DNA of 4,290 nucleotides, taken from positions 1 to 4,290 of IMG/VR virus record IMGVR_UViG_2740892230_000030; one strand, written 5' to 3'. How positions within the stretch are numbered: the first letter of the stretch is position 1; each line of letters starts with the position of its first letter. The notes below the pieces were generated by a model. It worked only from the letters and a program-made list of their open reading frames with translations, ran no database searches and had not been told where the DNA came from. Position numbers and translations under genes: made by a program. The stretch is from a virus. Taxonomy: Duplodnaviria > Heunggongvirae > Uroviricota > Caudoviricetes. Positions 1-4,290 of the stretch are shown piece by piece.

Positions 1-333
1 AGGCAGATAGCCTCAAGCACCCGCAGCAATTCTAACTATCCAATAGATCAATGCCAACTTCTTTTCCTGCAACATCTCTCATCATAAGTGACCCAAATTC
101 ATCCAATCAGCACAAAAGAAACATTTAAAGCGTGAATGCTACCGAACGTTCATTTCAATTACATCGTTTTGATTTTTAACAGTTTTCACCTCAACAAATC
201 AAATGGCATTAGCATTCATCATGGAAGAAAGACTGATAAAAATGATCATTTTCAATGACTTATGATCACACCGGGTATTGCCAAGTCATTCCTTTTACGC
301 CAGGATACCCACAAGTGAGTAGTCGAGGAGAGT

Positions 334-362
334 TTGCCAATTTTTGCGATATAAATTTCAAT
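334..362 (+). promoter_or_regulatory. Putative sigma70-like promoter for the 410..1507 CDS (TTGCCA at 334-339, 17-nt spacer, TTCAAT at 357-362)
   Basis: Read directly: -35-like hexamer with one mismatch to TTGACA, 17-nt spacer, -10-like hexamer matching TATAAT at 4 of 6 positions, about 50 nt upstream of the ATG. Weak -10; a guess only. Confidence 0.2.
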
Positions 363-409
363 GTCCGAAGAACCATTAATTGTTAATTGATTCTGTATAA
401 GGTATTAAC

Positions 410-1507
410 ATGACAATTTCATATATTCCTATTCTGAAAGCGAAACGTTCTGAGTTATCAGCTTTATCGCAGCTATCCATTGAAAAGAAATCAAAAATTT
501 TGCCATTACTCGAAATTGAACCAGTGCCAATTGACCCTGATTCAGGTATTGCCTTAAAGAGTTATAACGAGACTCTTATAGAGTTCGGAAAGAAAGTCTC
601 AAAATCTTGCTCAGATATGCAAGGTGTTTATATTGATGGATTATTAATTGAAGAGCATTTTATTTCTCCTGAAGATCATTACCCTATAATAAATGCGGTT
701 AATCAAGTTAGAGATATGGGGATAAGAGTTATTCCTGTCAGTTCACCAACTCGCCCATCTAACTATAAAAGAGCGATTGATGAATTAATGCAGAATGAAA
801 TATGCTTGAGATTAACCACGTTAGATCTGGTTAACCCACAATTAATAACGCATTACATTAATCATCTGGGAATTCCTTTATCAAATATTGATATAATTAT
901 TGACTTAAGAGATGAGTTAACCGAGGATAAAATTAATTCCGGCGAACTATATACTTTGGCAATGGGATTGATAAACAATCTGGCGCACCTCAATGAATAC
1001 AGAAAAGTGATTCTTTCTGGGGGTTCATTTCCTACAGATCTCAGTGATATTTCTGTTGGTCTATATTCTCAACCTCGAATCGAGTGGATTTTATGGCAGA
1101 GTTTAATGAATAGAAAAGAACTTGCCAGAAATGTGATTTATAGTGATTATGGAGTACAGCACCCCGACTTTAATAGGCTTTCGACGCGATTCCCTAGCGT
1201 ATCTGCCAGCGTCAGATACTCTGGAGATAATGACTTTTGGGTATTTCGAGGAAGAGTAGCTAATCGCTTTGGTTATGAACAATATGGTAAACATAGTGAG
1301 GATATTCTTGCTCATCGAGAATATTCAGGGCCTACATTCTGTGCGGGAGATAGAGACATAGAATATTATGCAAACGAGTATCAAGCCTACAAAGCCAATC
1401 CCTCTGGTAACTATAAATTTGGTAGCCCAGAGGTATGGCGTAGGATTGGGCAAAACCATCACATAACTAAGGTTGTTGAGCAACTCGCCACTCTTTACGG
1501 GCTTTAA
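410..1507 (+). CDS. 365-aa protein, putative 'beta protein' / sce7725-like family member (assignment from memory, unverified)
   Basis: Track ORF of 365 aa. ATG at 410 is preceded by AAGG (399-402) with a 7-nt spacer. The AT-rich composition is uniform across the ORF and no competing long ORF exists. The N-terminal motif YIPILKAKRSELSAL matches what I recall as the conserved N-terminus of the 'beta protein' family. High confidence that it is coding, low confidence in the family name. Confidence 0.8.
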   Translation: MTISYIPILKAKRSELSALSQLSIEKKSKILPLLEIEPVPIDPDSGIALKSYNETLIEFGKKVSKSCSDMQGVYIDGLLIEEHFISPEDHYPIINAVNQVRDMGIRVIPVSSPTRPSNYKRAIDELMQNEICLRLTTLDLVNPQLITHYINHLGIPLSNIDIIIDLRDELTEDKINSGELYTLAMGLINNLAHLNEYRKVILSGGSFPTDLSDISVGLYSQPRIEWILWQSLMNRKELARNVIYSDYGVQHPDFNRLSTRFPSVSASVRYSGDNDFWVFRGRVANRFGYEQYGKHSEDILAHREYSGPTFCAGDRDIEYYANEYQAYKANPSGNYKFGSPEVWRRIGQNHHITKVVEQLATLYGL

Positions 1508-2045
1508 GTTTAACTCGAACAGCTTCACGAAGCTCGCCAACATCCATACTATTGGCGAGTTTTGACCATAAGACGCGTTTAGGTTTATTTTTCAAATTCT
1601 GTAGCTCCCCTACATCACTTAATAGGGAAAGCAATTCATCTTTCCAAAGAAGCATTGTTAAGGAAAGTTTGTCCACTTGTGGATTCAACTTGCTAGTTCG
1701 AATTGTTTTTAAATGGATACCTTGCCGTGCACCTTGCGTAACTTGCTTTATCCCCCACCATGATGGAACTATGCTTAAAGCATCATAAAGATGGCAATCA
1801 GAGACAACCAAAGTTACTTTATCCATCACTGATGAGTAATGTTGCACCTGCGCTGGTAATCTGAGCAAGTTATCACTCTTGCTCTTCAACTCATAACCAT
1901 GTATAAGCCCATTGATCACTGCTATATCAGCTCTGCTAGCCCCTAGATTCATCGTAAACTCATCAATGATTAGGGTGTCAGGATCTTTATGATGATCTCT
2001 CAGAATCTTGGCATGCACAGCCTTTCTTACATCAATGTCTCTCAT
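1467..2045 (-). CDS. 192-aa PD-(D/E)xK-type nuclease-fold protein, possible sce7726-like partner of the upstream gene
   Basis: Track ORF of 192 aa. The N-terminal half contains the ordered motif set LIIDEF ... RADIAVI ... GYELKS, i.e. E, then D in a hydrophobic strand, then E-x-K, which is the canonical PD-(D/E)xK nuclease core. The Shine-Dalgarno is weak. It is convergent with the 410..1507 CDS and overlaps its 3' end by 41 nt. Confidence 0.75.
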   Translation of the reverse strand: MRDIDVRKAVHAKILRDHHKDPDTLIIDEFTMNLGASRADIAVINGLIHGYELKSKSDNLLRLPAQVQHYSSVMDKVTLVVSDCHLYDALSIVPSWWGIKQVTQGARQGIHLKTIRTSKLNPQVDKLSLTMLLWKDELLSLLSDVGELQNLKNKPKRVLWSKLANSMDVGELREAVRVKLKARKEWRVAQQP

Positions 2046-2077
2046 ACCATAGTTGCGCTTTCATCGACTCTCTCAAG

Positions 2078-2096
2078 CCATGATTCTATATCATGG
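2078..2096. promoter_or_regulatory. Perfect 7-5-7 inverted repeat (CCATGAT-tctat-ATCATGG), candidate operator upstream of the nuclease-like gene
   Basis: Read directly from the sequence. It lies 33-51 nt upstream of the ATG at 2045 on the minus strand, in the likely promoter region. Function is inferred from position only. Confidence 0.25.
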
Positions 2097-2222
2097 TTCG
2101 CATGAATGCCATTTGATATGACCAGTGGTTAAACATTGCACAGAAAAGTGGATGTGTATTTTAACAAAAGCAATGACGGCTAACCATGTTGGTATGTCGA
2201 TAAAATGTTTCAACGTAAGCAT
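2091..2222 (-). CDS. Possible 43-aa hydrophobic small protein (MLTLKHFIDIPTWLAVIAFVKIHIHF...)
   Basis: Internal ATG (2222..2220) of the 78-aa track ORF, immediately downstream of repeat copy 1. One hydrophobic stretch could be a single transmembrane helix. No strong ribosome-binding site. Speculative. Confidence 0.2.
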   Translation of the reverse strand: MLTLKHFIDIPTWLAVIAFVKIHIHFSVQCLTTGHIKWHSCEP

Positions 2223-2230
2223 TATCTGTT

Positions 2231-2303
2231 CCGCCCTTTCAGACGGTCTCCTGATGTTCTGAGGGTGCAGAATCCCTCCGGTTAAGGATTTAATAAAAAT
2301 CGT
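2231..2303. repeat. Direct repeat, copy 1 of a ~74-bp element (CCGCCCTTTC..GGTTAAGGATTTAATAAAAATCGT)
   Basis: Aligns to 2593..2666 with 3 differences (two substitutions and one 1-nt indel). It abuts the N-run at 2304-2313. Confidence 0.85.
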
Positions 2304-2313
2304 NNNNNNNNNN
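2304..2313. other. Run of 10 N (unresolved sequence)
   Basis: Literal N characters, located at the junction of a repeat and a paralogous gene. Confidence 1.
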
Positions 2314-2585
2314 GCAACCAGACACAAACCGGGCCATCTTCCGTATCATGAATGGAACCAATAAACCAGCCATCGCCCTCTGGTCGTTCCGGTTCCCATG
2401 CAGAAATANNNNNNNNNNTCCTCTTCGTCTTTTATTTCGTGGTATGAGTAATTGCAGTAGTTAAAGAAAATATCTTTAGCTTCATCCTGTATTTCATCTG
2501 GTGTTGCATCATCATCCACTTCGAATTCATCCTCGAAATCTCCACCGGCTATTCCCGTTTCAATAATTATTTTGAATTTTCGCAT
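2314..2585 (-). CDS. Very acidic small protein, paralog 1; interrupted by two N-runs, true length and frame unresolved
   Basis: ATG at 2585 opens a 55-codon highly acidic N-terminus (MRKFKIIIETGIAGGDFEDEFEVDDDATPDEIQDE...). Beyond the N-run at 2409-2418, the segment 2314-2408 encodes ISAWEPERPEGDGWFIGSIHDTEDGPVCVWL, near-identical to the C-terminus of the 2714..3025 protein. The two parts are out of phase across a 10-nt gap, so the N-run length is not real or the gene is disrupted. Confidence 0.5.
2409..2418. other. Run of 10 N (unresolved sequence)
   Basis: Literal N characters inside the acidic paralog 1 gene. Confidence 1.
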
Positions 2586-2592
2586 TTCACTA

Positions 2593-2666
2593 CCGCCCTT
2601 TCGGACGGCCTCCTGATGTTCTGAGGGTGCAGGAATCCCTCCGGTTAAGGATTTAATAAAAATCGT
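2593..2666. repeat. Direct repeat, copy 2 of the ~74-bp element
   Basis: Aligns to 2231..2303. It lies between the stop of the 2714..3025 CDS and the ATG at 2585. Confidence 0.85.
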
Positions 2667-2713
2667 TTCTGATTTAAATCTTCAGTATTTAGTTGTTAGT
2701 CGGTTTATAGCCT

Positions 2714-3025
2714 TTATGCTTCGGCCTTATTTCTCAGCCATACACAAACCGGGCCATCTTCGGTGTCATGTATTGAACCAATAAACCATCCATTGCCCTC
2801 TGGTCGTTCCGGTTCCCATGCAGAAATATCAGCATCACACGCATCAAGGTCAGCACATCCTTCATCTCTGAAGCAGAGGACGTATTGAAGATTATTTTCC
2901 TCCATCCAGGCGTTAAACTCTTCCGTTGAAATATATTCCCGACCGTCACAGAATTTTTCATATTCAGGATGCGTCCAGTAGCCATATTCATCACGTACTA
3001 CTGGTATTTCTTTAATTTCATTCAT
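2714..3025 (-). CDS. 103-aa very acidic small protein, paralog 2; function unknown, DNA-mimic or anti-defence role is speculation
   Basis: Track ORF of 103 aa with no N-run. By hand count about one residue in four is D or E and fewer than one in ten is K or R. The ATG overlaps the stop of the upstream 3018..3272 CDS (ATGAATGA), implying translational coupling. The C-terminal ~31 aa are shared with paralog 1. Confidence 0.7.
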   Translation of the reverse strand: MNEIKEIPVVRDEYGYWTHPEYEKFCDGREYISTEEFNAWMEENNLQYVLCFRDEGCADLDACDADISAWEPERPEGNGWFIGSIHDTEDGPVCVWLRNKAEA

Positions 3026-3272
3026 TTCTGTTCTCCCACGTTTTCAGACTTTCACCACAGAACGGACAAAATGAAACCCGAACTGGTAATTTAGAAAATT
3101 CACCGGAACGCAACATCACAAAATCAGGACCGCGAGTTAAACTCTCATTCCAGATTTTGTATATCAGCAGACCTTTTCGCATCGTGTATTCAGCATCATG
3201 CTCAAGGGATTTTGCCAGGGTCGTACACGGTTCTATCTTGTTGCCATAAACCTGGCATTTTGATTTACCCAC
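3018..3272 (-). CDS. 84-aa small Cys-containing protein (Cys pairs C-x9-C and C-x2-C); possible zinc-ribbon-like protein
   Basis: Track ORF of 84 aa with a GTG start preceded by AGGAGG at about 7 nt. The start overlaps the stop of the methyltransferase-like CDS (GTGGGTAA). The first 21 aa (MGKSKCQVYGNKIEPCTTLAK) are duplicated at 3784..3846. Confidence 0.6.
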   Translation of the reverse strand: MGKSKCQVYGNKIEPCTTLAKSLEHDAEYTMRKGLLIYKIWNESLTRGPDFVMLRSGEFSKLPVRVSFCPFCGESLKTWENRNE

Positions 3273-3753
3273 TGGTCGCCTCCTTCACAAAAATAATCCA
3301 ATGTGTTTTATCGTTCTTACCGGTGCGCTGGCTGATGATTGGTTTCGCGTCGGTTAGTGCCAATATCTGGCGGACAGATATTTGCGTTTCATTCCATTTA
3401 AAAATCAGAACGCCATGTGGCCACAACACACGAAAAGCTTCTTTAAATCCCTGCCGCAAATCATCACGCCAGGTATCTTTATTCAACCGTCCATATTTCT
3501 TTCCCATCCAGGCTTTATCACCAACACACTCAAGATGCGGAGGGTCGAATACAACAACCGGAAACGATGCGTCTGCAAATGGTAATGCTCGAAAATCTGC
3601 TATCAGGTCAGGACTGATAATCAGGCGTCGTCCATCACACAATGTGTGCTCTTCTTTTCTGATATCGCTAAATATCGCCCGGTCGTCATTCTTATCGAAC
3701 CAGAACATACGGCTGCCACAGCACATATCAAGAATGGTTGCCGGTGCACTCAC
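3265..3753 (-). CDS. Small (~162 aa) SAM-dependent methyltransferase-like protein, amino-methyltransferase type, with no visible restriction partner
   Basis: Motifs in Rossmann-methyltransferase order: ILDMCCGS (motif I-like), AIFSDIR (acidic motif II-like), VVVFDPPH (motif IV, DPPY-like). The likely start is GTG at 3753, preceded by AGGAGG with a 7-nt spacer. The 193-aa track ORF 3265..3846 fuses this gene to an upstream small ORF across an N-run and should not be taken literally. Confidence 0.7.
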   Translation of the reverse strand: MSAPATILDMCCGSRMFWFDKNDDRAIFSDIRKEEHTLCDGRRLIISPDLIADFRALPFADASFPVVVFDPPHLECVGDKAWMGKKYGRLNKDTWRDDLRQGFKEAFRVLWPHGVLIFKWNETQISVRQILALTDAKPIISQRTGKNDKTHWIIFVKEATSG

Positions 3754-3773
3754 TGCGCTACCTCCTGAAAATT

Positions 3774-3783
3774 NNNNNNNNNN
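3774..3783. other. Run of 10 N (unresolved sequence)
   Basis: Literal N characters between the small-ORF paralog and the methyltransferase-like gene start. Confidence 1.
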
Positions 3784-3846
3784 CTTTGCCAGTGCTGCAC
3801 ATGGTTCTATCTTGTTGCCATTAACCTGGCATTTTGATTCACTCAC
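3784..3846 (-). CDS. 5' fragment (21 codons) of a paralog of the 84-aa Cys-containing protein; 3' part lost in the N-run
   Basis: GTG start at 3846 overlaps the stop of the upstream 55-codon-unit gene. The encoded MSESKCQVNGNKIEPCAALAK matches the N-terminus of the 3018..3272 protein at 17 of 21 positions. Confidence 0.45.
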
Positions 3847-4031
3847 CGCACCACCTCCTCAAAATTCCCCTGATAAAACGCCAGTACGCGCTGCATAACT
3901 TCGCTCTTCCGGCACTCGAGACAGATTATGTTCAGACGCCTGTCGTAGCGGCGTATTTCGCCATCTGGTAATGACCAGATAAGGTCCGGATCAACCGCAG
4001 ATGGTTTCTTCAGCTTTGCCCTTGAGAGTTT
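3843..4031 (-). CDS. Small protein, repeat unit B (…KLSRAKLKKPSAVDPDLIWSLPDGEIRRYDRRLNIICLECRKSEVMQRVLAFYQGNFEEVVR*); 5' end lies in the N-run
   Basis: My own translation of the minus strand from 4031 gives 62 codons then TGA at 3845..3843. No start codon is visible because the 5' end abuts the N-run at 4032-4041. Function unknown. Confidence 0.45.
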   Translation of the reverse strand, partial: KLSRAKLKKPSAVDPDLIWSLPDGEIRRYDRRLNIICLECRKSEVMQRVLAFYQGNFEEVVR

Positions 4032-4041
4032 NNNNNNNNNN
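4032..4041. other. Run of 10 N (unresolved sequence)
   Basis: Literal N characters exactly at the junction of the two 165-bp tandem units. Confidence 1.
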
Positions 4042-4206
4042 ACCCTGATAAAACGACAATATGCGCTGCATAACTTCGCTCTTCCGGCACTCGCGACAGA
4101 TTATGTTCTGACGCCTGTCGTAGCGACGTATTTCTCCGTCAGGTAATAGCCAGATAAGGTCCGGATCAACCACAGATGGTTTCTTCAGCTTTGCCCTTGA
4201 GAGTTT
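4042..4206 (-). CDS. Repeat unit A coding segment (KLSRAKLKKPSVVDPDLIWLLPDGEIRRYDRRQNIICRECRKSEVMQRILSFYQG), bounded on both sides by N-runs
   Basis: Open frame of 55 codons, paralogous to unit B. Start and stop are not visible. Confidence 0.4.
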
Positions 4207-4216
4207 NNNNNNNNNN
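4207..4216. other. Run of 10 N (unresolved sequence)
   Basis: Literal N characters upstream of repeat unit A. Confidence 1.
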
Positions 4217-4290
4217 TTTACGAGCCTGTTCAGACGGGAATAACCCGTAGCCAGAATTGTATACATCGCCACTGGCAACCAGCTCTCTGG
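4217..4290 (-). CDS. Possible 3' portion of a minus-strand gene that begins beyond the window edge (…PESWLPVAMYTILATGYSRLNRLV…)
   Basis: The frame is open from the window edge to the N-run. The track ORF starts at TTG 4278, but the frame is also open upstream of it. Identity unknown. Confidence 0.25.

Follow-up and report, generated by a model that had tools for sequence, protein, structure and literature searches.

The locus analysed here raises the question of whether the AT-rich left part of a viral DNA fragment carries genes that entered a mobile-element backbone as cargo, and, if so, where this cargo begins and ends. The window, i.e. the whole stretch of 4,290 nucleotides, had initially been inspected by eye, and its left ~2.2 kb, including two defence-like genes, had been set apart as AT-rich from a more balanced right half. 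Our comparison with related elements indicates that positions 35 to 2230 very probably form a self-contained accessory cassette, made up around a gop-less beta/cII pair, which has been swapped into a variable slot of a Rac/Qin-type prophage and forms an AT-rich island there.

Positions 1 to 2303 of the window are 99.8% identical to the chromosome of E. coli 90-3040, which provides a contiguous reference locus (L001; window position 30 corresponds to L001 9030) and on which all contiguous-reference composition figures were taken. On E. coli chromosomes, the neighbourhood of the window is a lambdoid prophage. Its backbone is of the Rac/Qin type, with hok/sok, rem, ydfU, rusA and Q on one flank and small nin-like genes, DUF977, replication and cro/cI genes on the opposite flank. 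At least 80% of the window is present in 62 of 5426 complete E. coli genomes, and the leader of the cassette is found in 93 of them (94 places in total, usually one per genome).

The boundaries of the cassette were obtained by comparison with homologous elements lacking the pair, a check that the initial annotation had itself proposed. Against five related prophages without the pair, homology stops at window position 34 (41 in one of them) and starts again at 2231, where a 74-nt junction element begins (in one of them already at 2197). The breakpoints at 34|35, in the hok promoter, and at 2230|2231 enclose an exchangeable cassette of 2196 bp with a GC content of 37.8% (35 to 2230), consisting of a leader, the beta gene, the sce7726/cII-like gene and a spacer. 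In the five other prophages, the same slot holds DUF551, DUF4014 or hypothetical genes with a GC content of 44.5-49.1%, so that unrelated cargo lies between conserved flanks in all of them. The flanks occur in more than 4700 of the 5426 genomes and the cassette in 62-93, in prophages that differ in their replication, immunity and Q modules. A query with fused flanks placed these at most ~0.9 kb apart in 554 genomes, and among the matches listed (30 records), ~0.8 kb of other genes lay between the flanks in 30 of 30. Since a truly empty slot occurred neither in the related prophages inspected nor in the 30 fused-flank records listed, we infer whether the event was a gain or a replacement; it looks more like a hotspot at which one cassette replaces another than like insertion into a backbone with an empty site. 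Together, the homology breakpoints, the other cargo and the presence of the pair in other elements support its acquisition as cargo in a mobile-element backbone, as had been suggested initially, with the homologous elements rather than a GC step providing the support. The right boundary originally set at the first 74-nt element is correct to the base when read as a homology breakpoint.

On the left side of the slot, positions 1 to 34 comprise the 5' end of the hok mRNA leader (minus strand, from 22 down to 1, where it runs off the window) and the -10 hexamer of the hok promoter, TAGAAT (34-29, minus strand). The Rfam sok/hok leader family RF01794 scores 119.8 bits at L001 8847-9022, equivalent to window -153 to 22 and therefore only partial within the window itself, and all six aligned prophage loci differ little or not at all up to position 34. 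As judged from these alignments, positions 1 to 34 are assigned to the backbone (hok promoter and leader) and not to the cargo. This -10 side of the slot ends in GCAATTCTA. Beyond the breakpoint, the AT-rich leader of the cassette (35 to 409, plus strand), located upstream of beta, supplies a -35-like hexamer of the hok promoter, TTGGCA (57-52, minus strand), according to a promoter scan and sequence comparison. The leader is specific to this cassette: the cassettes of P2-like and P4-primase elements share no nucleotide homology with it and become similar only from 415-417 on. The only ORFs in the leader, of 40 and 43 aa, are unconserved, and a consensus scan found no plus-strand promoter for beta in 35-409, the total count of sites being not above that of shuffles.

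The right side of the cassette is a likewise specific spacer (2046 to 2230, minus strand) with a promoter-like site upstream of sce7726 (2112 to 2083, minus strand, from a consensus scan) and a hydrophobic 43-aa ORF following the junction element, which runs on the minus strand from an ATG at 2222 down to 2091 inside the listed ORF 2091-2327. In the Dickeya and P4-primase loci compared, nothing equivalent to this 43-aa ORF precedes cII; it was treated as unconserved and rejected as a third cassette gene. Besides antisense ORFs within the two genes, the other ORFs of the cassette are those of 40 and 43 aa in the leader and one of 45 aa at 2125-2262. Backbone homology resumes in the first copy of the 74-nt junction element (2231 to 2303, minus strand; repeat family D3), of which a second copy is located at 2591-2665. 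The element, aligned here from eight copies in six prophage loci and the window, starts with CCGCCCTTTC and occurs at 1725 places in 949 of the 5426 E. coli genomes; among the matches listed, no annotated feature lies over any of 12 places. It is conserved and intergenic, and ends the nin-like small-gene array. As a candidate structured RNA it was rejected, its folds being not significantly more stable than those of shuffles (z -0.86 and -1.88), and an Rfam scan of the window returned no family besides the partial hok/sok leader.

The first gene of the pair (410 to 1507, plus strand) encodes a beta family protein of 365 aa. Residues 5-356 match the Pfam family Beta_protein (PF14350, E 3.8e-52), the best PADLOC match is PD-Lambda-2_C (E 1.8e-41), and the protein shares 23% identity with P4 beta (BLASTP E 1e-8). 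Sequence searches of both the beta and the sce7726 protein against PDB chains gave nothing below E 0.4, so only fold comparison is informative for either. The AlphaFold model of the beta protein (pLDDT 93.0) predicts a TIM-barrel-like fold, and 25 residues, mostly charged, are invariant, among them D76, R134 and D165. Assignment to a specific enzyme was rejected, as Foldseek returns only generic (beta/alpha)8 barrels with TM-scores of 0.3-0.4 (triosephosphate isomerase, aldolases, a phospholipase D, UVDE). A literature search gave no match for PF14350, and no title or abstract naming sce7726.

The second gene (1467 to 2045, minus strand) encodes a 192-aa sce7726 or P4 cII-like protein that matches NCBIfam NF033832 (E 1.7e-56) and the PADLOC profile 'cll' (E 2.4e-28), and is 28% identical to P4 cII (BLASTP E 2e-17). 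Its putative catalytic signature, made up from E29, D40, E52 and K54, is invariant in 27 and in 40 sequences, including P4 cII and a Gordonia phage homologue. With the predicted structure (pLDDT 93.9), Foldseek retrieves 3dnx (E 4.7e-5), SfsA, Hjc, splicing endonucleases, NucS and the nuclease domains of Can2, with TM-scores that stay at 0.35-0.5, as nothing matches the C-terminal helical half. The intact signature on a modelled restriction-endonuclease-like alpha/beta core predicts a nuclease-like protein of the PD-(D/E)xK type. According to their ORF coordinates, the two genes converge and overlap at their 3' ends by 41 nt (1467 to 1507); the overlap spans 41-44 nt in the Dickeya and Enterobacteriaceae elements, and the beta and cII-like genes also overlap in Gordonia phage Powerball.

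Outside the lambdoid prophages, the convergent overlapping pair was found between gpQ and gpA in P2-like prophages of Dickeya, an interval described as a defence hotspot of P2-like phages (PMC9122126), and in elements with a P4-alpha-type primase. With the beta/cII pair of Gordonia phages, it circulates in at least four unrelated phage or satellite lineages. Nucleotide similarity between the cassettes is restricted to the two ORFs (window 415-2045). In Enterobacterales elements, the pair has a GC content of 38.9-39.4% against 49.6-54.0% in the flanks, remaining at ~39% whatever these flanks are. This pair lineage has a GC content of about 38-39% in every enterobacterial mobile element where it was found; here, it forms an AT-rich island because the backbone around it is at ~48-52%.

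The closest known system is the gop-beta-cII locus of P4 (Ghisotti 1990, as cited in Rousset et al. 2022, PMC9122126), listed in DefenseFinder and PADLOC as 'Rst_gop_beta_cll', which is reported to protect against lambda and P1 (PMC9122126) and to be triggered by the phage accessory gene orf184 (10.1101/2023.04.06.535777); the passages on this locus state no role for cII. Both loci encode homologous beta and cII/sce7726 proteins in the same convergent layout, and both are AT-rich cargo (35.6% GC in P4) in a variable locus of a temperate element. In contrast, gop, the toxic component upstream of beta in P4, has no homologue here (the best tblastn match of P4 Gop in the window has an E of 2.2). 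The cII protein has 264 aa in P4 and 192 aa here, an intergenic terminator separates beta and cII in P4 where the 41-nt overlap is found here, and the host element is a lambdoid prophage here, not a P4 satellite. With beta (PF14350) and cII/sce7726 present and gop absent, the pair in the window is a relative of the P4 anti-phage locus that lacks gop, not a full member.

Further comparisons place the pair in the same slot of a described phage. Rac-SA53 (Escherichia phage, KU052037.1) carries genes annotated as 'beta' and 'CII phage-like protein', with 99.7% and 100% protein identity, between hok/mok and rac21/rac22-type small genes; it differs by an IS1 between cassette and junction element, which is the sole gap in the alignment (after window 2210). 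PD-lambda-2 shares a beta family protein as its third component, the one matched best by the window's beta protein, and this beta-like component C is reported as required for defence (Vassallo et al. 2022, PMC9519451). However, PD-lambda-2 combines it with a HigB-like protein and an Xre-peptidase fusion, whereas the partner here is predicted to be PD-(D/E)xK nuclease-like; in library scans of the beta and sce7726 proteins, the C-like protein was the only PD-lambda-2 component present. PADLOC v2 matches only the parts of the pair, under gop-beta-cII and PD-lambda-2, and a listing as a system of its own is not apparent in the defence catalogues. The slot, in turn, resembles the gpA-gpQ hotspot of P2-like phages and the hotspots of P4-like satellites in having conserved flanks and many alternative cargos (Rousset et al. 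2022), and the P2 hotspot in Dickeya is occupied by close relatives of this pair. Unlike those hotspots, it is bounded by the hok promoter and the 74-nt intergenic element, belongs to the nin-equivalent region of a lambdoid prophage and is not beside cos.

The base composition that had first drawn attention to the locus supports this picture in part. The GC content is 38.0% in 1-2230 and 45.2% in 2231-4290, and the log-likelihood ratio of 11.3 for a break at 2230 exceeds that of shuffled sequences (95th percentile 5.4, maximum 8.4). The likelihood profile is nevertheless flat (8.5-13.4) across 900-3500, with its maximum at 1151 inside the beta gene, and a single-break model of the window was rejected. 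BIC segmentation gives one break at 1150 (35.0% | 43.8%), and its next-best solution adds a break at 3320, not 2230. The initial annotation had located the break between the start of the nuclease-like gene and the first 74-bp repeat, naming the absence of a significant step near 2050-2230 as the result that would refute it. This is what we observed. Two-sided local tests at 2230 found no step within 300 nt on either side (39.3 vs 43.9%, p=0.27), 500 nt (40.0 vs 42.7%, p=0.40) or 800 nt (p=0.33), nor did those at 2050 (p 0.48-0.92); the ±200 test at 2230 was the only one to reach significance (p=0.017), driven by a 170-nt GC-rich stretch made up of the 74-nt element and a scaffold fragment. A GC shift near 1150 is also present in the beta genes of Dickeya, other Enterobacteriaceae and P4, and the break there is intrinsic to beta genes rather than a recombination joint. 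The preference for A/T-ending codons noted at the outset holds for the pair (GC3 0.298 for beta and 0.358 for the sce7726 gene), but the adjacent right-hand genes are alike (79-aa ORF 0.38, 103-aa 0.34, 84-aa 0.38-0.40), and only more distal ones are higher (0.43, 0.53).

The difference between the halves, real as it is, leans on a right half that is an assembled patchwork and not natural sequence. From 2304 to 4290 (minus strand), pieces of paralogous lambdoid prophages are joined by five 10-N runs (2304-2313, 2409-2418, 3774-3783, 4032-4041 and 4207-4216). They contain small nin-like genes, a methyltransferase fragment and two versions of the DUF977 3' end, include the duplicated pieces D1, D2 and D4, and map non-collinearly onto L001 11231-12189 and a second reference locus (L002 8156-9287), re-visiting the same prophage interval and matching paralogues at 82-100% identity. 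The highest GC content in the window (48-50%) lies in 3321-4290, i.e. in the methyltransferase fragment, which has no counterpart in the reference locus, and the two DUF977-end copies. These features would fit an assembly artefact, in which the contrast arises from a chimeric scaffold of GC-richer prophage pieces. We consider this improbable, as the intact reference chromosome gives the same trend, with BIC-optimal segments of 52.2%, 38.5% and 47.5%. The artefact distorts the right half and does not create the contrast, which persists in the finished genome. There, the AT-rich island covers L001 9030-11739, which corresponds to 30 to ~2739 in window coordinates. On the left it has a sharp edge (GC content falling from 51.0 to 35.0%, p=4e-7) within 5 nt of the homology breakpoint, whereas its right edge is gradual and lies ~500 bp to the right of 2230 (p 0.27-0.40 at 2230 itself). 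The contrast is thus real but blunt, with the right junction blurred by adjoining backbone genes of almost the same AT-richness; since the island overshoots the cassette by ~500 bp into these genes, composition alone does not delimit the cassette.

The same overshoot, and the missing step at 2230, would be expected if AT-richness were the ordinary composition of lambdoid accessory or early-region genes, without foreign origin. The adjacent backbone genes are indeed similar (43.3% GC and GC3 0.34 for the 103-aa gene, 42.4% and 0.38 for the 84-aa gene), and the dicB region of the same prophage is equally AT-rich (37-40% GC), so composition alone is no proof of a foreign cassette. Yet the other cargo in the slot is richer in GC than the 37.8% found here, the pair stays at ~39% in Dickeya prophages with flanks of 54%, and the left junction is a sharp 16-point step at the homology breakpoint, which makes ordinary composition an unlikely explanation, albeit the strongest of those considered against acquisition. 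The lack of an empty site, every related prophage inspected having slot content, would also suit a pair that is ancestral to this prophage lineage and was deleted or replaced elsewhere. Such an origin is highly improbable given the rarity of the cassette relative to its flanks, its presence in prophages whose replication, immunity and Q modules differ, the occurrence of the pair in P2-like elements, P4-primase elements and actinophages, and a composition unlike that of the flanks.

A swapped cassette in a variable slot therefore remains our preferred reading. Homologous recombination in the conserved flanks would exchange the cassette for other cargo, and the stretch between the hok promoter and the 74-nt element in Rac/Qin-type prophages could be a cassette slot driven by recombination, similar to the P2/P4 hotspots. 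In a lysogen, the pair may act as an abortive-infection or exclusion module, with the nuclease-like protein as putative effector and the beta protein as its sensor or restraint; the known toxin of P4 is Gop, whose absence from the cassette speaks against a defence function. The combined proposal that the gop-less pair works on its own as a two-gene anti-phage system, with a TIM-barrel protein and a PD-(D/E)xK nuclease-like effector whose control is aided by the 41-44-nt overlap, and that recombination drives the slot, is tentative and somewhat less probable than its negation.

The GC contrast seen by eye pointed to the right biology, a swappable prophage cassette, while misplacing the compositional edges. 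For delimiting cargo of this kind, flank-homology breakpoints are far better than composition, and the well-defined slot between the hok promoter and the 74-nt element could be used to look for other cargo across thousands of E. coli genomes. With this locus, the P4 beta/cII family gains a location in a lambdoid prophage and an architecture of two overlapping genes without gop.

The first 2,303 nucleotides of the window match the chromosome of E. coli 90-3040 (contiguous reference L001, 9001-11303) with 99.8% identity and are likewise matched by many STEC genomes (O111, O103, O121). Further right, five runs of exactly 10 N each (2304-2313, 2409-2418, 3774-3783, 4032-4041 and 4207-4216) separate pieces that map repeatedly onto one prophage interval (L001 11231-12189, or 8156-9287 in the prophage locus L002) with 82-100% identity. 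The sequence right of 2303 (2304-4290) is a scaffold of paralogous lambdoid prophage pieces and no natural linear sequence, and several right-half features are therefore products of scaffolding. The joins have artificially produced an apparent 174-nt tandem repeat (3868-4041 / 4043-4216), duplications of 94 nt and 62 nt, and a 193-aa "methyltransferase" ORF (3265-3846), in which the N-terminus of a paralogue of an 84-aa gene is joined to a methyltransferase over an N run.

The initial annotation had read the AT-rich left ~2.2 kb as foreign cargo, with a GC and codon-usage break near 2050-2230. The two halves do differ in GC content (38.0% for 1-2230, 45.2% for 2231-4290), and the log-likelihood ratio for a break at 2230, 11.3, was higher than in any of 200 shuffles, which had a 95th percentile of 5.4 and a maximum of 8.4. 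The step near 2050-2230 is nevertheless refuted on its own terms: local GC tests at 2230 and 2050 (±300 to ±800 nt) were not significant (p 0.27-0.92), the break-likelihood profile peaks at 1151 and is flat from 900 to 3500, and BIC segmentation of the window chose a single break, at 1150. Nor does codon usage mark a step there: GC3 is low in the two cassette genes (beta 0.30, sce7726 0.36) and similarly low in the next three ORFs to the right (0.34-0.40).

The break at 1150 falls within the beta gene (410-1507), where GC rises from ~34% to ~44% about two thirds along. A recombination joint was considered as the cause and rejected, because beta genes of Dickeya, Enterobacteriaceae and P4 share the shift, their first two thirds likewise being more AT-rich than the last third; the break is intrinsic to beta genes. 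In L001 (5000-15000), the BIC-optimal segments have 52.2%, 38.5% and 47.5% GC, and the AT-rich one spans 9030-11739, corresponding to window 30 to about 2739. On its left side the change is abrupt (51.0 to 35.0% GC, ±500 nt, p = 4e-7), on its right side gradual. The observation is thus partly confirmed, in that the AT-rich island is real while its edges were misplaced and its comparator was an assembly patchwork.

The cassette (35-2230) lies in a Rac/Qin-type lambdoid prophage, with lysis genes, tRNAs, Q, rusA, ydfU, rem and hokD on one side and two small genes, DUF977, replication genes, ydaT, cro/cI and dicB on the other. Homology to five related prophages without the gene pair ends at window 34 (41 in one) and restarts at 2231 (2197 in one). 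On the left, the sequences are identical or nearly so through ...GCAATTCTA and then unrelated; on the right, they show no relationship until the first base of a 74-nt element, CCGCCCTTTC..., where conservation sets in. Between these boundaries the cargo of the five prophages consists of DUF551, DUF4014 or hypothetical genes with 44.5-49.1% GC, compared with 37.8% for the cassette. A fused-flank query found both flanks at most ~0.9 kb apart in 554 genomes, and in all 30 of the records listed the intervening genes were other than the pair. The cassette leader is present in 93 of 5426 genomes, and prophages with the cassette vary in their replication, immunity and antiterminator modules. Based on this comparison with homologous pair-less elements, the interpretation of the pair as cargo acquired in a mobile-element backbone is supported. 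Insertion sequences (IS1, IS3/IS1203) occur within or beside the cassette in several genomes (L004 7802-8567; L017 3285-4447; matches H8, H20, H23 and H24), and in strain PEC240 the beta gene is disrupted by an IS1.

The left junction (34|35) lies inside the hok mRNA promoter (22-57, minus strand), next to the 5' end of the hok mRNA leader (1-22, minus strand; Rfam RF01794, 119.8 bits in L001). The -10 TAGAAT (34-29) belongs to the backbone and the -35-like TTGGCA (57-52) is supplied by the cassette, through which the cargo may alter hok transcription; other prophages have TTTGCG or TTTGCT at this position. The 74-nt element at the right junction (2231-2303, with a further copy at 2591-2665) is conserved and intergenic; 949 of 5426 E. 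coli genomes contain it, with 1-5 copies each and 1725 places in total. Its RNA folds were not significantly stable. Homology restarts at its first base, and on the minus strand all the cassettes compared have an ATG 7-9 nt beyond its end, which gives the element the appearance of a shared 5' UTR or ribosome-binding region serving also as a recombination joint. A 43-aa ORF (2091-2222, minus strand) that includes a hydrophobic segment, MLTLKHFIDIPTWLAVIAFVKIHIHF..., begins 9 nt past this element, at the place where the first gene of other cassettes starts; it has no RefSeq annotation, and nothing upstream of cII in other elements corresponds to it.

The 365-aa beta family protein (410-1507, plus strand) matches Beta_protein PF14350 over its full length (E 3.8e-52), with PD-Lambda-2_C as best PADLOC match; its confident structure model (pLDDT 93.0) resembles only generic TIM barrels. 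The 192-aa sce7726 family protein (1467-2045, minus strand; NF033832, E 1.7e-56) also matches PADLOC "cll", the P4 cII protein. The solved folds nearest its confident model (pLDDT 93.9) are PD-(D/E)xK proteins (3dnx, SfsA, Hjc, splicing endonucleases, and the NucS and Can2 nuclease domains), and residues E29, D40, E52 and K54 are invariant, including in P4 cII and the Gordonia phage homologue. The two genes converge with a 41-nt overlap (1467-1507), whereas in P4 a terminator separates beta and cII. No gop homologue was found in the window, so the locus is not classed as a full gop-beta-cII system. Phage Rac-SA53 (KU052037) carries an identical pair, already annotated as "beta" and "CII phage-like protein".

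Homologues of the pair (62-71% protein identity) occur in Dickeya P2-like prophages (L010), flanked by gpA and the portal gene gpQ, which is where the P2 defence hotspot lies according to Rousset et al. (PMC9122126), and in enterobacterial elements whose primase is of the P4-alpha type (L013). Both retain the convergent arrangement with a 41-44-nt overlap (6539-6579/6582 in L010 and L013). The pair is also found in Gordonia phages Powerball and DumpsterDude, and overlaps in Powerball too (L005 4545-4633). Among enterobacterial cassettes, nucleotide similarity is limited to the two ORFs (window 415-2045), and the pair has 38.9-39.4% GC regardless of flanks of 49.6-54.0%; P4's own pair has 35.6%. 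Taken together, this supports a compositionally distinct module that circulates horizontally. A hicA/hicB toxin-antitoxin pair adjoins beta/cII in the Dickeya prophages (L010 5055-5672) and in Powerball (L005 2725-3317), which could be due to chance or reflect a recurrent association.

P4 gop-beta-cII is described as protecting against lambda and P1, with Gop toxic unless beta is present (PMC9122126), and the phage accessory gene orf184 as its trigger (10.1101/2023.04.06.535777). The beta-like PD-lambda-2C is reported to be needed for defence, not for toxin neutralisation (PMC9519451). Several temperate elements carry the pair in a variable or defence slot. In the gop-less form, the PD-(D/E)xK protein would be the effector, which beta would sense or restrain. 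A separate promoter for each gene, at sites of consensus level only, would allow expression in the lysogen, and cassettes would be exchanged by homologous recombination across the hok-promoter flank and the 74-nt element. As a whole, the locus is an ordinary case of a prophage hotspot that carries AT-rich accessory cargo, with genes already named in public annotation; slightly new are the gop-less, overlapping two-gene architecture across four kinds of element and the precise delimitation of the slot in Rac/Qin-type prophages.

Follow-up and report, generated by a model that had tools for sequence, protein, structure and literature searches.

The closest described relatives of the locus analyzed here belong to two anti-phage systems. 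The gop-β-cII genes of the satellite phage P4 confer protection against λ and P1 on E. coli; Gop, the 2-TM toxic component, is toxic in the absence of β (Rousset 2022, PMC9122126). The supplementary table of the same study classifies P4 cII as MmcB-like by HHpred, with a probability of 99.8%. The Gop-β-cII system of ECOR59 leads to cell death upon expression of the phage accessory gene orf184 (Silas 2023, bioRxiv 10.1101/2023.04.06.535777). The second system, PD-λ-2, was published as a set of three genes with no cII-like nuclease in its definition (PMC9519451). Its Xre-peptidase is toxic and is neutralised by a HigB-like protein, and its component C, a β homologue, is dispensable for this neutralisation, whereas the defence against λvir depends on it (Vassallo 2022, PMC9519451). 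In addition, NCBIfam lists sce7725 and sce7726 as a conserved pair of families; the literature on these two families and on PF14350 yielded genome-annotation mentions only. Across the literature searched, we found no mechanism for Gop-β-cII or PD-λ-2, no two-gene form, and no link between both systems. What is already known thus comprises the families, their link to defence, the nuclease-like character of P4 cII (in the published supplement), and the sce7725/sce7726 pairing (in NCBIfam).

The window, i.e., the whole stretch of 4,290 nucleotides that was analyzed, corresponds to a Rac-like lambdoid prophage of E. coli and shares 99.8% identity with phage Rac-SA53 over the gene pair of interest. 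This pair consists of two convergent, tail-to-tail genes: a β-family gene on the plus strand (ORF1, positions 410 to 1507, 365 aa, N-terminus MTISYIPILKAKRSELSAL), whose predicted TIM-barrel product is a homologue of P4 β and PD-λ-2C, and a cII-like/sce7726 gene on the minus strand (ORF2, positions 1467 to 2045, 192 aa). Their 3' ends share 41 nt (positions 1467 to 1507, read directly from the sequence), in which the plus strand encodes the end of β (TKVVEQLATLYGL, followed by the stop codon) and the minus strand the end of the nuclease (LKARKEWRVAQQP, followed by the stop codon), with codon positions pairing 1:1, 2:3, and 3:2. A sequence-only reading of the window had reported both ORFs, their sizes, their convergence, and the LIIDEF, RADIAVI, and GYELKS motifs, all of which are present as claimed. 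The 41-nt overlap was absent from its description. It had also placed the pair on an AT-rich island: the GC content of the two genes is indeed lower than that of the remainder of the window to their right (0.383 vs 0.446), but the effect is modest. The possibility that ORF1 and ORF2 are chance ORFs was dropped, given the family statistics of their PF14350 and NF033832 matches.

Few regulatory signals could be recognized around the two genes. Upstream of the nuclease gene, we found a weak candidate for a sigma-70-like promoter (positions 2083 to 2112, minus strand; ATGGCA, an 18-nt spacer, and TAGAAT), which fits 9 of the 12 consensus positions in a consensus scan, in a region where such matches are not more numerous than in shuffled sequence. 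The scan of the window revealed no terminator-like hairpin in or near the overlap, the RNA folding of the overlap region was not better than that of shuffled sequence (z ~ -1.4), and the Rfam scan of the window returned no known RNA. Since there is no terminator-like structure near the overlap, each transcript should continue into the opposite gene.

The ORF2 protein matches the NCBIfam model NF033832 (sce7726_fam) over residues 1-184 of 192, with an E-value of 1.7e-56 and a score of 191.1 bits (cut-off of 70); its match to the PADLOC 'cll' model has an E-value of 2.4e-28. Close homologues are assigned to the newer Pfam family PF26915 (Phage_P4_cII); a search with a Pfam release older than this family gave no match for ORF2 or any of 52 homologues. 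These 52 sequences, 46-81% identical to ORF2, were aligned and used for an AlphaFold model (pLDDT of 94.3), which predicts a PD-(D/E)xK nuclease core at approximately residues 1-120, followed by a helical, possibly SAP-like, C-terminal part. The core resembles solved PD-(D/E)xK nucleases, with E29 in the strand spanning residues 25-32, D40 in the strand 37-44, and E52-x-K54 in the strand 48-54. The four residues, which the sequence-only reading had picked as the nuclease core, lie on the first three core strands and are invariant in the alignment; the helix that follows carries two more invariant residues, Q66 and Y70. ORF2 is thus predicted to fold as a PD-(D/E)xK nuclease whose catalytic motif is intact and does not vary among the aligned sequences. 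Foldseek gave weaker results that agree in direction with this fold, so both structural checks suggested beforehand for the 192-aa protein support a nuclease. The closest structural relative is the MmcB-like repair family, followed by Can2, NucS, and many type II restriction endonucleases. Relative to the MmcB-like/3dnx (SPO1766) proteins, NucS, Can2, and the type II endonucleases, ORF2 has an additional helical C-terminal part of ~70 residues in its model and a TIM-barrel gene as its near-obligate partner. The nuclease family is large, with ~5,400 clusters at 50% identity spread over many phyla and phages.

The ORF1 protein matches Pfam PF14350 (Beta_protein) over its full length (E-value of 3.8e-52). 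Among the PADLOC models, the best matches are those of component C of PD-λ-2 (PD-Lambda-2_C), again at full length (PDLC03983, 1.8e-41, and PDLC03984, 1.7e-38), while the match to the P4 'beta' model is weak (2.1e-4). The sequence-only reading had pointed to the sce7725/sce7726 pair. This holds for ORF2, which is a full-length sce7726 member, but not for ORF1, whose score with the sce7725_fam model (NF033831; cut-off of 60) is only 12.3 bits, over its N-terminal 35 residues. On its profile scores, ORF1 is a member of the wider Beta_protein family that falls outside the sce7725 subfamily. Profile searches of the kind proposed in that reading gave matches for both proteins (PF14350 and PD-Lambda-2_C for ORF1, NF033832 and 'cll' for ORF2). 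It missed that the pair is the β/cII of satellite phage P4, which makes the family less obscure than it had implied; the PHROGs entries for both families give the function as unknown.

The model of ORF1, built from a 35-sequence alignment, has a pLDDT of 92.2 and alternating β and α elements. It is predicted to form a (β/α)8 barrel in which conserved residues occupy the C-terminal ends of the strands. The active sites of TIM barrels are located at strand ends. The invariant polar residues of β (D76, R134, D165, R223, D246, and R269) lie at or just past such ends in the model, and E15, D165, D246, and H351 are also kept in P4 β. This arrangement suggests that β resembles an enzyme rather than a typical small antitoxin, and the prediction of a TIM barrel whose pocket is that of an enzyme in appearance seems to be new. 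The structural comparison did not single out a specific TIM-barrel chemistry; in particular, the scores of β against TGT and DpdA were no better than those against dozens of unrelated TIM barrels. A profile search of the PDB found no meaningful sequence relative among solved structures for either the β or the ORF2 family.

We then compared the locus with the two known systems. By BLASTP against the P4 sequence (M27748), ORF1 is 23% identical to β (E-value of 1e-8) and ORF2 is 28% identical to cII over the N-terminal 160 cII residues (E-value of 2e-17). As in the window, β and cII of P4 are convergent and carried by a mobile element, with gop preceding β in the same direction and cII facing both. 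P4 cII also retains the E, D, and ExK nuclease residues, as judged by eye from the alignment. The differences concern the size of cII, which in P4 has 264 aa and a C-terminal extension that is lacking in the 192 aa of ORF2, and the presence of Gop, which is missing from the window: none of the window ORFs tested had a PADLOC gop match, and the largest ORF upstream of β has 43 aa. The components A (HigB-like) and B (Xre HTH and peptidase) of PD-λ-2 are likewise absent upstream of position 410, where the small ORFs have no PADLOC match. As a result, neither the Gop-β-cII nor the PD-λ-2 definition of PADLOC is complete at this locus, for which gop, A, and B are missing.

The pairing of the two genes is conserved at a very broad scale. 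A scan of GTDB using one genome per species revealed 391 genomes encoding a relative of ORF2, and we analyzed the best 80 loci, which span Proteobacteria, Myxococcota, Acidobacteriota, Firmicutes, Actinobacteria, Chloroflexota, candidate-phyla-radiation bacteria, and others. A β-family gene lies directly downstream, in convergent orientation, in 77 of them. Two of the three remaining loci end at a contig edge, which leaves 77 of 78 assessable loci, and in the third (L013) kinase-like and phosphatase-like ORFs take the place of β. The reciprocal search, starting from β in viral contigs, found a convergent cII-like gene in 42 of 43 loci, the exception being a locus where β is rearranged and split. 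The same convergent pair is found in phages of Gordonia, Mycobacterium, and Myxococcus. These counts bear out the co-occurrence expected by the sequence-only reading. An intact nuclease ORF with an absent or truncated β was observed in four loci (L013, L060, L124, and L137).

The overlap between the two genes is almost as widespread as the pair. We observed it in 75 of the 77 paired genome loci (11-158 nt, median of 53) and, without exception, in the 42 viral loci that have the pair, and its length is always 2 modulo 3, which keeps the register constant in genomes and viruses alike. Once the proteins are aligned to their profiles, the conserved C-terminal cores of both are found to be co-encoded in 70 of the 77 loci, with a median length of 20 nt. 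An ancestral overlap that was seldom lost would explain this most simply. P4 is one lineage that lost it, with a 27-nt gap and an annotated terminator between β and cII where the window has its 41-nt overlap. Ghisotti and colleagues reportedly ascribed, in 1990, the phenotype of a mutation in the P4 cII terminator to lowered β expression; if so, this would directly show that convergent transcription matters. A dual-coding overlap that is phase-locked across phyla appears to be a new observation.

Clustering of all flanking ORFs revealed only one family common to different lineages, a protein of ~411 aa with an Xre-type helix-turn-helix. This Xre-peptidase ORF is directly upstream of β, in the same direction, in 15 of the 77 loci, and in 9 of these 15 a HigB-like ORF (~95 aa) is found further upstream. 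In two genomes, called genes at these positions have Peptidase_M78 and HigB_toxin Pfam matches. These loci have the A-B-C layout of PD-λ-2 plus an extra convergent nuclease gene. A profile of the β proteins of this four-gene type had no E. coli protein among its best 120 matches. No homologue of Gop was found, except that of P4 itself, when the six-frame translations of the window and of all loci were searched by phmmer with P4 Gop. Finally, the pair is flanked by no tightly coupled ORF in at least 31 of the 77 loci. Considering that the Xre-peptidase is the only flanking family shared between lineages and that, among the loci searched, Gop was found in P4 alone, the β/cII-like pair emerges as the conserved core, to which Gop and the HigB/Xre-peptidase genes are lineage-specific extras. 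The window carries this core in its bare form. The two-gene form is the commonest and most widespread architecture, which seems not to have been described, and the view of the pair as the core common to Gop-β-cII and PD-λ-2 also appears to be new.

The pair resides in prophage cargo and in defence hotspots. In Dickeya, it is found in a P2-like prophage, between the portal gene and gpA, next to HicAB. This interval, between gpA and gpQ in P2, is a defence hotspot that is home to old and tin (Rousset 2022, PMC9122126). The pair adjoins a type III R-M system and HigB/Peptidase_M78 genes in a Pyrinomonadaceae genome, has type II R-M genes nearby in Acinetobacter, sits at the end of a Vibrio prophage next to the integrase, and is close to the integrase, immunity genes, and HicAB in the Gordonia phage Powerball. 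In Rac-SA53, where its genes are labelled 'beta' and 'CII phage-like protein' (RefSeq names them 'beta family protein' and 'sce7726 family protein'), it is flanked by hok/mok and the Q antiterminator on one side and by replication and nin-like genes on the other.

Within E. coli, the pair occupies three different slots in mobile elements: the nin-like region of Rac-like prophages, as in the window, the junction between the lysis genes and the terminase in another lambdoid prophage, and an integrase/resolvase island. The other E. coli β homologue (P0123) likewise represents a locus with the pair only. The two genes are found in 93 of 5,426 complete genomes of the species, intact every time and with at least 97.9% identity, whereas parts of the surrounding prophage DNA are found in more than 4,000. 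This difference indicates that the pair is optional cargo and not core phage machinery. A functional linkage of the pair to a neighbouring methyltransferase was considered and dropped, this gene being missing from most of the prophages that bear the pair.

We estimate at roughly 50% the probability that the pair is a prophage-borne two-gene anti-phage module, corresponding to the bare β-cII core of P4 Gop-β-cII and PD-λ-2. An anti-phage module had been proposed from the sequence alone, and this proposal gains support from the membership of both families in validated systems (PMC9122126, PMC9519451); that the two-gene form itself provides defence is what we infer from homology and genomic context. 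Under this explanation, the nuclease would be the effector and would cut DNA once an infection is sensed, with β acting alongside it as a sensor, a gate, or a co-enzyme, and not simply as its antidote. As has been reported for Gop-β-cII, a protein made by the invading phage would probably be the trigger, and the outcome would be either abortive infection or the direct destruction of phage DNA, shielding the population of lysogens against superinfection. The two transcription units, being convergent and overlapping, would couple the expression of the two genes, with read-through from one damping the other. Two points speak against this explanation: the demonstrated toxins of the relatives (Gop and the Xre-peptidase) are missing from the window locus, and it could be the TIM barrel that acts as the effector.

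The main rival to an effector nuclease follows from this last point and reverses the roles of the two proteins. β would be the effector enzyme, whereas the nuclease-fold protein would sense phage DNA or a DNA structure and activate it, and the activated β would arrest the cell by destroying or making a small molecule or by modifying a macromolecule. We regard this as unlikely, although several observations fit it. β is the component required for PD-λ-2 defence (PMC9519451), and its model has a conserved enzyme-like pocket. The PD-λ-2 clone that gave defence reached ~396 nt beyond gene C, which is too short, so that it probably lacked a complete cII-like gene and β systems may function without the nuclease. 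The four loci with an intact nuclease beside a missing or truncated β are in line with these roles too, as they suggest that the nuclease alone is not lethal. However, catalytic residues that are invariant in 52 of 52 homologues, and seen by eye in P4 cII, are unexpected for a pure sensor, and this explanation also suffers from the lack of an assignable TIM-barrel chemistry.

A bolder reading, which strikes us as rather improbable, is that the two genes encode an immune module of two enzymes that is sufficient by itself and that is older than, and underlies, both Gop-β-cII and PD-λ-2, with a mechanistic role for the overlap and a new chemistry for β. Gop and the HigB/Xre-peptidase genes would then be effectors bolted on later. 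The convergent transcripts would pair as a duplex that sets the ratio of β to nuclease, a phage perturbing host transcription or RNA decay would shift this balance and release the nuclease, and β would perform a TIM-barrel chemistry new to immunity.

The pair could also be a plain toxin-antitoxin module, with the nuclease as a constitutive toxin that β neutralises, serving mainly to stabilise the prophage and not to defend against phages. This is reminiscent of P4, where β neutralises the toxicity of Gop (PMC9122126); the related systems are called toxin-antitoxin-like in their papers (PMC9519451, PMC9122126, bioRxiv 10.1101/2023.04.06.535777), and HicAB or hok modules are often neighbours of the pair. 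Yet, a TIM barrel of 365 aa with conserved residues of catalytic type is unlike known proteic antitoxins, the convergent layout is atypical of type II toxin-antitoxin operons, and the nuclease is kept without a full β in L013, L060, L124, and L137, a small sample that is not decisive. We consider this explanation quite doubtful.

Two further explanations were judged less likely. In a pair akin to restriction-modification, β would modify self DNA, for which the TIM-barrel DNA transglycosylase DpdA offers a precedent, and the nuclease would cut incoming DNA that is unmodified. This seems very unlikely given that TGT and DpdA do not stand out from the unrelated barrels in the structural comparison, that Gop-β-cII acts as triggered cell death and not as restriction (bioRxiv 10.1101/2023.04.06.535777), and that the nuclease is tolerated without β in four loci, unlike an unprotected restriction enzyme; moreover, a DNA modifier would be a poor fit to a protein that is found, as β is, together with a membrane toxin in one system and a peptidase in another. 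The least credible explanation is phage housekeeping, i.e., a repair or recombination nuclease of MmcB type acting with its partner on the phage's own DNA, like RusA, NinG, or NinB of the lambdoid nin region, and while the MmcB-like family is the closest relative by structure and by HHpred and the pair occupies a nin-like region (with a RusA gene near it in a related prophage), such a role is hard to reconcile with three unrelated slots within E. coli, with the occurrence of the pair in non-phage islands beside R-M systems, with its rarity relative to the flanking prophage DNA, and with the anti-phage activity demonstrated for homologous systems (PMC9519451, PMC9122126).

The reading as a two-gene anti-phage core has consequences for how these systems are classified and studied. 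Gop-β-cII and PD-λ-2 are catalogued separately, and the evidence points to one widespread family with a core made of a nuclease and a TIM barrel, whose two-gene form would be missed by the three-gene definitions in current use. The two-gene version carried by a well-studied E. coli prophage is the simplest handle on the mechanism, with only two proteins and clear catalytic residues. Finally, the near-universal dual-coding overlap at the 3' ends of the two genes is an unusual regulatory feature that can be tested.

The tails of the β-family gene and the nuclease gene overlap in a fixed phase. Across the window (1467-1507) and all compared loci L005 to L137, the length of the overlap ranges from 11 to 158 nt and equals 2 modulo 3 in every one of the 117 overlapping pairs. 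The same ~20 nt, read on opposite strands, encodes the conserved C-terminal core of each of the two proteins. Where the β gene is degraded next to an intact nuclease gene, by truncation to its C-terminal third (L060 and L137) or by a rearrangement that split it (L124), what survives of it is in each case the stretch shared with the nuclease gene. Among assessable loci, the nuclease gene lacks a β partner only in Xenorhabdus koppenhoeferi (L013, 6001-7807), where the ORFs that follow it in the same direction look instead like a fragment of a Ser/Thr kinase and like a PP2C-type phosphatase.

In Rac-SA53, a phage 99.8% identical to the window over the pair, an IS1 element lies directly upstream of the nuclease gene (L001, 9912-10677). 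The site corresponds approximately to window positions 2100-2300, where the window has no insertion. Because of this position, the IS1 may disrupt any promoter of the nuclease gene in Rac-SA53.

The region to the right of the pair contains small prophage ORFs, all on the minus strand: a DUF7167 ORF (2346-2585, E = 2.6e-14), a rac22-like ORF (2714-3025, phrog_1372) and, at the window edge, a partial DUF977 ORF (3991-4278). Five runs of exactly 10 N (2304-2313, 2409-2418, 3774-3783, 4032-4041 and 4207-4216) break several ORFs on this side and read as XXXX in translations. In related records, hok/mok lies immediately to the left of the window. A small DNA methyltransferase ORF (3265-3846, minus strand; PADLOC MTase_II, 4.3e-71; phrog_954) adjoins another minus-strand ORF (3018-3272), and their first ~20 residues are almost identical (MSESKCQVNGNKIEPCAALAK and MGKSKCQVYGNKIEPCTTLAKS, respectively). 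The methyltransferase ORF is missing from most prophages that are otherwise near-identical to the window, and even the best matches in E. coli span no more than 83% of the window. The ORF looks like a module exchanged by recombination at the common 5' sequence.

Ahead of the pair, 15 of the 77 paired genome loci encode an Xre-HTH protein of ~411 aa (L022, L042, L045, L047, L057, L072, L074, L075, L077 and L079-L084), and in 9 of these a HigB-like ORF also precedes the pair. Pfam Peptidase_M78 was found in called genes of loci L088 and L094, and HigB_toxin in the former. The arrangement is that of the A-B-C genes of the anti-phage system PD-λ-2 (HigB-like, Xre-peptidase and β homologue) with the addition of the convergent nuclease gene, which is absent from the published three-gene definition of that system.

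Follow-up and report, generated by a model that had tools for sequence, protein, structure and literature searches.

A recurrent intergenic leader element of lambdoid prophages, present as two allelic copies in a scaffolded viral contig

In phage T4, the ribosome-binding sites of genes 38 and 25 are split, or "accommodated": a hairpin bridges the spacing between the Shine-Dalgarno (SD) sequence and the start codon, reducing it from 22 to 5 nt and from 27 to 11 nt, respectively, and translation drops when mutations destabilize the hairpin (Nivinskas 1999; Malys & Nivinskas 2009; reviewed in PMC3014915). Phages of the T4 type also carry PeSLs, conserved intergenic motifs of ~70 nt that combine a strong sigma-70 early promoter with a stem-loop terminator and recur at the borders of small accessory genes in plastic regions, where differing flanks imply shuffling by homologous recombination (Arbiol et al. 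2010, PMC2839356; PMC4122927). In lambdoid phages, short near-identical patches between unrelated segments have been described as the sites of crossovers made by Red/RecT-type recombinases (Martinsohn 2008, PMC2327257; De Paepe 2014, PMC3945230); lambda takes up Rac and Qin DNA through homologous exchange, and Red-beta requires 23–27 bp of identity (PMC3945230).

The window analyzed here, a stretch of 4,290 nt from a tailed virus (Caudoviricetes; positions 1 to 4,290 of IMG/VR record IMGVR_UViG_2740892230_000030), contains an intergenic element that resembles each of these systems in part. Like the ribosome-binding sites of T4 genes 38 and 25, the element lies at phage intercistronic junctions and has an SD sequence 22–27 nt from the AUG, with a predicted stable hairpin filling the gap so as to leave a predicted effective spacing of 5–11 nt. 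Unlike them, it is borne by temperate lambdoid phages, is unrelated in sequence, has a GNRA loop, and is a cassette that serves many genes rather than one, its function being read from sequence. Like a PeSL, it is conserved, intergenic and some 70 nt long, contains a stem-loop, and is found at variable accessory-gene borders with differing flanks; unlike a PeSL, it has neither promoter nor terminator and bears a ribosome-binding site. No promoter-like site was found in or next to either copy, the stem-loop has no U tract, and no terminator-like site was found in 2000–3100. The element also shares with the lambdoid mosaics the occurrence of a short near-identical patch between unrelated segments, although the mosaicism studies (PMC2327257, PMC3945230) used coding homologies, namely tail fibre and lysis genes, and describe no dedicated recurrent intergenic patch.

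Two allelic copies on one scaffold path

Alignment of positions 2231–2303 with 2593–2666 revealed two substitutions and one single-base indel, confirming the two near-identical copies reported in the first-pass annotation of this DNA, and a chance origin of the match is ruled out. A covariance model of the element detected two full copies in the window, both on the minus strand, at 2221–2305 (88 bits; copy A) and 2583–2668 (104 bits; copy B). The genes near the copies are likewise all on the minus strand. The copies, their neighbors and the adjoining scaffold joins are as follows, with the basis of each assignment in brackets.

2091–2222, minus strand: 43-aa ORF whose start lies 8 nt after copy A (ORF list, closed-genome annotation)
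2231–2303, minus strand: element copy A, L001-type haplotype (alignment, covariance model 88 bits, BLAST)
2304–2313, no strand: 10-N scaffold join, standing for 67 nt of haplotype A (closed-genome BLAST)
2314–2408, minus strand: isolated 95-nt unitig, C-terminal part of the L001-type rac22-like gene (repeat search, BLAST, shared runs)
2409–2418, no strand: 10-N scaffold join, switch from haplotype A to haplotype B (BLAST and shared-run alignment)
2419–2585, minus strand: DUF7167 gene behind copy B (closed-genome comparison)
2593–2666, minus strand: element copy B, complete, 55989-type haplotype (pairwise alignment, covariance model 104 bits, closed-genome BLAST)
2714–3025, minus strand: rac22-like 103-aa gene, upstream of copy B (ORF list, closed-genome annotation)

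Copy B is flanked on one side by the rac22-like gene (stop at 2714) and on the other by the DUF7167 gene (start codon at 2583–2585), which encodes 60 aa in closed genomes and is cut in the window by the N run at 2409–2418. The AT-rich 5′ leader of copy A is interrupted by the N run that begins at 2304.

Five runs of 10 Ns (2304–2313, 2409–2418, 3774–3783, 4032–4041 and 4207–4216), the first of which abuts copy A, break the window up into six pieces. Certain short-read scaffolders typically write joins of this fixed length. The six pieces were compared by BLAST with two closed genomes, NZ_CP027544 (a prophage of E. coli 2013C-3264, hereafter L001; haplotype A) and a prophage of E. coli 55989 (hereafter L127; haplotype B). 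Pieces 1–2303, 2314–2408, 3784–4031 and 4217–4290 were 100% identical to L001 and in the same order (L001 1501–3803, 3871–3965, 4347–4594 and 4616–4689), while pieces 2419–3773 and 4042–4206 were 100% identical to one unbroken stretch of L127 (5001–6520); the window therefore interleaves two collinear haplotypes. In an alignment of the haplotypes, each haplotype-A piece started at the first base past a run common to both and ended 34 nt into the next shared run (3803 = 3770 + 33, 3965 = 3932 + 33, 4594 = 4561 + 33), and the haplotype-B piece 4042–4206 obeyed the same end rule (6520 = 6487 + 33). These boundaries are the signature of de Bruijn-graph unitigs, with the arms of a bubble written in series; the unitig at 2314–2408, for instance, is the allelic counterpart of 2735–2828. 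With the covariance model, one full copy of the element was found in each closed or viral locus examined, and none of ~134 other loci had two, as the window alone does. No closed genome containing both haplotypes at 100% identity was found. Taken together, these data show that the repeat copies are one intergenic element from two related Rac/Qin-like lambdoid prophages, or from two haplotypes in one sample, and that their tandem arrangement is a scaffolder artefact, produced by threading bubble arms serially with 10-N joins, with no duplication involved.

The first-pass annotation had placed the two copies around one gene for an acidic protein, had taken that gene for one of a set of paralogs far less conserved than the repeat, and had suggested, as one of two possibilities, that the repeat was a recombination site that drove a duplication. 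What surrounds the gene is instead an N-joined alternation of haplotypes, each closed genome having one copy, and the copies are allelic, derived from two prophages and concatenated by the scaffolder. The supposed first paralog (ORF 2346–2585) is a chimera of the first 55 codons of the DUF7167 gene and the C-terminus of the rac22-like gene, joined across Ns. No similarity was found between the DUF7167 protein and the rac22-like protein, which are the two real and unrelated proteins behind it, and the apparent paralogy stems from the 95-nt allelic unitig 2314–2408. Nor does the element stand out in conservation, since the haplotypes are 96.6% identical over the 680 nt that run from the element through two upstream genes, versus 95.9% for the element itself; homology between the haplotypes ceases directly after the element on its downstream side. 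A genuine tandem duplication, generated by recombination between two 74-bp repeats, would fit the window as given, where the copies lie 362 bp apart, and real phages (L004 and L021) do bear a full copy together with half-copies within ~1.3 kb. The contiguity of both copies and the intervening segment on one molecule that such an event entails was, however, not found. The alternation of pieces at 100% identity, the unitig-type boundary at every N run, the chimeric nature of the intervening gene and the count of 0 of ~134 loci with two full copies render this explanation extremely improbable.

A second apparent tandem repeat in the window, 3868–4041 and 4043–4216 (174 nt, 93% identity), is an artefact too, consisting of allelic DUF977-gene segments of both haplotypes in series. 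ORF 3265–3846 on the minus strand crosses the N run 3774–3783 and is a chimera of a 55989-type class I SAM-dependent methyltransferase (162 aa in L127) and an L001-type rac21-like start. Caution is warranted with windows containing short N runs, which may be scaffold paths joining allelic prophage segments; such paths yield false tandem repeats, false paralogs and chimeric ORFs.

A conserved leader in lambdoid early operons

A nucleotide search with a 95-nt query found the element in 2604 of 5426 complete E. coli genomes (about half), at 1–6 places in each, for a total of roughly 4100 copies, and nearly always on the chromosome, so that it is indeed dispersed elsewhere, a point that the first-pass annotation had proposed to check. 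It was also present in 19 phage records, among them Rac-SA53, mEp460 and ArgO145-type Stx phages. In the pattern-anchored IMG/VR samples, a 17-nt anchor gave more than 119 contigs with the element among the matches listed, a count that is a lower bound. Among species-representative genomes, homologous copies were confined to E. coli, Shigella flexneri, Citrobacter braakii and one MAG scaffold. A scan of species-representative genome contigs for an SD sequence plus hairpin returned 67 matches, 8 of them homologous (E. coli, Shigella, Citrobacter and one MAG); the remainder were rejected as non-homologous, being unrelated terminators or coding GC hairpins. A 3-kb scaffold of a Collinsella sp. 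MAG (L173; JAIHTM010000290.1) bears a perfect coliphage element before a DUF7167 gene, and this actinobacterial MAG contig is probably mis-binned. Of the K-12 prophages, Qin, Rac and CPS-53 were checked and lacked the element, and K-12 transcript maps were uninformative for this reason.

In annotated genomes, the element was located in the rightward early operon, 3′ of the replication genes and 5′ of hokD, rusA and Q, and further in the leftward "ea" region of Stx phages. It follows one small accessory gene and ends 6–11 nt ahead of the ATG of the next gene. These results show that the element is a conserved leader of ~60–75 nt in the early (PR "nin-like" and PL "ea") operons of lambdoid prophages, with a host range of E. 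coli, Shigella and Citrobacter. Its presence at homologous loci, where absence would have spoken against it, and its position before and behind many unrelated genes bear out the earlier suggestion of an independently conserved intergenic element as opposed to the tail of one gene. A literature search by sequence, covering 8 million papers, found no published description of the element and no occurrence of the hairpin sequence, and the element has no Rfam family. The repeated unit is thus a genuine, narrowly distributed and apparently undescribed prophage leader cassette.

Distant DUF7167 homologues were sought as a source of diverged leaders, but the family proved essentially limited to E. coli (62–100% identity) and was of no use for that reason. 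Many database DUF7167 entries are 78–93 aa long, not 60 aa, with an extra N-terminus that would run through the leader element. Because this N-terminus would have to be translated through the leader, the long versions, those of 84–93 aa in particular, are probably upstream-start miscalls.

Anatomy, predicted folding and a proposed split Shine-Dalgarno leader

On the sense (minus) strand, the 5′ part of the element is an AT-rich leader with stop codons, followed by AATCCTTAACC / AAUCCUUAACC and by hairpin 1 (GGAGGG, a loop of 8–10 nt and CCCUC); next comes AGAACAUC. The 3′ part comprises AGGAGG, the 16-nt hairpin 2 (CCGCCC-GAAA-GGGCGG), a 6–11-nt spacer and the AUG. The corresponding features of the two window copies are listed below.

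2231–2246, minus strand: predicted hairpin 2 of copy A, CCGUCU-GAAA-GGGCGG (folding)
2247–2252, minus strand: SD sequence AGGAGA of copy A (sequence)
2593–2608, minus strand: predicted hairpin 2 of copy B, CCGUCC-GAAA-GGGCGG (folding)
2609–2614, minus strand: SD sequence AGGAGG of copy B (sequence)
2623–2642, minus strand: predicted hairpin 1 of copy B, G-GAGGG / CCCUC with a 9-nt loop (RNAalifold, pairing analysis)
2643–2653, minus strand: AAUCCUUAACC of copy B (RNAalifold, half-copy comparison)

Hairpin 2 of copy B has six base pairs, including one G.U, and a GNRA loop (predicted ΔG −9.7 kcal/mol), and that of copy A has two G.U pairs (predicted ΔG −7.1 kcal/mol). In copy B, the linear distance between the SD sequence and the ATG is 23 nt, which formation of hairpin 2 would shorten to 7 nt. 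The 5′ arm of hairpin 1 in copy B is SD-like, and the UCCU within its AAUCCUUAACC is predicted to be able to pair with the AGGA of the SD sequence. Across the collected instances, the ATG follows hairpin 2 by 6–11 nt in 120 of 126, and a few copies have no adjacent downstream gene (L150, L166, L170 and L061). The loop of hairpin 2 is GAAA or GGCA, both GNRA, and rarely UAAA.

Each half of the element also occurs alone. The 5′ half is found as the ordinary ribosome-binding region of other genes, and the SD-plus-hairpin half is found 4 nt past the stop codon of a 70-aa gene, where four different genes follow it. A Chi sequence (GCTGGTGG) lies ~75 nt 5′ of these hairpin-only half-copies, within the preceding 70-aa gene (L004 4060–4190 and L021 2350–2480, minus strand). 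A coding reading of the element was rejected on account of 1-nt indels in loop 1 and an in-frame TAA directly 5′ of the ATG in the commonest variant.

RNAalifold predicted hairpins 1 and 2 plus an outer UCCU/AGGA helix, and 97.9% of the cells were paired, versus at most 56.5% for slid controls. Hairpin 2 had a median ΔG of −12.4 kcal/mol and a median ensemble probability in natural context of 0.9985; for the window copies, with their G.U pairs, the predicted probability was 0.54 (copy B) and 0.33 (copy A), with near-isoenergetic alternatives. Changes from C-G to U-G in hairpin 2 were seen in 22 cells, all on the 5′ arm, and pairing is therefore kept only in the sense-strand RNA; 11 cells were unpaired, and there was one compensatory change, from G-C to A-U. 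Covariation among the 60 unique variants was not significant, 139–282 of 500 shuffles reaching the observed values, because the copies are more than 85% alike. The folding and covariance check advised in the first-pass annotation thus yielded predicted hairpins in the consensus, but no covariation that was significant against shuffles. When the sequences were folded singly, the z-scores were modest (−1.9 and −0.7) and the MFE structures differed between the window copies, so that no claim was built on those structures. On average, the SD sequence had a predicted unpaired fraction of only 42%. The GGATGG variants, which occur at ten loci besides L209, disrupt hairpin 1. At L209, both arms of hairpin 1 are changed (GAGGG/CCCTC to GAGTG/CTCTC) and the original pair is lost, and a perfect helix of 5 bp (GAGTG/CACTC) arises in a register displaced by 2 nt.

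From this anatomy we infer that a split ribosome-binding site is the best-supported reading of the element. In such a site, a strong SD sequence lies more than 15 nt from the start codon, and a stable hairpin wholly between the SD sequence and the AUG restores a spacing of 5–11 nt. Here the linear distance from AGGAGG (or AGGAGA) to the ATG is 22–27 nt in the 60 unique variants, and the hairpin leaves a residual 6–11 nt. Translation would begin at an AGGAGG 22–27 nt from the start codon, which folding of the abutting, GNRA-capped hairpin 2 would bring to an effective 6–11 nt. The upstream half, with its UCCUU, GGAGGG and CCCUC, might in addition supply anti-SD and SD-like partners that tune access to the SD sequence. 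One downstream family bears its own GGAG at normal spacing, which might compete with the SD sequence. If unfolded, the 3′ arm GGGCGG of hairpin 2 is predicted to pair weakly with the anti-SD sequence (−6.6 kcal/mol), and hairpin 2 might for this reason repress translation and not enhance it.

Mosaic junctions and competing explanations

Clustering of the flanking ORFs gave ~10 upstream families and 8 downstream clusters including singletons, 5 of which were recurrent (DUF7167, a 155-aa protein, DUF4014, a 174-aa protein and the 43-aa ORF). Upstream and downstream families combine freely, the rac22-like gene alone having five different followers. For 70% of 4753 distinct-instance pairs, ungapped similarity stopped no more than 5 nt from the 3′ end of hairpin 2, and for 68% it stopped in the 10 nt upstream of AATCC. 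When the element is followed by an unrelated insert, the break falls exactly past GGGCGG, as observed in the following cases.

Copy A: Beta/sce7726 island
Shigella: queH-like gene
Citrobacter: antisense gene

Because the element lies exactly at mosaic breakpoints, the term "recombination site" used in the first-pass annotation is reasonable in a general sense, although there is no duplication for it to account for. Near-identical stretches of ~60 nt precede many different genes, which suggests that the element may also be a homology patch, whose repeats phage recombinases would use to swap, delete and insert flanking cassettes; the shared ~60 nt exceeds the 23–27 bp needed by Red-beta. Combined with the assembly evidence, the explanation that we favor, and consider probable, is that the scaffolder placed allelic copies of a real leader in series, and that this leader serves as a split ribosome-binding site and as a homology patch, both roles being inferred. 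In a broader and more tentative form, which we regard as possible only, the element would be a mobile cassette of enterobacterial lambdoid prophages, that is, a portable split-SD leader ensuring the translation of accessory genes and a preferred Red/RecT crossover point. If true, it would stand as the translational equivalent of the PeSLs, the promoter-terminator cassettes of T4-type phages. The element bears on how the small accessory genes of lambdoid early operons come to be translated after shuffling, and on where the crossovers that build lambdoid mosaics occur.

Other roles at the RNA level were weighed against the split ribosome-binding site. Hairpin 2 together with UCCU/CCCUC might attenuate translation instead of enhancing it, or the element might be an RNase E processing or stability site, in which the AU-rich leader and the hairpins uncouple the decay of neighboring cistrons. 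The RNAalifold consensus, which pairs UCCU with the AGGA of the SD sequence, is consistent with this pair of roles, as are the low average accessibility of that sequence (42% unpaired), the partial anti-SD complementarity of the 3′ arm, and a conserved block that stops exactly at the 3′ end of the hairpin even where no gene follows. AGGAGG (AGGAGA in copy A) nonetheless always adjoins the hairpin, also in the half-copies that come right after a stop codon, the distance from hairpin to ATG is held at 6–11 nt, and the outer helix, invariant across variants, is a predicted one, all of which makes attenuation or processing unlikely. It is also conceivable, with still smaller probability, that the element is a functionless, neutral leftover of fused ribosome-binding regions, spread recently by recombination among close coliphages. 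The narrow range (E. coli, Shigella and Citrobacter only), the low variation with its non-significant covariation, and the occurrence of the 5′ half elsewhere as an ordinary ribosome-binding site would all agree with such an origin; what argues against it is that ~60 nt between unrelated flanks are kept 85–100% identical in most pairs, and that substitutions in hairpin 2 strongly favor pairing in the sense RNA (22 U-G versus 11 unpaired cells).

A transcription signal, whether an intrinsic terminator, a nut/boxB-like antitermination site, a promoter or a small-RNA gene, can be given hardly any credence. The element does share with the boxB of lambda nut sites a GC stem capped by a GNRA-type loop and a location in early operons under antitermination. 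It differs from boxB in having a tetraloop and not a pentaloop, in lacking a boxA (CGCTCTTA) upstream, in lying far downstream of the cro/N positions and in a hairpin that adjoins an SD sequence and a start codon; a lambda-type nut site was rejected on the 4-nt loop, as compared with the 5-nt GNRNA of boxB, and on the missing boxA (CGCUCUUA). Neither a U tract nor a terminator-like site was seen on either strand, and the element contains nothing promoter-like. An intrinsic terminator was rejected because UAGUGAAAUG or AACAGAUAAUG, and not a U run, comes after the hairpin; the terminator scan was empty, in line with the earlier remark that no convincing terminator hairpin could be folded. The small-RNA reading was rejected on anatomy, and no Rfam family matched at E ≤ 1 in 2000–2800.

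Several features around the element were noted in passing. Within the window, 410–1507 (plus strand) and 1467–2045 (minus strand) form a convergent gene pair with a 41-nt overlap. The product of the first is a Beta_protein (PF14350, E 3.8e-52), with a PADLOC match to PD-Lambda-2_C (E 1.8e-41); that of the second is a protein of the "sce7726 family", with a PADLOC match to "cll" (E 2.4e-28). The pair, which is absent from the 55989-type prophage, is probably a defense or moron island inserted directly 3′ of copy A in the L001-type prophage. The 43-aa ORF at 2091–2222 may not be a real gene, since it is without annotation in closed genomes and is interrupted by IS1 in phage Rac-SA53. This IS1 (L003 2612–3377) lies just 3′ of the element, within the 43-aa ORF, and is flanked by an 8-bp duplication; a second IS1 was found near the element in E. 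coli 55989 (L127 3375–4072). This stretch seems to tolerate or attract insertions. In an Rfam 15 covariance-model search of the window, the sole match at E ≤ 1 was a truncated sok at 1–22 on the minus strand, the 5′ end of the sok antitoxin RNA (RF01794, E 0.19), cut by the window edge; in the closed genome L001, hokD lies just to the left of the window.

Follow-up and report, generated by a model that had tools for sequence, protein, structure and literature searches.

A minimal SAM-dependent methyltransferase with a DPPH motif IV in the early-right operon of a Rac-like lambdoid prophage, a probable orphan DNA amino-methyltransferase

What does a phage gene do that encodes a methyltransferase-like protein of only 162 amino acids, has no visible restriction partner and carries a histidine at the end of its motif IV? 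This question is raised by a locus in a stretch of viral DNA of 4,290 nucleotides (positions 1 to 4,290 of the IMG/VR record IMGVR_UViG_2740892230_000030), here called the window. The gene lies in an array of small genes, and a preliminary description of the DNA letters had named either self-protection against restriction or epigenetic regulation as its possible role. The gene and its direct surroundings are composed as follows:

3265 to 3753, minus strand: coding sequence of the minimal SAM-dependent methyltransferase, 162 amino acids, GTG start at 3753-3751 and TAA stop at 3267-3265.
3754 to 3766, minus strand: ribosome-binding region with AGGAGG at 3766-3761, 7 nt 5' of the GTG and inside the 3' end of the DUF977 gene.
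3750 to 3773, minus strand: final 24 nt of the upstream DUF977 (LygF-like) gene, which is interrupted by the N-run 3774-3783.
3018 to 3272, minus strand: downstream gene of 84 amino acids, Cys-rich and zinc-ribbon-like, PHROG 4030, GTG start.
2714 to 3025, minus strand: gene of 103 amino acids 3' of the 84-aa gene, function unknown, PHROG 1372.

The TGA stop of DUF977 (3752-3750) and the GTG of the methyltransferase overlap in the sequence GTGA, the stop of the methyltransferase gene overlaps the GTG start of the 84-aa gene by 8 nt, and an ATGA overlap links the stop of the latter to the start of the 103-aa gene. The methyltransferase is translationally coupled to both flanking genes. In the window its open frame stretches up to 3846, which is caused by the 10-N run at 3774-3783 masking an in-frame TAA; in E. 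coli 55989 this TAA is situated 21 nt 5' of the methyltransferase GTG. It had been assumed that the true start hangs on the sequence hidden in the N-run. This assumption is refuted, because the TAA of 55989, the AGGAGG 7 nt upstream and the GTGA overlap with DUF977 fix the start without filling the gap. The position from 3265 to 3753 and the length of about 162 residues, as originally given, proved to be correct according to the translation, the upstream TAA and the DNA of the gene, which matches an annotated CDS of E. coli 55989 with 100% identity (NC_011748.1, 1104222-1104710; EC55989_RS05345). The identical protein is on record as CAU96898.1, in the cluster of WP_001275729.1. Pairwise dN/dS values against E. 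coli-type alleles amount to 0.10-0.16, and the frame is a genuine, intact gene under purifying selection and not a chance frame. A search with Rfam and folding near the gene returned no RNA family, and the nearby intergenic region is without significant fold. Likewise, a scan of the gene string revealed no convincing internal promoter or terminator.

The window as a whole consists of pieces that are near-duplicates of each other and are parted by five runs of 10 N; it has the appearance of a scaffold put together from alleles of several related prophages. The block 2420-3773, which carries the methyltransferase, is colinear with the complete genomes of E. coli 55989 and of isolate AF39. In the direction of transcription, both genomes show cro, YdaT, replication genes (separated from DUF977 by DUF1627 in 55989), DUF977, the methyltransferase, the 84-aa gene, the 103-aa gene, further small genes, hokD, DUF968, RusA and the Q antiterminator, and beyond Q a second DNA methylase of 348 amino acids, followed by tRNA genes and the late genes. 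In the 55989 prophage this second methylase belongs to the beta class (L001, 1949-2998). The locus corresponds to the lambda nin region and forms the early-right operon of a Rac-like lambdoid prophage; the mobile-element setting proposed earlier has thereby found its concrete form in 55989, AF39 and the other strains compared. Similarly, the missing restriction partner was confirmed beyond the window, because the annotation of the two complete genomes shows no restriction endonuclease over 9 kb around the methyltransferase. The gene is an orphan in the sense that no cognate restriction endonuclease adjoins it, neither in these two genomes nor among the neighbours at some 80 related loci. Other strains, such as O103 ML775, have the 84-aa gene directly after DUF977 and lack the methyltransferase, and positions 3784-3846 of the window are a piece of such a methyltransferase-free DUF977/84-aa allele. 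Since syntenic prophages join DUF977 straight to the 84-aa gene, the methyltransferase represents a presence/absence cassette; of 5426 complete E. coli genomes, 873 (16%) carry it.

This setting bears on the idea that the gene serves as an epigenetic regulator of the phage or its host and not in anti-restriction, for example in the timing of lysis and lysogeny, in the control of replication or in host gene expression, similar to Dam or CcrM. An orphan methylase adjoining replication genes would suit such a task, and because the same prophage already possesses the larger 348-aa DNA methylase, a second protective enzyme may seem redundant. However, several methylases per phage are frequent, phage SpSL1 for instance has two (PMC6755750). 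Moreover, a cassette present in only a sixth of the E. coli genomes has the character of an accessory gene rather than of a built-in regulator, and the neighbours vary freely in the approximately 80 loci. We therefore consider a regulatory function very unlikely.

The gene belongs to a widespread family. We found 7819 homologues, and an exhaustive search resulted in 1990 clusters at 50% identity, with members in temperate phages of Proteobacteria, Firmicutes, Actinobacteria and Bacteroidetes. As many as 254 phage records carry the gene, showing 45-60% identity to the E. coli protein across hosts, which include Streptococcus, Listeria (A118 ORF50), Enterococcus, Staphylococcus, Lactobacillus and Gordonia as well as Corynebacterium, Vibrio, Acinetobacter, Pseudomonas and Porphyromonas. 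In the three distant phages that were inspected, the gene is located within the early module for replication and recombination, with RecT, SSB, RusA or replication genes close by. The identity of 45-60% between E. coli and Gram-positive phages would also suit a universally conserved target other than DNA.

A conserved partner was sought among the direct neighbours of the about 80 related loci, and these neighbours are mutually unrelated. Target recognition by DUF977, by the 84-aa zinc-ribbon-like protein or by a Trm112-like activator, the last one considered because Bud23, Trm11 and Trm9 are among the structural matches, was rejected as a general rule: small Cys-rich proteins represent only 11 of about 145 neighbours, and DUF977 and the 84-aa gene are also paired in the absence of the methylase. 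Longer homologues have N- or C-terminal extensions, with DnaB_C, ASCH, DUF6291, Ead_Ea22 and Polysacc_synt occurring once each. Such extra domains were discarded as part of the enzyme, they are non-recurrent and resemble fusions with neighbours or miscalled starts. The functional unit is the 155-residue core alone.

Within this core, the following elements can be assigned:

3712 to 3735, minus strand: motif I ILDMCCGS (aa 7-14), which forms the loop for SAM binding behind strand 1, with D9 invariant and both C12 and G13 conserved to at least 90%.
3658 to 3666, minus strand: motif II D30-I-R32, where strand 2 ends, with D30 and R32 as family-wide invariant residues.
3535 to 3546, minus strand: motif IV D70-P71-P72-H73, which immediately follows strand 4 and does not vary at any of its four positions in the alignment of 51 sequences.
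3364 to 3636, minus strand: block aa 40-130 with the motif III-like DFRALPF, DPPH, KYGxL..W, FRVLxPxG and FKW, which can be aligned to the catalytic, N-terminal half of DNA amino-methyltransferases of the beta class.

The translation displays ILDMCCGS, FSDIR (including D30), ADFRALPF and VVFDPPH, hence the motif I, the acidic motif II and the DPPH tetrapeptide that had led to the initial notion of a methyltransferase are all present. Motif I has the Gly-rich loop, though with a single Gly (G13) compared to GxGxG, and the acidic D30 ends strand 2. The family alignment of 51 sequences, which spans several phyla, contains D9, D30, R32, P48, D70, P71, P72, H73, L90, E105, R108, L110, K119, W120 and P138 as invariant positions, while D53 of motif III is nearly invariant. 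The strict motif IV pattern (D/N/S)PP(Y/F/W) is not matched: D70-P71-P72 is in place and the fourth residue is the invariant His. In the preliminary description this His was regarded as atypical and possibly harmful for the activity. This concern does not hold at the family level, because H73 is invariant in the alignment and DPPH is found in 255 of 267 retrieved members, which makes His the rule and no defect in this family. Judged from these sequences, the His of DPPH appears to be a family hallmark under selection and not a lesion. As His is aromatic, amino-methyltransferase chemistry is possibly kept with DPPH.

The conservation of these residues is also relevant for a further alternative, according to which the protein is catalytically dead or binds SAM without methyl transfer, acting as a SAM sponge against host restriction or BREX-type systems or as a structural or regulatory protein. 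We regard such a function as quite improbable. Several features could be taken in its favour: His occupies the position where all well-studied amino-methyltransferases show Tyr, Phe or Trp, motif I is reduced to one Gly, the helix after motif I is missing from the structural model, and the methylome papers on E. coli assigned no methylation motif to the family (PMC4659465, PMC6602927). But the lack of motifs in lysogen methylomes is uninformative, since prophage methylases are generally silent in lysogens (PMC4659465, PMC8597746). Furthermore, D9, D30, D53 and the complete D70-P71-P72-H73 are invariant or nearly so, the gene is under strong purifying selection, and the aromatic His is able to stack on a base. 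To our knowledge, the phage SAM-depleting enzymes described so far have other folds, which likewise counts against a mere SAM binder.

The profile classification, which had been suggested as a check, pointed to DNA amino-methyltransferases. The protein matched PHROG 954, 'DNA methyltransferase', with 5e-86 over aa 5-160, and two PADLOC profiles over the full length, PDLC03288 (MTase_II, type II) with 2e-71 and PDLC03730 (orphan MTase) with 6e-49, although the names used in PHROG and PADLOC are catalogue labels and not experimental assignments. Compared with PHROG 954, PDLC03288, PDLC03730 and WP_001275729.1, the window protein is a full member at the same prophage position and without any difference. 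When the family profile was aligned by hhalign to individual methyltransferases, it reached 93% with E. coli YhdJ (DNA m6A, beta class; E 3.4e-7, aa 40-130 versus YhdJ 12-96), 91.8% with the 348-aa DNA methylase of the same prophage (beta class) and 72-86% with cds16 of phage SpSL1 (predicted DNA methylase, beta class). In contrast, the values were 1.5% for RsmD (rRNA m2G), 1.2% for TrmN6 (tRNA m6A), 0.4% for PrmC (protein glutamine) and 0.3% for Dam (DNA m6A, alpha class). Weak matches to the NCBIfam model PRK11524 (adenine-specific DNA MTase, YhdJ family) were obtained for 24 of the 51 members (best 1.2e-7), to Pfam N6_N4_Mtase for 15 of 51 (best E 1e-3) and to Pfam Cons_hypoth95 for 2 of 51. 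The window protein itself reached no curated threshold in Pfam or NCBIfam, where only generic sub-threshold matches to Methyltransf_11, Methyltransf_25 and PRK14968 appeared, and it did not match PF01555 at the gathering score.

The likeness to beta-class DNA methylases is limited to the motif IV-VI half. The shared block comprises the strand before motif IV, the DPP-aromatic motif, KYG..L..W and the RVLxPxG strand, whereas for the first 45 residues the best match was the motif I position of YhdJ (214-225) with a non-significant E of 0.08. In the beta class (PF01555; YhdJ, CcrM, M.RsrI, M.PvuII type) motifs IV-VIII come first and X-I-III last, while the window protein has I-II-III followed by IV-VI (motif I at aa 7-14, motif IV at aa 70-73). 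Thus, the two are alike in the motif IV-VI block, which by motif indicates amino-methyltransferase chemistry, but the window protein differs from the beta class in the lack of a recognition domain, in the His instead of Tyr, in about half the size and in not reaching PF01555. The family is akin to beta-class N6/N4 DNA methylases in its sequence, but Pfam score, motif order and recognition domain set it apart from that class. The simplest reading of these sequence comparisons is a circularly permuted, recognition-domain-free relative of the beta-class DNA amino-methylases. Because the beta class includes both kinds of methylases, the target base may be N6-adenine or N4-cytosine.

It is, nevertheless, conceivable that the enzyme acts on RNA (tRNA or rRNA, like Trm11, RsmC, RsmD or TrmN6) or on a host protein, contributing to host takeover or anti-defence. 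One RefSeq record labels the gene 'TRM11 family methyltransferase', a recognition domain is absent, and the cross-phylum conservation is unusually high, as it would be for a universally conserved target. However, the hhalign values for RsmD, TrmN6 and PrmC quoted above are opposed to 92-93% for two DNA methylases of the beta class, RNA-binding domains such as THUMP or PUA are absent, also from the non-recurrent extensions of longer members, and the gene resides within a DNA replication/recombination module in the three distant phages. In comparison to Trm11, RsmC, RsmD and TrmN6, the window protein is phage-borne, part of a DNA replication module and without profile relationship or RNA-binding domain. 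An identity of the Trm11/RsmD type was rejected in view of the RsmD score, the weak Cons_hypoth95 matches in only 2 of 51 members and the single domain lacking a THUMP-like module. Altogether, a target other than DNA seems distinctly unlikely to us.

The structure was predicted with AlphaFold2 using the family alignment, which resulted in a confident single domain (pLDDT 92.9, pTM 0.88). The model has the strand order of a class I methyltransferase, with a predicted seven-stranded sheet as common to solved SAM methyltransferases and DPPH directly after strand 4. There is no helix before residue 82 in the model, i.e. helices A-C of the Rossmann fold are absent and loops and a hairpin stand in place of the helices after motifs I-III, including the conserved CCGSRMFWFD. 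A recognition domain was not found in this predicted single-domain structure of the 162-aa protein; the early remark that such a short protein leaves little room for one agrees with the model, which consists of a single, reduced domain of the class I methyltransferase type. Among solved structures, the nearest ones are generic methyltransferases of small molecules and RNA with TM-scores of 0.5-0.6, and M.TaqI does not appear before Foldseek rank 24. Searching solved structures by sequence gave no match with the single sequence and weak generic matches with the family profile. As far as the model goes, a 155-residue core without recognition domain and helices A-C would be an unusual body for base flipping in duplex DNA.

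Comparable enzymes are known from other prophages. Hia5 and Hin1523 are recognition-poor prophage methylases with nearly no sequence preference (PMC3299994). Together with Nme1821 (PMC3299994) and the M.EcoGII-type enzymes they are, like the window gene, prophage-borne orphans in which the recognition domain is poorly defined or missing, and they are thought to protect phage DNA broadly. The Hia5-type enzymes have approximately 300-350 amino acids, place DPPY before FxGxG (beta order) and are active on nearly all adenines, whereas the window protein has 162 amino acids, DPPH after motif I and a predicted activity. By analogy, it is a possibility that the window methyltransferase is non-specific like the Hia5 type.

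Another small enzyme, M.NgoMXV, is reportedly atypical in motif IV and without a separate recognition domain. Like the window protein, it is small and has its motif I ahead of motif IV, a likeness by description only. M.NgoMXV of Neisseria gonorrhoeae (GenBank AJ004687), which recognises GCCHR, is cited as an 'unusual' gamma-class N4-cytosine amino-methyltransferase (PMC3874165), and its close homologues are 'remarkably rare' according to a preprint (10.1101/2019.12.17.880476), which clashes with the very common PHROG 954 family. Two further candidates for comparison were dismissed. The cds16 of phage SpSL1, a predicted adenine methylase for which no activity was detected (PMC6755750), is a beta-class enzyme and no family member, and M.EcoGIX is plasmid-borne in an unrelated context (PMC7736820). 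In the literature covered, which includes the older papers only in part, we found no demonstrated activity of any family member, for which the sources use the name 'class I SAM-dependent methyltransferase', and nothing on a DPPH motif IV or on the PHROG 954-type family.

Considering the profiles, the motifs and the genomic setting together, the gene in our opinion probably encodes an orphan phage DNA N6A/N4C amino-methyltransferase that shields phage DNA from host restriction. We infer the DNA substrate, the target base, the expression timing and the protective role, and the anti-restriction or epigenetic role from context only. Lying between the replication genes and the Q antiterminator, the methyltransferase gene would be co-transcribed with the delayed-early genes, starting at the rightward early promoter. 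From its transcription within the early-right operon it is therefore expected to be silent in the lysogen, and it would be produced after induction or infection during phage DNA replication. This would agree with published methylome work, in which orphan methylases of prophages are often not expressed in lysogens and are presumed to protect the element (PMC4659465, PMC8597746). The protein presumably binds SAM via motifs I-III (D9, D30, D53) and would transfer the methyl group to an exocyclic amino group positioned by the D-P-P-H loop after strand 4, with N6-methyladenine or N4-methylcytosine as product and with the ring of H73 in the stacking role that Tyr, Phe or Trp play in other families. 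Because there is no recognition domain, our guess is a short or relaxed target sequence. The progeny DNA marked in this way could be protected from at least one host restriction system at the next infection.

A bolder variant would see here the smallest self-sufficient DNA methyltransferase, permuted, with a stacking His and little or no sequence preference, perhaps acting on single-stranded or replicating DNA, or else an enzyme with a conserved host RNA or protein as target. DNA methylation with little preference would then explain the near-invariance from E. coli to the phages of Streptococcus and Gordonia. We hold this variant to be unlikely.

The gene of the probable DNA methylase is an ordinary accessory gene, because it is a member of a large, already catalogued phage family; the identical protein is already known from RefSeq, PHROGs and PADLOC. 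With it, the nin-like region of a Rac-type prophage gains a further orphan methylase. If the family indeed consists of active DNA methylases, it would define the minimum protein for base-flipping methylation and could possibly be used as a compact methylation tool. Moreover, the target of the family would help to explain which restriction systems are evaded by lambdoid phages and by many temperate phages of Gram-positive bacteria.

The small methyltransferase gene lies in a stretch of the window that is interrupted by five runs of exactly 10 N each, and self-comparison of the window revealed that the pieces between these runs are near-duplicates of one another:

2304-2313, N run
2410-2419, N run
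3774-3783, N run
4032-4041, N run
4207-4216, N run
3868-4041 and 4043-4216, near-duplicate pair, 93%
2315-2408 and 2735-2828, near-duplicate pair, 91%
2231-2299 and 2593-2661, near-duplicate pair
3211-3272 and 3785-3846, near-duplicate pair, 87%

The window appears to be a scaffold combining alleles of several related prophages, and, therefore, the adjacency of genes across the N runs is unreliable. The 84-aa gene, the downstream neighbour of the methyltransferase gene, has a second allele in the window: its beginning lies in 3784-4031, with the 3' end of a DUF977 gene directly before it. The same DUF977/84-aa arrangement without methyltransferase is found in E. coli O103 ML775 (L086 7655-8328). 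This arrangement shows the small methyltransferase to be an insertion/deletion cassette, with the DUF977 gene on one side and the 84-aa gene on the other.

The first of these alleles is a complete gene:

3018-3272, minus strand, zinc-ribbon-like protein of 84 aa, rich in Cys (C-x9-C ... CPFC; PHROG 4030, of unknown function)

There is an 8-nt overlap between the start of this gene and the stop of the methyltransferase gene. A consistent pairing of the methyltransferase with a zinc-ribbon-like neighbour was looked for across the loci and not found, and the zinc-ribbon segments fused to a few members of the methyltransferase family (P0092, P0130, P0138) are unrelated. Furthermore, homologues of 248-251 aa recur in Enterobacterales (Leclercia, Citrobacter, Klebsiella; P0013, P0038, P0099 and others), in which the methyltransferase core is followed by approximately 90 unrelated residues ending ...HHQRRLKHHINRMWLEKMP.... 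This long form probably represents the downstream gene fused to the methyltransferase core.

At the other end of the window, two convergent genes overlap by 41 nt:

410-1507, plus strand, Beta_protein gene (PF14350, 3.8e-52; PADLOC PD-Lambda-2_C, 1.8e-41)
1467-2045, minus strand, sce7726-family protein gene (NF033832, 1.7e-56; PADLOC 'cll', 2.4e-28)

The pair looks like a candidate prophage-borne anti-phage defence cassette, located in Rac-like prophages with hokD on one side and the string of small genes on the other. Window 1-2303 is 99.8-100% identical in the complete genomes that rank highest among the matches listed (e.g. an O103 strain). In complete genomes hokD lies just past the window end, which agrees with a weak match at window 1-22 (minus strand) to sok, the antisense RNA of the hok/sok toxin-antitoxin (RF01794, 20.2 bits, E 0.19), covering only model positions 1-22 of 157 as it is truncated by the window end.

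The E. coli 55989 prophage (L001) carries a second methylase in addition to the small methyltransferase, adjoining tRNA genes downstream of Q:

L001 1949-2998, minus strand, 348-aa beta-class DNA methyltransferase

It may match the non-specific M.EcoGII type of the related O104:H4 strain. A motif IV-VI block is common to this protein and the small enzyme (hhalign, 91.8%).

Class I methyltransferases normally possess helices after motifs I, II and III. In residues 11-63 of the AlphaFold2 model of the small methyltransferase (window 3265-3753, minus strand), the place of these helices is taken by the loop CCGSRMFWFD, which is conserved, together with a beta-hairpin at aa 34-46, and the first predicted helix does not occur before residue 82. 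Should the model be correct in this, the sheet would have one bare face, at which dimerisation or substrate binding might take place.

Follow-up and report, generated by a model that had tools for sequence, protein, structure and literature searches.

Apparent direct repeats around a prophage methyltransferase gene are very probably two alleles of one junction written in series

The window, that is, the whole stretch of viral DNA analysed here (4,290 nt), reads as a predicted methyltransferase gene placed between two direct repeats of about 80 bp, each with a ribosome-binding site (RBS) and the start of a small gene. These repeats are almost certainly a single gene junction taken from two versions of a prophage and written one after the other. 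They would thus be a product of scaffolding and not a feature of any single DNA molecule. This removes a false lead, since a gene framed by 80-bp repeats of an RBS and a gene start turns out to be a scaffold that lists two prophage alleles. The remaining biology is standard: a gene-bounded orphan methyltransferase that is variably present in lambdoid prophages of Escherichia coli.

Composition of the window

The window consists of six segments strung together by five runs of 10 Ns. Their order is A, C, B, A, B, A, each segment is 99.8-100% identical to its own reference, and the segments belong in turn to different versions of a lambdoid, Rac-like E. coli prophage. Allele A comprises 1-2303, 3784-4031, and 4217-4290, which are 99.8-100% identical to strain 90-3040 (locus L003); its gene order is DUF977, 84-aa gene, and 103-aa gene, without the methyltransferase gene. 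Allele B comprises 2419-3773 and 4042-4206, matches E. coli 55989 (locus L001) with 100% identity, and has the order DUF977, methyltransferase, 84-aa gene, and 103-aa gene. The third allele, C, is represented by 2314-2408; it is 91% identical to alleles A and B and is matched at 100% in more than 30 E. coli prophage contigs of IMG/VR. The features of the window are as follows.

1-2303, no strand assigned: allele-A node, 99.8-99.9% identical to positions 1771-4073 of loci L003 and L004 and 100% identical to strain 2013C-3264
410-1507, plus strand: beta-family gene in the allele-A node 1-2303
1467-2045, minus strand: sce7726-family gene in the same node, which otherwise holds intergenic DNA
2314-2408, minus strand: allele C, 3' end of the 103-aa gene, counterpart of 2734-2828
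2667-3209, minus strand: stretch nearly identical in A and B (103-aa gene and the greater part of the 84-aa gene), present once in the window, on the allele-B node
3018-3272, minus strand: gene of the 84-aa Cys-containing small protein, allele B, PHROG 4030, with a GTG start that lies within the methyltransferase gene, 8 nt from its 3' end
3211-3290, no strand assigned: repeat copy 1, the genuine allele-B junction of the methyltransferase and 84-aa genes (RBS, GTG, and first 21 codons), within 2419-3773
3265-3753, minus strand: methyltransferase gene, allele B, 162 aa, with a GTG start overlapping the DUF977 stop (GTGA)
3750-3773, minus strand: last 24 nt of the allele-B DUF977 gene, the coding sequence of which resumes at 4042-4206 and not at 3784
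3774-3783, no strand assigned: 10-N scaffold join from an allele-B node to an allele-A node
3784-4031, minus strand: allele-A node with repeat copy 2, 100% identical to L003 4617-4864
3784-3846, minus strand: first 21 codons of the allele-A 84-aa gene, inside node 3784-4031
3843-4031, minus strand: 3' end of the allele-A DUF977 gene, inside node 3784-4031
4032-4041, no strand assigned: 10-N scaffold join
4042-4206, minus strand: allele-B node, 3' part of DUF977, allelic counterpart of 3867-4031 (repeat family D1)
4207-4216, no strand assigned: 10-N join, standing in place of a 21-nt stretch common to A and B (L003 4865-4885, equal to L001 5353-5373)
4217-4290, minus strand: allele-A node, a more upstream part of DUF977, 100% identical to L003 4886-4959

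Segment mapping places 2419-3773 at positions 3833-5187 of L001 and L002, and 4042-4206 at positions 5188-5352 of L001, in both cases with 100% identity. The two allele-B segments therefore abut exactly (5187|5188 in 55989), and the B sequence on either side of the A segment 3784-4031 runs on without a gap or an extra base in two closed genomes. When 4206-4042 is spliced onto 3773-3750, an uninterrupted DUF977 C-terminus is obtained, ending in ...FYQGNFQEVAQ*, and the restored stop codon overlaps the start of the methyltransferase gene. The annotations of the closed genomes of 55989 and AF39 agree with this reconstruction, as in both of them DUF977 leads directly into the methyltransferase gene, followed by the 84-aa gene. 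By annotation, 90-3040 and pSTEC1024_3 are without the methyltransferase gene. In the real allele A (L003), DUF977 and the 84-aa gene follow each other directly, with no methyltransferase gene between them.

The apparent direct repeats

The similarity that drew attention to this locus is real as text. In the repeat search, 3211-3272 and 3785-3846 (family D4) are 87% identical (54/62), a level of matching with a chance probability of about 1e-24. Global alignment of 3211-3290 with 3785-3865 gives 66 identities in 82 columns (about 80%), close to the dozen or so substitutions originally counted by hand. Each copy also contains, on the minus strand, the elements ascribed to it: AGGAGG, a GTG start codon that shares bases with the stop codon of the gene before it, and 21 codons coding for the Cys-containing small protein (VGKSKCQVYGNKIEPCTTLAK in one copy and VSESKCQVNGNKIEPCAALAK in the other).

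The position of the second copy tells a different story from the one in which the methyltransferase gene lies between both copies on one molecule. Copy 2 begins at the first base past the N-run 3774-3783, its 21 codons stop at the contig edge, and it belongs to a segment of the allele that has no methyltransferase gene. Copy 1 is the allele-B methyltransferase/84-aa junction, and copy 2 would be the allele-A DUF977/84-aa junction. Their homology is that of two alleles of one gene start and does not stem from a duplication on one molecule. The same holds for the window as a whole: all four of its long repeat families (D1-D4) are pairs of A, B, or C alleles divided by N-runs. A 193-aa open reading frame that runs through the Ns (3265-3846) was rejected as a chimera; the real methyltransferase gene occupies 3265-3753 and encodes 162 aa.

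The original prediction had also taken the repeats of about 80 bp for substrates or scars of recombination. That role is contradicted by 55989 and AF39, both of which carry the exact gene without a second copy. In the real locus of 55989, the two flanks of the gene align with a score of 10, compared with 6.8 ± 1.4 after shuffling, and 98 of 2,000 shuffles reach this score; what the flanks have in common is a weak junction motif of RBS and GTG. The closed allele-B locus was accordingly judged to have no significant direct repeat, the local alignment of the junctions being no better than that of shuffles.

Segment ends and the assembly

The ends of the segments follow a simple rule. The allele-specific segments that can be tested each start on the first variant base (four starts). 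Where an end can be compared with the homologous allele, it lies exactly 34 nt past the last variant, in all four segments. In segment 3784-4031, the first letter is the first A/B variant base and the last variant is followed by 34 nt; 2314-2408 likewise opens with a variant base and runs on for 34 nt after its last one. Segment 4042-4206 differs from 3867-4031 at 13 positions, the last of which sits 34 nt before its end. Segment 4217-4290 also starts on a variant base, and the end of the window is 34 nt past the last variant. The allele-A node 1-2303 ends 34 nt into sequence common to allele B.

This pattern appears to be the signature of nodes in a de Bruijn graph with k = 35, where both the assembler and k are deduced from the segment ends. 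The window would accordingly be part of a draft scaffold in which short graph nodes from two, and locally three, versions of a Rac-like prophage were joined by 10-N spacers. Alleles A and B differ at one base in the alignment of the 543-nt stretch 2667-3209, and because the two are nearly identical there, the 103-aa gene and the bulk of the 84-aa gene were assembled once. Where they diverge, both allele arms would have been written one after the other.

Bubble and repeat-collapse artefacts of de Bruijn assemblies (Velvet-style, with short N-runs) share these traits with the window. The first variant opens each segment and the last one is followed by k-1 (34) nt, near-identical sequence is written once, short shared nodes are turned into Ns, and arms placed in series give the appearance of tandem or direct repeats. 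The window differs from a simple two-arm bubble in having three or more alleles, and its assembler and k are deduced. One break is not accounted for by the A/B difference: the B-node break at L001 5187|5188 would require a further allele with the same 34 nt ahead of it. At the very base of this break, L002 and L001 differ.

By its own terms, the original prediction was to fall if the second copy proved to be an assembly artefact, and this is where the evidence points. For other cases in which similar segments surround short N-runs, three questions can be reused: whether the segments map alternately to different relatives, whether segments of the same allele abut once the intervening one is removed, and whether their ends follow the k-1 rule.

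Source of the alleles

The same artefact could also have arisen from alleles A, B, and C of different cells, as in a mixed culture, a contamination, or a metagenome, instead of from prophages residing in one cell. This origin is a real but lesser possibility, with perhaps one chance in a few of being correct. It would fit the finding of three or more alleles within 4.3 kb, and no closed genome was found that has both A and B at 100% identity. However, matching genomes hold up to 8 matching places each. Closed genomes also exist in which an allele-A prophage and a methyltransferase-bearing relative occupy separate loci (CP027766, CP027552, CP047378, and CM168014). Co-residence of such prophages is common and sufficient to explain the alleles, while the window alone fits a mixture of strains as well.

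The predicted methyltransferase

The gene product is predicted, from its family membership, to be an orphan S-adenosylmethionine (SAM)-dependent DNA methyltransferase, and its putative substrate, specificity, and role are derived in the same way. The identical sequence in L001 and L002 is annotated as a class I SAM-dependent or TRM11-family methyltransferase. The protein matches PHROG 954 ("DNA methyltransferase") with an E-value of 5.2e-86, as well as the PADLOC models MTase_II (2.3e-71) and oMTase (6.1e-49). Its scores with Pfam Methyltransf_11 and Methyltransf_25 stay below the cut-offs, NCBIfam has no model for it, and a sequence search of the PDB gave no match at E ≤ 1. A glycine-rich motif of the GxG type (LDMCCGSR) is found at residues 8-15 and a DPPH motif at residues 70-73. 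The former is presumably the SAM-binding motif and the latter is taken to be a catalytic motif of the (D/N/S)PP(Y/F/W/H) type.

No restriction-enzyme gene adjoins the methyltransferase gene in the closed genomes, where its neighbours are DUF977 and genes of small hypothetical proteins. The orphan methyltransferases known from phages and prophages (PHROG 954; PADLOC oMTase and MTase_II) are likewise located in the early region of temperate phages without an adjacent restriction gene, but by comparison the enzyme of the window is very small (162 aa). A relation to the prophage enzyme M.EcoGII, a beta-class methyltransferase of 349 aa with an N-terminal DPPY (PMC5778455), was ruled out on size and motif order. 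The methyltransferase gene shares 4 and 8 nt with its two neighbours, and the module is translationally coupled to them via these overlapping stop and start codons. Upon induction, it may be expressed with the early or replication operon, and the methyltransferase might then methylate phage DNA and so blunt host restriction.

Presence and absence of the methyltransferase module

A 481-bp orphan methyltransferase module with gene boundaries comes and goes among lambdoid prophages, which is ordinary mosaicism. The alignment of A with B contains an indel of 481 bp that spans the methyltransferase gene exactly from start to stop. In several neighbourhoods and across thousands of genomes, the breakpoints of the module lie at its own stop codon and RBS, and it was found in at least three gene neighbourhoods. 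Roughly 870 complete genomes contain the module. In 505 genomes, a single place accounts for 80% or more of a query that extends across the methyltransferase gene and the 3' end of DUF977; in the entries sampled from these 505 genomes, the two form one contiguous piece. Comparison with related elements yielded relatives with one copy of the junction and no methyltransferase gene, and copy 2 of the window itself derives from such a relative. The proposed cassette-like insertion therefore holds in one respect, an indel of the methyltransferase gene at a pre-existing DUF977/84-aa junction, and fails in the other, exchange through the repeats of about 80 bp.

According to the modular theory of Botstein, the genomes of lambdoid phages are made up of exchanged modules. 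The locus resembles lambdoid mosaicism, with its homeologous recombination with prophages (PMC3945230, PMC2327257), in that one accessory gene occupies a fixed position of an operon in some Rac-like prophages and is missing from others that are otherwise homologous, with boundaries at gene ends. The flanking genes of A and B offer hundreds of bases at 91-99.8% identity, which is suited to exchange by Red, RecET, or RecA. Measured against this mosaicism, nothing about the module is unusual, and there are no long flanking repeats in any one genome. Lambdoid phages take up prophage DNA by homologous recombination in diverged flanks, and such diverged flanking homology suffices for exchange mediated by Red or RecA (PMC3945230). 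Gain or loss of the module may have proceeded in this way, through homologous or homeologous recombination in the conserved flanking genes. There is also a loose likeness to the gene cassettes of integrons, with a single promoter-less gene in an expressed array. Unlike these cassettes, the module has neighbours that overlap it by 4-8 nt, which leaves no space for a recombination site. An integron cassette was rejected, as there is no attC-like inverted repeat in 3200-3900 and no integrase in the 9-kb contexts.

A different route has been considered for the movement of the module between operon positions, namely recombination at a short junction motif, AGGAGG-N6-7-CAGTGA, at both of its ends. 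The upstream end of the module carries the motif in L001, L002, L006, and L007. The downstream end carries it in L007, and a near-match (AGGAGGCGACCAGTGG) in L001. In addition, the allele-A junction AGGAGGTGGTGCGGTGA reads as though one B junction had been fused to the other by a crossover inside CAGTGAGTG/CAGTGGGTA, and the breakpoints at the RBS and stop codon of the module in at least three neighbourhoods would fit. This route is nevertheless unlikely. The L001 flanks are not significantly similar to each other by the shuffling comparison (98/2000 as good), and the flanking genes already provide enough homology for Red or RecA exchange (PMC3945230). The sharp change in A/B identity lies inside the 84-aa gene (window position 3210) and not at the junction. 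Moreover, translational coupling in any case calls for the Shine-Dalgarno sequence, the spacer, and the GTGA overlap, and selection on function then explains the motif. The still bolder idea that an RBS with overlapping stop and start codons is a portable linker, by which lambdoid recombinases plug in modules in register, is slightly less probable again. If true, the linker would serve the positions at DUF977/84-aa gene, at eae-like/ead-Ea22, and in the yfdR neighbourhood.

The written arrangement and minor observations

The arrangement of the window was found in none of the 5,426 complete E. coli genomes searched. In these genomes, the best coverage of window 3600-3960 is 82%, with matching spans of 260-268 bp compared with 361 bp in the window, and the matching spans for 2587-4290 are 1352-1448 bp compared with 1704 bp. 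A pattern bridging the N-run with a gap of 0-30 nt had no match in viral, genome, and metagenome collections; as a control, it matches the window itself through the literal Ns.

It is hence very hard to believe that the source genome truly has the methyltransferase gene between two diverged junction copies, with tandemly duplicated DUF977 3' fragments and the repeats as cassette scars or substrates: the window text does place a copy in direct orientation on each side of the gene, and the fixed-length N-runs might conceivably mask or stand for small unresolved stretches, but the B sequence around the A segment is contiguous in two closed genomes, the A segment is 100% identical to a prophage without the methyltransferase gene, the k-1 = 34 rule at the segment ends is not expected of biology, neither the complete genomes nor the three public collections contain the arrangement, and DUF977 would have to lie in three truncated, interleaved fragments with every cut exactly at an N-run.

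A reading of the locus as a plasmid leading region was also rejected, as BLAST shows a chromosomal context of Rac-like lambdoid prophage. An Rfam scan of the window returned only a sub-threshold sok fragment at 1-22, and a structure of Shine-Dalgarno sequence, hairpin, and ATG upstream of DUF7167 was no different from shuffles. A literature search on the sce7726 and beta proteins brought up only a link to PD-lambda-2.

The reported repeat

The likeness of the two sequences flanking the methyltransferase-like gene was borne out. A repeat search of the window gives 87% identity between 3211-3272 and 3785-3846, and global alignment of the proposed copies (3211-3290 and 3785-3865) yields 66 identities in 82 columns; a similarity arising by chance is ruled out. 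The surrounding genes all lie on the minus strand, and on that strand both copies contain, as originally predicted, AGGAGG, a GTG start overlapping the stop of the upstream gene and 21 codons of a small Cys-containing protein. What does not hold is the placement of a second copy beside the methyltransferase gene. The segment containing copy 2 is the junction of a DUF977 gene and an 84-aa gene in a prophage version that lacks the methyltransferase. Copy 2 begins at the first base past a run of Ns, so that its "21 codons" stop at a contig edge, and the 193-aa ORF at 3265-3846, which crosses the Ns, is a chimera. A scaffolding artefact is the best reading of this feature. Beneath it lies a polymorphism that is a textbook example of lambdoid mosaicism, the accessory gene concerned being of a known kind.

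Composition of the window

The 4,290 nt include five runs of ten Ns each. The stretches between them were each aligned to two loci with the methyltransferase (allele B: L001, E. coli 55989; L002, AF39) and two without it (allele A: L003, strain 90-3040; L004, pSTEC1024_3).

Segments of the window, their best placement and the intervening N-runs
1-2303: L003/L004 1771-4073, 99.8-99.9%, allele A
2304-2313: N-run
2314-2408: L001-L004 at 91%, more than 30 IMG/VR prophage contigs at 100%, allele C
2409-2418: N-run
2419-3773: L001/L002 3833-5187, 100%, allele B
3774-3783: N-run
3784-4031: L003 4617-4864, 100%, allele A
4032-4041: N-run
4042-4206: L001 5188-5352, 100%, allele B
4207-4216: N-run
4217-4290: L003 4886-4959, 100%, allele A

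The allele-B pieces end at L001 5187 and resume at 5188, and are thus adjacent in the closed genome; once spliced, they encode an uninterrupted DUF977 C-terminus, and the TGA that ends it overlaps the GTG of the methyltransferase gene. Segment 2314-2408 is the 3' end of a third version of a 103-aa gene; it shares 91% identity with alleles A and B, and its perfect matches are E. coli prophage contigs. With allele C also present, the source had at least three related prophage versions. The break 3773|4042 between allele-B nodes is not accounted for by allele A. It falls on the only base that distinguishes 55989 from AF39 at this place, a hint that the sample included a fourth allele resembling that of AF39.

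Alignment of alleles A and B reveals three zones of divergence. L003 4074-4616 (window 2667-3209) has a single difference in 543 nt; divergence is about 14% in the first 21 codons of the 84-aa gene and about 8% in the 3' part of DUF977. Each testable allele-specific segment starts at the first variant base, and the four segment ends that can be compared with the homologous allele lie exactly 34 nt past the last variant base, a rule that the window end at 4290 also obeys. A 21-nt stretch common to both alleles (L003 4865-4885) is missing from the window and replaced by Ns. From the 34-nt regularity, we infer that the segments are probably nodes of a k=35 de Bruijn graph, joined with their k-1 overlaps left out.

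All four long repeat families of the window (D1-D4) are allele pairs of this kind. Besides the reported pair, they comprise 2231-2299 and 2593-2661 (A/B), 2315-2408 and 2735-2828 (C/B), and 3868-4041 and 4043-4216 (A/B), with N-runs between the members of each. The same artefactual origin applies to every finding in the window that is based on repeats. What is of use here is the explanation of the repeat and, with it, a simple way to test other windows of this sort.

The region in closed genomes

By BLAST, the region sits in Rac-like/lambdoid prophages of E. coli. Positions 2587-4290 are matched in part by 4171 of 5426 complete genomes, the best six spanning 1352-1448 bp versus 1704 bp in the window; further matches occur in a few phages, e.g. 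Rac-SA53, and some phage-plasmids. On the gene strand, 55989 and AF39 have the order DUF977, 162-aa methyltransferase, 84-aa gene, 103-aa gene, DUF7167. In 90-3040 and pSTEC1024_3, DUF977 is followed directly by the 84-aa and 103-aa genes, after which come a gene of the sce7726 family and one of the beta family, the arrangement also seen in window 1-2303. Coverage of window 3600-3960 reaches at most 82% in any complete genome; matches span 260-268 bp versus 361 bp in the window, so the methyltransferase start directly abuts DUF977 in every genome. A pattern across the N-run, allowing a gap of 0-30 nt, was absent from viral, genome and metagenome collections; it does match the window.

In the closed genomes CP027766, CP027552, CP047378 and CM168014, an allele-A prophage is present together with a methyltransferase-bearing relative at another locus. 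Several paralogous prophages in one strain therefore suffice as the source, and derivation of the alleles from a strain mixture is rather unlikely.

The methyltransferase module

3265-3753, minus strand: methyltransferase gene, identified by profile matches and motifs

The product matches PHROG 954 "DNA methyltransferase" (5e-86) and the PADLOC models MTase_II (2.3e-71) and oMTase (6e-49), and contains the motifs LDMCCGSR and DPPH. Pfam models match below threshold only, NCBIfam has no model for it and the PDB holds no relative by sequence. No restriction gene adjoins it in the L001 and L002 neighbourhoods, which makes it an orphan enzyme. Its architecture is unrelated to that of the prophage methyltransferase M.EcoGII.

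Compared with allele A, the gene amounts to an indel of 481 bp whose limits are exactly its start and stop; it shares 4 nt (GTGA) with DUF977 and 8 nt with the 84-aa gene. Across complete genomes, homology of the module breaks at the stop codon and at the ribosome-binding site. One position of the module is after DUF977: the methyltransferase and DUF977 3' end, used as one query, were covered to at least 80% at one place in 505 genomes, and were contiguous as one piece in the rows sampled from these. Elsewhere, the module lies between eae-like and ead/Ea22-like genes, or near yfdR in O157:H7. Pseudogenes with frameshifts, internal stops or truncation are many (e.g. L005 1500-1944, L006 1515-1988 and L008 1479-1664, further module loci), which suggests weak selection in resident prophages.

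Gene order and overlapping stop and start codons imply that the module is co-transcribed and translationally coupled with the early/replication operon; in L001, replication genes are located upstream. The module would be expressed on induction, and its enzyme may methylate phage DNA and thereby evade restriction, the usual role of phage orphan methyltransferases. Gain and loss would proceed via homologous or homeologous recombination within the flanking genes, which are 91-99.8% identical. Such identity sufficed experimentally for lambda-prophage exchange (PMC3945230).

Recombination at the short junction motif AGGAGG-N6-7-CAGTGA, a reduced form of the original prediction, is very improbable. 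The motif is present at the module ends, but translational coupling needs it in any case; moreover, the likeness of the two flanks in a closed genome is equalled by 5% of shuffles, and A/B identity changes sharply within the 84-aa gene rather than at the junction. An integron-like cassette was rejected, as the module lacks the attC-type repeat and integrase of integron cassettes and has no intergenic space.

Other features of the window

410-1507, plus strand: first gene of a convergent pair
1467-2045, minus strand: second gene of the pair, sce7726 family (NF033832, 1.7e-56; PADLOC "cll", 2.4e-28)
2586-2620, minus strand (allele A, 2222-2260, minus strand): hairpin before the DUF7167 gene
1-22, minus strand: partial match to the sok antitoxin RNA start

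The convergent genes overlap by 41 nt and, in allele-A prophages, occupy a variable slot that separates hokD from the early genes; in allele B, this slot contains IS1 and small genes. They are a candidate prophage-borne defence pair.

Upstream of DUF7167, a GCCGUCC-GAAA-GGGCGGU hairpin stands between AGGAGG and the ATG. If formed, the hairpin would bring the ribosome-binding site near the start codon; its folding energy is no better than that of shuffles, and the minimum-free-energy fold of allele A at this start is different.

The sok match is sub-threshold (20 bits versus a gathering score of 59) and is truncated at the edge of the window. It fits the neighbouring hokD, which lies just outside in L003 and L004.
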